From NCBI GenBank assembly GCA_964433415.1, contig CAYSQM010000006.1, positions 2,755 to 66,754 on the forward strand: a stretch of DNA of 64,000 nucleotides, given 5' to 3'. A model generated the notes under the pieces. The model had not been told where the DNA came from and searched no databases. It was given only the letters and a program-made list of their open reading frames with translations. This DNA comes from an uncultured Pseudomonadota bacterium (GTDB lineage Bacteria; Babelota; Babeliae; Babelales; CAIQNR01). Of the stretch, positions 1 through 64,000 are shown in pieces. How positions within the stretch are numbered: position 1 is the first letter of the stretch; every line of letters starts with the position of its first letter. The translations under genes were made by a program, and so were the position numbers.

Positions 1-9318: not shown

Positions 9319-10287
9319 ATGGATTATGGCACAGTTTTTTTTCACTATGGCACCATTGCAATTATTGTAGCAGTTAACGCTATAGGAGCTGGGATTGGTG
9401 GAGGACTTATTAGCAATGCTGCATTAAATGCTCTTGATCAACAACCAAATGCTCACGATTCTATAGGTCAAATATCATTTTTAGGAATTGCACTCATTGA
9501 AACTGCAAGCATTATTAGTCTTACTATGGCATTTTTATTATTGTCACGCCATGTACATTTAGAAAATCAATTTTTTAGTCATTTAAGTGAAATCGGCATT
9601 TTATTTTCTCTTGGCATTACTGGACTAATTACAGGAATAGCTTCAGCAATGCCTGCACGTGCTGCTTGCTATTCAACTGCCCGCCAACCATTCTCTAGCC
9701 AAAAAATTCGTGTCTTAATGCTTCTTACTCAATCACTTATGCAGACACCAGTTATTTTAAGTTTTATTATAGCATTACTTATCAACTATCAAATTCCTTA
9801 TGCTTCCTCACTAGGTGATGCCTTACGCCTTATTGCTAGTGGTTTATGTATTGGTATTGCAAGCATTGGCCCATCTTATGGACTTGCAATCTTTTCTGAA
9901 CAAGTCTGCAAGGGCATAGGTATTAATCGTAATGCCTATAGTTCATTACTTTCATCTACTCCTATTAATGCTGCTATTATTGAATCACCTATTATCTTTT
10001 CATTGCTCGTTTCATTTTTAATACTTCGCACATCTTCAACAGTCAATGATCCTTTATTTTTAGGGCTTACCTGCATAGCTGCTGCATTATGTATGGGACT
10101 ATCTACTCTTGGAACAGGAATTAGTTCTGGAAAAATAGCCGCAAGCGCTTCAAAACAAATTGCTCTTTCTCCTCATTACGCATCACTTCTTTCAAAAAGT
10201 AGTTTATTTGCTCAAGCACTTATTGAAACAAGTGCAATTTATGGATTAGTTATTGCACTATTTTTAATTACTACTAATCTGACATAA
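9319..10287 (+). CDS. atpE: fused F0 c-subunit: four proteolipid hairpins in one 322-aa polypeptide
   Basis: Four tandem units, each with a Gly/Ala-rich helix, a polar loop (DQQP, ARQP, INRN, LSPH) and a helix with the carboxylate position (IETAS, MQTPV, IESPI, IETSA). Confidence 0.7.
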   Translation: MDYGTVFFHYGTIAIIVAVNAIGAGIGGGLISNAALNALDQQPNAHDSIGQISFLGIALIETASIISLTMAFLLLSRHVHLENQFFSHLSEIGILFSLGITGLITGIASAMPARAACYSTARQPFSSQKIRVLMLLTQSLMQTPVILSFIIALLINYQIPYASSLGDALRLIASGLCIGIASIGPSYGLAIFSEQVCKGIGINRNAYSSLLSSTPINAAIIESPIIFSLLVSFLILRTSSTVNDPLFLGLTCIAAALCMGLSTLGTGISSGKIAASASKQIALSPHYASLLSKSSLFAQALIETSAIYGLVIALFLITTNLT

Positions 10288-10419
10288 ATTATTAAATGCT
10301 CATAAAAAGATTATCCAATTAAAAAAATCTATGATCTTCATAAAAAATTTTTTATACTAATAGTACAAAATCAAGTAAAAAAAACAGACTGAAGGCGTTT
10401 ACTATAAAAAGGTAATAAA

Positions 10420-11394
10420 ATGTTTTATAAAAATGTATTAGATGCAATAGGAAATACTCCATTAATACGCGTTCCTTTTTCTTCGCCTGCAACTATTCTT
10501 GCAAAACTTGAATATTTAAATCCAGGTGGCAGCATGAAAGACCGTTCAGCATTATATATGATTGAACAAGCAGAAAAAGATGGTCGTTTAAAACCAGGCG
10601 GCACTATTATTGATGCTTCTTCTGGAAATCATGGAATTACCCTTGCAATGATTGGTGCTGCAAAAGGATACCATGTTGTTATTGTTATTTCTGAAAAATG
10701 TAGCCAAGAAAAATACAAAACATTAAAAGCATATGGCGCAGAAGTAGTTGTCTGTCCTGCAACAAAATTTATTGATGACCCACAAAGCTATCAAATGAAA
10801 GCACAAGAATTGCACAAGCAAATTCCGGGTTCTTTTATGCCTAATCAATATTATAATAAAGAAAATAGAGATGGTCATTACAATAATTTAGGACCTGAAA
10901 TCTGGAAACAAACAGAAGGTAAAATAACCCACTTTTTTGCAGGTACTGGTACCGGTGGAACAGTAAGTGGTGTTGGTGCTTATTTAAAAGAACAAAACCC
11001 TTCTATAAAAGTATATGCTATAGACTCAATTAATTCTTTACGAGCAACACAAGGAAACCCTAAGCCTTATTCCATAGAAGGTATTGGAGTTGATTTCTAC
11101 AATGAAATACTCAATTATGATATTATTGACGAGTTCTTAAATGTCACTGATGAAAATTCAATTGAATGGCTTGGTACGTTAGCACATCGTTATGGACTTC
11201 TTGTTGGCCCAAGTAGTGGAGCTGTTGTTTCTGGATTAATGCAACGTATTGAAACCTTAAAAGAAGATGATGTTGCCGTAATTATTTTTGGTGATTCTGG
11301 CCGTGCTTATCTGAGCAAGAACTTTTATGGGGAACATCAAGATGAAACAATTGTCCTACCTTCAAAACATATAACGAATTCTGTGGAACTTTAG
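10420..11394 (+). CDS. cysK: cysteine synthase / PLP-dependent CysK-CBS family
   Basis: LEYLNPGGSMKDR (PLP Lys), SSGNHG and GTGTGGTVSG are hallmark motifs. Confidence 0.85.
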   Translation: MFYKNVLDAIGNTPLIRVPFSSPATILAKLEYLNPGGSMKDRSALYMIEQAEKDGRLKPGGTIIDASSGNHGITLAMIGAAKGYHVVIVISEKCSQEKYKTLKAYGAEVVVCPATKFIDDPQSYQMKAQELHKQIPGSFMPNQYYNKENRDGHYNNLGPEIWKQTEGKITHFFAGTGTGGTVSGVGAYLKEQNPSIKVYAIDSINSLRATQGNPKPYSIEGIGVDFYNEILNYDIIDEFLNVTDENSIEWLGTLAHRYGLLVGPSSGAVVSGLMQRIETLKEDDVAVIIFGDSGRAYLSKNFYGEHQDETIVLPSKHITNSVEL

Positions 11395-12328
11395 TTAAAT
11401 TTTTATGCCACCATGCATAAATACGATCTATTGGATCTGCAAATAAATCAACTCCAAAATAAAAAGTTCCCCAATGCATGGGAATAAAATAACGGCCTTT
11501 GCAATCCAAAAATGCTTGGGCCGCTTGTTCTGCATTCACATGAGATTTATACATTAATGCTGCCGGCTCACAAGGCCCTATTGGCATCAATACTACATCA
11601 ATAAAAGGAAACACTTCACCAATTGCTGTAAAATATTGTTGTTGATAGGCTGTGTCACCAGCAAAATAAATTGTTTCTTTTCCTGCCTGAATTACCCACC
11701 CACCCCACAATGAACGATTATGATCAAATAATCCACGCTGTGACCAATGATATGCTGGAACAAAGGTAAATGATACTGTTGGCAAAATAACTTGCTCCCA
11801 CCAAGTACATTCTTCTACCCTAAAAATGCTTCTCTTTAAAAACCATGCCTTATCCCCGTTAGGAACTAAGAACAAAGGATCATCTCGTTTAAACAATGCA
11901 ACTAATGTAGCGGCATCCATATGATCACGATGGTTATGAGAAAGCAAAACAACATCAATTTTTGGTAAAGCATCAAATGAACTACCAAAAGGCAAAATAC
12001 GCTTATAGAGGAATGAAGGACTTTCTATAATTGGATCGGTAATAATAGTCAGACCACCAACACGAATCAACATTGATGCATGCCCCATCCAGCTTATTAC
12101 AGCGCCTGAACTCCCTATAAAATTTTCCGGCACTACTGAATTTTCCAACCATACTTCATGCTCTACTTTTTCATTTCGCCTTCGCCTAATACCATCCCAA
12201 TACATTTTAATAGAAGGCAATAGCCATTCTGGGCTTTCCAACTTATTAAACAGACAAAAATTAAAATATTTATTTTTTTCTTTACGAGGAAAAAAGGGGG
12301 GATGAGAAATTATTTTTTTCAAAACCAT
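11282..12328 (-). CDS. MBL-fold metallo-hydrolase (NAPE-PLD-like, Lactamase_B_2 type)
   Basis: LLSHNHRDHMD (HxHxDH), later AGDTAY and MPIGP. The 3' end overlaps the cysK 3' end by 113 nt. Confidence 0.7.
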   Translation of the reverse strand: MVLKKIISHPPFFPRKEKNKYFNFCLFNKLESPEWLLPSIKMYWDGIRRRRNEKVEHEVWLENSVVPENFIGSSGAVISWMGHASMLIRVGGLTIITDPIIESPSFLYKRILPFGSSFDALPKIDVVLLSHNHRDHMDAATLVALFKRDDPLFLVPNGDKAWFLKRSIFRVEECTWWEQVILPTVSFTFVPAYHWSQRGLFDHNRSLWGGWVIQAGKETIYFAGDTAYQQQYFTAIGEVFPFIDVVLMPIGPCEPAALMYKSHVNAEQAAQAFLDCKGRYFIPMHWGTFYFGVDLFADPIDRIYAWWHKNLTKVPQNSLYVLKVGQLFHLDVPHKSSCSDKHGQNHQK

Positions 12329-12678
12329 AGAAATCTACACTCTTTAAGAAGGAATAAGTCATATTTTATATACTAAGTTCAAATGAAAAAGTATAGAGTA
12401 AAAATTTTCCCCCATCCGGCAGAACGTCGGATAGGGGAAATGGAGGTTATCTAAGATAAGTGCCCATAATCTTAATGCAAGACATCTAGGCATGAAAAGA
12501 AATGTACATCAACAAAGAACAAAAATCAAATTATTTTTAAATAAAAAAAACTATAAATAAATTATTTCAATTTACTAAAATAAAACTAGTCGCAATAGAA
12601 TTTTTTAATAGTTTTAATCACTAAAAAAAATCTCTTTTAAGCATATAAATCATATAATAATTTATGCTTTAAATAAGC

Positions 12679-12888
12679 TCAAACACTTTCGATCTCTCTG
12701 ACCAAAATAACAGATACAGGGCAAAGCTGAGCTGCTTCATGAATTTTCTCTTGATAGGCCATAAAATCAACCTCTGAATTAATTACGCAATTATTACTAA
12801 CAGTAAATACTTCTGGAGCTAGAAATTCACAAGCTCCACACGCAATGCACCCAGGTTCGATCTCGACCATTTTTATTTTTTTTGCCAT
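12679..12888 (-). CDS. small ferredoxin (single Fe-S cluster)
   Basis: CIACGACEFLAPEVF ... CPVSVI (CxxCxxC...CP). ATG at 12888 (MAKKIKMVEIEPG) is preferred over the track start at 12930. Confidence 0.75.
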   Translation of the reverse strand: MAKKIKMVEIEPGCIACGACEFLAPEVFTVSNNCVINSEVDFMAYQEKIHEAAQLCPVSVILVREIESV

Positions 12889-12943
12889 AATAGAATAGAG
12901 CATACTAAGAAAAAATAGATTGGAAAACAAACCGAAATAAATA

Positions 12944-13594
12944 ATGACAAAAAAAACAAATGGTCTTCTTATCAGTATTGAAGGAATAGACGGATCAGGA
13001 AAATCATCATTAGCTCAAGAGCTTACAAAAAAATGTAAAGATGAAGGATATTCCGTTATTCTTACCAAAGAACCAGGGGGGACCCCTTTTGGTATGCAAT
13101 TACGTCCACTTTTAAATCATCAAATTGAACCTCTTGACCCCAAAGCCGAATTCCTTTGCTTTGCAGCTGATCGCGCACAACATTTTGCGCAGGTGATTTT
13201 ACCAGCGCTTAAAAAAAATACGTTAATAATTTCAGATCGCATGGCAGATTCATCACTAGTCTATCAAGGATATGGACGCGGATTAGACCTCTCATTCATC
13301 AATGCTGTCAATCAATGGGCAATGCAAAATAATAATCCTGACCTAGTCTTTTATGTAAAAATTTCTTCAGAAAGAGCACTTCAACGTATTATTGCACGAA
13401 ATAAAGCAATTACCTCTTTTGAAAAAAAAGCATTTATAGAAGCAACATCTCAAGGTTTTGATAAACTTTTTGCTCAAAAAACAAATGTCATAACTCTTGA
13501 TGCTGCCCAAGAGTTAACAGTGCTTGTTGAACAAGCCTTTACTGTTATTCAAAATCATTATAAAAAATACTCTTTAACAAAAGAGTTAACATGA
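12944..13594 (+). CDS. tmk: thymidylate kinase
   Basis: ISIEGIDGSGKSS P-loop, TKEPGGTP and DRMADSSLVYQG. Confidence 0.9.
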   Translation: MTKKTNGLLISIEGIDGSGKSSLAQELTKKCKDEGYSVILTKEPGGTPFGMQLRPLLNHQIEPLDPKAEFLCFAADRAQHFAQVILPALKKNTLIISDRMADSSLVYQGYGRGLDLSFINAVNQWAMQNNNPDLVFYVKISSERALQRIIARNKAITSFEKKAFIEATSQGFDKLFAQKTNVITLDAAQELTVLVEQAFTVIQNHYKKYSLTKELT

Positions 13595-14346
13595 CAAATA
13601 CCCCAACAGCATTACTTATCGCTGGACAAAATAACTTAACACAATCAGCTGCACTCAAAACCATTAAACAAATTTATTGTTCCAGCAACAATACTGAGCC
13701 ATGCAATAACTGCGCAGCCTGTACCTCTATTAATGCTGGCACTCATCATGCGCAAATAAATATAATACCAGAAAAACGATATACTCTTGATGACCTTGAA
13801 CTAATCTTTAAAAAAAGTTCATTTAAACTTGATGACGATGAACACTGTTTTTTTATTATTCACAAAGCCGATCTTCTTTCTCTATCATGTGCCAATACTT
13901 TATTAAAGCTTATTGAAGAACCTCCTTATGGCTATCATTTTATCTTCCTCACAGAACGCTTTCTTTCTGTATTGCCTACAATTCGTTCTCGCTGCACTTT
14001 ACAGATATTACGAGAAACAATTGCTACATATAAGGGCACTTTTTTATGTCACTTCACTTCAACAATGACCAATGTTTTAACCTTCCAAAAAGAACTCATT
14101 GATAATGCTCCTTCTGAAGAGGAAACTGCAATGCTTATAGATAAATTATTGCACTACTTTGGTGAACGCTTTAAAGAAACTTTGATAAGAAATTTTTCAC
14201 TAGATAACACAATAAATAACCAAACTGAACTTTTAACTATTGAAAATAAAATACTGTTTTTAAGAAAAACACTGTTAAACTTACCAATGCCAGGAAGTTC
14301 AAAAATCTTTTGGAAAAATTTTTACCTAAAATTTCACTTACTTTAA
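13591..14346 (+). CDS. holB: DNA polymerase III delta' subunit
   Basis: Zn module CNNCAACTSINAGTHHA, LLKLIEEPP and IRSRC; 4-nt overlap with tmk, the usual tmk-holB pairing. Confidence 0.75.
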   Translation: MTNTPTALLIAGQNNLTQSAALKTIKQIYCSSNNTEPCNNCAACTSINAGTHHAQINIIPEKRYTLDDLELIFKKSSFKLDDDEHCFFIIHKADLLSLSCANTLLKLIEEPPYGYHFIFLTERFLSVLPTIRSRCTLQILRETIATYKGTFLCHFTSTMTNVLTFQKELIDNAPSEEETAMLIDKLLHYFGERFKETLIRNFSLDNTINNQTELLTIENKILFLRKTLLNLPMPGSSKIFWKNFYLKFHLL

Positions 14347-14361
14347 CACGAAAAGCACTCA

Positions 14362-14808
14362 ATGGCCTTACCCATTAAAAATTTTCTTCCTGCTATCATT
14401 CATCAAAAAGGATGGAAATTACAGCTTCTCTCTCAATGGGCATCTATTGTTGGCACTTTAGAAAGTAAGATGTGCATTAAAAAAATTAATGAAACTCAAC
14501 TTATTATTGGAGTTTATGATGCAAGCTGGCTTCAAGAACTTTATTATCTTTCATCAATTTTACTAAAAACAATCAATGAAAAACTAGAAAAAAGCACTTT
14601 AACTGCTATTAAATTTGTACACATACAGAAAAAAATAATCTCTGTAGATAGTAAACCAAAATTTTCTAAAAAAACTCCTGAAAAATGCACTCTAATAACC
14701 TTAACCGAAAAAGAAAAATATGCTTTAGAAAAAATAAAAGATGAAAATTTAAAAGAAGCGTTACATACATTTTTAAGTAGATGCCATTTTGAAAAGTTAA
14801 ATCGATGA
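14362..14808 (+). CDS. DUF721 / DciA-like protein
   Basis: WKLQLLSQWASIVGTLESKMCIKKINETQLIIGVYDASWLQELYYL fits the DUF721 pattern (W..IVG ... L.I.V....W..EL). Confidence 0.5.
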   Translation: MALPIKNFLPAIIHQKGWKLQLLSQWASIVGTLESKMCIKKINETQLIIGVYDASWLQELYYLSSILLKTINEKLEKSTLTAIKFVHIQKKIISVDSKPKFSKKTPEKCTLITLTEKEKYALEKIKDENLKEALHTFLSRCHFEKLNR

Positions 14809-15830
14809 ATAAAATTATTTGCTGTGTCGCTGGACGATCTGGTGGACATATCATTCCTTGCCTTATGTATGCAGAATATTTAAAAAAAGATTCTACCCAT
14901 TCTGAGATCTTATTTTTTAGTACCAATGGAGCACTTGATGCTTCTATTATAAAAAATTTCCCTTCAATTACTGATCATATTGGTTTACCTCTTACTGGGA
15001 TACCCAGCAAAAAAAGTATTTTTTCTTATTTAAAATTTATCAAACAATTAATAAGTACAACATTAAAAACTATCTATTGGCTTATACTAAAAAGACCTGC
15101 ACTCATTGTAAGCACTGGTGGCTATATTGCAGTACCTGTCTGTATAATTGGATTTTTATTACGAATTCGCATAGAACTTTTTGAATTAAATGCAGTCCCT
15201 GGCAAAGCCACACTTTTTCTTGCCCGTTATGCATCAATTATTCATACATGCTTCCCAGAAGCAGAAAAAAGTTTTCACCACTACAAAACCGATCTCATTA
15301 AATACCCAATACGATTTAATCATAAAAAATTATTATCAAGAGATGCCGCTCTTAAAAATTTAGGATTTTGCTCTGAAAAAATGACAATCCTCATTCTTGG
15401 CGGGTCGCAAGGATCTCTTTTTATTAATAATATTATGAAAAAAGCATGCATCCTTAATAAAACATTATTTTCATCAATTCAAATTATTCATCAAACAGGT
15501 GATCGTTCTACCGAAATTAAAGACTTCTATACAAAAAAAGAGATTACCAGTTGCGTCTTTCCCTACATTTCTCATATAGAACAATTTTACCCAGCAGCTG
15601 ATTTAATTATTTGTCGTGCTGGTGCAGGAACCCTTTTTGAAACGCTTTTTTTCAAAAAACCAGCAATTATTATTCCTCTTGAAACAGCTGAAACAAACCA
15701 TCAACTTGACAATGCCCTTTCTATGCAGAATCAATATCCAACTTTTTTTTCTGTATTACGCCAACAAGAACTATTCGATGACATAACACCATTTATCCAA
15801 TTGGTACAACAGCTGATGGAGCCCAAGTAG
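14805..15830 (+). CDS. murG: UDP-GlcNAc:lipid I N-acetylglucosaminyltransferase
   Basis: AGRSGGHIIPCL, LGGSQGS, ICRAGAGTLFE and ETNHQLDNA. Confidence 0.85.
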   Translation: MNKIICCVAGRSGGHIIPCLMYAEYLKKDSTHSEILFFSTNGALDASIIKNFPSITDHIGLPLTGIPSKKSIFSYLKFIKQLISTTLKTIYWLILKRPALIVSTGGYIAVPVCIIGFLLRIRIELFELNAVPGKATLFLARYASIIHTCFPEAEKSFHHYKTDLIKYPIRFNHKKLLSRDAALKNLGFCSEKMTILILGGSQGSLFINNIMKKACILNKTLFSSIQIIHQTGDRSTEIKDFYTKKEITSCVFPYISHIEQFYPAADLIICRAGAGTLFETLFFKKPAIIIPLETAETNHQLDNALSMQNQYPTFFSVLRQQELFDDITPFIQLVQQLMEPK

Positions 15831-18117
15831 ATACAGATACTGGACATGTTTGCCCTACTGGACAGTTTGGATTGTTAGCATTATTGGTTACAATTTCACC
15901 ATTACTTGATTCATACATAGTAGGCGAACTTGTTCCTGAAAATACATAATCATTAGTCCCTGCCATCCAAAAAATTAATGGATCAGTAATACTACCCGGA
16001 CCATTTACTATACGTTGCACTATACTCTGACCAAAAGTATTAAAGTTAGTGGTATAAGTTACCGGATTAGTACTAGGAGAAACAGGCATGAAAATATTAT
16101 TAATCCCAATACCAGAACCTTGAAGGTAACTACTTACTGAAGCTAAAGCAACCGATTGCGGTGTTGCCGGAGAACTCAATGGAGTAGGCGGATTTAAAGC
16201 AGCTGAAACCCATAATTGAACATTGTTCATTAAAGTTGCATAACCAGGATTTGTTCCATCGGCAGCAGTAGCAAATACTGAATTATTCACACAACTTCCT
16301 ACCATTTGAAGAGGCAATTCAAAGCATGCTTGTGGTGGATAAATAGTATAGTAGAAAGGACCAGAACTCCCTTCATAAGAAGAAAAAACATCTGAGGCAA
16401 GTAATATTCCGGTTACGCCAGAATCAGGATCGGTTAAATAAGTAAGATTATTAGTTAATGGCTGAGATAACAAAGAAGATTGCTGAGCGTAACTCATTGT
16501 TGGCACTGTTGCTGGCGGAGTTGGTGGAATAAAAGGAATAAATTTAATTTTTTCTGACGCAAGATTTCTTAAAAATTGCTGTGCAGTAGTTGGATTAGTA
16601 GTATCTAAAGAAACAATTGATAAACGAGCTGCAGAAATTAAAGAAGTCGTTAAAGGCATTATAGTAGATGGAGTAGTAGTGGGCGCTGGAATAGTACATA
16701 ATGCTGCTTCTGCTGGACTCAACGTACATTTATAATTTAATGGTGGACGTATAAAAGAAAATGAAACTGCTTGTCCTGTAGGAATTTGACCTAATACAAC
16801 ACCATCTGGCGATGAAGCTGTAAGCCATCCTGGTGCATAATAAATAAACCAAAGTGACCGATTAACTGGATCAAAAGATACAAAAGGAGCGCCTGTTGCA
16901 CTACCCGTTGATCCTGATGTTGAAACTTCAGTTGTAGCATTACCAATAATACCACCTTGTGCAGCCAATTGTGCCACATATTGTGCTGCAGATTGATTCC
17001 AAATAAAACAACGCACAGGAGAAAGATCTCGTGTTTGTTTAGAAACAGGGATTATTGACCAAGCACCAGCACTGCCACTACTTGTTGATGCAACCAAATA
17101 ATTACCTGGATTAAACCCTGTTTGTATAACTTCAAGTACTGGAGAAGTAGCGTTGTTACTAATAATTTCATAGTTACAGCGCATTGCGCCATTACCTACA
17201 GAATTAGTTACCACTGCATTTGCTGTACTGCTCCAAGATGCTGTGGCAAGTCCTTGCGGATTAAGATAAACAGTATTTTGAGTAGTTGACATTGGCAATG
17301 TCCCCGCACTACTAAAGACTAAAGTAGAAACACCAGTTGCTAAACGAAATGCATGAGTAGAATCACTAGTCAAAAAATTAAAACTATTAGGATCTAAAGT
17401 AACTGTGTACTTTTTTATTGGTGTACCAATTGGCGCAGTAGGATCTGAACAAGAAAAAACAATAGTATTTTGTTGATTAACACCATTATAAATAAGAGCA
17501 TTAAAGTCACTAGTAAACCCAACATAAGAACCATTAGAAGCAGGATTACTGGCAGTATTAGCATTAGGACCACTTTGTCCAATTTTTTCAACAGCAGGCC
17601 CTACCACTTGCCTTACACCTGATAAAGTATCAACTTTTGTATAAACATTATAATAAAAAGTAGGATTACTTAGTCCATTAGTAGCATCAGCGTAAGTAGG
17701 CATAGCATTAACTAAATCATCTGTAAAAGAACCCTTACCATTACCAAAACCAATCTCAACTTCAAGATAAAGTCCAATATTAGAAAAATTAGATCCTGTA
17801 CTTTGACCTGGCAAAAGAGCAGAAACTGTGGAACCTGATGTCCCGCTTCCTTCAAAAACAACCCCCTGAATCTTATCAAGATCATTGCACTGTACACTCA
17901 CCGTATCAGCAATAGTATTATTAAAGACTTCAAAAGAATAATGATACCCAGGAGGAGACATTCCAAAACTTTGAGCCATTCCTTCGCCAAAATTTTTAAA
18001 ACCATTTCCTATCCCACTCATAGTACTGGTAAAACTTGATAAGCTACTGCTAAAACTACTTTTCAATTCACTATTAAAAATGAATAATAATAAAAATATA
18101 TATATACACTTCCACAT
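15793..18117 (-). CDS. large secreted Ser/Thr/Asn/Pro/Gly-rich, nearly uncharged protein (surface protein candidate)
   Basis: ATG at 18117 (MWKCIYIFLLLFIFNS signal peptide) is preceded by GGGGAG at a 7-nt spacing. 775 aa with very few K/E/D/R, unlike the neighbouring genes. Confidence 0.6.
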   Translation of the reverse strand: MWKCIYIFLLLFIFNSELKSSFSSSLSSFTSTMSGIGNGFKNFGEGMAQSFGMSPPGYHYSFEVFNNTIADTVSVQCNDLDKIQGVVFEGSGTSGSTVSALLPGQSTGSNFSNIGLYLEVEIGFGNGKGSFTDDLVNAMPTYADATNGLSNPTFYYNVYTKVDTLSGVRQVVGPAVEKIGQSGPNANTASNPASNGSYVGFTSDFNALIYNGVNQQNTIVFSCSDPTAPIGTPIKKYTVTLDPNSFNFLTSDSTHAFRLATGVSTLVFSSAGTLPMSTTQNTVYLNPQGLATASWSSTANAVVTNSVGNGAMRCNYEIISNNATSPVLEVIQTGFNPGNYLVASTSSGSAGAWSIIPVSKQTRDLSPVRCFIWNQSAAQYVAQLAAQGGIIGNATTEVSTSGSTGSATGAPFVSFDPVNRSLWFIYYAPGWLTASSPDGVVLGQIPTGQAVSFSFIRPPLNYKCTLSPAEAALCTIPAPTTTPSTIMPLTTSLISAARLSIVSLDTTNPTTAQQFLRNLASEKIKFIPFIPPTPPATVPTMSYAQQSSLLSQPLTNNLTYLTDPDSGVTGILLASDVFSSYEGSSGPFYYTIYPPQACFELPLQMVGSCVNNSVFATAADGTNPGYATLMNNVQLWVSAALNPPTPLSSPATPQSVALASVSSYLQGSGIGINNIFMPVSPSTNPVTYTTNFNTFGQSIVQRIVNGPGSITDPLIFWMAGTNDYVFSGTSSPTMYESSNGEIVTNNANNPNCPVGQTCPVSVSTWAPSAVVPIG

Positions 18118-18202
18118 AAAAAGCTCCCCGCTATACACCATTAACTTATTTTTTTGTTTTACTCTAATAAAAGAATAAGTGTCAAGCACTCACAAGATAA
18201 AG

Positions 18203-20122
18203 TTAATAAAGCAATGGAAAAACTTCAGAATCATCATCGCAACTAGAAACAACTCCAGTCTTTAAATTTACCTTAACTTCACGCAAAGATGGATCTACTG
18301 AAAAGCATTTTTGCGTAGTAGGAATTGTTTTATGAAGAGCAAGCCAAATAGGATAACCAGTATGTACTGGAAAAATATTTTTACCCATAGGTCTATTATT
18401 ATCAAATCCTGTATAAATTACTGTCGTTAGCTCAGGAGTTGAGCCACCAAACCAGCAAATTCGCGAATCATTTGTAGTACCTGTTTTATTAAAAGCATCA
18501 GAATCAATCCATTCTGATGAAAGTTTTCTTCTTCTGTCCATGCCTAAACTTAATACACGAACTACCTGACTTACCACCTTTAAATCCACTACTCGTTCAG
18601 TTTCTATTACAGAACTATAAATTTTCTTACCCTGCCTATCTTTAATCCAACTAATAAAATGTGGTTCCACATAGACCCCACCATTAGCAAAAACATTAAA
18701 CATTCCTGCCACCTGTATTACTGAACTATCAACACAACCAAGTGCAAGTGATGGATAAGGCAAAGCATTAAAAATTCTAAATTTCTTTGCTAGCTCAGAA
18801 ACTTTTTTTGGACCAACTGCTAATATAGTTTTTGCAGAAACAATATTATTAGAATAAGACAATGCATAAGCTAATGTCATACTCCCTTCATGCTCTAAGT
18901 GATAATTATGGGGCTCCCAAATTTGGTTACCTGATTGCAAAATAAATGGTTCATCAATAGCAGTATCTAAGAATGTCATCCCATGTTGAATTGCTGCCGC
19001 ATATAAAATTGGTTTAAAAATAGAACCTTGTTGCCTTTGTCCTTGCAATGCACGATTAAAAGGTGATTTTTTAAAATCTACTCCCCCAATTAATGCTTTA
19101 ACGCCACCAGTCTTTACTTCAAGTGTTAATAATGCTCCTTGAATATCTTGACCAATTTTATTGGTCAGCTCATGAGTGTAATGTTCATAAAAAGATTTTT
19201 GAGCCTTTCTTTGAATAGTTTTATTTAAAGTTGTTTGAATAGAAAGTCCACCTGTATAGACCATCTGTTTTCCAAATTTTTCTTCCAAAAATTGCCGTAT
19301 TGATTCATATAAATAAGGAGCCATAATCTCATTATCTGTTGATACCTTTAAATTTAATAATTCAACAGATGCTTTTTCATACTCATCATGCGTAATAAAA
19401 GAGCATTTCAAAAGCTGTCCTAATACAAAGTTTCTTCTTCTTACTGCCAGTTCAGGATCATATAATGGGCTATAATTTCCAGGCGATGGAATAATGGATG
19501 CAAGTAATGCAGCTTGGGCAATTGAAACTTGTTCAATACTAATACCCCAAAAACGTTGTGCTGCGGCCTCTACCCCATAAATACCTGAACCAAAATAAAT
19601 ATTATTTAAATAAGTTTCTAAAATCTGTTCTTTAGTAAATTGTTGCTCTACTAAAAGTGATAAAAACTGTTCTTTTAATTTACGTGAAAATGTTTTTCTG
19701 CCATCAAAATATAAAAGTTTAATGAGTTGTTGCGTAATAGTACTGGCACCCTGAGCTCTTTTACCTCGTGCAATATTTACTAATGTTGAACGAATAATAC
19801 CTCGCCAAGATAATCCGCTATGTTTAAAAAACGATCTATCTTCTGCTGCAATAAATGATTTAATAAGATGATCTGGCATCTGAAAAAGAGAGACAGGCAT
19901 ACGTTTATCTAGCTGAAATCGCGCCCATTCTTTTCCTTCATCATCTAAAAGTATTGATGGCAAACCCTGATTATAATTTCCAAGAATGGAAAAATCAACA
20001 ACTGGGTAGGTTCTTAAAAAGAAAGCCCCCCCCCATACAATAGCCAAAACACATACCAAAATAGTAATAGCTGATGGCATAATTTTCTTAAAAATTTTCT
20101 TTAAATTCACAATAAAATTCAC
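18203..20122 (-). CDS. mrcA: class A penicillin-binding protein (glycosyltransferase + transpeptidase)
   Basis: GT51 motifs EDRSFFKHSGL and GASTITQQL; transpeptidase motifs SIFKP (SxxK), SYSNN (SxN) and KTGTTND (KTG). GTG at 20122, or ATG at 20080. Confidence 0.9.
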   Translation of the reverse strand: MNFIVNLKKIFKKIMPSAITILVCVLAIVWGGAFFLRTYPVVDFSILGNYNQGLPSILLDDEGKEWARFQLDKRMPVSLFQMPDHLIKSFIAAEDRSFFKHSGLSWRGIIRSTLVNIARGKRAQGASTITQQLIKLLYFDGRKTFSRKLKEQFLSLLVEQQFTKEQILETYLNNIYFGSGIYGVEAAAQRFWGISIEQVSIAQAALLASIIPSPGNYSPLYDPELAVRRRNFVLGQLLKCSFITHDEYEKASVELLNLKVSTDNEIMAPYLYESIRQFLEEKFGKQMVYTGGLSIQTTLNKTIQRKAQKSFYEHYTHELTNKIGQDIQGALLTLEVKTGGVKALIGGVDFKKSPFNRALQGQRQQGSIFKPILYAAAIQHGMTFLDTAIDEPFILQSGNQIWEPHNYHLEHEGSMTLAYALSYSNNIVSAKTILAVGPKKVSELAKKFRIFNALPYPSLALGCVDSSVIQVAGMFNVFANGGVYVEPHFISWIKDRQGKKIYSSVIETERVVDLKVVSQVVRVLSLGMDRRRKLSSEWIDSDAFNKTGTTNDSRICWFGGSTPELTTVIYTGFDNNRPMGKNIFPVHTGYPIWLALHKTIPTTQKCFSVDPSLREVKVNLKTGVVSSCDDDSEVFPLLY

Positions 20123-20338
20123 AATCCCAGATCCATACTCTTAAAGCTTTTTACTCTATTAATAATATTCTTACAATAAGTATAACCTGATTATTGACTT
20201 TTGTTATCCATGATTAACTATCAAATACATCTATAATCTAGATGCAATAAATTGATTAGCAAATTGGTTAATAGCAACTAATCTGTTACAGTAATTCTTT
20301 TTATAATTAATTATCAAAATAAAAAATTAGAGAGATTT

Positions 20339-20782
20339 ATGTTGATTCCATTATTTACAAGTTTAATAAGTTGCTGCTTATTATTTATTTTAGAAATTAG
20401 TATTGCGCATTATACAGGATATTTTCCACTTTTCATGCTTACTAGTTTTTTAATTATAAGTTTATTTATTGATTCACTAACTTATTTCTCTTTAATTCCA
20501 ATTATTTTTATTGGTTTTGAATCATTACTTTTTCATGATAGCTTCTTACTTGCTTTTTACTGGATTATTCCAACAATATTTTTAGCAATTTTTCTTAAAA
20601 ATAAAATGCTCACCCCCTTTCTTACAGCAACTATTACGCTTATTTTTTGCATGCTTTTACACTTTATAATAGTTTTACTTTATAGTTATAATCTACCTCT
20701 ATCATACTATACAGTTTTACAAATAGGTGTTAACCTTCTTTTTATACTAATATCTTTGAAATATTTACCCACAGTAAAATAA
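20339..20782 (+). CDS. small polytopic membrane protein (MreD-like is possible)
   Basis: 147 aa with 4-5 TM helices and no diagnostic motif. Lies divergent from the PBP gene. Confidence 0.3.
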   Translation: MLIPLFTSLISCCLLFILEISIAHYTGYFPLFMLTSFLIISLFIDSLTYFSLIPIIFIGFESLLFHDSFLLAFYWIIPTIFLAIFLKNKMLTPFLTATITLIFCMLLHFIIVLLYSYNLPLSYYTVLQIGVNLLFILISLKYLPTVK

Positions 20783-20794
20783 GGCAATCGCTCC

Positions 20795-21153
20795 TTAAAA
20801 AAAGCTGGTCTTTTAATGAGGGGAGGAAAGTCCGGACTCCTAACAAACAAGATACCTTGGGAGAGCCATTTAGATGACTACAATCAAGGGGGGTGCGAGC
20901 CCATGGATAGTGCCACAGAAAATAACCGCCACTTGTATTTACACATATGGTAAGGGTGAAAATGTGCGGTAAGAGCGCACAGGTTATATTAGCAATAATA
21001 TAACGGGGTAAACCCTATCTGGAGCAAGACAAAATAGGCATACGTGATTTGTTTGTTATCGTATACGTATGCGGGTGTGTCGCTTAGATACATGGTTGCC
21101 ATGTATATTTAGTTCGCTAATATATACTCACAGAATCCGGCTTATCATTTTAG
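20795..21153 (+). ncRNA. rnpB: RNase P RNA, bacterial type A (ends +/- 20 nt)
   Basis: GGGAGGAAAGTCCGGACTCC at ~20820-20840, AAGGGTGAAA at ~20952, GCGGTAAGAGCGCAC at ~20966-20980 and CACAGAATCCGGCTTATC at ~21129-21146 match universally conserved P4/J regions. Confidence 0.9.
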
Positions 21154-21220
21154 TGTGGGTAACCAATTTATAAAAAAATTCATAATAATTCTTAATTATA
21201 AAGAAAATATACAAAAAATT

Positions 21221-21940
21221 ATGTTAAAAAAAATTAAATGGCTCATTCCTTTTATGCTCTTTTTTCTTGGTTATTTCATGCCACATATTTTTTTTAAAAT
21301 AGATTCTATTGAAGTGCCCAATGTTCTTGGAAAACAATCTCATGAAGCACTTACTCTTCTTGGCAATGCGCAAATCAATAGCCGTGTAGTTTGTTATAAA
21401 GAAGATCAAACCTTACCAGCTGGCACAGTACTAACTCAAATTCCTGCACCAGGACAATCAATTAAACCACATCAAACAATATTTCTGACAATTTCCAATT
21501 GTGCTGCACCTTTAACTACCCCCTCATACATTGGGCAACCATTAACAGAAGATACGATAAAACATTTTAAGAAACAGGCAATTAAATTTAAAAAAATTTG
21601 TTTATCTTCAACTACTCCACAAGGAAATTGCATTGCACAAATTCCTTCACCAAACACTATATCTCTTAATAAATCATTGATTCTTTATATAGCATCTCAG
21701 AATAATTCTCAAGTAATTTTTCCCAACTTTGAAGATATTAATTGTATAGAAGTAACTCAGTTCTTAACTGAAAAAAATATACCATATAAAATTATTCATA
21801 GCGCAACCCAACCAGCTGACCATGATTGCACAACTTCTCAATGTATAGTCTTTGAACAACGCCCTTTAGCTGGATCATTTATTAATCTACAAGACCCTAT
21901 TTCAGTAAGTATAAAAGTAAAAAACTTAATAGCACACTAA
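21221..21940 (+). CDS. membrane-anchored protein with three PASTA-like repeats and no kinase or PBP domain
   Basis: N-terminal TM (WLIPFMLFFLGYF). Three ~65-aa units start EVPNVLGKQ, TTPSYIGQP and IFPNFEDIN, each with a later (Q)xPxxG-like motif (TQIPAPGQ, AQIPSPNT, EQRPLAGS). Confidence 0.55.
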   Translation: MLKKIKWLIPFMLFFLGYFMPHIFFKIDSIEVPNVLGKQSHEALTLLGNAQINSRVVCYKEDQTLPAGTVLTQIPAPGQSIKPHQTIFLTISNCAAPLTTPSYIGQPLTEDTIKHFKKQAIKFKKICLSSTTPQGNCIAQIPSPNTISLNKSLILYIASQNNSQVIFPNFEDINCIEVTQFLTEKNIPYKIIHSATQPADHDCTTSQCIVFEQRPLAGSFINLQDPISVSIKVKNLIAH

Positions 21941-22909
21941 AACATCAAGTAAACGGCTCACTGGCTGTTTTTCATAAATACATGCATACAAAGCTAATAA
22001 AATTGGCATATGTAACTGATAATTATCTAAAATTTGTTTGACCGTAGCAATGGTGGAAATACCTTCAGGTATGCATCGAACTTCTTTTTGTGCTTGCTCA
22101 ATAGACAATCCTTTACCAATCAAAGCCCCAAATGCTAAATTTTTACTTGATTTTCCAAATCCTGTTAATACAATATCACCAATTCCGGCTAAACCTTCTA
22201 ACGTTTGCGCAGTATAAATACTCTTAAACAAATGCATTACCTGTTTAATTTCATGCAATGATTGCACCATAAAAAAAGATTTTGTATTGTCCTTACACCC
22301 AGCACCATCAAGCATTCCAATGCCTAAAGTTATAATGTTTTTAAGCGCCGAACAAACCTGAACACCACGCACATCACTTGATGGAAATAATTTAAAATAT
22401 TCATTTTCAAGCAACTCTTTTAATTCAATAATTAAATCATGGTCAGTACTTGCAGCTACTACGCCAGTTAATTGTTTCTCGCATAATTCACGTGCAAAAC
22501 TTGGACCAGCAATAACAACAATGTCTACCTCTGCTCCAAAAAGATCATGAAAAATATCAGTAGGCAAAGCGCAAGATTCTTTCTCTATTCCTTTACTTAA
22601 TATTACAAAACGTTGAAATAATTTATAATGCGGTTTCAACTCCTGTAAAATAGTACGCAAATAAGGTACAGGAATAGCCTCAAATATCCATTCAACCCCA
22701 TCAATCGCTTCTTCTAACGAACTGACCGATTTAATATTTTCATCAAGTATCACATCAGGAAGATAGATCTTATTCTCCTGAGTTTCTTGTATAATTTTTA
22801 CTAGATCTTTTTCATACGCCCATAATTTAACAATACTACCATTACGTGCTAAAACTGTTGCAATTGCTGTCCCCCACGCACCTGCCCCAAGAACACACAC
22901 TTTCTTCAT
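21926..22909 (-). CDS. gpsA: NAD(P)H-dependent glycerol-3-phosphate dehydrogenase
   Basis: VLGAGAWGTAIA Rossmann motif, LSKGIE and ALKNIITLGIG. Confidence 0.85.
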   Translation of the reverse strand: MKKVCVLGAGAWGTAIATVLARNGSIVKLWAYEKDLVKIIQETQENKIYLPDVILDENIKSVSSLEEAIDGVEWIFEAIPVPYLRTILQELKPHYKLFQRFVILSKGIEKESCALPTDIFHDLFGAEVDIVVIAGPSFARELCEKQLTGVVAASTDHDLIIELKELLENEYFKLFPSSDVRGVQVCSALKNIITLGIGMLDGAGCKDNTKSFFMVQSLHEIKQVMHLFKSIYTAQTLEGLAGIGDIVLTGFGKSSKNLAFGALIGKGLSIEQAQKEVRCIPEGISTIATVKQILDNYQLHMPILLALYACIYEKQPVSRLLDVLVCY

Positions 22910-22930
22910 ACTTCTTGCCCTTTCTATTAT

Positions 22931-23641
22931 TTATGCCCCATAGTTTCTTTTTGCTTCATTAAACCATTCAAGCGCCTGTATTAATTCTTTCTCAGTAACT
23001 TCTGGCCAAAAACAATTTAAAAAATAAAGTTCACTATAAGCTCCTTGGAATAAAAGAAAATTGCTTAACCGCTGTGCGCCACCAGTTCTGATAATTAAAT
23101 CTGGATAAGGAATAGCACCACTCCATAAACATTTTTTAAACTCTTCTTCATTTTGCCATGCAGTTTCTGGCAAAAATCCATCATTAATTTTTTGTGATAA
23201 CAAATGTGCAGCTGCCATAATTTCTTGACGTCCACCATAACAGAATAAAATTTGCACAAAAAGCTTAGCTCCTTGTGCAGTGATTTGTTCAAGTTTCTCA
23301 CATGATGCTTTTACTGAGTCTGGAAACAACATACGATCACCTACAAAACGAATCGATACTCCATTTTTTAAAAAAGAATTTATATCATCTTGCGATATAT
23401 TGGTAATAAGTTGGAATAAACAGTTTTTTTCCAGCTCAGAACGTTTAAAATTTTCCAAAGAAAATGCATATAATGAAAGATAAGAAATACCTTTCTGTAA
23501 GCAAAATTTTACAGCTGAGCGTGCAGCAGCAACACCACCAGTACTATGCCCCATAAAAATATTATATGAATTTTTACGAGCCCATCGCCTATTGCCATCC
23601 ATAATGATAGCAAGATGTTGTAATTTATTTATTGAATTCAA
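22931..23641 (-). CDS. uppS: undecaprenyl diphosphate synthase (cis-prenyltransferase)
   Basis: HLAIIMDGNRRWA, IRTGGAQRLSNFLLFQGAYSELYF. Confidence 0.9.
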   Translation of the reverse strand: MNSINKLQHLAIIMDGNRRWARKNSYNIFMGHSTGGVAAARSAVKFCLQKGISYLSLYAFSLENFKRSELEKNCLFQLITNISQDDINSFLKNGVSIRFVGDRMLFPDSVKASCEKLEQITAQGAKLFVQILFCYGGRQEIMAAAHLLSQKINDGFLPETAWQNEEEFKKCLWSGAIPYPDLIIRTGGAQRLSNFLLFQGAYSELYFLNCFWPEVTEKELIQALEWFNEAKRNYGA

Positions 23642-24288
23642 TGGATAACCTTTGAATTGTTAATCGTATTTTTTGAAAAAATATTACCAAGCACTATAGA
23701 AAAATGATAAACAGCTGTCATCATTAATGCAAAAATTAATCGTTCAAAAAATACTACCGGTATTAATGCCCACCATAAAGCTGGCGCAGTATAAATAGTG
23801 TAAAGACAAATAACAGAACCAACAGCATGAGCTACAAAAGTACTTAATAATGCTTGAATAAACACAGAACGTTCAGGAATAAAAGTAAAAATTATAGGAA
23901 TAAACCAATAGAAAGTATAAAGCCATGATGCAAAACCAACAGGATGCATTAAAAACAATACTATACATATGAATGGTATCCCTCCAGTAATAAGCTTACG
24001 AGAAGTTGCCCAAGAGACTGCTGCGCAAAGTCCAGGAATATGATATATTAATAATAATGGGCTTTGACCATGCAATATAAACTTAATTAATGTCCGGATA
24101 CTAAATAAAAATCCAGAAAATCCAAGTCCTATTGCGCCAGTCAGTGGCATAAGCGCATCAAAACCAGTAAACATAAAACCTGGCATTCCGACAATTTGAT
24201 TTATGATACAATGTCGTGATAAGAATAAAATCATTGTAACCAAGCTCAAACAAAAAAGAGCCGGTAAACCTTTGAGTTTGTTTTTCAT
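23638..24288 (-). CDS. polytopic membrane protein, function unknown
   Basis: 216 aa with ~6 TM helices. ATGA overlap with the uppS start suggests translational coupling. Confidence 0.5.
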   Translation of the reverse strand: MKNKLKGLPALFCLSLVTMILFLSRHCIINQIVGMPGFMFTGFDALMPLTGAIGLGFSGFLFSIRTLIKFILHGQSPLLLIYHIPGLCAAVSWATSRKLITGGIPFICIVLFLMHPVGFASWLYTFYWFIPIIFTFIPERSVFIQALLSTFVAHAVGSVICLYTIYTAPALWWALIPVVFFERLIFALMMTAVYHFSIVLGNIFSKNTINNSKVIH

Positions 24289-24403
24289 AATTTTGTATCC
24301 TGTACCTAATTAAAAAGAATGAACAAAAATTTCATTATAAAAGTACTAGGCAATAGATGAATAATCAACAGTAAAATAGTACCTACTAACAAGGAGTACA
24401 CTT

Positions 24404-25069
24404 ATGAAGTATAAAGCACTTATTTTTGATATGGATGGAACAATTATAAATTCTGAACATATCTGGAAAAAAGCAACCCGAGATCTTATTGAAAGCAAAG
24501 GAGTAATCCTTTCTGATGAAGATCATGATAAACTTAATGAACGATTAAAAGGATTAGCTATCAGAGCATCTTGTTCTATTATTAAAGCAGAAACAGACAT
24601 GTCTCATGATCTTGAAGATTTAATGAGAGAAAAAAAACAACGTGCTTTTGATCTTTACAAAAATGGAATACTTTTTATAGAAGGGTTTCAAAATTTTCAT
24701 AAAAAAGTTCTTGAACATAACCTTAAAACTGGTATTGCAACCAGTGCCGATGATCTCACGTTAGAAGCTGCAATTAGCCACCTTAAGCTTAATAGTTTTT
24801 TTGGTGAACATATTTATGGCATTTCACAAGTTAACGATGTTTATAAACCAGCACCTGACATTTACTTACATACTGCCTTAAAACTTGGTATCGACCCAAA
24901 GGAATGTATCGCTATTGAAGATTCTCATTATGGGGTTCAAGCTGCCGTCAATGCTGGCATGTTCTGCATTGGAATTAACACTTCAAAAAACAGAGATAAC
25001 CTTAAAGATGCACATTTAATTGTAGAATCTTATGATGAAATTTGCCTTCTAAGCTTATTAAAACGTTAA
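24404..25069 (+). CDS. HAD-superfamily hydrolase (beta-phosphoglucomutase-like subfamily)
   Basis: LIFDMDGTIINSE (motif I), GIATSA (motif II) and IEDSHYGVQAAVNAG (motifs III/IV). Confidence 0.75.
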   Translation: MKYKALIFDMDGTIINSEHIWKKATRDLIESKGVILSDEDHDKLNERLKGLAIRASCSIIKAETDMSHDLEDLMREKKQRAFDLYKNGILFIEGFQNFHKKVLEHNLKTGIATSADDLTLEAAISHLKLNSFFGEHIYGISQVNDVYKPAPDIYLHTALKLGIDPKECIAIEDSHYGVQAAVNAGMFCIGINTSKNRDNLKDAHLIVESYDEICLLSLLKR

Positions 25070-25155
25070 CCTAAAGCTCTTTTAAAAAAATAGAGTTCTG
25101 GTATTCTTTATAGTAATAAAAACTTAAAAATGATTATAAAGAATACTGGGGTTAT

Positions 25156-25926
25156 ATGAAAAAATTACTTATCTCTTTATTCTGCTTACTATCACTCAAT
25201 TCATTAATCTATTCAGAAGAAAATTTTAGCACTCAAAGTTCTAAACCGCCTAAAGTGATAGTTTTTGATATTCATGATGTACTGATCACCACTAATGTTA
25301 CACTTTTTTTTACTGGTGGCCTTTGCAACCTGTTTCAAGGATTAAATTCAGTAACAGAAAAAGCACGTATTATTCCTCAAATCGTTTGTGGATTATGTGA
25401 TCCACGGATCTGGACCAATATTTATTTTTTAGGCAAAAACGGTAATAATATTACTGAATCATATTTTAATATGATCAAAAAATACAATTATCAACTTACT
25501 TTTAAAGCCCTTATTCATTGCGCTAATAATATATTCATTCCAATGCCTGGCATAGAAAACATCCTAGAGCAACTCATAAACCGTGGTTATAGATTAGAAT
25601 TATTTTCAAACATGGGACCAAGAGTACTTGAAAACTGTCGAACAAAACACCCTCTTTTTAATAAATATTTTCCTAGCTCTAATCTCATCAATAATAAACC
25701 ACATGATGGGATTTATAGTTGCAGAAAACCACAACTTGTCGCCTACGATACTGCTTTTAATGAACTTAAAGAAAGAAATCTAGAAATAATAACCTTTTCA
25801 GACATTCTCTTTATTGATGATAAAGAAAAAAATCTCAAACCTGCACAAAAATTTGGATGGAAAACTATTAACTTTAAATCTATACAACAGCTAGAACAAG
25901 AATTAAAACTTCAAGGAATTTTGTGA
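25156..25926 (+). CDS. secreted HAD-like protein (divergent)
   Basis: Signal peptide MKKLLISLFCLLSLNSLIYS; VIVFDIHDVLI (motif I-like), LFSNMG and LFIDDKEKN. Confidence 0.4.
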   Translation: MKKLLISLFCLLSLNSLIYSEENFSTQSSKPPKVIVFDIHDVLITTNVTLFFTGGLCNLFQGLNSVTEKARIIPQIVCGLCDPRIWTNIYFLGKNGNNITESYFNMIKKYNYQLTFKALIHCANNIFIPMPGIENILEQLINRGYRLELFSNMGPRVLENCRTKHPLFNKYFPSSNLINNKPHDGIYSCRKPQLVAYDTAFNELKERNLEIITFSDILFIDDKEKNLKPAQKFGWKTINFKSIQQLEQELKLQGIL

Positions 25927-26468
25927 TGATATTATTTAAAAGAAAAAGAGTAAGCTTAATTTTGAATCTATTGGCAGCTACAACATCAATTACTCATATC
26001 TACACAATGCAAATTGATGGTGATGAAAAGGAATACCAAAAATTTAACCACAGCAGCATTCCAAGTCCCTTTACATCTCAATTGCCAGAACATTCTTGTA
26101 TTGCTGGTGCTTTGTTCCGTGCACAAAAACCAAAATTACGTCTTAATGCTTTAAATTCTTTTGAAGCAATTTCCAATGAAATAAGTGAAGAAAGTAGCTT
26201 TGATTCTAGTGTTTTTAGAGAAGAATCGGATCTATTTGAAGAAGAAGCAAGAGGCAATAGATCTAATTCTGATTTTGAAAGAATACGAAGAGAAAAAACA
26301 AAAGAAAAAATATCATACAAAGTTGAAAAAAGAAAACACTCTGAATCAACTTCATCTCGGAAATCACCATGTGATTCTATTCAAGAAGAAGATGATGATG
26401 ATGATGATGAGAAAGAAGAAAATAATGGTATAATGAGATTAAAGCGTCTAAATTTTCTCAATAACTAA
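25923..26468 (+). CDS. hypothetical protein with hydrophobic N-terminus and acidic low-complexity C-terminus
   Basis: GTGATG start overlaps the upstream TGA stop. The EEDDDDDDEKEEN tract is encoded by (GAT)6. Confidence 0.45.
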   Translation: MMILFKRKRVSLILNLLAATTSITHIYTMQIDGDEKEYQKFNHSSIPSPFTSQLPEHSCIAGALFRAQKPKLRLNALNSFEAISNEISEESSFDSSVFREESDLFEEEARGNRSNSDFERIRREKTKEKISYKVEKRKHSESTSSRKSPCDSIQEEDDDDDDEKEENNGIMRLKRLNFLNN

Positions 26469-26485
26469 ACCTCTAGAGCCTTCTT

Positions 26486-27232
26486 ATGATTTCTTCTAAT
26501 TTCCTACTGATAATTCATTTTATTTACTCGAATATAATAAACTTTCTAGGTTCAACTTTATTTTCTTGTAATGAACTTACTTTTATAACACAAAGCGTGC
26601 TTATAAGTTTTTTTGTTATAATAGCTTTTAGACTAGGCAAAAGTGCTTTAACAGCGCTTATGGCAGTCTGTTGGATACTAGGAAATTTTTTTGCACTACA
26701 AGAAGCTACACTCTTTGGGTTTGAGGCAGTAACTTCAGACCCATTTGCTATTGGCGCTACACTTTCTATGACTTTTTTAAGTGAATATTATGGAGAAAAA
26801 GAAGCAAAAAAAGCGCTCTCAACGGGTATTTTAATGGCACTCTTTTTTGTTCTTATGGCAATTATACAAATATCCTATATGCCGAATGTTTTTGATACTA
26901 CTCATCATCATTTTAGTCCACTTTTAGGACGTATGACCCGCGTTATATTTTCTTCATTTATTGTTTCAACTAGTAGTCAATTATTGAATTTATCATTATT
27001 CAAAGGCTTTACAAAATTACTTGGTGACCGCTATTTTAGTGTAAGCACATTTTTAGCAGTGGCAATAAGTCAACTCTTTGATACTGCATTTTTCACCTTG
27101 CTTGCATTAGCAGGAAACGTACATTCAATTGCTCACATTATTATTTTTAGTACACTTATTAAATGGCTTTCTTTGGCTATCAGCATACCGTTTATACAAA
27201 TGTTTAGATCGCACAGACAAAAAGCCACCTAA
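26486..27232 (+). CDS. yhhQ: queuosine-precursor transporter (YhhQ/VUT family)
   Basis: 6-7 TM helices; LSEYYGEKEAKKA resembles the YhhQ E-x-YG-x-x-x-A-(K/R) motif, plus QLFDTAFF. Directly upstream of tgt. Confidence 0.6.
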   Translation: MISSNFLLIIHFIYSNIINFLGSTLFSCNELTFITQSVLISFFVIIAFRLGKSALTALMAVCWILGNFFALQEATLFGFEAVTSDPFAIGATLSMTFLSEYYGEKEAKKALSTGILMALFFVLMAIIQISYMPNVFDTTHHHFSPLLGRMTRVIFSSFIVSTSSQLLNLSLFKGFTKLLGDRYFSVSTFLAVAISQLFDTAFFTLLALAGNVHSIAHIIIFSTLIKWLSLAISIPFIQMFRSHRQKAT

Positions 27233-27270
27233 CATATTAATTATTTAGTCATTAAAATTTAGAGAAATAA

Positions 27271-28404
<1,134 letters not shown>

Positions 28405-28551
28405 TCTATCTATATAAAAAAATTCAATGTAACTAAAACTATATAAGTTATATAAAATAGAAGATCTCACAAAGATCACCAAAAAACTATTTGTTTTATA
28501 ATTTATATAGTTTATGAAATTAACAAAATAACTTATAAAAATAAGAGATTT

Positions 28552-29229
28552 TTAAAGAGCAAGAGCATGTTTTGTCTTCTCGCGTTTTAATATTTTTATC
28601 ATGTTTTCATCTAAAGGATTATGCCCAACATCTAAAGCAAAGCCAGAACAACTTTCAAGAAAAATAATAGAAAAAGTTTTTAATTTATTAAATCTATAAT
28701 TTAATTCTTTCAAATATCTTAATCTTATTATTTCTTCTTCATCTAAAGTCTCTAGTTGATTATATTTTAAATCAAGCTTAACCAATTTAGATATATCTCC
28801 AATCCGATGTAACCCTTTAATAGACGTTAATGATAACTTAGAAAAATCTAAAATAGATACATCTTCTGTATAAAAAATCTCATCATCTTCTGTTTCATCA
28901 TCTGATAATTCGTCAGCTTTTCTTAAACAACGAATACAAGAACGCAAAAAAATATTTGTACCAGATGCTTCAAGAAGATCATTAATTGATAAAGAATAAG
29001 AACAAGTACCATTTCTAAGCAATAGTGCTAACTCAGGATTTTGTGCTTTAAATTCTTGTAATGGTTCTTTTCTTTTATGCGGATATTTTTTTAATTGAAT
29101 TAATGCTAAACGCAGCATCTCTTTATTTATAAAACAATCTAGCGATAAAGTTTGTTCATCAAAATTTTGTTGAGCAGAATATGCACTACTTACAAAAAAC
29201 AAAAAACCTAATATTATTAATATTCTCAT
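28552..29229 (-). CDS. secreted leucine-rich-repeat protein (paralog of the 37-39 kb pair, without their C-terminal tail)
   Basis: Signal peptide MRILIILGFLFFVSSAYS. EMLRLALIQLKK and YSLSINDLLEA modules are shared with the other LRR proteins. LRRs include LVKLDLKYNQLETL and LKELNYRFNKLKTF. Confidence 0.65.
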   Translation of the reverse strand: MRILIILGFLFFVSSAYSAQQNFDEQTLSLDCFINKEMLRLALIQLKKYPHKRKEPLQEFKAQNPELALLLRNGTCSYSLSINDLLEASGTNIFLRSCIRCLRKADELSDDETEDDEIFYTEDVSILDFSKLSLTSIKGLHRIGDISKLVKLDLKYNQLETLDEEEIIRLRYLKELNYRFNKLKTFSIIFLESCSGFALDVGHNPLDENMIKILKREKTKHALAL

Positions 29230-29334
29230 AATCTTTCTTTCATTATCTTTTACCATTTTTTAAATACTAAGCACTGATTAAATAATTTACAAGCAACACC
29301 AAGCCCCTTTGACAACCTATTAACCAATGAACTT

Positions 29335-29700
29335 ATGAGTAAAGATGCATTTCAAGAAGAAAAAGAAATTTATTATCAAAAAATAGCACATAATAAAATT
29401 ACTCATCCAGAATGGGCACCGTTTATAGAAAATATTTTTGAAAAACGTAATGCGCTCTATCGTAATTTTTATCCTAAAAAACTAGATGTAGGCAAAACAG
29501 ATACTTATTACAACGAAAGATTACTCATAATCTTAAAGAAACAAATTGCTGAATATTTTGTTAATGGCAGCTTACTTACAAAAGACTATCATTCATTTAC
29601 TCTTGTATCTGATAGTCCCATTATGTCAGAAATATACAGCTTTAATGAAAAACCAATTTTATGCGGAAAAGATTCAACAGTTATTGAGTATACAGAATAG
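29335..29700 (+). CDS. hypothetical protein
   Basis: 121-aa ORF with no recognisable motif. Confidence 0.4.
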   Translation: MSKDAFQEEKEIYYQKIAHNKITHPEWAPFIENIFEKRNALYRNFYPKKLDVGKTDTYYNERLLIILKKQIAEYFVNGSLLTKDYHSFTLVSDSPIMSEIYSFNEKPILCGKDSTVIEYTE

Positions 29701-29839
29701 AATAATCAGAATTTTATTAATACATCGATCTTTCGTTCCCTCAAGATGACAACTAACCTTGATTTATAACGCAAGACATTGTACGTTTCTTACTACTCAA
29801 TCTATTGATAAAAAAATACCATAAACAGAGAGATGTCGC

Positions 29840-31216
29840 GTGACTGATTCATTTATTTTTCTAACCATACTTGGTTCTTTATGTACCTTTTATATAGCCG
29901 TAAGTTACTTTCTTTCAAAATCAATTCATACAAAAAAAGATTTCTTTTTAGGTGGTCGCTCTTTTGGTGTATTTCCGATAGCTGCAACACTGCTTGCAAC
30001 ACAAATTGGTGGAGGTATGTTTTTAGGAACAGCACAAGAACCGGTAAAAGGTCTTCTTTATATTCTTGGGCTTGCCATTGGTTTTCTTGTTTTAGGTTTT
30101 GGAATTGCACAAAAATACCGCGAATGTGAAGCAGAAACTATCAGTGAAGTGTTAGAAAAAAAATATCAATCACTCATGCTTGGTAGAATCTGTGCATTTA
30201 TTTCTTTAGCAAGCATTATAGGAATTCTTCTTGGGCAAGCAGTTGCTGCACGTTCTGTGCTTCTTTATTTTGGCGGAGAGTCTACTTGGATGGTCTTTCC
30301 ACTCTTCTGGCTTGCAATGGTTGCGTATACTTTTATTGGTGGCTTAAGTGCCGTAATTTTTACTGATATGATCCAAATTGGTATTGTTATTGTTGTTTTT
30401 ACCGGAATATTTACACATATTATTTTTAATGCCCCAGCGATTTTACTCTCATCTAAAGGTATACATTCTATCACAGATCTCCTTTTAAATACTCGTCTTA
30501 CAAGCGCCGATATAAGCCGTTTAGTTATTGTACCAGTACTCTTTTGTATTATAACTCAAGATTTAGCCCATAGATTTTTTGCTGCCAAAAACGGACTCAC
30601 CGCAAAACTTTCTGCAACCTATGCAGGAATTGCGCTCCTATTTTTCGGCTTTATACCATTTTTCTTTGGACTACGCGCGCAATTAGAACCACTTATTATC
30701 CCTCATGGAGTAAGTCCACTTTTACCTTATTTAAAAATACATACTTCTGCATTCTTTTTTATTTTAGCTGCATGCGGATTAATTGCTGCAATAGGTTCAA
30801 CTATTGATGGGCTCTTATGTGCTGGTGCTTCAGTGGTTGCAAATGTTTACGCAGGCGTTTACAAACATTCACATAACCAGGTTAAGCTTTCTCAAAAGAT
30901 AGTCTTTGCATTTGGTGTTCTCATTTTAATAACTTCTTATTTTATGCCTGCAAGTATTATTGACCTTTTAGTCAGCAGCTATGAAATTTCAGTTGCCTGT
31001 CTTATTATTCCAGTACTTTTTGCACTCTTTACTACACATAAAAAATTACCTTGGCAAAGTGGTTTATTAGCAATAATTTTTGGTATAAGTGGGTTTATTT
31101 TATCAAAAATCATACCAATCAATTTATTGCAAACATGGAGTTTTTTAGTATCTCTTATTTTATCAATCATTGGACATTTTATTGGAGATTTTCTGTACAA
31201 GCACAAAGATGTTTAA
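29840..31216 (+). CDS. sodium:solute symporter (SSF) family transporter
   Basis: ~13 TM helices; FFLGGRSFG near the N-terminus and LATQIGGGMFLG are typical of SSF. GTG start. Confidence 0.7.
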   Translation: MTDSFIFLTILGSLCTFYIAVSYFLSKSIHTKKDFFLGGRSFGVFPIAATLLATQIGGGMFLGTAQEPVKGLLYILGLAIGFLVLGFGIAQKYRECEAETISEVLEKKYQSLMLGRICAFISLASIIGILLGQAVAARSVLLYFGGESTWMVFPLFWLAMVAYTFIGGLSAVIFTDMIQIGIVIVVFTGIFTHIIFNAPAILLSSKGIHSITDLLLNTRLTSADISRLVIVPVLFCIITQDLAHRFFAAKNGLTAKLSATYAGIALLFFGFIPFFFGLRAQLEPLIIPHGVSPLLPYLKIHTSAFFFILAACGLIAAIGSTIDGLLCAGASVVANVYAGVYKHSHNQVKLSQKIVFAFGVLILITSYFMPASIIDLLVSSYEISVACLIIPVLFALFTTHKKLPWQSGLLAIIFGISGFILSKIIPINLLQTWSFLVSLILSIIGHFIGDFLYKHKDV

Positions 31217-31853
31217 ATGCTTCATCCAAGCTATCAGTTACAAAAATAAGATCTGCATCTTTTTTCAATAACAAACCTTCTTTTTCTGCATTACGAATAA
31301 AAAGTATTAAATTAGTCCAATAAACTGTATCAATAAGCACCACAGGAAAACGCTCTAAATGGCCTGTTTGCATTAATGTAGTTATTTCAAATAATTCATC
31401 TAAAGTGCCAAATCCACCAGGAAACACTGCAAATCCTGTTGAATAACGAGTTAAAAGAAATTTTCGTGCAAAAAAATATTTAGTAATAATATATTCATTA
31501 GCACATTTATTTTTCTTCTCTAACCCAAGACCCTTGACCCCTATTCCAACACTACGTGCTTTGTTTATATCTATTTCATTATTAAAAGCACCACAATTTG
31601 CCGCTTCCATAATGCCAGGCCCCCCACCAGTAATAACAGAAATATCATGTTCAATAAGCATTTTACCTAGTTGATGCGCCTGCTGAGCATAGGCATGCCC
31701 TTGTTCAATTTTACTCCCTCCAAATACGGTAACTACTGGCTTTTTTAGCTTAGACAATCGCCATACTCCATATACTACTCGCATATATTCAACAGTCATA
31801 TGCAGTATCAATGTTATTACTGCATAAATACTTTTAAAAAATAAACCAAACAT
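31179..31853 (-). CDS. LOG-family (TIGR00730) nucleotide phosphoribohydrolase
   Basis: TGGGPGIMEAANCGA and PGGFGTLDELFE signature motifs. The 3' end overlaps the symporter gene by 38 nt. Confidence 0.8.
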   Translation of the reverse strand: MFGLFFKSIYAVITLILHMTVEYMRVVYGVWRLSKLKKPVVTVFGGSKIEQGHAYAQQAHQLGKMLIEHDISVITGGGPGIMEAANCGAFNNEIDINKARSVGIGVKGLGLEKKNKCANEYIITKYFFARKFLLTRYSTGFAVFPGGFGTLDELFEITTLMQTGHLERFPVVLIDTVYWTNLILFIRNAEKEGLLLKKDADLIFVTDSLDEAFKHLCACTENLQ

Positions 31854-31990
31854 TCAATCTCCTTATCTAAAGCGCTTTACTACTCTCTTATTTTTTTATT
31901 TATTTCTTTATTTTTATCACTAATTACCTACTCATTGACAATAAAACATAATTTTTTTTATTATTAGCCTTATAGATAAAGAGGTGAATA

Positions 31991-33367
31991 ATGATATTTA
32001 ATAATTATTACAAAATTTTTATGGTATTAATTTTCACTCATTATAGTAATGCAATTGAAAGAGAATCTAAAAATTGCGAAATGACTATTTTTGTTCATGG
32101 AACTATTAAACCACCCGAAATATCTTTTTCTGATCTTATAAAGATTATTAAAGATAAAATTGACAATACTATTTATTCTCATGTTCTTTATTATATGCGC
32201 ACAGACCCTGAACTCTCTAAAGGTCAAGTAATGCAAGAACTTGGATTAAAATATATTGATGATACCAGCCATAAAACATTAAAAATTCTTAAAGAGATCT
32301 ATGATCATCAATTTAAATTAATAGGTAAAAACCCACAAAAAAACTTACTTTATACATTTGGATGGAATGGGCTATTAAGCTGGTCAAAACGTTACAAAGA
32401 ATCTCAATTTTTTTATGTAGAACTCAATAAAGAAGTCGAAAGACTTGCTACTTTAGGACTCTACCCATTCATTAGAATAATAACATTCAGCCATGGTGGA
32501 AATGTAGCACTCAATATGTCAATTGTAAAAGAGCAAGATCCATTTTCTAAAAAATATAACTTATCTGTTGATGAACTCATAATGCTTGCAGTGCCTGTTC
32601 AAGCAGAAACAGATCAACAAATTACAAGTCCATTTTTTAAAAAAATTTATCATTTTTATTCAAATGAAGACAATATTCAAACAATGGATTTCCTTTCTTC
32701 ACAAAAATTATTTTCAAATCGTTTTTTTAAAGGTACCTATGGTTATAAAATTCCAGAAACCATTACACAGGTTCAATTACGTATTACTAAAAAAATAGCT
32801 GGTAAAAAAAATATAATCGTTGAAAAAGATAAACCATATGCCATTTTAAATAGAAAAAAAATACGATTAGAACACAAAGATCCAAGTCATACTGAAATGT
32901 GGCATTTTAAATGGGCAACCAATTGGTATCATAAAAAGTTTCCATTAAACCCTCTACCAATAGTTGCTTTACTTCCCACAATTATTCATACTATTACAAC
33001 TTATAGCCCAAACCAAAATCATATTATTTTTGATTATTGCCCTTCAGTAGCAGGCGCTCTTTTAAAACAACATACAAAACGATCAAATAAATGCGCTGTA
33101 CCATTTTTAACAGAAGCTGATCAAAGAATATTATGGGAATTTGCAAAAAAATTTGAACCTGAATGCTTCTCTTTTGAACGACAAAAAGAACATATGGCAC
33201 TTTCACTAAAACGAGCGCAAAATCATCTTGATTCAATACAATCCTTTAGACGACCACGTAATAAAAAACTAGCTTCTTATTTTGAATGGGCCGGATCAGA
33301 TATTTTTGATGTGTTGCCAGAGTTTAAAAAGTTCAGAAAAATCCATTTGCTGAGCGCGCAATTTTAA
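31991..33367 (+). CDS. putative secreted alpha/beta-hydrolase (lipase/esterase-like)
   Basis: Hydrophobic N-terminus; TIFVHGT (oxyanion HG), ITFSHGGNVA (nucleophile-elbow-like xSxG), later YSNEDN and HKDPSHTE as possible Asp/His. Confidence 0.4.
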   Translation: MIFNNYYKIFMVLIFTHYSNAIERESKNCEMTIFVHGTIKPPEISFSDLIKIIKDKIDNTIYSHVLYYMRTDPELSKGQVMQELGLKYIDDTSHKTLKILKEIYDHQFKLIGKNPQKNLLYTFGWNGLLSWSKRYKESQFFYVELNKEVERLATLGLYPFIRIITFSHGGNVALNMSIVKEQDPFSKKYNLSVDELIMLAVPVQAETDQQITSPFFKKIYHFYSNEDNIQTMDFLSSQKLFSNRFFKGTYGYKIPETITQVQLRITKKIAGKKNIIVEKDKPYAILNRKKIRLEHKDPSHTEMWHFKWATNWYHKKFPLNPLPIVALLPTIIHTITTYSPNQNHIIFDYCPSVAGALLKQHTKRSNKCAVPFLTEADQRILWEFAKKFEPECFSFERQKEHMALSLKRAQNHLDSIQSFRRPRNKKLASYFEWAGSDIFDVLPEFKKFRKIHLLSAQF

Positions 33368-34087
33368 AATTTCTTCATCAATTTTTGTAAGATCTATATG
33401 AGTTTGTCCCAAATTATTACGCAAAGTACGTCTTGGCTGAATAAAACAAAGCTTAATAAACTTCCAAAATTCATCTTCATCAATAATCGGCTCTACATTT
33501 GGTTTTGCTTTAAAGTGCATAAGCCGTGAAAATACTTTTGGTGCTGGATAAAATGCAGTAGGTGGAACCTTAGTTAATAAAGTCCAATCGAAATAATACT
33601 GATAAAACAAAGAAATATACCCATACCCACGTCCAGAATCTTTGGTAATCTTTTGAGCAACCTCTTCTTGCACCATAATTACCCCTTCAGTTACCTTATC
33701 ACGATTCTTTTGCATCTTTCTTAAGATAGGAAATGTAATATTATAAGGTAAATTAGAAAGTAATAACCAAGGAGTATGCTCTTCAAAAATATCAAAATCT
33801 ATGTCTAAGATATTTGAAGTATTAACTGTCAATTTAGGACAAAAAAGATCTTTCCCAACTTTTTCTGACCATTCAGGGTCGATTTCAAAAACCCAAAGCC
33901 TTGCTATATCATTAGCTAAAATCGCACGCGTTAAAAAACCAGCCCCACAACCAATTTCAAAAATTGATCTATTTTTAAGATTCACTGCTGCTAACATATC
34001 TCGCACAACAGTGTGATCATGTAAAAAATTTTGACCATAATGTTTTTTTAATGCAATGCCATCAGACATCGGTTTTTTTATATACAC
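33296..34087 (-). CDS. rsmA: 16S rRNA (adenine1518/1519-N6)-dimethyltransferase
   Basis: KKHYGQNFLHD, EIGCGAGFLT and SNLPYNI. GTG at 34087, or ATG at 34069. Confidence 0.9.
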   Translation of the reverse strand: MYIKKPMSDGIALKKHYGQNFLHDHTVVRDMLAAVNLKNRSIFEIGCGAGFLTRAILANDIARLWVFEIDPEWSEKVGKDLFCPKLTVNTSNILDIDFDIFEEHTPWLLLSNLPYNITFPILRKMQKNRDKVTEGVIMVQEEVAQKITKDSGRGYGYISLFYQYYFDWTLLTKVPPTAFYPAPKVFSRLMHFKAKPNVEPIIDEDEFWKFIKLCFIQPRRTLRNNLGQTHIDLTKIDEEILKLRAQQMDFSELFKLWQHIKNI

Positions 34088-34203
34088 GTAAATACCTCAA
34101 AAATGTGTCGGCCTGAAAAACACTCACACTCGTCATTCAGAGCGTAGCGTGGGATCCAGTTATTAAATTAACTATGATTCTCTTTCTTACGATTCAAGTC
34201 TCA

Positions 34204-35283
34204 CTAGCTCATCAAAACGTCTCTAAAGATATCCAACGATTCAACAACCTTACCAGCTCCTTTAACTACGCAAAAAAGAGGGTCTTCTGCTACTCGTACA
34301 GGCAAACCAGTTTCTTTAGAAAGAAGACGATCTAAACCACGTAATAATGAACCACCGCCAGACATAACAATACCACGATCAACAAGATCTGAAGATAATT
34401 CTGGTGGAGTGCATTCTAAAGCAACACGTACCACATCAACAATATTTGCAATTGTTTCTAATAACGATTCATGAACTTCAGGACTTTTTAAAGAAATAGT
34501 TTTTGGTACGCCGGTGATTAAATCACGGCCTTTAACATCCATAAACATTTTATCAGTTTCACCATCCAATAATGCTGCACCAATAGTCATTTTTATAACT
34601 TCAGCCGTTCTTTCACCAATTAACAAATTATATTTACGCTTTACGTAATTCACAATTGCTCTATCCATTTCATCACCGCCAACACGGATAGATTGACAAA
34701 AAACAACATCTTTTAAGGTAATTACCGCAACTTCAGTAGTCCCTCCACCAATATCAACAATCATACTTCCGACTGGTTCTGATACGGGTAGGCCTGCACC
34801 AATTGCTGCTGCCATAGGTTCTAAAATTGGATATACTTCACGAGCACCTGCCTGTTTTGCAGATTCTTCAACTGCACGCTTTTCTACTTGAGTAATACCT
34901 GAAGGGACACCAATCACCATACGAGGGCTAATTAAAGTACGTCGATTATCATGCACTTCGCGAATAAAATGGCGCAACATACTTTCAGTTAATTCAAAAT
35001 TCGCAATAACCCCATCACGCATTGGACGACATGCAACAATAGATTCTGGAGTTCTACCAAGCATCTCTTTTGCTTTAGTGCCAGCTGCCAATACTTCATT
35101 GGTAGTCGAACGTACTGCTACCACTGATGGTTCATTTAACATGATACCTTTTCCTCGCACATAGACAACCGTATTAGCAGTACCCAAATCAATTGCTATA
35201 TCATTTGAAAAATAATCAAATAAACGACGTGCGGGCATAAACTTCATTAAATCGCGTATATTCATACTCTTTAGTACTTTCAA
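34204..35283 (-). CDS. mreB: rod-shape actin homolog MreB
   Basis: [25 protein letters not shown] and [12 protein letters not shown]. The track start is a TTG; ATGs at 35265 or 35247 are more likely. Confidence 0.9.
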
Positions 35284-35287
35284 ATTA

Positions 35288-36532
35288 TTAAAAATTCAAC
35301 GTAAATCCAAGAGATATGCGTTGTGTTTTACTTACATTTTTTGGCTTTAAAATTTTAACTGGTATATCCCATGAAAAAGTAATAATCGGTTGAATAGATT
35401 TTTCTTTAACCGAAGGAGTCATATCATAAAAAATATTGAACAAAAGATATTCTGTTTTCCATTTACTTTGTTCATACATCTGGGAATAAGTAATAGGGAT
35501 AGTTTTATCTAAACGAACATCTTGCCACACATCTCCACCACGAAACCCATATAAATATTGCAATTGAGCACCAAAGCCATCTTGCAAATCTTCAAATCGT
35601 ACTGTAGGCGAAATAACCACTGTTAAACCAGAACTCACTTCCATATTACCAGTAGTTGCGCCAAAAATAACCGGTTCACCAAGGACTGAAATACGTTTGT
35701 TTTGAGTTTTTTCTAAACGCTTATTCATACGAACTAGCAAAGCAAACCACCAATCTTCTTTAAGTTCTAAAGAAAAATCAGCTCCCATTAAAAATCCAAA
35801 ATGTTTATTACCATCAAAGGGAATTGAAGCACAATTATCTTCATCACGAGCAGGGCTTGTAGGGAATAAAATTCCTGAGCTAATACCAAAATCTGCTTTT
35901 CGTGATTTTAAAACATATTCACCAGTCCATCCACAACGTCCATAAATTTCAATATCTGTTAATCCTGACTGAGACCAACGATTTTCACTCAACCCAAGAG
36001 AAGTCAACATAGAACGCCTATTAGCATCTAATTCAAGTTCATCAGCTGCTGAAAGTCCAAGATCACGTTTAGTTTCTGTAGGTAATATAAAATTTAAATT
36101 AGAAGTAAGATGTAAAAAATTTCCAGACATACCTAATGAAAGAATTTTATTCACGGCAAATTCAGTTTCTAATGCAAGACCTTGTCCCTGAATTTTGCTC
36201 TGAGTATTCCACTTAATAGAATCAGCCAATTGCCATGCTGGTCTCAATGGATTAGGAAGACCAACTATAATTAAAGATCGGCCTAAAACTTTTTGATCAA
36301 ATTTTCCATAAAGTTCAGGGATACCTTTTTTCTTAATAGATTCATCACCATACGCACTATCGCCGGTAATAAAAAATCCTTCAGTTCTTAACCATGCTCT
36401 TTTTTCAACGCCCCTAAAAACAGGTCTTGGATTCCAAGGTAAAAATCTGTTATCAAAAGAAACAGAATACAAAGAATTTATTGATATAAAAGCTACCAAA
36501 CTAGTTAAAATAATTTTTTTTGTTTTTGTCAT
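35288..36532 (-). CDS. secreted protein, probable outer-membrane beta-barrel
   Basis: Signal peptide [23 protein letters not shown], alternating amphipathic strands and terminal ISLGFTLNF (C-terminal Phe). Confidence 0.45.
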
Positions 36533-36819
36533 CGCAATCACATCCATACTGTTCAAAAATAAGCATGACAACCTTCTCTAGAGAAGCTTATTGAGTATAT
36601 TATCTTAGTCAAGCTTATCTACAAAAAATTGTTTACTTATTTTAAGTTCACACTACACCTTTATTAACTTCATATGGACTACATTTTAATTTAATTATAA
36701 AATTAAGCACGTTTTAATTTTTAAATATAATTTAATATAAAAAAGATCGCCTTTAATTTCTTTCTAGACGATCTTTTAATAATTTATAAAATAATATAAT
36801 TATGTATTATTTTTACACC

Positions 36820-36840
36820 AAAAAGGCGCCTTAGGTCGCC
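36820..36840 (-). terminator. rho-independent terminator downstream of the LRR gene array
   Basis: Minus strand reads GGCGACC-TAA-GGCGCC (6 bp GC stem, 1-nt bulge) followed by TTTTT. Confidence 0.5.
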
Positions 36841-37006
36841 TGGCAAAAAATCACTATTCCTATTACCAATACTCCAAAGAATACTGCCACTACCAATGAG
36901 TGATTAAATCCAGAAAATAAAGCGTTTCTATTCTGATCAATCACTTTCATAGACTCATTCCAAAAGTTAATAGGCTCATTCTTATCATTTTTTTTCTTTT
37001 CATCAT
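36831..37006 (-). pseudogene. decayed remnant of a third LRR-family gene (start region plus tail-like ORF)
   Basis: The identical RBS/ATGATGAAAAGAAAAAAAATGATA start of the gene at 38114 reappears at 37006, but the frame stops after 19 codons (MMKRKKMIRMSLLTFGMSL*). A 39-codon ORF (36831-36950) encodes FSGFNHSLVVAVFFGVLVIGIVIF, reminiscent of the family tail FPVNHPLIAAATASAVLVAAAIV. Confidence 0.5.
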
Positions 37007-37210
37007 TTCTCCACTTAAAAAGTATTAATTTTATTATTTAATTTATTTACGAAATTACGCAACGATTACGCATTCCTTCTGCAGCACGACGCGCTTTTGC
37101 AGGATTTCTAGAAACTATCGCTGCCGCCACAAGAACTGCACTCGCTGTTGCTGCTGCTATTAAAGGATGATTTACAGGAAAAGATAAGACCCTTTCCATA
37201 AGAGATTCTG
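36982..37210. repeat. direct repeat copy A (229 bp; pairs with 38090-38318)
   Basis: Offset is 1108 bp. 36982-37190 is identical to 38090-38298, then 4 mismatches up to 37210. Covers a gene 5' start, a 40-bp spacer and the last ~51 codons of an LRR gene. Confidence 0.9.
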
Positions 37211-38114
37211 AAGGATTTAAACAAAGATAATAATTGTGATATTTAGGAAATTTTTTTAATAATCCTTGATATAATTCTTTATTGCATTCAAGTTGATTAC
37301 ATTTATAAAAATTCAAAATCACTAATTTTTCTAGAGCTAAAATTTCAGTTGCACAAAGTTTTAAAAGCTTTTCATTTTCACTAAGACACAAGTCTTGCAA
37401 AGAGTGATACAAACCTACAAATTGGTCCTTTTTTATTTCTTCCAATTCATTACGGCTAAGATTTAAACATGTCAATTTCGCTAAACCTGAAAATGCACCT
37501 TCATCAATTTTTTTAAGTTTATTACCGCGAAGATTTAAATGAGTCAATTGATTCAAGCCTATAAACATTTTTTTATTAATTTCTTCAAGACGGTTATCGC
37601 TAAGATTTAAGTGGCACAACGAAGAAAAATATTCAAAAAAATTGTTTGGTATTGTTTTCAATCTATTATTAGTCATCGACAAAACAACTAATGTAGTTAA
37701 GCCACAAAATTTATCCAGGCCACAAATTGAAGTCAAAAATAAATAATCCAATTCAAGCCAAGAGCGGTCTTCATAAATATTTGGTTGCATTCTCTCATTA
37801 AATTTATCAGAATTTTCATTAAAAACGTCTTCTAATGATATACATAGATCACCTTTAAATTTAGTAACTTCGCTCCCTAAAGGAGTATTCTTATATTCAT
37901 GCATGCTTCTTCCTTTATTCCCTTTATTCCCTTTTTTAAGTTCGTCTATAAGGAATTTTAGAATAACGGGTTCTGTCTTCTTTTCTGATATTGCTAATTG
38001 CTCCGCACTCTCTTCTGCTGACATTTGCTCTGCTGCAGTAACAAAGCCACAACTTAATAGACTCATTAAAAAAACAAACAATCCCATTTTTATCATTTTT
38101 TTTCTTTTCATCAT
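37047..38114 (-). CDS. secreted leucine-rich-repeat protein with hydrophobic/polybasic tail ending CVIS
   Basis: Signal peptide KMGLFVFLMSLLSCGFVTA. 24-residue LRRs include LCHLNLSDNRLEEI, LTHLNLRGNKLKKI and LTCLNLSRNELEEI. Tail is FPVNHPLIAAATASAVLVAAAIVSRNPAKARRAAEGMRNRCVIS. Confidence 0.8.
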   Translation of the reverse strand: MMKRKKMIKMGLFVFLMSLLSCGFVTAAEQMSAEESAEQLAISEKKTEPVILKFLIDELKKGNKGNKGRSMHEYKNTPLGSEVTKFKGDLCISLEDVFNENSDKFNERMQPNIYEDRSWLELDYLFLTSICGLDKFCGLTTLVVLSMTNNRLKTIPNNFFEYFSSLCHLNLSDNRLEEINKKMFIGLNQLTHLNLRGNKLKKIDEGAFSGLAKLTCLNLSRNELEEIKKDQFVGLYHSLQDLCLSENEKLLKLCATEILALEKLVILNFYKCNQLECNKELYQGLLKKFPKYHNYYLCLNPSESLMERVLSFPVNHPLIAAATASAVLVAAAIVSRNPAKARRAAEGMRNRCVIS

Positions 38115-38318
38115 TTCTCCACTTAAAAAGTATTAATTTTATTATTTAATTTATTTACGAAATTACGCAACGATTACGCATTCCTTCTGCAGCACGACGC
38201 GCTTTTGCAGGATTTCTAGAAACTATCGCTGCCGCCACAAGAACTGCACTCGCTGTTGCTGCTGCTATTAAAGGATGATTTACAGGAAAAGATAAGACTC
38301 TTTCCATAACAGATTCAG
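38090..38318. repeat. direct repeat copy B (pairs with 36982-37210)
   Basis: See copy A. Spans the 5' end of gene 37047-38114, the spacer and the 3' end of gene 38155-39357. Confidence 0.9.
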
Positions 38319-39357
38319 GTTGCTGCCCTTCGCTTATTGACAAAGAAAGATTAATTTCTTCTTTTTCTTCTTCTTCTTCTTCTTTTTCTTCTTCTTCATT
38401 ACTTAATTCATCATCGCTCGAAGGAGTACACGATGCTTCTTGATTAGGATCTAAACAAGAAAAACCAGTAGCCCAAAAATTTACTTTTTCCTTTAACTTT
38501 TCAAATAATTCACCATCACCTGCCAAAAGATTACCTTCAATATCTAATTTTTGTAGACCTTCAATGGATAAAATTTCTTCAGCACAAAGGGTCTTAAGTT
38601 GATTATCTGAAAGATTAAGCTGATATAGTTTATTATATAATCCTTCAAATTGGCCCTTTATTATTTGTTTCAATTTATTATGGCTAAGATCTAAATCATG
38701 CAATTTAGATGAACCTATAAACGTTTTTTGACCAATATTTTCAATCTTATTATAACTAAGATTTAAATCTCTCAAATTAATCAAACCTATAAGCATTTCT
38801 GCATTAATTTCTTTAAACTCATTATGACTAAGATCTAATTTTTTTAAATGCACACAGCCTTCAAAAAAACTCGGCTCTATTTTTTGCAATTTACTATGAG
38901 AAATATACAATTCATTTAAATATTTAAAATCAGAAAGACTATTTATGCCATCATAAGAAAGACTATTTATGCCATCAAGTGAAGTGAAAAATAAATGATT
39001 CAAATGAAGAGCTGAACGATATTGGTCATAACTGAATTTAGATATAATACCATTAAGATTAGGGTCTTCTTTAATCAAATCTTGTAGTGATAATGAATAA
39101 TTCTGAGGGTACAGTTCTTCACATTTTTTTTCTAATTTAGACTTTTCTTTAGACCAAAATTCACGGCCAACATACGCCACCGGGACAAAGCCTCTTACCC
39201 CATAATTTTTTTTCAATTCCACCATAGCTAATCTCAGAATTTCTTCTTTTTCTGATGATTGTGAGCAACTCTCTTCTTCTAACATTTGCTCTGCTGCAGT
39301 GACAATGCTACAGCTTAAAAAACTCATTAAAAAAACAAACAATCCCATTTTCACCAT
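38155..39357 (-). CDS. secreted leucine-rich-repeat protein, paralog with identical C-terminal tail ending CVIS
   Basis: Signal peptide MVKMGLFVFLMSFLSCSIVTA. LRRs include LKKLDLSHNEFKEI, LRDLNLSYNKIENI, LHDLDLSHNKLKQI and LYQLNLSDNQLKTL. Poly-Glu tract EEEKEEEEEEKEE; the last ~50 aa are identical to the neighbour. Confidence 0.8.
   Translation of the reverse strand: MVKMGLFVFLMSFLSCSIVTAAEQMLEEESCSQSSEKEEILRLAMVELKKNYGVRGFVPVAYVGREFWSKEKSKLEKKCEELYPQNYSLSLQDLIKEDPNLNGIISKFSYDQYRSALHLNHLFFTSLDGINSLSYDGINSLSDFKYLNELYISHSKLQKIEPSFFEGCVHLKKLDLSHNEFKEINAEMLIGLINLRDLNLSYNKIENIGQKTFIGSSKLHDLDLSHNKLKQIIKGQFEGLYNKLYQLNLSDNQLKTLCAEEILSIEGLQKLDIEGNLLAGDGELFEKLKEKVNFWATGFSCLDPNQEASCTPSSDDELSNEEEEKEEEEEEKEEINLSLSISEGQQPESVMERVLSFPVNHPLIAAATASAVLVAAAIVSRNPAKARRAAEGMRNRCVIS
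38932..38979. repeat. 24-bp in-frame tandem duplication inside the LRR gene
   Basis: AGAAAGACTATTTATGCCATCA occurs at 38932 and again at 38956, encoding DGINSLSYDGINSLSD. Confidence 0.85.
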
Positions 39358-39609
39358 TTTTTTCCTTATCTATCTATAAAAGCTAACTCATAATTAATAA
39401 CTGTAATTATAGAATATCAAAAATACCTACTTTGACAACCAAGGCTTATAGCATATATGGCAAGCTTATAAAGGACTAAAATAATAAAAATGCTCTGCCA
39501 TTATTTTTTATTTAAGCTTAAATAAAAAATGCTTGAACTAAATTGGGCAGAATAAAAAAACAATTTTCATAAAATATGTATATACTTAAAAGAAAACTAG
39601 GGATGACTT

Positions 39610-41223
39610 ATGGATAAAATTATGAAATTTATTTTTGTAACAGGTGGTGTGTTAAGTTCTGTAGGAAAAGGTATTGTTGCTGGATCACTTGGAAAAATTT
39701 TAAAAACAGATGGCGTTAAAATTGGTGTTCAAAAACTTGACCCCTATATCAACGTGGATCCTGGCACTATGTCGCCCTATCAGCACGGTGAAGTTTTTGT
39801 AACAGAAGATGGCGCAGAAACAGATCTTGATCTTGGTCACTATGAACGTTTTTTAAATATCAGCCTCAAAAAATCATGCAGCGTTTCTGCTGGACAAATT
39901 TATGCACGTGTTTTAGAAAAAGAACGTGCAGGTCATTTTTTAGGTGGAACTATACAAGTTATTCCTCATATTACTCAAGAAATTAAGGAAGCTATAAAAT
40001 TAGCAGCTATAGAAACAAATGCAGAAGTTCTTATTGTTGAAGTTGGCGGCACCATTGGTGATGTTGAAGGATTACCTTTTTATGAAGCTATTAGACAAAT
40101 GCAATCTGATTATGGTAGAGAAAACACGCTCTTTGTTCATGTCACATGGTTACCATTTGTTCGTTCAACTAACGAACTTAAAACTAAACCTTCACAACAT
40201 TCACTGGCTGCATTGCGCTCTATTGGCATTACTCCAGATTTAGTTATTGCACGCGCAGATCATCCAGTTGATTTAGCTCTATGTAAAAAAATAGCCTCAT
40301 TTGCTAATCTTTCTGCTGAGCGTGTTATTCCTTTAGAAACTTTTGATAGTCCCTTTCAAGCTCCATTAGCTCTAGAACAATTTAATGTTAGTTCAATTAT
40401 TATGAAACATTTTTCATTAACAAAAAGTGTTGCTGACTGGAGTGCATGGAAAACTATGATTGCACAAAAAAAACAAATTAATAATAAAAAAATTAGTATA
40501 GCTCTTGTTGGTAAGTATATCACTCTTCATGATGCTTATATTAGCGTTAAAGAAGCGTTATTACATGCGGGGCAAAACAATAACGTCGATATAGAAATTC
40601 AATGGATTAATGCAGAAGAAGTAACTGATGAAACCGCGCCATTACTTTTTGATTCATGCGATGGCATTTTAGTTCCTGGAGGTTTTGGCAACCGCGCTGT
40701 TGAAGGTAAAATCTGTGCTGCTCGTTGGGCGCGTAATAATAATATACCTTACTTAGGGCTCTGCCTTGGCATGCAGGTTTTGTGTATTGAACTTGCTCGT
40801 GAATTTATTGACAAAGCTGCTCACTCAGTTGAATGCAACAAAGACACTCCAGCACCAATTGTAGCTCTTATGGATGCACAACAAGATGTGACTCAAAAAG
40901 GGGGAACTATGCGATTGGGTGTTTACCCTTGTACTTTAGTTAAAGGAAGTAAAGCGGCACAAGCATATGAACAGGCTGGCCAGACTTCAGGGGTTGTTTA
41001 TGAGCGCCATAGACATCGATTTGAAGTCAATAATAAATATCGCAAAGAACTTGAAGCTGCCGGTATAATTATTTCTGGAACTTCGCCCGATGGTAATTTA
41101 GTGGAAATTGTTGAAATTAAAAATCATCCTTTTATGATTGCAAGCCAATTTCACCCAGAGTTTTTATCTCGCCCTCAAAATCCGCATCCATTATTTACAG
41201 CATTTATTAAAGCGATTATTTAG
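39610..41223 (+). CDS. pyrG: CTP synthase
   Basis: FVTGGVLSSVGKGI, GGTIGDVEGLPF, and glutaminase motifs GLCLGMQ and FHPEF. Confidence 0.95.
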   Translation: MDKIMKFIFVTGGVLSSVGKGIVAGSLGKILKTDGVKIGVQKLDPYINVDPGTMSPYQHGEVFVTEDGAETDLDLGHYERFLNISLKKSCSVSAGQIYARVLEKERAGHFLGGTIQVIPHITQEIKEAIKLAAIETNAEVLIVEVGGTIGDVEGLPFYEAIRQMQSDYGRENTLFVHVTWLPFVRSTNELKTKPSQHSLAALRSIGITPDLVIARADHPVDLALCKKIASFANLSAERVIPLETFDSPFQAPLALEQFNVSSIIMKHFSLTKSVADWSAWKTMIAQKKQINNKKISIALVGKYITLHDAYISVKEALLHAGQNNNVDIEIQWINAEEVTDETAPLLFDSCDGILVPGGFGNRAVEGKICAARWARNNNIPYLGLCLGMQVLCIELAREFIDKAAHSVECNKDTPAPIVALMDAQQDVTQKGGTMRLGVYPCTLVKGSKAAQAYEQAGQTSGVVYERHRHRFEVNNKYRKELEAAGIIISGTSPDGNLVEIVEIKNHPFMIASQFHPEFLSRPQNPHPLFTAFIKAII

Positions 41224-41381
41224 GCTTGTTTAAAGAATTTCAACCAAAAGAAGCTGGTGATCAAATTTTACTAATCAAAGAGTATTTGGTACCCTAGTAA
41301 CGAGTGAATGTCGTACGCTTTAAGCAACAATTCAGCCTATTTAAGGCTTTATCATTACATTTATGAGAGGATTATTCACAC

Positions 41382-43859
41382 ATGGTTAAAAAAACTAAAA
41401 ATGAACTCAATAAAATTTTAGAACAAGAAGAATTAGACAAATTAGATGGACAAGACGAAGTTTTAGATGATATCACAGAAGGTATGTTCGAAAACTTTTT
41501 AGCATTATTACCTCTCAAAAACGTAGTATTGCTCCCAAAAAGCATCTTGCCAGTAATAGTTGGCAGAGCATCATCTATTAAAGCCGTTGAATTTGCACTT
41601 AAACAAAATAAAGTAATTTTCATCAGTACACAAAAAAGTGCTGAAATTGAACTGCCAAAAGAGCAAGATATTTTCACTCATGGCACACGTGCAACTATTT
41701 TACAAGTTATGCGCATGCCAAACGGATCACTCAAAATCTTGGTTGAAGGCTTGTGTCGTGCAACAATAATTGAAACGATTCCCTATGAAGATTTTATGGG
41801 TGTTTATTACGAAGATGCTCCAACCATTTATCCTAAAAAACCATCTGTTCTTTTAGGAACTTGGCGCACTGTAAAAGAACTTTATCAATCGTACGCAAAA
41901 CTTAATGATAAAATCCCACAAGATTTAATGATTTCTACCGAAAATCCAGAAGATATCGATTTTATTGTTGATACGGTAGCCGTACACGTTAATCTTACCT
42001 TTCAACAACGCCAAGAATTACTAGAAACAGTAAAGCTTGAAGACCGTATGTTACTTATTGCTGACTATCTAAAAAATGAAATAGAAATTTTAGAAGTTGA
42101 ACAACGCATTAAAGGTAGAGTCCAAACTCAAGTTGAAAAAAATCAACGTGAATATTATTTAACTGAACAAATTAAAGCTATTCATAAAGAACTAGGGCGC
42201 GAAGACCAACAAGGTGAACTTGGCACTATTAAAGATACTTTAAAAAAATTAAATCCACCTAAAGAAGTAATAGAAAAGGTTGAAAAAGAATTAAAACGCT
42301 TAGAACAAATGCCTCCTTTTTCTTCTGAAGCAGTAGTAAGTCGAAACTATATTGATTGGGTTATTTCATTACCGTGGCATAAAACAAGCAAAGACCGAAT
42401 AAGTTTATCTCAAGCAGAAAAAATACTTGATAAACAACATGCAGGGCTTAAAAAAGTCAAAGAGCGTGTTATTGAATTTCTTGCTGCAAAAAAATTCTCT
42501 AAATCACTAGAGCGCTCCCCTATCATTTGTTTAGTTGGCCCTCCAGGTGTAGGAAAAACTTCACTTGCAAAATCAATCTCAGAAAGCTTAGGGCGTGAAT
42601 TTGTACGCATTTCTCTTGGTGGCATTAAAGATGAAGCCGAAATACGTGGTCATCGCCGTACTTACATTGGAGCATTACCAGGTAAGATTATCCAAGCGAT
42701 GAAAAAAGCAAGCACCATTAACCCTGTGATTCTTTTTGATGAAATTGATAAAATGTCCATGGATATTCATGGAGATCCTGCTTCTGCATTGCTTGAAGTG
42801 CTCGATCCTGAACAAAATAAAACCTTTGTTGATCACTTTTTAGATGTAGAATATGATCTTTCAAAAGTTATGTTTGTAACCACTGCAAATAGTATTGATT
42901 CTATTCCTTATCCATTATTTGACCGCATGGAAATAATTAGTCTTTCTGGCTATACAGATGATGAAAAATTACAAATTTGTAAAAAATTTTTAATACCAAA
43001 AAATTTAACTGAATATAGTCTTAGTGAAAAACAATGCAAAATTAACGATGAAATTATAAAAATAATTATCAGCTCTTACACTAAAGAAGCTGGCGTTCGT
43101 CAACTTGAACGAATCGTTACAAAACTTATGCGTAAATCTATTCAGATTCTTTTAAAAGAAAAATCGACTCTCTCTGTTACAATAACTGATGAACTTTTAA
43201 AAAAATGGCTTGGGAACCCTCATTTCAGAAAATCTAATATCAGTACTAATGGAACAACGGGGCTTGCAACAGGCCTTGCCTGGACAGAGCTTGGTGGCGA
43301 TGTACTAGAAACTGAAGTTGCTATATTGCCAGGAAAAGGTAATACCACCTTAACTGGACAACTTGGTGAAGTAATGCAAGAATCTGCACAAGCAGCGTTA
43401 AGTTATATTCGCTCACGTGCAAGCGAGCTTGAATTACCAAAGAACTTCCATAGCAACAAAGATATTCATATACATTTACCAGAAGGCGCTACTCCAAAAG
43501 ATGGTCCATCTGCTGGTATTACCATGTGCGTTGCAGTAGTTTCTGCATTAACACAAAAACCGGTTCGGCCACAACTTGCCATGACTGGTGAAATTACTTT
43601 GCGTGGACGCGTTCTTGCTGTTGGTGGATTAAAAGAAAAACTTTTAGCTGCACAACAATATGGTATCACTATGGTTATTGTTCCGTTTGAAAATCGTGAA
43701 GATATTGAAGAGATTTTAAAAGATATTACCCTTAATCTTGAAATAAAATTTGTAAAAAGTATGGATGAAGTTCTGGCAATAGCATTGACTGAACCACTTA
43801 TTTCTAAGAAAGCAACTGCAAAGAAAACTGTAAAAAAAACTACACAAAAAAGAAAATAA
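41382..43859 (+). CDS. lon: ATP-dependent Lon protease
   Basis: Walker A GPPGVGKTS, Walker B ILFDEIDK, protease site PKDGPSAGITM and catalytic Lys context GGLKEKLLAA. Confidence 0.95.
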   Translation: MVKKTKNELNKILEQEELDKLDGQDEVLDDITEGMFENFLALLPLKNVVLLPKSILPVIVGRASSIKAVEFALKQNKVIFISTQKSAEIELPKEQDIFTHGTRATILQVMRMPNGSLKILVEGLCRATIIETIPYEDFMGVYYEDAPTIYPKKPSVLLGTWRTVKELYQSYAKLNDKIPQDLMISTENPEDIDFIVDTVAVHVNLTFQQRQELLETVKLEDRMLLIADYLKNEIEILEVEQRIKGRVQTQVEKNQREYYLTEQIKAIHKELGREDQQGELGTIKDTLKKLNPPKEVIEKVEKELKRLEQMPPFSSEAVVSRNYIDWVISLPWHKTSKDRISLSQAEKILDKQHAGLKKVKERVIEFLAAKKFSKSLERSPIICLVGPPGVGKTSLAKSISESLGREFVRISLGGIKDEAEIRGHRRTYIGALPGKIIQAMKKASTINPVILFDEIDKMSMDIHGDPASALLEVLDPEQNKTFVDHFLDVEYDLSKVMFVTTANSIDSIPYPLFDRMEIISLSGYTDDEKLQICKKFLIPKNLTEYSLSEKQCKINDEIIKIIISSYTKEAGVRQLERIVTKLMRKSIQILLKEKSTLSVTITDELLKKWLGNPHFRKSNISTNGTTGLATGLAWTELGGDVLETEVAILPGKGNTTLTGQLGEVMQESAQAALSYIRSRASELELPKNFHSNKDIHIHLPEGATPKDGPSAGITMCVAVVSALTQKPVRPQLAMTGEITLRGRVLAVGGLKEKLLAAQQYGITMVIVPFENREDIEEILKDITLNLEIKFVKSMDEVLAIALTEPLISKKATAKKTVKKTTQKRK

Positions 43860-43916
43860 CGATAACCTAATAGATGACGTATAATTTTTTATTTACACAT
43901 TTTATCAAGGATTCTT

Positions 43917-44066
43917 ATGAACAAAAAATTTGCAGTGTTGTTATGTATTGGGACTATTCTTGTATTACCTGGTTGCGGAAAAAAAGAAGAAACCATTGAA
44001 AAAGCTACTTCAACAGAAAATGTGGTAAGAAGCGCAGTAACTAAAGAAATTATAGAACAAGCGTAA
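43917..44066 (+). CDS. small lipoprotein (49 aa, below the ORF-track cutoff)
   Basis: MNKKFAVLLCIGTILVLPGCGKKEE has a lipobox L-P-G-C. Followed 8 nt later by a strong terminator. Confidence 0.5.
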   Translation: MNKKFAVLLCIGTILVLPGCGKKEETIEKATSTENVVRSAVTKEIIEQA

Positions 44067-44073
44067 TAAAAAT

Positions 44074-44105
44074 AAAAAAGCGGGACTTAAACCTCCCGCT
44101 TTTTT
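44074..44105. terminator. bidirectional rho-independent terminator
   Basis: AAAAAA-AGCGGGA-cttaaacc-TCCCGCT-TTTTT: perfect 7-bp stem flanked by A- and T-runs, between convergent genes. Confidence 0.8.
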
Positions 44106-44173
44106 ATTGTATATTCATATCAAACTACTTTAATTAAATTAATATAGAATTTTTATTATTTTTAGTTATATAG

Positions 44174-44647
44174 TTACTCAAGGCAATTACCATCATTACA
44201 ATCACTAAAAACTAATTTTAATCCACCAAAAAATAATGCTGCAGTAGCTGCTGAAGTTGCGGCAATTGCTGCTGCGCCATAACCAAGATATGACCACACA
44301 CTACCACCAGACTTTAAGCCATTCTTTTTTACATATTTCATTTTATAAAATTGTTTTTTAGATATTTCTGGATATTTATTAATTACTTGTTGTGTTGCCT
44401 TTTCAATAGAATCAACTGAAAATTCTGTCATATTTAATTGCGCATAAAAATCATTAGAAAAATTATCAATCATTACCTGATCAATATTATTATCCTTCAA
44501 TAATGATGCAATCTGACTAATAAGAGCATCTTTTGCCTGCGTAATTTGCTCTACAGTAAGACCAATACTACTTGCAACTAAAGTAGCATCAAGCCTTTGA
44601 CCTATAAAACCTACTATTAAGGCTAATACTAATAAATTTTTCTTCAT
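44174..44647 (-). CDS. hypothetical protein with signal peptide and C-terminal Ala/Gly-rich hydrophobic segment
   Basis: MKKNLLVLALIVGFIG signal peptide; C-terminal YLGYGAAAIAATSAATAALFFGGLKLVF, then DCNDGNCLE. Confidence 0.55.
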   Translation of the reverse strand: MKKNLLVLALIVGFIGQRLDATLVASSIGLTVEQITQAKDALISQIASLLKDNNIDQVMIDNFSNDFYAQLNMTEFSVDSIEKATQQVINKYPEISKKQFYKMKYVKKNGLKSGGSVWSYLGYGAAAIAATSAATAALFFGGLKLVFSDCNDGNCLE

Positions 44648-44818
44648 TTAATTCTCCATCTATAATAGTTTTGTATTTTAAATTTCATAAAGACATCCTA
44701 GTTGGTTTATTTCTAATTGTAATTATACAAAAGATGGCGCGTACTAGTAAAGAGTTTTTTAATTTAAGAGTAAATCAAAATGATTCAGTCCTATATTGCG
44801 TTTAAAATACATTAATTT

Positions 44819-45490
44819 CTAAGAAATAACTGAATATAAATAATTAACAGTCGCTTCAACAGACAAATCACTATTATCTACCACTTGAGCATCCTTAGGA
44901 ACAGCAAGCGGAGAATTGTGACGCGAAAGATCTTTAATATCTCGCTCTTCAACTAATTTTACTGCTTGATCTAAAGTAAAAATATTACCACGTTTTTTTT
45001 GATCAACTTGCCAGCGAGCAGCACGTACCGTTAAATTTGCAGTCAAATAAAACTTATAATCAGCATGTGGAAAAACGACTGACCCGCTATCTCTGCCTTC
45101 AATCACTGCATCATATTTTTTAGCAAAAGCATGTTGAACTTCTGTGACTAATAAACGAACAAAAGGAATAGGACTAATAACTGCAACATAACGGTCAACT
45201 GAGCAATCTTTTAAAAACGAAGTAATATCAATACGATCATAATAAACTTTCCAACCATATTGCGCATCATAAGTATAATCAAGAGAACTTAATTGAACAC
45301 ATAATCTCACATCAGCTTCTTTTACGTCGACTAAATTTTGCTCTGTATAACCACACCGTAAAACTAAAAGATATGAAACTGCACGATATAATGCCCCAGT
45401 ATTTAAATAATAAAAGCCTAATTTTTTTGCTAAAAGTTCAGCAACTGTTGATTTACCGCTTGCCGTTGGCCCGTCAATAGTTATAATCAT
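44819..45490 (-). CDS. cmk: cytidylate kinase
   Basis: ITIDGPTASGKST P-loop, NTGALYRA and EGRDSGSVVFP. Confidence 0.9.
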   Translation of the reverse strand: MIITIDGPTASGKSTVAELLAKKLGFYYLNTGALYRAVSYLLVLRCGYTEQNLVDVKEADVRLCVQLSSLDYTYDAQYGWKVYYDRIDITSFLKDCSVDRYVAVISPIPFVRLLVTEVQHAFAKKYDAVIEGRDSGSVVFPHADYKFYLTANLTVRAARWQVDQKKRGNIFTLDQAVKLVEERDIKDLSRHNSPLAVPKDAQVVDNSDLSVEATVNYLYSVIS

Positions 45491-45555
45491 GCTTACCCCC
45501 TTTATATAAAAATCTTTATTTATTTAATCTGAACACTAAAATTACTTCACTCATT

Positions 45556-47313
45556 TTAGATGATAAGCATAGGATCATCTTTCAATCCTGCAACATCGCG
45601 ACCTAATAACTCAATAGAAACACGTCCTTGCCAATGATTTTCTGTAATTTGTACTGCTACTGAAAATGGCTCTTCACCTTGTGCAATCAATAAATCAAAC
45701 AAATCTGGACGATTAAAAAAAACTAAAGGCTTAATAACTCCATCCGCAAATATGGAACATTTAACATGCAAATCTTTTAACAATTGAGGCTTTTGTACTA
45801 ATGATACATTATTGATACAAAATATCGGTTCACTATTTTCTGCACCAAATGGTTCTAAATAAGCCATATCCTGACTTAATTTTTTACTAACATCAGTCAT
45901 AGAAATATCAGCATCTATAACAAGTGTATTAACAAAATCATCTAGGGTTAATTGCTCACGAGTTAATTTTTCTAATGCTTCTTTTAATTGTGGCATTTTA
46001 GCAACATCAAGCGCTAAACCAGCTGCTACTGCGTGCCCTCCAAATTGATCTAATAAATGAGCATTTTCTTGTAATGCCTCAAACATATTAAAAGCTCGTA
46101 ATGATCGACATGACCCTTTTGCTTTACCATCTTTAGTTAAATGAAATAATAAAACTGGGCGTGTATATTCATTCACCAAACGTGAAGCTACCAATCCAAT
46201 AACACCAGCTGGCCAATTATTACTCGCCGCCATAATAATATTTTCTTTACTTAAATCAATAGTGCCATTTTGAACTAACCGTTGTACATCTTCAAAAATT
46301 GACCGTTCAATTTCTTTGCGTGCTTGATTTAATTGAAACAAAATATTCCCAATAAATGCAGTCTCTTTTTGGTCTGAACCTAATAAAAACTGCACCCCCT
46401 GCCGTGGATCTTCTAAACGGCCAAGTGCATTAATTTGTGGTGCAATTTTAAATCCAATATCAGTTGATTTAATGACTGGTGCAGTAACTTTACCATTACT
46501 CTTTAACACGTCTAACGACATGCTTGATGCATTATTTATCCATTGCAATCCATAACGAACCCAATAACGATTTTCACCTTGCAAGGGCACTACATCAGCC
46601 ACCGTTCCTAACAATAGAAGTTCGTATGCTTTATCAGGCATTGGTTTTTGTAAAATTTCATATAATAACGAAAGAACTTTAAATGTTACCCCAACTCCAG
46701 CAAATTCTTTAAACGGGTACTTGCACTCTTTTTGATGAGGGTTTACTAATGCAAAAGCATCAGGCACTGTACCGTGTGGTTTGTGATGGTCGGTAATAAT
46801 CAAATCAATACCTAGTTCTTTTGCCAAAAGAGCCGGCTGAAAAGCTGTTGTTCCATTATCAACAGTAATAATAACCTTATAGCCATTCTCTGCTGCACGT
46901 TTTACAATTTTAGTAGAAAGGCCGTAGCCATCTTTTACGCGATTAGGTAAATAAAAATTAACGAGTGCACCAAGAGGCTGTAAACAGATCATCATTAAAG
47001 CTGATGATGTAATACCGTCAACATCGTAGTCACCAAATACTAAAATTTTTTCTTTATTTTCTATGGCAAGACGGATGCGATCAACTGCCTTTTGAGCATC
47101 TTTCATACTGCTCGCACTTAACACATTATTTTCATAAGTACTAAATAAATATGCATCTATCTTATCAAACTCAGTATACCCTCGAGCAACCAAGGCCTTT
47201 GCCAACGGTATAGCCAATGAATATTTTACCGCAATACTTAATACCAGATCCATATCAACAGCTGGTAGCTGCCATGCATATTTTGTGCCACGGATAACCT
47301 GTGATGTATTCAT
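45556..47313 (-). CDS. recJ: single-stranded-DNA-specific exonuclease RecJ
   Basis: DHH-family motifs FGDYDVDGITS, ITVDNGT, ITDHHKP and GGHAVAAG. Confidence 0.9.
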   Translation of the reverse strand: MNTSQVIRGTKYAWQLPAVDMDLVLSIAVKYSLAIPLAKALVARGYTEFDKIDAYLFSTYENNVLSASSMKDAQKAVDRIRLAIENKEKILVFGDYDVDGITSSALMMICLQPLGALVNFYLPNRVKDGYGLSTKIVKRAAENGYKVIITVDNGTTAFQPALLAKELGIDLIITDHHKPHGTVPDAFALVNPHQKECKYPFKEFAGVGVTFKVLSLLYEILQKPMPDKAYELLLLGTVADVVPLQGENRYWVRYGLQWINNASSMSLDVLKSNGKVTAPVIKSTDIGFKIAPQINALGRLEDPRQGVQFLLGSDQKETAFIGNILFQLNQARKEIERSIFEDVQRLVQNGTIDLSKENIIMAASNNWPAGVIGLVASRLVNEYTRPVLLFHLTKDGKAKGSCRSLRAFNMFEALQENAHLLDQFGGHAVAAGLALDVAKMPQLKEALEKLTREQLTLDDFVNTLVIDADISMTDVSKKLSQDMAYLEPFGAENSEPIFCINNVSLVQKPQLLKDLHVKCSIFADGVIKPLVFFNRPDLFDLLIAQGEEPFSVAVQITENHWQGRVSIELLGRDVAGLKDDPMLII

Positions 47314-47547
47314 TATTTAAAAGCACCCTTTAGATCAATTTATTTTTTTATGAAAGCACTTTATTTAAGCTTAAATTTTCTATTACTTTTTTAAGTGACC
47401 ATAAGTATAAAATATTTCTCTCAATAAGACCATGTCTTCACTAATAGACCTTCGTTAGGCTCAAATCCCCATTTGACTAAATAATGATTTAGTTTAAAAT
47501 TATACTAATAGAAATATTTCAACGAATTCGACAAATGGAGAAATCTA

Positions 47548-49065
47548 ATGAAGAGAACATATAAAGTCCTTTTAACGCTACTTTTAAACTGCTTAGTTAT
47601 GAACAATGTTTTTACCTATGAAATAAAAGAAGAAATAAGTGCTAAATATGATACTAAAGAACTTACAGAAGCTTCCACAACTCTTGAATTAGAGAAAGAA
47701 ACTAAAACTATTGCTAAAATTGAAAAACCTAATACTGATACATTGAACTTTCAAGATGAAATACAAGAAATAATTCCTGATAAATTTTATATTGCTAAAA
47801 TTAAAGATAACAATCTTTATGGCGTAATAGAGCGTTTATCAGATGAAAATATTGAAGATTGGAAGCGTTATGCACATGTGCAAATTTCTTCTTATAAAAT
47901 AGGTCAAGAATACTTAAGTCATTTTAATGATAGTGGATCATCTTATTTTTATAAAGTTATAGAAGAAAAATCGCACAAGGATAATGAAATCTGGATTATC
48001 TACTTAACAAGTAACTCTACACCAATTTATGATCCAAAAAAATTTCAATTTTATACCATTAATACAATTGATGAGTATAAAAAAATTACAGATGCAAAAT
48101 CATTCTTCAGTGTGCCTACTGATATAAAAATATTTACTACAATAACCTCTCACAGAAATGCTCTTATTTCATCACATATGGGAATTTCAAAAACTATAGA
48201 ATCTATCATTAATAGTTTTAAAAAATCTGAAAAATATAAGACTATTTCTATGGATCTTCATTCTCTTGGTGCAAAATTTATTCTTATGAAAGACCCAAAA
48301 AAAAGACTAATGATAACTGCTCCAGTTCGGGCAATGACAAAAATAATGATAGAAAACCTTCCAATAAAAAGCTTATCTATTGGCACAAAAGAAATGATGT
48401 TAAAATTTAATGAAACAAAAAAAATAACCTATGAAGAGTATAAAGATCAAAATAAGTCTCTTTGCAAATGCATTGAAATCAGTGTTAATGGCGCAGCTGA
48501 TGATGAACTTACTTTATGGCAAGAAAAAATTCAAAAAAATGGGACTACTAAAACAGTGGAAGAATTTCAAAAAAATAAAGAAAAAATAAAATACTTAGAA
48601 CAAAAAAATGATAATTTTATTATTTCTCCTGAAAGAGTTGAAAGAATGAAAGAAATAAATCTAAGAAAATGGTTTAATATTCACCGAATAAATCATTTTA
48701 ACTGTCTTTTTGAAATATTAAAAATGGACATAGAGAAATTTATAAATTTCATTGATCAAAACATATCATTAATTTCTACTATGGATAATCCTAATGAAAC
48801 AATTACCATCTATGATCCAACTAATCCTGATTTAAAATTAATCACTATTACTCAAGAAAATAGTTCTTATACTTGGATGTTTAATAAAATATTTAAACCA
48901 GGCGACTACACTCCTTATGTTGCAATAGATTTACATGTTTTAGCCAACTCTACACAATTGCAAAAAACATTAACCGCACAACAACTACGTGATCAAGCTG
49001 ATCTAGATTTTATTTATAATCCAGAAACAATTGCATATTTTAAATCAATTGGTTGGGACATTTGA
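47548..49065 (+). CDS. hypothetical secreted Lys/Glu/Ile-rich protein
   Basis: Signal-like N-terminus MKRTYKVLLTLLLNCLVMNNVFT; 505 aa with no recognisable motif. Confidence 0.5.
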   Translation: MKRTYKVLLTLLLNCLVMNNVFTYEIKEEISAKYDTKELTEASTTLELEKETKTIAKIEKPNTDTLNFQDEIQEIIPDKFYIAKIKDNNLYGVIERLSDENIEDWKRYAHVQISSYKIGQEYLSHFNDSGSSYFYKVIEEKSHKDNEIWIIYLTSNSTPIYDPKKFQFYTINTIDEYKKITDAKSFFSVPTDIKIFTTITSHRNALISSHMGISKTIESIINSFKKSEKYKTISMDLHSLGAKFILMKDPKKRLMITAPVRAMTKIMIENLPIKSLSIGTKEMMLKFNETKKITYEEYKDQNKSLCKCIEISVNGAADDELTLWQEKIQKNGTTKTVEEFQKNKEKIKYLEQKNDNFIISPERVERMKEINLRKWFNIHRINHFNCLFEILKMDIEKFINFIDQNISLISTMDNPNETITIYDPTNPDLKLITITQENSSYTWMFNKIFKPGDYTPYVAIDLHVLANSTQLQKTLTAQQLRDQADLDFIYNPETIAYFKSIGWDI

Positions 49066-49080
49066 TGAAAAAATTTCACT

Positions 49081-50028
49081 TTATTTAAAAGCTCCCCGCA
49101 TAAAGCCATGATAGAAAATCTCAAGGCCATTATCAGAAAGACCATTTTTTAGACGATGATCAATTGAATATAAAAAATCATGGGCATGACTAAGTTCTTT
49201 TGCATCAAAAGTTTTCCAGTCTTTTTGTAAAAAAGAAAAAGGCAGACGACTTTCCATCTGTTTTGCAGCAGCAAAATTACCTTCTTTACGTAAAGAAACC
49301 ACATGATAGGCTTTCCATAATTGTTCTGACCAAAAAGTTGTCCAAAATGCCCCGTTGTATTCATCCTTAAGATTTAACCAAACTTTAAAGAAAGCATCTT
49401 TTTTACGCGCAAAGAAAAATTGTGCTAATGAAAATAACGATTCTTCTGGCACTACAATCTTTTCAAACCAAGTTTGCATAAATTCATCAGATTTTGAACC
49501 AAGTACTTTAATATAAAGCCCCAAAAGACATAACGTATCGAGCGACAATTTCTTGTAACCAATACCTATCGTTTTTATTAATGCTTGTGGTGATGCTTTC
49601 AGCAAGGTAGAAAACATAAACTCTAATTCAGCTTTTTCTAGCCCTTCACTTAAATCTATGAAATCTTTAATAGTTGCTGGTAAATCTTCTTTTTCTACAA
49701 AATAAAAAACCTGATGCGGACCAGCATACTTGCTTAAGAATTCAAGCATTTTTTTTCTTACTGATGCATCAAGAATACTTAAATTGCCCAGCCATAAAGA
49801 TTCTGTAGCCCCTAAAAAAGTAGTACTTAAGCGTGATTGTAACTGTACCCACTCAGTAGTTTGACTTGATTGATCACCAAAGAAAGAAGTCAATGCATAT
49901 CCTTCTTTTTTTGCCCACTGCATAAACAATGAGAAAAAAATAACCGGATACTGCTTGTCACTAAAACAAATGACTGCTGGTAATTTAATGGACTGAGATA
50001 AGTGTGTTATAAGGCTTTTAATCTTCAT
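49081..50028 (-). CDS. hypothetical protein, possibly DNA polymerase III delta subunit
   Basis: The 315-aa size and a loose N-terminal pattern (TTFLGATESLWLGNLS resembling the delta 'lF..r.lv.l.n' segment) are the only support. Confidence 0.3.
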   Translation of the reverse strand: MKIKSLITHLSQSIKLPAVICFSDKQYPVIFFSLFMQWAKKEGYALTSFFGDQSSQTTEWVQLQSRLSTTFLGATESLWLGNLSILDASVRKKMLEFLSKYAGPHQVFYFVEKEDLPATIKDFIDLSEGLEKAELEFMFSTLLKASPQALIKTIGIGYKKLSLDTLCLLGLYIKVLGSKSDEFMQTWFEKIVVPEESLFSLAQFFFARKKDAFFKVWLNLKDEYNGAFWTTFWSEQLWKAYHVVSLRKEGNFAAAKQMESRLPFSFLQKDWKTFDAKELSHAHDFLYSIDHRLKNGLSDNGLEIFYHGFMRGAFK

Positions 50029-50204
50029 ACCTTAAGTGTAGAAGAGATGCCCCAAAATGCAAGATCAACTCTTAAACTATTTCCCATTTAAAGTAATCTA
50101 TATTACTTATAAGCCTTGCCTAAATATAAAATAAAATGATAGTTATTAAATTAAAGTTAAAAAAAATCTATTAACTGATTAAGTTGTACAAAAAAGGATT
50201 TAAC

Positions 50205-51089
50205 ATGTCTAATAAAAACGATGATTACACATACCTTTTCATAAAAAAATGTATAAAATTTTTATTAAAAAATAATCGTGCACTTATACTTATTTTTTCA
50301 ATAATAACATTAAATACAGTTCTTTTTATAACTACACTTTACAGTGAATATATATACACAGGAGCTCATATTTTTAATTTCAACTCACTAGCAGCATTAC
50401 TTCATACAGATTTTTGGACACATATTTTTAATATTATCGGATTATTTTTTATTTTTTCTTTTTCAATTATATTAACAACTTTTTTTAAGTTTACTCTTAC
50501 TCTTCTTTTTATAAAAAAATTACAAAATAAAAAAATAACATTACTCCAATCTTTATATCTACCCTTAACCCGAATAAATGAAATTATACGCTTTAGTTTT
50601 ATTAGAGTATTTGGTTATCCCGAATATTGGAGCTCTATAATTGATCCTATAGAACAAAGCAAAACCATAAAACAACTACTTCAAAAAGAGAGTCTATTAG
50701 AGGATGAATATCCCGAATACTCAAACCCTTATGAAATGATCTTTATCCCCCTTCTTCTTGAAACAAAATTAAATTCAAACAAAGCTTTGCAAGAATCAAA
50801 AGAAATTATACAAAAAAATTTCGGTGCTATTAAAAAATATAATTATTCCTACAATAAATTTCGTTTTTTTGTAACTTTTTCAATAATTACAATTGTTTTT
50901 TTAATAATGAATCTTATTTTAAAATTTGATGTATTTATAACTTTTGCTAGTTCCATCTATCTAATTGTTCTTTTTTTTCATATTTTTGGAAATATAAAAT
51001 TAACCTTTAATGCAATCATATACAACTATTGCATTTCAGGAAAAACAGAAGAATTCACACACGAAGAACTAAAAAAAATGTTCTCTTAA
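50205..51089 (+). CDS. hypothetical polytopic membrane protein
   Basis: ATG at 50205 follows AAGGAT. Several TM helices flank a soluble middle section. Confidence 0.5.
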   Translation: MSNKNDDYTYLFIKKCIKFLLKNNRALILIFSIITLNTVLFITTLYSEYIYTGAHIFNFNSLAALLHTDFWTHIFNIIGLFFIFSFSIILTTFFKFTLTLLFIKKLQNKKITLLQSLYLPLTRINEIIRFSFIRVFGYPEYWSSIIDPIEQSKTIKQLLQKESLLEDEYPEYSNPYEMIFIPLLLETKLNSNKALQESKEIIQKNFGAIKKYNYSYNKFRFFVTFSIITIVFLIMNLILKFDVFITFASSIYLIVLFFHIFGNIKLTFNAIIYNYCISGKTEEFTHEELKKMFS

Positions 51090-51115
51090 ATTAATTAAAA
51101 ATTATAAAAAAATAC

Positions 51116-51883
51116 TTAAATCTGTTTTTGTTGCATCATGCCGATAGTAAAGCCAGCCTTAGGAATTTGGGGAGCATCATCAATAAGAGAAAAAATTTCT
51201 TGAATGCCAGCATACGCTACTTTGTGCATTTCTTGAACTGCTTGCCAAGATATTGCACGTTGTTCAGCTGCACCTTGTAATTCAATGATATGACCAGAAC
51301 CGGTCATAATAAAATTATAATCAGCTTGAAGTGCGGAATCTTCTTGATAATTAACATCAAGCAATGCCTGATTGTCTGCAGCCCAACCAACAGAAATTGC
51401 AGCGACAGAATCGACTAAAAAAGATTCCGGTAATAACTTTTTACGCACAACAGACCGCAATGCACAATAGGCACCAATGATTGCAGTAGTACGAGTACCA
51501 CCATCTGCTTGAATAACATCACAATCAATATAGATAGTCTTTTCACCACCCATTTTTGAAGTATCAATTACTGCGCGTAATGCACGACCAATAAGACGAG
51601 AAATTTCAGTTGAACGACCATTGCGACGCATGACCGTAGTAGATTCGCGCTGAGTGCGCTCTTGAGTTGCAGCAGGAAGCATTGCATATTCAGCAGTAAG
51701 CCAACCTTTGCCAGACTTGCGCAAATGAGGTGGAACACCATCCTGTATCATAACAGTACACAAAATACGAGTTTTACCCAACTCTATAAGTACAGATCCG
51801 TCTGCGTTTCCTGCAGCATCATAAGTAATTTTAAGAGGGCGTAACTCATTACAGTGACGCCCATCTGAACGAAATTTAACCAT
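51116..51883 (-). CDS. rph: ribonuclease PH
   Basis: RSDGRHCNELRPLKI, GSVLIELGKTRILC and ADGGTRTTAIIGA. ATG at 51883 is preferred over the track GTG at 51895. About 20 extra C-terminal residues. Confidence 0.9.
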   Translation of the reverse strand: MVKFRSDGRHCNELRPLKITYDAAGNADGSVLIELGKTRILCTVMIQDGVPPHLRKSGKGWLTAEYAMLPAATQERTQRESTTVMRRNGRSTEISRLIGRALRAVIDTSKMGGEKTIYIDCDVIQADGGTRTTAIIGAYCALRSVVRKKLLPESFLVDSVAAISVGWAADNQALLDVNYQEDSALQADYNFIMTGSGHIIELQGAAEQRAISWQAVQEMHKVAYAGIQEIFSLIDDAPQIPKAGFTIGMMQQKQI

Positions 51884-51909
51884 GTTGTTTTGCACGAGAT
51901 GATTCCGTT

Positions 51910-53991
51910 TTAAACTAGTCTTAAACGAACACGATCTTGTTCTGCATCATATTCAGCAACTTGAACGCGAAGTTTACTTTCAACAGGATACTCTTTTGCA
52001 AGAGCGCGTTGTTTTTCACGTGGGATTGCAGATACATGCACAAGACCATCTTTACCTGGTACTAATTCAACGAATAACCCAAATTCAGCTACACGTCTTA
52101 CAATACCATCAAAAATTGCACCTTGTTCAATTTGACCAGCCAAGATTTTAACCCAACGAACTGCATAGTCCATAAGTTCACCTTGTTGACCAAATATTTT
52201 CACAAGACCATCATCTTCGATGTCAATTGAAGTACCGGTTTTTTCGATAATTTCACGAATAACTTTACCGCCACTACCAATGATAGCGCCGATTTTGTCA
52301 GAGTTTACTTTGAAAGTAACTACTTGAGGAACTAAGGTTGATAAAGAAGCTGATGGCTCTGCCATAACTTTTTTCATTTCACCTAAGATATGCATTCTTG
52401 CATCACGAGCCTGTGCAAGCGCACCTTCAAATACTGCTCTTTCAAGTCCACCTTTGTACTTAATATCCATTTGGATAGCAGTAATACCATTTTCGGTTCC
52501 TGCTACCTTAAAGTCCATTAAACCAAAAGCATCTTCAAAACCGGAAATATCGGTTAATACTGCAAAGCCACTTTTTGTACTTCTTAAAAGACCCATAGCA
52601 ACACCCGCAACCATGTCTTTAACTGGCACACCGCCACTTAAAAACGCCATAGTTGAAGAACAAACTGTTGCCATAGAACTTGATCCATCAGATTCTAAAA
52701 TATCTGATACTACACGAATGGTGTAAGGGAAAGTTTCTTTACTTGGAAGCATATATTTAAATGCTGATGCAGCTAAATGACCATGCCCAATTTCACGTCT
52801 TCCCGGTCCACGCATTGGTTTAACTTCACCAACAGAGAATGGAGGGAAATTGTAATGAAGCATAAATGAACCATCTACTTCACCGCCCATAATATCTTCA
52901 ATCTTTTGTTCATCTTGCCCACTACCAAGCGTTAACGTCACAATACTTTGTGTGCTTCCACGGGTAAACAATGCTGAACCATGAGCAAAAGGTAAAATAT
53001 TCACTTCGGTTGAAATTCCACGAACTTGTTCAAATACACGACCATCAACACGTTTTTTGCTGTCACAAATAAGATCAGCTATACGATCTTTTAACACAAC
53101 ATCAAAAATATATTCAAGGACTTTAACTGGATCTGCATTTTCTATAATTACTGCTTGATGTAATGCAAAGAAACCTGCTTTTAAAGCATCCATTGCATCG
53201 TTACGGTCTTGTTTTGTGCGTGTTGCAAACAAAGGTACCAAAATTTCATCAGTGATATAAGCAACAGATTTATCTTCCCATGCTTGCCAATCTACTGGTG
53301 GTTTTGCATAAGATTTTATTGGAGCAATTTGAGCAACAATAGATTCTTGCCAAATAACTTGTTCTTTAATTTTTTCATGTGCTAAGAAAAGCGCATCAAC
53401 TAATTCTTTTTCTGAAATTTCGTTAGTTGCACCTTCAACCATGCAAATACCATCATGAGTACCAACAACGGTTATTTTGACATCAGAGCGAATTGCATCT
53501 TCATACTTAGGATCTACAACCCATTGACCATCAATACGTCCAACTTCTGCTGCACCAACTGCTTCTATTAATGGAATTTTAGAAGTAGCTAAAGCAAGCG
53601 AAGCTGCTAATACTGAAATAGTATGAGGAGCATGCTCATGGTCTACAGAATAAACGGTGACACACACTTGAATTTGATCGAAACAATCCTTTGGAAACAG
53701 AGGACGAATAGCGCGATCGATTACACGTGAGGTGAGTACTTCTTTGTCAGTTGATCTTCCTTCACGTTTAAAAAATCCACCAGGGATCTTACCAGCAGCT
53801 GAAAAAGGTTCTCTATACTCAACTGTTAACGGAAGAAATCCAGGAAATTCTCTTGAAGGCGCACTCACTACTGCTGCAATAAGTACCGTTCCCCCTTGCT
53901 GCAACCAGACTGAACCATCAGCTTGTCGAGCAATATAATCAATCTTTGCTTCGTAGCCAAATTTTGGCAACGTGAACTTATTTTTTGACAT
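51910..53991 (-). CDS. pnp: polynucleotide phosphorylase
   Basis: Two RNase PH-like domains, KH (IGAIIGSGGKVIREI) and S1 (GIVRRVAEFGLFVEL) domains. Confidence 0.95.
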   Translation of the reverse strand: MSKNKFTLPKFGYEAKIDYIARQADGSVWLQQGGTVLIAAVVSAPSREFPGFLPLTVEYREPFSAAGKIPGGFFKREGRSTDKEVLTSRVIDRAIRPLFPKDCFDQIQVCVTVYSVDHEHAPHTISVLAASLALATSKIPLIEAVGAAEVGRIDGQWVVDPKYEDAIRSDVKITVVGTHDGICMVEGATNEISEKELVDALFLAHEKIKEQVIWQESIVAQIAPIKSYAKPPVDWQAWEDKSVAYITDEILVPLFATRTKQDRNDAMDALKAGFFALHQAVIIENADPVKVLEYIFDVVLKDRIADLICDSKKRVDGRVFEQVRGISTEVNILPFAHGSALFTRGSTQSIVTLTLGSGQDEQKIEDIMGGEVDGSFMLHYNFPPFSVGEVKPMRGPGRREIGHGHLAASAFKYMLPSKETFPYTIRVVSDILESDGSSSMATVCSSTMAFLSGGVPVKDMVAGVAMGLLRSTKSGFAVLTDISGFEDAFGLMDFKVAGTENGITAIQMDIKYKGGLERAVFEGALAQARDARMHILGEMKKVMAEPSASLSTLVPQVVTFKVNSDKIGAIIGSGGKVIREIIEKTGTSIDIEDDGLVKIFGQQGELMDYAVRWVKILAGQIEQGAIFDGIVRRVAEFGLFVELVPGKDGLVHVSAIPREKQRALAKEYPVESKLRVQVAEYDAEQDRVRLRLV

Positions 53992-54015
53992 AGATAATAC
54001 TCACTATCTTAATAA

Positions 54016-54273
54016 TTATTTTAACGTTTTCAATTCCAAGATGCTTATCATCTTTCTGTAAGAATTGACGTCATTGTTTTTTAAATATTTTAAAAATTTT
54101 TTACGTGTAGCTACTTTTTTTAATAAACTACGACGACATCCTGTATCTTTCTTATGAATACCAAGATGTTCTGTAAGACGTTTAATATCGTGGGTAAGCC
54201 CAACGAGTTGCACTTCAGAAGACCCTGTGTCTCCCTCATGTTTACGTACTTGTTCTTTTATTGTATTAGTCAT
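54016..54273 (-). CDS. rpsO: 30S ribosomal protein S15
   Basis: GDTGSSEVQLVGLTHDIKRLTEHL..HKKD...RRSLLKKVATRKKFLKYL. Confidence 0.9.
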   Translation of the reverse strand: MTNTIKEQVRKHEGDTGSSEVQLVGLTHDIKRLTEHLGIHKKDTGCRRSLLKKVATRKKFLKYLKNNDVNSYRKMISILELKTLK

Positions 54274-54298
54274 TCCGTCTTCCTAAATTACACACATC

Positions 54299-54373
54299 TG
54301 GTAGGCGCGAGCGGGATTGGACCGCTGACCCCTGCTACGTCAAAGCAGTGCTCTACCACTGAGCTACGCGCCT
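54299..54373 (-). tRNA. tRNA-Val (anticodon GAC), CCA encoded
   Basis: Reverse complement folds as AGGCGCG-TA-GCTC-AGTGGTA-GAGC-A-CTGCT-TTGACGT-AGCAG-GGGTC-AGCGG-TCCAATC-CCGCT-CGCGCCT-ACCA. Confidence 0.85.
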
Positions 54374-54418
54374 TACACCCGATACGTTTTCTATCAATTA
54401 TGCACTCTTAATTTATAT

Positions 54419-57400
54419 TTAACCAATTGTCTCTTTATGCAACAAACGCTCTTCTTCTTCACGCGCTTGACGTTCCAAACTAGACATCCCATCTCCTAAA
54501 TACTTTTCTTTAAAAGACGCTATACCTGTTCCAGCTGGAATTAGTTTACCTATAACTAGATTTTCCTTCAAGCCATAAAGATTATCAACCTTCCCTGCTA
54601 TAGCCGCTTCAGATAAAATTCTTGTTGTTTCTTGGAAAGATGCTGCAGAAATAACACTTTCAGTACCCAACGATGCCATAGTAATACCAGCTAATACTGG
54701 TTTTGCTGTAGAAATTCGTTTTCCCTGAGCGCGTAACTGCTCATTAACTTCCTTAAAATGAATTCTATCAATACGATCACCGACTAAGAAATCAGAATCC
54801 CCTGATTCAACAATACGTACTCTACGCATCATTTGGCGAATAATAATTTCAACATGACGATCATTAATATCAATACCCTGAGAACGATAAATTTCCTGTA
54901 AACGATCTACAATATAACGTTGTAAAACATCTGGCCCTAAAATTCTCAAAATATCCTGTAATAATGGCGTTCCAGAAGTTAATGGATCTCCTGCTGAAAT
55001 TCTATCACCATCAAGCACATTAAGCTGTTTTCCACGCGGAATTAAATAATCATATGATAAATCACCAAGCGATACCGTAATCTTACGCATACCACGAGAT
55101 AACCCACCAATAGAAACGATACCATCAATATCTGAAATAATTGCTGCATCTTTTGGAGCTCGAGCTTCAACTAGCTCAACAATTCGCGGTAAACCACCAA
55201 CTGTAATATCTTTTGTTTTTGAAATTTCTTGAGGCATCTTTATAAGAATGTCACCGGGCTGTACTTTTTGGCCATTTTCGACTGCAAGAATAGAACCTGT
55301 TGGTAAATAATAATGCGCAACTTCATTGCCTGCAGAATCTTCAACTGCTAACACTGGTTGATATTCTTCACCTTTTTGATCAAGTACTGTTCTTTCTACC
55401 GTATGAGCAATTTCATCATGCTGTTCATGCATAGTAACATGATTAATAAGATCAACATAACGAACAACACCAGCACGCTCAGTTAAAATAACTTTTGCGT
55501 TAACATCCCACTCTGCTACCATATCGCCAACTTTAATTTTTTGGCCATCAGATACAAGAAGTCTTGAACCATATTCTATCAAATGCTCTTGAACTTCACG
55601 TCCATCATCAGATACAATAACAAGGCGACCTTTTCTGCTTATTACTACATCAAGGCCATCACGGTTCTTTAAAGTGCGAATATCGCGCAACTGAACTGTT
55701 CCTTTATTTTTTGCCAAATATGAAGTTTCTGTTGCTGTACCACTTGCAGTTCCCCCGATATGGAAAGTTCTCATAGTAAGCTGAGTTCCAGGTTCCCCAA
55801 TAGATTGAGCTGCAATAGTTCCAACAGTAACCCCGATATCACACATCTTCCCTTTAGAAAGATCATAACCATAACATTGGACACATACACCACGTTTTGA
55901 TTGGCATGTTAATACTGAACGAACAAATATTTCAGAAATAACTGAATTTTCTAATTTTTGTACTAATTCACGAGTAAAAATATCACCTTGTGAGGCTAAT
56001 AGTTCTCCAGAAATAACGTCATGAAGATCAACAGCGCAAACACGCCCATAAGCACGTTCAGCAGAAGAAAGAGAAATTTCTCCCCCTTCAGCTAAGTTAC
56101 GTAAGCCAATATAGCCTAATGATGAACAATCATGATTAGTTACCACTACATTTTGAGCAACATCAACAAGACGGCGTGTTAAATACCCAGAGTTTGCTGT
56201 TTTTAACGCGGTATCAGCCTGCCCTTTACGAGCACCATGAGTAGAAATAAAGTATTCAAAAACACTCAAACCATTTTTAAAGTTTGCTTTAACTGGCGTT
56301 TCCATAATGTCACCAGATGGTCGAGCCATTAAACCACGCATACCAACTAACTGTTTAATCTGATCATTAGTACCACGCGCCCCTGAATTTAAGAACATAT
56401 ACACAGAGTTAAACGGCACATTAGCACCATTCTTATTTTCAAAAGCTTCATGATCTTGAGCTCTAAAAGTCTTTAACATCGAATTTGAAATTTCAGAAGT
56501 TGCATGGAACCAGGTACTTAAAATTTTATTATACCTTTCTCCATCGGTTATAATACCATCTTTGTACAACTTTTCGACCTTAATAACTTCTTTTTCAGCT
56601 TTTTCAATTAATTCATCTTTATCTGGCGGTGAAACTAAATCTGCAATACCACAAGAAACACCGCTTATTGTTGAATAATAGAAACCAAGTTTCTTAATTT
56701 TATCAAGACAAACCACTGTTTTTTCTTGACCAAATTGATAATAAACAATTTCAATTAATTTTCTTAAATCTTTCTTTTGAAGGACTTTATTAATCCAATC
56801 AAAATTAGAACCATCAGGAAGTGCATCAAACAATACAACACGCCCAACAGAAGTTTCAACCATTTGACCAGAAGCCAAGCGCATTTTAATGCGTGCATGC
56901 AATGAAACAGAACCACACTCAAATGCCGTCATTACTTCGGCAGCACTTGAAAACGCCATTCCTTCACCAGGTACATTACAACGAATTTTTGATATATAAT
57001 GCAACCCTAAAATCATATCTTGAGAAGGTACGGTAATCGGACGACCATTTGCAGGTGACAACACATTCTTAGTTGAAAGCATTAAATTTTCAGACTCTTC
57101 ACATGCCTTATCACTCAATGGAATATGAACAGCCATTTGGTCACCATCGAAATCTGCGTTAAATGCGGCGCACACTAATGGATGAATTCTAATAGCTTTT
57201 CCATCTACCAATACAGGATGGAATGCTTGGATACCTAATCTATGCAATGTCGGAGCACGGTTTAATAATACAGGACGTGTTTTAACAATTTCTTCTAAAA
57301 CATCCCATATTTCAGGGGCACCATCTTCTACCATTTTTTTGGCAACACGAAGATTAACTGCCATTTCATTTTTCAACAATCCTGCATAAATATAAGACTT

Positions 57401-58540
57401 AAAGAGCTCAAGGGCCATTTTCTTAGGAAGACCACATTGATCCATCTTTAGCTCAGGATCAACAACAATTACTGAACGCCCTGAATAATCCACACGTTTA
57501 CCAAGTAAGTTTTGTCTGAAGCGACCCTGTTTACCTCGAAGCATTTCACTCAATGATTTTAGGGAACGCTTATTTGAACCACGAACTGGTTGTCCACGTC
57601 TACCATTATCAATCAATGCATCAACAGATTCTTGTAACATGCGTTTTTCATTACGAATAATAACCGCTGGAGCTTCAATTTCATGTAAACGACGTAAACG
57701 AATATTCCTATTTAATACACGGCGATAAAGTTCATTTAAATCAGAACTTGCAAATCGTCCACCATCTATTGGCACTAAAGGACGTAAATCTGGTGGTAAC
57801 ACAGGCAACACATCGAAGATCATCCATTCTGGACGCAATTTTGCCTGAAACAATCCAGTCAATGCACGCAATCTTCTGATGATTTTATGTTTTGTAGCAA
57901 CAGAATTTGTAGTTTCATAATCTTGATGTAACTTTGCCAATTCAGCAGCTAAATCAATTTTTTTCAAAATATCTCGAACTGCTTCTGCACCACTATCAGC
58001 TCTAAAATCTAAATCATCTGGATGCAAATCAAGATAAGCTTCAAGTTCAGAATTTGTTAATAATGTTTTTTCTGGATAAGGCGAATCACCTTTAGTTACG
58101 ACAATTGAACAATCAAAATAAATAACTCGTTCAAGATCTTTTACTGAAAGATCCATTACCAAACCAAGATAACTTGGAATACCTTTGAGATACCAAATAT
58201 GGCAAACAGGAGCAACTAAATCTATGTGTCCCATACGTTCACGACGAACACGTGATTGAATTACTTCTACACCACACTTTTCACAGGTAACACCACGATG
58301 CTTCATGCGCTTATATTTACCGCAATTACATTCCCAATCTTTTACCGGACCAAAGATACGGGCACAAAAAAGACCATCCTTTTCTGGCTTTAAGGTCCGA
58401 TAGTTGATTGTTTCAATTTTTTTAACTTCACCATAAGAAAGTGAACGAATTTTGTCAGGAGAAGCTAGAGAGAAACGTATAGCATTAAATTGTGTTACGT
58501 TTATATATTCTCTAAATCTTTCAAGTAAACGATTATTCAC
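54419..58540 (-). CDS. rpoC: DNA-directed RNA polymerase beta' subunit
   Basis: Zn finger CNCGKYKRMKHRGVTCEKCG, catalytic NADFDGDQMAVH and conserved trigger-loop/bridge regions. Confidence 0.98.
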   Translation of the reverse strand: MNNRLLERFREYINVTQFNAIRFSLASPDKIRSLSYGEVKKIETINYRTLKPEKDGLFCARIFGPVKDWECNCGKYKRMKHRGVTCEKCGVEVIQSRVRRERMGHIDLVAPVCHIWYLKGIPSYLGLVMDLSVKDLERVIYFDCSIVVTKGDSPYPEKTLLTNSELEAYLDLHPDDLDFRADSGAEAVRDILKKIDLAAELAKLHQDYETTNSVATKHKIIRRLRALTGLFQAKLRPEWMIFDVLPVLPPDLRPLVPIDGGRFASSDLNELYRRVLNRNIRLRRLHEIEAPAVIIRNEKRMLQESVDALIDNGRRGQPVRGSNKRSLKSLSEMLRGKQGRFRQNLLGKRVDYSGRSVIVVDPELKMDQCGLPKKMALELFKSYIYAGLLKNEMAVNLRVAKKMVEDGAPEIWDVLEEIVKTRPVLLNRAPTLHRLGIQAFHPVLVDGKAIRIHPLVCAAFNADFDGDQMAVHIPLSDKACEESENLMLSTKNVLSPANGRPITVPSQDMILGLHYISKIRCNVPGEGMAFSSAAEVMTAFECGSVSLHARIKMRLASGQMVETSVGRVVLFDALPDGSNFDWINKVLQKKDLRKLIEIVYYQFGQEKTVVCLDKIKKLGFYYSTISGVSCGIADLVSPPDKDELIEKAEKEVIKVEKLYKDGIITDGERYNKILSTWFHATSEISNSMLKTFRAQDHEAFENKNGANVPFNSVYMFLNSGARGTNDQIKQLVGMRGLMARPSGDIMETPVKANFKNGLSVFEYFISTHGARKGQADTALKTANSGYLTRRLVDVAQNVVVTNHDCSSLGYIGLRNLAEGGEISLSSAERAYGRVCAVDLHDVISGELLASQGDIFTRELVQKLENSVISEIFVRSVLTCQSKRGVCVQCYGYDLSKGKMCDIGVTVGTIAAQSIGEPGTQLTMRTFHIGGTASGTATETSYLAKNKGTVQLRDIRTLKNRDGLDVVISRKGRLVIVSDDGREVQEHLIEYGSRLLVSDGQKIKVGDMVAEWDVNAKVILTERAGVVRYVDLINHVTMHEQHDEIAHTVERTVLDQKGEEYQPVLAVEDSAGNEVAHYYLPTGSILAVENGQKVQPGDILIKMPQEISKTKDITVGGLPRIVELVEARAPKDAAIISDIDGIVSIGGLSRGMRKITVSLGDLSYDYLIPRGKQLNVLDGDRISAGDPLTSGTPLLQDILRILGPDVLQRYIVDRLQEIYRSQGIDINDRHVEIIIRQMMRRVRIVESGDSDFLVGDRIDRIHFKEVNEQLRAQGKRISTAKPVLAGITMASLGTESVISAASFQETTRILSEAAIAGKVDNLYGLKENLVIGKLIPAGTGIASFKEKYLGDGMSSLERQAREEEERLLHKETIG

Positions 58541-61500
58541 TGACTTCCTCCTTGCCGATTCTGCAGAGATCTATTTGTAATCCAAGACTCTGTAACTCTT
58601 TAATGAACACATTAAACGATTCTGGTAAACCTGGTTCAGGGATTTCTTCACCACGAACAATAGCATCATAAACACGATGTCTACCATTAACGTCATCTGA
58701 TTTATAGGTAAGCATTTCTTGCAATGCGTATGCCGCACCATGTGCTTCTAATGCCCAAACTTCCATTTCACCAAGACGCTGTCCACCAAATTGAGCTTTA
58801 CCACCCAATGGTTGTTGAGTAACTAATGAGTATGGTCCAACCGAACGAGCATGCAATTTATCATCAACCATATGATCTAATTTCATCATATAAGTACAAC
58901 CAACCATAACTGGCTGATTAAAGTGCTCACCAGTTCTTCCATCTCGTAAATTATACATACCATTAACTGGTAAATGTAAATAACTTAATAATGGTTGAAT
59001 ATCTCGTTCAAAATCGGGCCCTTCAAATACAGGAACCTTGAAATAGAAACCTGCCGCAGCTATTTTATGTGCTAATTCTTCAAGCGCTTGTTCACCATTG
59101 CTTTGAGCATAAGCTTCAACAAATTCTAATCCAAAAAGATCAGTAAGCATAGTCTTAACTACAGAATAACCTTGCTCTACAAGAGACTGTTTAACCTTTT
59201 GTCCAATTGTATATCCTGCAAATCCAAGAATTGCTTCCAAAATTTGACCAACGTTCATACGAGAAGGAACACCAAGCGGGTTAAGCACAACATCTACTGA
59301 TGTACCATCTTCTAAGTAAGGCATATCTTCACGAGGAACAATATTTGAAATTACCCCTTTATTTCCGTGACGACCTGCTATTTTATCCCCAACAGAAATA
59401 TGTCGCTTCATAGCAACATACACCTTAACCATTTTTATAACACCTGATGGAAGTGGATCACCTTTTTTCAATTTGTTGATTTTTTCTTCTTTTAATCCTT
59501 GCAAAACTTGCAATTGAATAGTGTAAGAAGAAACTGCTTGTTCAATCAATTCATTTGCTTCAACGTCACCACTGCAACGTATATTAAATAAATCTGTAAT
59601 GTTCAATTCAAGCAATTTTACATCATCAAATAAACCAGCTTTATTAAGAACAGATTCATTTCCTTTTCCTACAGGTTTTTTACCTGAAAGATACGCAATC
59701 ACTTTTCCAGTGATCATCTTACCAAGAAGATGCATATGCTGTTCAAAATCAGTTTCAAGTTTTTTGATCTGCTTTATAACTTCATCTTTATAACGCTTAT
59801 CTTTACGAATACCACTTCGAGAGAAAATTTTAACATCAACGACCATGCCTTCTACCCCAGGCGGTACGCGCAACGAAGTATCTCTTACTTCGCGTGATTT
59901 TTCACCAAAAATTGCATGTAATAATTTTTCTTCAGGAGAATATTGTACATCACCTTTAAGTGTAACTTTACCAACTAAAATGTCGCCGGGCTTAACACGT
60001 GAACCAACATGAACAATACCATCTTCATCAAGACCTTCCAACGATGATTCTCCAACATTTGGAATATCACGCGTAATTTCTTCAGGCCCTAACTTAGTAT
60101 CACGAGCATCAACTACATATTCTTCTAAAGTTACAGAAGTAAATACATCATCAAACACTAAACGCTGGCTCAGCACGATAGCATCTTCAAAATTGTACCC
60201 ATGCCATGGCATATAAGCAACTATTAAATTTGCACCAAGCGCTAACTCACCATTATCCATTGAAGCGCCATTTGTTAAAACTTCACCAGTTTTAACAATA
60301 TCTCCACGTTTAACAATAGGTGTATGATGCACCCAAGTACTCATGCTTGATTTTTGGAATTTTCTTAAATGATAAATGTCAACCCCTTGGGTTACCCAAG
60401 AATCAAAATTTTCAAACTCATTTTCATTTGCTCTAATAATAATTTTATCAGCAGAAACATACTCCACTATCCCTGAACGACGTGCTGCTACTAATGAATT
60501 TGAAGATTTTCCAATCTCTTTTTCCATACCAGTACCAATCAATGGCGCATTTGTTTTAATAAGCGGCACAGCTTGGCGTTGCATGTTTGAACCCATAAGC
60601 GCACGAGACGCATCGTCATGTTCTAAAAATGGTATTAAGGCTGTTGAAACAGACACTAACTGTTTTGGTGATAAATCGATACAATCAACTTTATCAGTTT
60701 TTACAACTTCAAAATTTGTGTTATGACGTACAACCACAGAATCAGTTTTAATCACTGACTTTCCTGGTTCTACAGCATCTGCTTGCGCAATATAACGATC
60801 GTTTTCTTCAAATGCATCCAAAAAGATTACAGTCTCTTCTTCAATCTTACCTTTTTTAACATTACGGTAAGCAGTTTCAATGAAACCAAGATCATTAACC
60901 GTTGCATAAGTAGACAATGAAGAAATCAAACCAATTGTTTGACCTTCAGGAGTTTCAATTGGACAAATACGACCATAGTGAGAAGTATGCACATCACGTA
61001 CTTCATAAGTAGCGCGATCTTTTAATACACCACCGGGTCCGAGAGCAGAAAGACGCCTTTTATGCGCAATTTCTGATAACGGATTTGTTTGATCCATAAA
61101 CTGAGACAATTGTCCAGTTCCAAAAAATTCTCTTAACACTGCCCCTAATGGCTTTACATTAAGAAGATCTTGTGGCATCAAAGTACCAAAGGCTTCTTGC
61201 ATTCTAAAACGTTCTTTCACAATACGTTCTATACGCAAGAACCCAAGATGCACCTGATTACTTAATAATTCACCTACAAGACGCACACGTCTATTGCCTA
61301 AATGATCAATATCATCAAGCTCGCCTTCTGCGCGTTCACGTAATCCAACTAAATATTTAACGGTAGCAATAAAATCTTCACGCGTTAATACATGAATATC
61401 TTCAGCAACAGAAAGACCTAACTTTCTATTCATCCTAATTCGTCCAACACGCGTTAAATCATAATAACGAGGGTTAAAGAAAATAGTATTAATACGTTCT

Positions 61501-62864
61501 TTTATTTCTTCAAGAGAAGAGTTATCGCCGGGCCATACTTTGGTATGAAACTCTTTAAGCGCTTCTTCTTGTGAATAACAATCATCATAAGAAAGAGTTT
61601 TTGCAATAGTTGGTTGAAATACATAACCAGATGTTGAAACTAGTTGCACAACAATTTCATTAATCTTAGATAATCTATCAAATAAATCTTGATTAATAAC
61701 TTGACTACGCTCAGCTAAAATTTCACCAGTTGTAGCATCAATAATATCTGCTGCAAGCGTTCTATTTAAAAGATGCACATCAGAAAATAATAATTTTTTT
61801 ATTTTTAAGGAATCAAATTCTTCAATAAGTTCTTTAGTTAAGCGTTTTCCAATAAATGAATCATGTTCATCATCGAGCATTCCTTTTTCAATACGACGTC
61901 CAATTAAATTGGTATCAATCTTTGTAAAGATTTCACCTTTTTTAAAAGTTACCGTATCAATAGAATAAAATAGAGGAATTATCTCATCACGAGGAATTCC
62001 AAGAGCTTGCAAGAAGGTAGTAACAAGAAATTTCTTTTTCTTATCAATACGAACATACAAATAATCACTACTATCAAACTCAAAATCAACCCACGACCCA
62101 CGCATTGGAATAATGCGAGCAATAAAGTAAGGTCTGCCACGTACGTCTTTTACTTTTTTACTTTGTGCAAAAATAACGCCTGGAGAACGATGAAGCTGGC
62201 TAACCACAACACGATCGATACCATTAATTAAAAATGTTCCTTCATTTCCAAGCTCAAATCTTCCTTTATCAAGAATAAGATCGGTCATAACAGGAACATC
62301 TGCAAAGAAAATACTTTGCTCTTTTATATCTCTAACTGTGCGATTTTTGCCTTCACCATCCCAGCTCAATAATTGCATTTTAACTTTAAGTGGCAATGAA
62401 AAAGTTTGTCCATTAGCACGACACTCATCTACAGTCATTGCTAATTGAACAGTAACACGCGACAAACAAGTTGCACATGTTTTATAACGAGCTGTCTTTT
62501 TTTTACAATGTAAACAAGACATATCTTCTGAGAGACGAGAACAATCAGACTTTTTACATGAAGTACAAGTCCAATAATAACGTTCTTCTATTCCCTTTAG
62601 CTTTCCGCACGTACAGGCCCAATCTCCCAATTCATAACTCACATATTCCAATGAGAGCTTGTCCCCATACTCCACTGGAAAAACATCTTTTAAAACTTTT
62701 TCTAACCCAACAGTCTTCCTCTCAGAAGGAAGAAAATCAAGTTGAACAAGTTCATTGAAAGATCTTGATTGAATCTCAATCAAATTTGGAACAGGTATAA
62801 TATCATCAACCTTATTAAAAGATTTACGAATTAACCCTTTTCCCATTACCTGCAGGCTACTCAT
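58533..62864 (-). CDS. rpoB: DNA-directed RNA polymerase beta subunit (1443 aa, with Cys-rich N-terminal insertion)
   Basis: GTFLINGIDRVVVSQLHRSPGV, rif-region FFGTGQLSQFMDQTNPLSEIAHKRRLSALGPGG and GDKIAGRHGNKGVIS. 8-nt overlap with rpoC. Confidence 0.98.
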   Translation of the reverse strand: MSSLQVMGKGLIRKSFNKVDDIIPVPNLIEIQSRSFNELVQLDFLPSERKTVGLEKVLKDVFPVEYGDKLSLEYVSYELGDWACTCGKLKGIEERYYWTCTSCKKSDCSRLSEDMSCLHCKKKTARYKTCATCLSRVTVQLAMTVDECRANGQTFSLPLKVKMQLLSWDGEGKNRTVRDIKEQSIFFADVPVMTDLILDKGRFELGNEGTFLINGIDRVVVSQLHRSPGVIFAQSKKVKDVRGRPYFIARIIPMRGSWVDFEFDSSDYLYVRIDKKKKFLVTTFLQALGIPRDEIIPLFYSIDTVTFKKGEIFTKIDTNLIGRRIEKGMLDDEHDSFIGKRLTKELIEEFDSLKIKKLLFSDVHLLNRTLAADIIDATTGEILAERSQVINQDLFDRLSKINEIVVQLVSTSGYVFQPTIAKTLSYDDCYSQEEALKEFHTKVWPGDNSSLEEIKERINTIFFNPRYYDLTRVGRIRMNRKLGLSVAEDIHVLTREDFIATVKYLVGLRERAEGELDDIDHLGNRRVRLVGELLSNQVHLGFLRIERIVKERFRMQEAFGTLMPQDLLNVKPLGAVLREFFGTGQLSQFMDQTNPLSEIAHKRRLSALGPGGVLKDRATYEVRDVHTSHYGRICPIETPEGQTIGLISSLSTYATVNDLGFIETAYRNVKKGKIEEETVIFLDAFEENDRYIAQADAVEPGKSVIKTDSVVVRHNTNFEVVKTDKVDCIDLSPKQLVSVSTALIPFLEHDDASRALMGSNMQRQAVPLIKTNAPLIGTGMEKEIGKSSNSLVAARRSGIVEYVSADKIIIRANENEFENFDSWVTQGVDIYHLRKFQKSSMSTWVHHTPIVKRGDIVKTGEVLTNGASMDNGELALGANLIVAYMPWHGYNFEDAIVLSQRLVFDDVFTSVTLEEYVVDARDTKLGPEEITRDIPNVGESSLEGLDEDGIVHVGSRVKPGDILVGKVTLKGDVQYSPEEKLLHAIFGEKSREVRDTSLRVPPGVEGMVVDVKIFSRSGIRKDKRYKDEVIKQIKKLETDFEQHMHLLGKMITGKVIAYLSGKKPVGKGNESVLNKAGLFDDVKLLELNITDLFNIRCSGDVEANELIEQAVSSYTIQLQVLQGLKEEKINKLKKGDPLPSGVIKMVKVYVAMKRHISVGDKIAGRHGNKGVISNIVPREDMPYLEDGTSVDVVLNPLGVPSRMNVGQILEAILGFAGYTIGQKVKQSLVEQGYSVVKTMLTDLFGLEFVEAYAQSNGEQALEELAHKIAAAGFYFKVPVFEGPDFERDIQPLLSYLHLPVNGMYNLRDGRTGEHFNQPVMVGCTYMMKLDHMVDDKLHARSVGPYSLVTQQPLGGKAQFGGQRLGEMEVWALEAHGAAYALQEMLTYKSDDVNGRHRVYDAIVRGEEIPEPGLPESFNVFIKELQSLGLQIDLCRIGKEEVSE

Positions 62865-62879
62865 TCAGCTGCTCCTCAT

Positions 62880-62915
62880 AAAAAACGGCATTCCCATTTG
62901 CAAAACCTTATTGCC
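62880..62915 (-). promoter_or_regulatory. possible rplL-rpoB intergenic attenuator (weak hairpin + T-run)
   Basis: Minus strand reads GGCA...TGCC closing a ~20-nt loop, followed by GTTTTTT, then GAGGAG and the rpoB ATG. An attenuator at this position is known in E. coli. Confidence 0.25.
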
Positions 62916-62932
62916 TCATTACAACTAGGAAC

Positions 62933-63313
62933 TTAGCTAAGTTCTACTTTAGCACCAGCAGCTTCCAAAATTTCCTTCATCTTAAGCGCATCAGCTTTTG
63001 GAGCTGATTCAGCTATAACTGTAGGAGCTTCTTCAACTGCTCTTTTAGCTTCTGGTAAGCCTAAAGTAGTAATTACTTGACGCAAAGCTTTAATGGTTTT
63101 AATTTTTTCTGGACCACTTTCTTTTAGCGTTACTTTATATTCAGATTTTTCTTCTGATTTAGCTGATTCTTCAGCGCCGCCAGCTACAGATGCTGACATC
63201 ATAGGAGCATCAGAAATATTAAATTTTTCCTTGAGTTCTGTTACTAAAGCAGAAAGTTCAAGTATTGTCATATTTCCAATTTGTTCAATTAATTTTTCAT
63301 TATTAGCCGCCAT
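62933..63313 (-). CDS. rplL: 50S ribosomal protein L7/L12
   Basis: LIEQIGNMTILELSALVTELKEKF, Ala/Glu hinge and KIKTIKALRQVTTLGLPEAKRAVE-type C-terminal domain. Confidence 0.95.
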   Translation of the reverse strand: MAANNEKLIEQIGNMTILELSALVTELKEKFNISDAPMMSASVAGGAEESAKSEEKSEYKVTLKESGPEKIKTIKALRQVITTLGLPEAKRAVEEAPTVIAESAPKADALKMKEILEAAGAKVELS

Positions 63314-63359
63314 TATGGCTCCCTTACAAAAAGAGATTAATAGTTACAACAAAACCGAT

Positions 63360-63887
63360 TTATTCAGATTCTTTTTTTTCAACTGCTTGTGCATTATCTG
63401 TTGATGCATTTGCTATCATGCCTTGCAAAACCCTTACCATTTCTGACATTGGAGATTGCAATACGCCCACAAGATAGGCAAGCATTATTTCACGAGGAGG
63501 AAGAGCTGCTATTGCTTTGATTGATTTTGCATCAAAAATTTTAGCATCCATATAGCCAGCGATAACTTTAAAAGCATCTGCCTCTTTAGTAAATGTACAT
63601 AAAATTTTTGCAACGCTTACCGCATCTTTTTTAGCAAAAACTAATGCAATTTGCTCTTTCATGTAGGGGCTAAAATCTGATTCTTTATCCCCACCCATCA
63701 ATGCTCGTTTCATCAACCTAACTTTGGCTATTTGTAAACGTGCATCACCTTCACGCAATTTCTTACGTAATTTTTCAACTTTTTCTACTGTCAAACCTTT
63801 AACATTCACTACAAACGAAGCTGCGCTTGTTGAAAAATCTTCTTTTAAAGAAGTTATAACAACCCCTTTTTGTTGTTTATTTAACAT
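63360..63887 (-). CDS. rplJ: 50S ribosomal protein L10
   Basis: Position upstream of rplL, 175 aa, and VVNVKGLTVEKVEKLRKKLRE...ARLQIAKVRLMKRAL. Confidence 0.9.
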   Translation of the reverse strand: MLNKQQKGVVITSLKEDFSTSAASFVVNVKGLTVEKVEKLRKKLREGDARLQIAKVRLMKRALMGGDKESDFSPYMKEQIALVFAKKDAVSVAKILCTFTKEADAFKVIAGYMDAKIFDAKSIKAIAALPPREIMLAYLVGVLQSPMSEMVRVLQGMIANASTDNAQAVEKKESE

Positions 63888-63899
63888 TTTCAGCCCTTA

Positions 63900-64000
63900 T
63901 TATTTGACTACTTCGTCTGGTTGAACACAGCTTCCAACACCCATAGTAGAAGACAAGGTAATTTTTCTAATAAATTTACCCTTAGATGAAGCTGGCTTTG
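63900..64000 (-). CDS. rplA: 50S ribosomal protein L1, C-terminal fragment (cut by window edge)
   Basis: Reverse translation gives KPASSKGKFIRKITLSSTMGVGSCVQPDEVVK*, matching the L1 C-terminus (KP...KG.Y....L.STMGPG), with the canonical position before rplJ. Confidence 0.8.
   Translation of the reverse strand, partial: KPASSKGKFIRKITLSSTMGVGSCVQPDEVVK

Follow-up and report, generated by a model that had tools for sequence, protein, structure and literature searches.

An identical C-terminal tail ending in CVIS on two tandem leucine-rich repeat proteins of a Dependentiae bacterium: membrane anchor or prenylation box?

Results

The stretch of DNA analysed here (64 kb in total; hereafter, the window) carries on its minus strand two tandem genes for leucine-rich repeat (LRR) proteins, LRR1 (37047-38114; an ORF of 355 aa, Pfam LRR_8 at E=7e-25) and LRR2 (38155-39357; an ORF of 400 aa, P0002, LRR_8 at E=5e-27). 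The database version of LRR1, P0001, has 354 aa and starts one Met further in. An earlier note on this DNA had described two tandem LRR ORFs with identical tails ending in C-V-I-S; the ORFs, the LRR_8 matches and the tail coordinates agree with that description. The genes around the pair encode RsmA, MreB, an OMP-like protein, PyrG and Lon. A distant paralogue of 234 aa, LRR3 (28552-29256, minus strand; Pfam LRR_8; BLASTP against LRR2, E=2e-4), has the signal peptide and the N-terminal module shared with the pair, and lacks the helix and the tail.

The LRR pair, together with the repeats and the gene remnant described below, occupies a lineage-specific island of 2.83 kb (36721-39554, with no strand assigned). 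The island is absent from the collinear close relative L058, in which the OMP-like gene adjoins pyrG; the blastn breakpoints equate window position 36720 with L058 position 18765 and window position 39555 with L058 position 18773. LRR2 also adjoins pyrG in an independent Logan assembly (L055). LRR3 sits in another variable island, in a region not conserved in L058. Accessory host-interaction genes are often found in lineage-specific islands, as the LRR pair is. The possibility that the junction repeat described below is the end of a mobile element was dismissed: there is no tRNA near the island and no transposase or integrase.

A promoter-like site (TTGTCA-16-TATTCT, with TG; 39411-39438, minus strand) lies upstream of LRR2; it is a consensus match only, and the number of promoter-like sites equals the shuffle expectation. 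The unit LRR2-LRR1-remnant is closed by a terminator-like hairpin followed by a T-run (36824-36841, minus strand).

RpoB places the organism in Dependentiae (TM6)/Babeliales; further relatives are the lineages of P0047, whose RpoB is 85% identical, and of P0049. PyrG was rejected as a marker of taxonomy (its genome-contig matches reach only 43-54%, spread over many phyla, with no synteny), and RpoB was used instead. Exact look-ups found nothing on record for P0001, P0002 and MreB, and yielded matches for PyrG and for one member of the Tgt cluster. A "Lon fragment" (P0020) in the eukaryote-like 170-kb contig L057 was considered as a symbiont-to-host transfer and discarded: it is a 46-aa peptide unrelated to Lon, without a blastn match, i.e., a clustering artefact.

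In LRR2, the signal peptide and a poorly ordered N-terminal region precede the LRRs, after which come an acidic stalk (EEEEKEEEEEEKEE), the helix and the basic tail with CVIS; LRR1 has the same layout minus the acidic stalk. By their sequence features the N-termini of both proteins are Sec-like, with a K/R-rich start, a hydrophobic core of 10-15 residues and V-T-A|A-E. The signal peptide also contains a weak lipobox-like L-S-C, and its cleavage may be due either to SPase I or to SPase II. In the AlphaFold2 model of LRR1, an LRR solenoid at residues ~120-290 (pLDDT>90) is followed by a disordered linker (292-311) and by helices 316-335 and 337-353. The signal peptides of the two proteins are identical at 20 of the 23 positions, whereas the LRR bodies are only ~30% identical. 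Both proteins would have the layout of a type I (bitopic) LRR protein, i.e., signal peptide, LRR domain, C-terminal helix and positive tail. The window has two unrelated ORFs (4734-5909 and 44174-44647) that likewise combine a signal peptide with a single C-terminal hydrophobic helix.

LRR1 and LRR2 share an identical 50-residue tail, ...FPVNHP-LIAAATASAVLVAAAIV-SRNPAKARRAAEGMRNR-CVIS, and both terminate in MERVLSFPVNHPLIAAATASAVLVAAAIVSRNPAKARRAAEGMRNRCVIS followed by the stop codon. The first copy (37047-37199, minus strand) comprises exactly 50 codons and the stop: the juxtamembrane FPVNHP, the Ala-rich helix (37113-37163), the basic segment (37062-37112), CVIS (37050-37061) and the stop codon (37047-37049). 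The second copy (38155-38307, minus strand) encodes the same protein sequence, with a single synonymous difference (AGA/AGG, Arg). Among the 21 residues that follow the helix are 5 Arg, 1 Lys and 1 Glu, with a net charge of +5; the basic patch K, R, R, R, R given in the earlier note is present, with one Arg more than was listed. The Kyte-Doolittle mean of the helix over 19 residues is 2.09. On the Hessa scale its 17-residue core scores about -1 kcal/mol and is predicted to integrate into the membrane; with the flanking Pro and Ser included the figure is about +2 kcal/mol. The hydrophobicity is thus moderate, and it is not assured that the helix stays in the inner membrane.

Both proteins end in ...RNR-C-V-I-S-stop, i.e., with Cys at -4 and two aliphatic residues after it, and the final Ser is compatible with farnesyltransferase (FTase). 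The sequence upstream, AAEGMRNR, is net positive and non-acidic. FTase accepts S, M, A, Q and C as the last residue, after a linker that is flexible and non-acidic; CVLS of H-Ras is an example of Cys-aliphatic-aliphatic-X with X=Ser. On this point the earlier note was right.

The GC content of the tail (45% against 29% in the gene body) is raised because of its Ala and Arg content. A foreign origin of the tail was rejected, as GC3 (0.22) and codon adaptiveness are genome-typical and CGT is the preferred Arg codon of the genome.

The identity of the two tails extends beyond the coding sequence: positions 37190-36982 and 38298-38090 coincide at 209/209 nt, and this stretch runs from the tail through the stop and the 40-nt spacer, with its ribosome-binding site, into the first 8 codons of the downstream ORF. 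It belongs to a junction repeat without assigned strand, present as copy A (36982-37210) and its partner, copy B (38090-38318), with sharp edges and a GGAG ribosome-binding site in the 40-nt spacer. Judged from the sequence, the identity of the tails is the result of recent gene conversion or duplication, and the two tails count as one evolutionary event; the fact that two proteins share the tail, which the earlier note used as an argument, carries no weight of its own. A structured RNA in the junction repeat was considered and rejected, Rfam giving only a sub-threshold match (E=0.49). A second repeat, again without strand (39268-39370), covers the ribosome-binding site and signal-peptide codons of LRR2 and is 88% identical to 38007-38109 of LRR1. 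Both ends of the LRR genes are homogenised, and their middles have diverged.

Downstream of LRR1 lies what is left of a third copy. Its decayed 5' end (36947-37006, minus strand) reads MMKRKKMIRMSLLTFGMSL up to a stop and is followed by a mini-ORF of 39 aa (36831-36950, minus strand; MKVIDQNRNALFSGFNHSLVVAVFFGVLVIGIVIFCQAT, then a stop), in which an N-H-x-L motif and a helix of strong hydrophobicity line up in register with the tail of LRR1 and LRR2. The similarity to the tail is weak (shuffle p of ~0.015 for the local alignment and 0.002 for the juxtamembrane 12-mer), and from these features the mini-ORF is probably the diverged tail of that copy. It ends in C-Q-A-T straight after the helix, without a basic linker, so that Cys again stands at -4. 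Homology of CQAT to CVIS through a 17-codon indel was considered; the DNA alignment does not favour it.

The earlier note had suggested that the tail be sought on other proteins, together with a sorting enzyme. An exhaustive HMMER search of 1.84 billion representative proteins found the tail on the two paralogues P0001 and P0002 only; the third match, P0046, is a spurious repetitive protein. The tail was not found in the scans of genome, metagenome and viral contigs, and the six-frame translation of the window contains no further copies save the decayed mini-ORF. A word-indexed protein search with the tail alone returned no match, the tail itself included, and is thus a weak negative; the exhaustive HMMER negative is what counts. 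NCBIfam models of CTERM and other sorting signals gave no match even at E<=1 (only partial matches to LRR families), and Pfam at E<=10 gave nothing relevant for the tail segment. Neither sortase nor exosortase, rhomboid or CPBP protease was found among the scanned ORFs of the window, the polytopic membrane ORFs of which match Pfam Peptidase_A24 and Vut_1 only.

With the amino-acid composition of the window, a strict C-aliphatic-aliphatic-X ending has a probability of 0.0016 per protein (0.00034 with an FTase-type X). This corresponds to 0.08 expected endings among the 51 ORFs of the window and to ~1.5-2.5 by chance per genome of 1000-1500 genes; in unrelated bacterial loci, 0 of 698 ORFs had such an ending. 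The CVIS motif is real; however, with one independent occurrence it is not demonstrably above chance. No orthologues in which the conservation of Cys could be seen were found among the 1.84e9 representatives, and the genes are absent from L058.

The closest solved folds found by Foldseek are extracellular LRR ectodomains (Nogo receptor, LRRTM2, SALM, LINGO-1, chondroadherin and Leptospira LIC12234). The best sequence matches beyond the paralogues are animal LRR proteins, with 35-38% identity over 30-40% of the query; this similarity is generic to LRRs. Pfam detects no LRRNT or LRRCT caps even at E<=10, and a Cys-rich C-flank that looked LRRCT-like by eye was given up at the same threshold. The codon usage and the ribosome-binding sites of the pair are bacterial and native. 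We found no evidence of a recent transfer from a eukaryote and no specific homology to a named eukaryotic family.

Discussion

We believe that the tail is a membrane anchor whose CaaX form is fortuitous, and would allow this reading, which draws on the sequence features given above, an even chance of being correct. LRR2, LRR1 and the decayed third copy would together be a small tandem unit specific to the lineage, the intact genes of which encode Sec-exported single-pass membrane proteins of type I (bitopic) with a cleavable signal peptide. The mature protein would consist of a poorly ordered segment, six to seven "typical" LRRs of the extracellular type, a flexible stalk, the Ala-rich transmembrane helix and the +5 tail. 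By the positive-inside rule, this tail would act as a stop-transfer signal and be kept in the bacterial cytoplasm, while the LRR domain is exposed at the inner membrane's outer face; the helix and the basic stretch would then be an ordinary anchor.

The signal peptide, the helix and the positive tail, taken together, predict that CVIS remains in the bacterial cytoplasm, beyond the reach of a host farnesyltransferase. This compartment has no protein prenyltransferases, and the CaaX form would therefore be fortuitous. We infer from the sequence that the signal peptide is cleaved, that the topology is as described and that the Cys is left unmodified. The identity of the two tails would stem from gene conversion or unequal crossing-over, which would very recently have copied a ~230-nt segment over the gene junction and would also keep the signal-peptide ends similar as the ligand-binding LRR middles drift apart.

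Some observations go against the anchor reading. In the periplasm, a eukaryote-like LRR domain would lack an obvious partner. The LRR genes, with their island, diverged middles and conserved ends, resemble fast-evolving genes of host interaction. CVIS after a basic flexible linker corresponds to the textbook signal for farnesylation, and the phylum lives in eukaryotes. Finally, Cys at -4 of the mini-ORF could hint that the terminal Cys matters.

The nearest parallels to the predicted layout are the eukaryotic type I LRR proteins (LRRTM2, LINGO-1 and SALMs, and the ectodomain of the Nogo receptor), with the same order of signal peptide, "typical" 24-residue LRRs, stalk, one helix and a short basic tail facing the cytoplasm. 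Among bacteria, the Leptospira LIC12234/LIC_11051 family and the internalins are Sec-exported proteins with LRRs of the same subtype (partial NCBIfam matches and a Foldseek match to 4tzh), although all matches are far under the family cut-offs (35 bits vs 1000). The Leptospira LRR proteins and internalins are lipoproteins, LPXTG cell-wall-anchored or secreted, and are not known to be anchored by a C-terminal helix.

The earlier note proposed, instead, that the two proteins are secreted effectors lipidated by a eukaryotic host. Once exported, the proteins would arrive at a host membrane or in the host cytosol with an accessible C-terminus; host farnesyltransferase would modify the Cys of CVIS, Rce1 and ICMT would process the end, and the LRR module would be fixed on a host membrane by farnesyl with the polybasic stretch, as in the two-signal arrangement of K-Ras4B, possibly with the helix. 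We consider this improbable.

A part of the proposal stands. The motif is canonical and a flexible basic linker precedes it, the LRRs are real, and the genes are lineage-specific, fast-evolving and located in an island. All cultured Dependentiae are obligate intracellular parasites of protists (PMC6561590, PMC4776705), so that a eukaryotic host with farnesyltransferase is plausible, and these cultured members carry many putative effectors bearing signal peptides (PMC6561590). A moderately hydrophobic helix is also described for secreted transmembrane effectors of Legionella (PMC11602083), and Cys at -4 recurs in the mini-ORF.

The precedent is provided by the Pel/CMP effectors of Legionella pneumophila (PMC13081727, PMC5506055), including the F-box/ankyrin protein AnkB: like, probably, the organism considered here, Legionella is an intracellular parasite of protists, and its effectors combine eukaryote-like repeats with a C-terminal CaaX. 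They are, however, substrates of a T4SS (Dot/Icm) that reach the host cytosol (PMC13081727), and the known CaaX effectors in general are injected by T4SS or T3SS and do not have the present layout. For Dependentiae, the Sec pathway and the type II system are reported, without T3SS or T4SS (PMC4776705, PMC6561590), and no T3SS or T4SS genes were found within the window. The LRR pair, in contrast to the Legionella effectors, has a Sec-type signal peptide and a helix adjoining the box. The Legionella Pels are not known to have a Sec signal peptide or a transmembrane helix just before the CaaX box. Moreover, there is one independent CaaX occurrence here, as against 7-11 different proteins per Legionella strain.

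Against host lipidation stand the predicted topology, which would keep CVIS from the eukaryotic cytosol, and the lack of a reported T3SS or T4SS. In addition, a transmembrane helix renders a lipid anchor redundant, and the two copies represent one event, one CaaX ending per genome being close to chance. No orthologues that could show conservation were found, LRR3 has no tail, and the Cys of the mini-ORF abuts the helix, which is a poor context for an FTase substrate. Our literature search found no paper joining Dependentiae and CaaX.

In the most far-reaching form of the proposal, the pair would be the first CaaX-type host-lipidated effectors outside Proteobacteria, Sec-dependent, independent of T3SS and T4SS and anchored by a marginal helix, the polybasic stretch and farnesyl, with Cys at -4 of the third copy as a trace of selection on the box; this, too, we consider improbable.

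The second possibility raised in the earlier note, an uncharacterised C-terminal sorting tag of the sortase/exosortase type, fares rather poorly. A dedicated membrane enzyme would cleave the tail after Sec export and release the LRR domain or attach it to the surface; we regard this as quite unlikely. The scheme would be analogous to GlyGly-CTERM/rhombosortase feeding type II secretion or to PEP-CTERM/exosortase. The tripartite layout is present, and LPXTG/sortase, PEP-CTERM/exosortase and the T2SS-linked GlyGly-CTERM/rhombosortase tags likewise place a short motif, a helix and basic residues on a Sec-exported protein. N-H-x-L and the helix recur in register in the mini-ORF, while the basic stretch does not, and the targeting parts at both termini stay identical between the two genes, whose middles diverge. 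The phylum possesses a type II secretion system (PMC4776705), and the window encodes an A24 prepilin peptidase.

However, the tail, with FPVNHP and the helix in place, continues for 21 residues and ends in CVIS, whereas known tags have a few terminal basic residues. It matches no CTERM model, and no enzyme of the kind was found among the scanned ORFs of the window. Real tags mark several unrelated proteins per genome, and this one has only two recently duplicated carriers, the nucleotide-level identity of which reflects recent copying rather than selection. An unrelated LRR protein, P0003, ends in VPEPATMSLLALGGLALLRNRRKQ, which we take, by eye, to be PEP-CTERM-like.

We attach equally little credence to a tail-anchor signal for host organelles, by which the helix and the basic segment, outside the bacterium, would insert post-translationally, without prenylation, in a membrane of the mitochondrial outer or peroxisomal type and present the LRR domain on a host organelle: the helix is moderately hydrophobic and Ala-rich with R/K near the C-terminus, and Chromulinavorax destructans, a member of Dependentiae, restructures the mitochondrion of its host around itself and relies on host ATP (PMC6561590), but the LRR fold is of the extracellular type, the Sec signal peptide and the stop-transfer helix argue for retention in the bacterium, a +5 tail of 21 residues is long for the translocated end of a tail anchor, no delivery route is known, and no bacterial tail-anchored effector of this kind turned up in our search of the literature. 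The helix with its basic segment may resemble signals of the Fis1 and OMP25 types.

Conclusions

Host lipidation of the LRR pair is a long shot and not a discovery. The case also calls for caution, since a small genome is expected to contain about one or two short eukaryotic C-terminal motifs by chance. The host-manipulation proteins of Dependentiae, a widespread and almost uncultured phylum, are essentially uncharacterised. If CVIS is used, the pair would represent a hijack of prenylation independent of that in Legionella and without an injection system, and would provide a handle on how Sec-exported proteins of Dependentiae get to host membranes. If CVIS is not used, which is likelier, what we have described would be a lineage-specific LRR family in which gene conversion keeps the targeting ends homogeneous and the binding surface diverges.

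Results

The tandem leucine-rich repeat (LRR) genes lie on the minus strand, LRR2 at 38155-39357 (400 aa) and LRR1 at 37047-38114 (355 aa). Pfam LRR_8 matches both open reading frames (E=5e-27 and E=7e-25, respectively), confirming the leucine-rich repeats of the earlier note. Both proteins start with a signal sequence of the Sec type, MGLFVFLMS(L/F)LSC..VTAAEQ, and share their C-terminal 50 residues, MERVLSFPVNHPLIAAATASAVLVAAAIVSRNPAKARRAAEGMRNRCVIS; the identity of this tail is likewise confirmed, and its copies lie exactly where they had been placed, at 37047-37199 and 38155-38307. Codon usage and GC3 of the LRR genes are native to the host genome, and the high GC of the tail is due to its Ala and Arg content.

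In the AlphaFold2 model of LRR1, the LRR solenoid (residues ~120-290, pLDDT>90) is flanked on both sides by disordered segments and followed by two C-terminal helices, a hydrophobic one at 316-335 and the basic tail at 337-353. The closest solved structures are extracellular "typical" LRR ectodomains (Nogo receptor, LRRTM2, SALMs, LINGO-1, chondroadherin, LGR4/5), and Leptospira LIC12234 is also a structural neighbour. A full-length search returned generic LRR similarity only, with animal LRR proteins as the top matches. A distant third LRR paralogue (28552-29256, minus strand, 234 aa) has a signal peptide without the helix or the tail, and shares with LRR2 the N-terminal module "L(R/K)xxLxELKK ... 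YSLS(I/L)xDL".

The stretches 37190-36982 and 38298-38090 are identical at 209 of 209 nt, in register (offset 1108 nt), across the stop codon, a 40-nt spacer that contains the ribosome-binding site GGAG, and eight codons at the start of the following ORF; beyond them the nucleotide identity drops sharply. At their 5' ends the genes agree at 88% over 103 nt (20 of 23 signal peptide residues), and the middles at ~73% over the best 204-nt stretch of DNA and at ~30% at the protein level. Since synonymous and non-coding sites are identical, the repeat reflects recent gene conversion or unequal crossing-over rather than purifying selection on the peptide. Both tails go back to a single evolutionary event.

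Downstream of LRR1 the repeat leads into a third copy, of which the decayed 5' end (37006-36947, minus strand) is a 19-codon signal-peptide remnant, MMKRKKMIRMSLLTFGMSL*. A mini-ORF of 39 aa in a different frame follows (36831-36950, minus strand; MKVIDQNRNALFSGFNHSLVVAVFFGVLVIGIVIFCQAT*), with a terminator-like hairpin downstream. Its N-H-x-L motif and strongly hydrophobic helix line up in register with those of the LRR tail, though the resemblance is weak: on shuffling, the local alignment gave p ~0.015 and the juxtamembrane 12-mer p ~0.002. The ORF ends in C-Q-A-T abutting the helix, with no basic extension and with Cys at -4, as in the LRR tail. The mini-ORF is plausibly a remnant of an older tail variant.

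By its RpoB, the window, part of an 80.4-kb NCBI contig, belongs to Candidatus Dependentiae (TM6; Babeliales): all named matches at 67-69% identity are Dependentiae/TM6/Babeliales except one MAG named Alteromonas naphthalenivorans, which seems a misnomer given its RpoB sequence, and closer relatives reach 72-85%. A 38.5-kb contig of a close relative, L058 (ENA ERZ27265266, k141_513703), is collinear with the window at ~73-85% nucleotide identity. There the OMP-like gene directly adjoins pyrG, and the whole LRR unit (window 36721-39554) is without a counterpart; the third paralogue also sits in a segment not conserved in L058. A further segment varies between the two: window 25147-26552 encodes a weakly HAD-like protein of 256 aa with a signal peptide and a protein of 181 aa with a poly-Asp/Glu stretch, and L058 8533-9179 a single 172-aa ORF.

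Three large signal-peptide proteins in the window are without a Pfam family (15793-18189, minus; 1906-3453, plus; 35288-36571, minus). One, of 798 aa, is Ser/Thr/Pro-rich; the other two (515 and 427 aa) look like outer-membrane proteins, and the 427-aa one is kept beside mreB in L058. Directly 3' of the ATP synthase a subunit gene (8522-9310), a c subunit of 322 aa (9319-10287, plus) is built from four ATP-synt_C domains fused together (Pfam E=6e-32, 4 stretches). A single hairpin is the norm for this subunit, and a fused tetra-hairpin would be unusual. The 90%-cluster representative for the window's Lon, a 46-aa ORF on a eukaryote-like contig (ERZ25084387 ctg35622l, 10001-10141), is unrelated to Lon and has no DNA match; the grouping is a clustering artefact, not gene transfer.

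Discussion

In its likely mode of action, the LRR locus comes closest, we believe, to an exported LRR protein with an ordinary C-terminal anchor. Sec would export the N-terminal part, and the tail helix (Kyte-Doolittle 19-mer mean 2.09), with a +5 segment on its C-side (6 K/R and 1 E in 21 residues), would stop transfer. The LRR domain would then be displayed on the outer side of the inner membrane, and the 21 terminal residues would remain in the bacterial cytoplasm, where CVIS could not meet a protein prenyltransferase. To this bitopic topology, with the box out of reach, we give about even credence. Two further family-less proteins of the window (4734-5909 and 44174-44647, both minus) pair a signal sequence with a single C-terminal hydrophobic helix, which in the latter is Ala-rich (AAAIAATSAATAALFF) and close to the LRR tail in composition; the host genome seems to use such a layout often. 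The bitopic reading has its weak points. No role suggests itself for a eukaryote-like LRR in the periplasm, the signal peptide contains a weak lipobox-like L-S-C that may make the cleavage type ambiguous, and the helix is only moderately hydrophobic; on the Hessa scale, we take its 17-residue core to be at ~-1 kcal/mol, rising to ~+2 once the flanking Pro and Ser are counted.

The earlier note read CVIS as a farnesylation box on secreted effectors. The canonical motif and the basic stretch stand. Members of the phylum are parasites of protists, and the putative effectors described for it bear signal peptides and may exit through type II secretion or in vesicles (PMC6561590). However, the topology that we predict would keep the box hidden, a lipid anchor is redundant given a helix, the known CaaX effectors are injected by T4SS (PMC13081727), and neither conservation nor enrichment supports host lipidation. 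Given the amino-acid make-up of the window itself (Cys 1.4%, A/V/I/L/M 34%), we calculate P=0.0016 per protein for a strict C-a-a-X ending (0.00034 with FTase-type X); this predicts 0.08 such endings in the window and ~1.5-2.5 in a genome of 1000-1500 genes. In unrelated loci, none of 698 ORFs had one. As its two copies amount to one independent occurrence, CVIS by itself does not reach significance at the scale of a genome. What the locus has in common with the Legionella Pel/AnkB class is limited to the four terminal residues and the organism's lifestyle, and it is predicted to lack the delivery and topology by which that class is defined. We consider host prenylation unlikely.

A novel C-terminal sorting tag, the alternative then offered, fits the tripartite shape and the N-H-x-L motif common to the tail and the mini-ORF. 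The likeness to sortase/exosortase-type tags is one of outline and fails on multiplicity and model tests. Against a tag, the tail is confined to two fresh duplicates, a long stretch follows the helix, no NCBIfam sorting-signal model matches even at E<=1, and the scanned ORFs of the 64-kb window include no sortase, exosortase, rhomboid or CPBP protease. HMMER with the 50 residues against 1.84 billion representative proteins found only LRR1, LRR2 and one spurious repetitive protein, and the tail was absent from scans of genome, metagenome and viral contigs. We hold such a tag to be slightly less likely still than host prenylation. The window does encode an A24 prepilin peptidase, in line with the type II/type IV pilus apparatus reported for the phylum (PMC4776705).

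The Ala-rich helix and basic end may resemble a eukaryotic tail-anchor-like organelle signal, and Chromulinavorax associates with mitochondria (PMC6561590); we hold this reading to be about as unlikely as the sorting tag. Part of our credence is given to none of these four readings.

LRR1 and LRR2, which may well be bitopic, are orphan eukaryote-like LRR proteins of intracellular bacteria. Because the LRR-bearing segments are missing from L058 or not conserved there, the window LRR genes are lineage-specific accessory genes. A pyrG identical to the window's is found on independent Logan contigs L054 (SRR13608705), L055 (SRR13608733) and L056 (SRR13608714), and L055 carries the first 295 codons of LRR2 with identical DNA. 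A run in the same accession range is described as soil (PMC12574318), a weak hint of a soil habitat for this organism. Each of the three contigs ends in or beside the LRR genes, possibly because assembly breaks at the 230-nt junction repeat, and tail-bearing genes of this type may be under-represented in such short-read assemblies.
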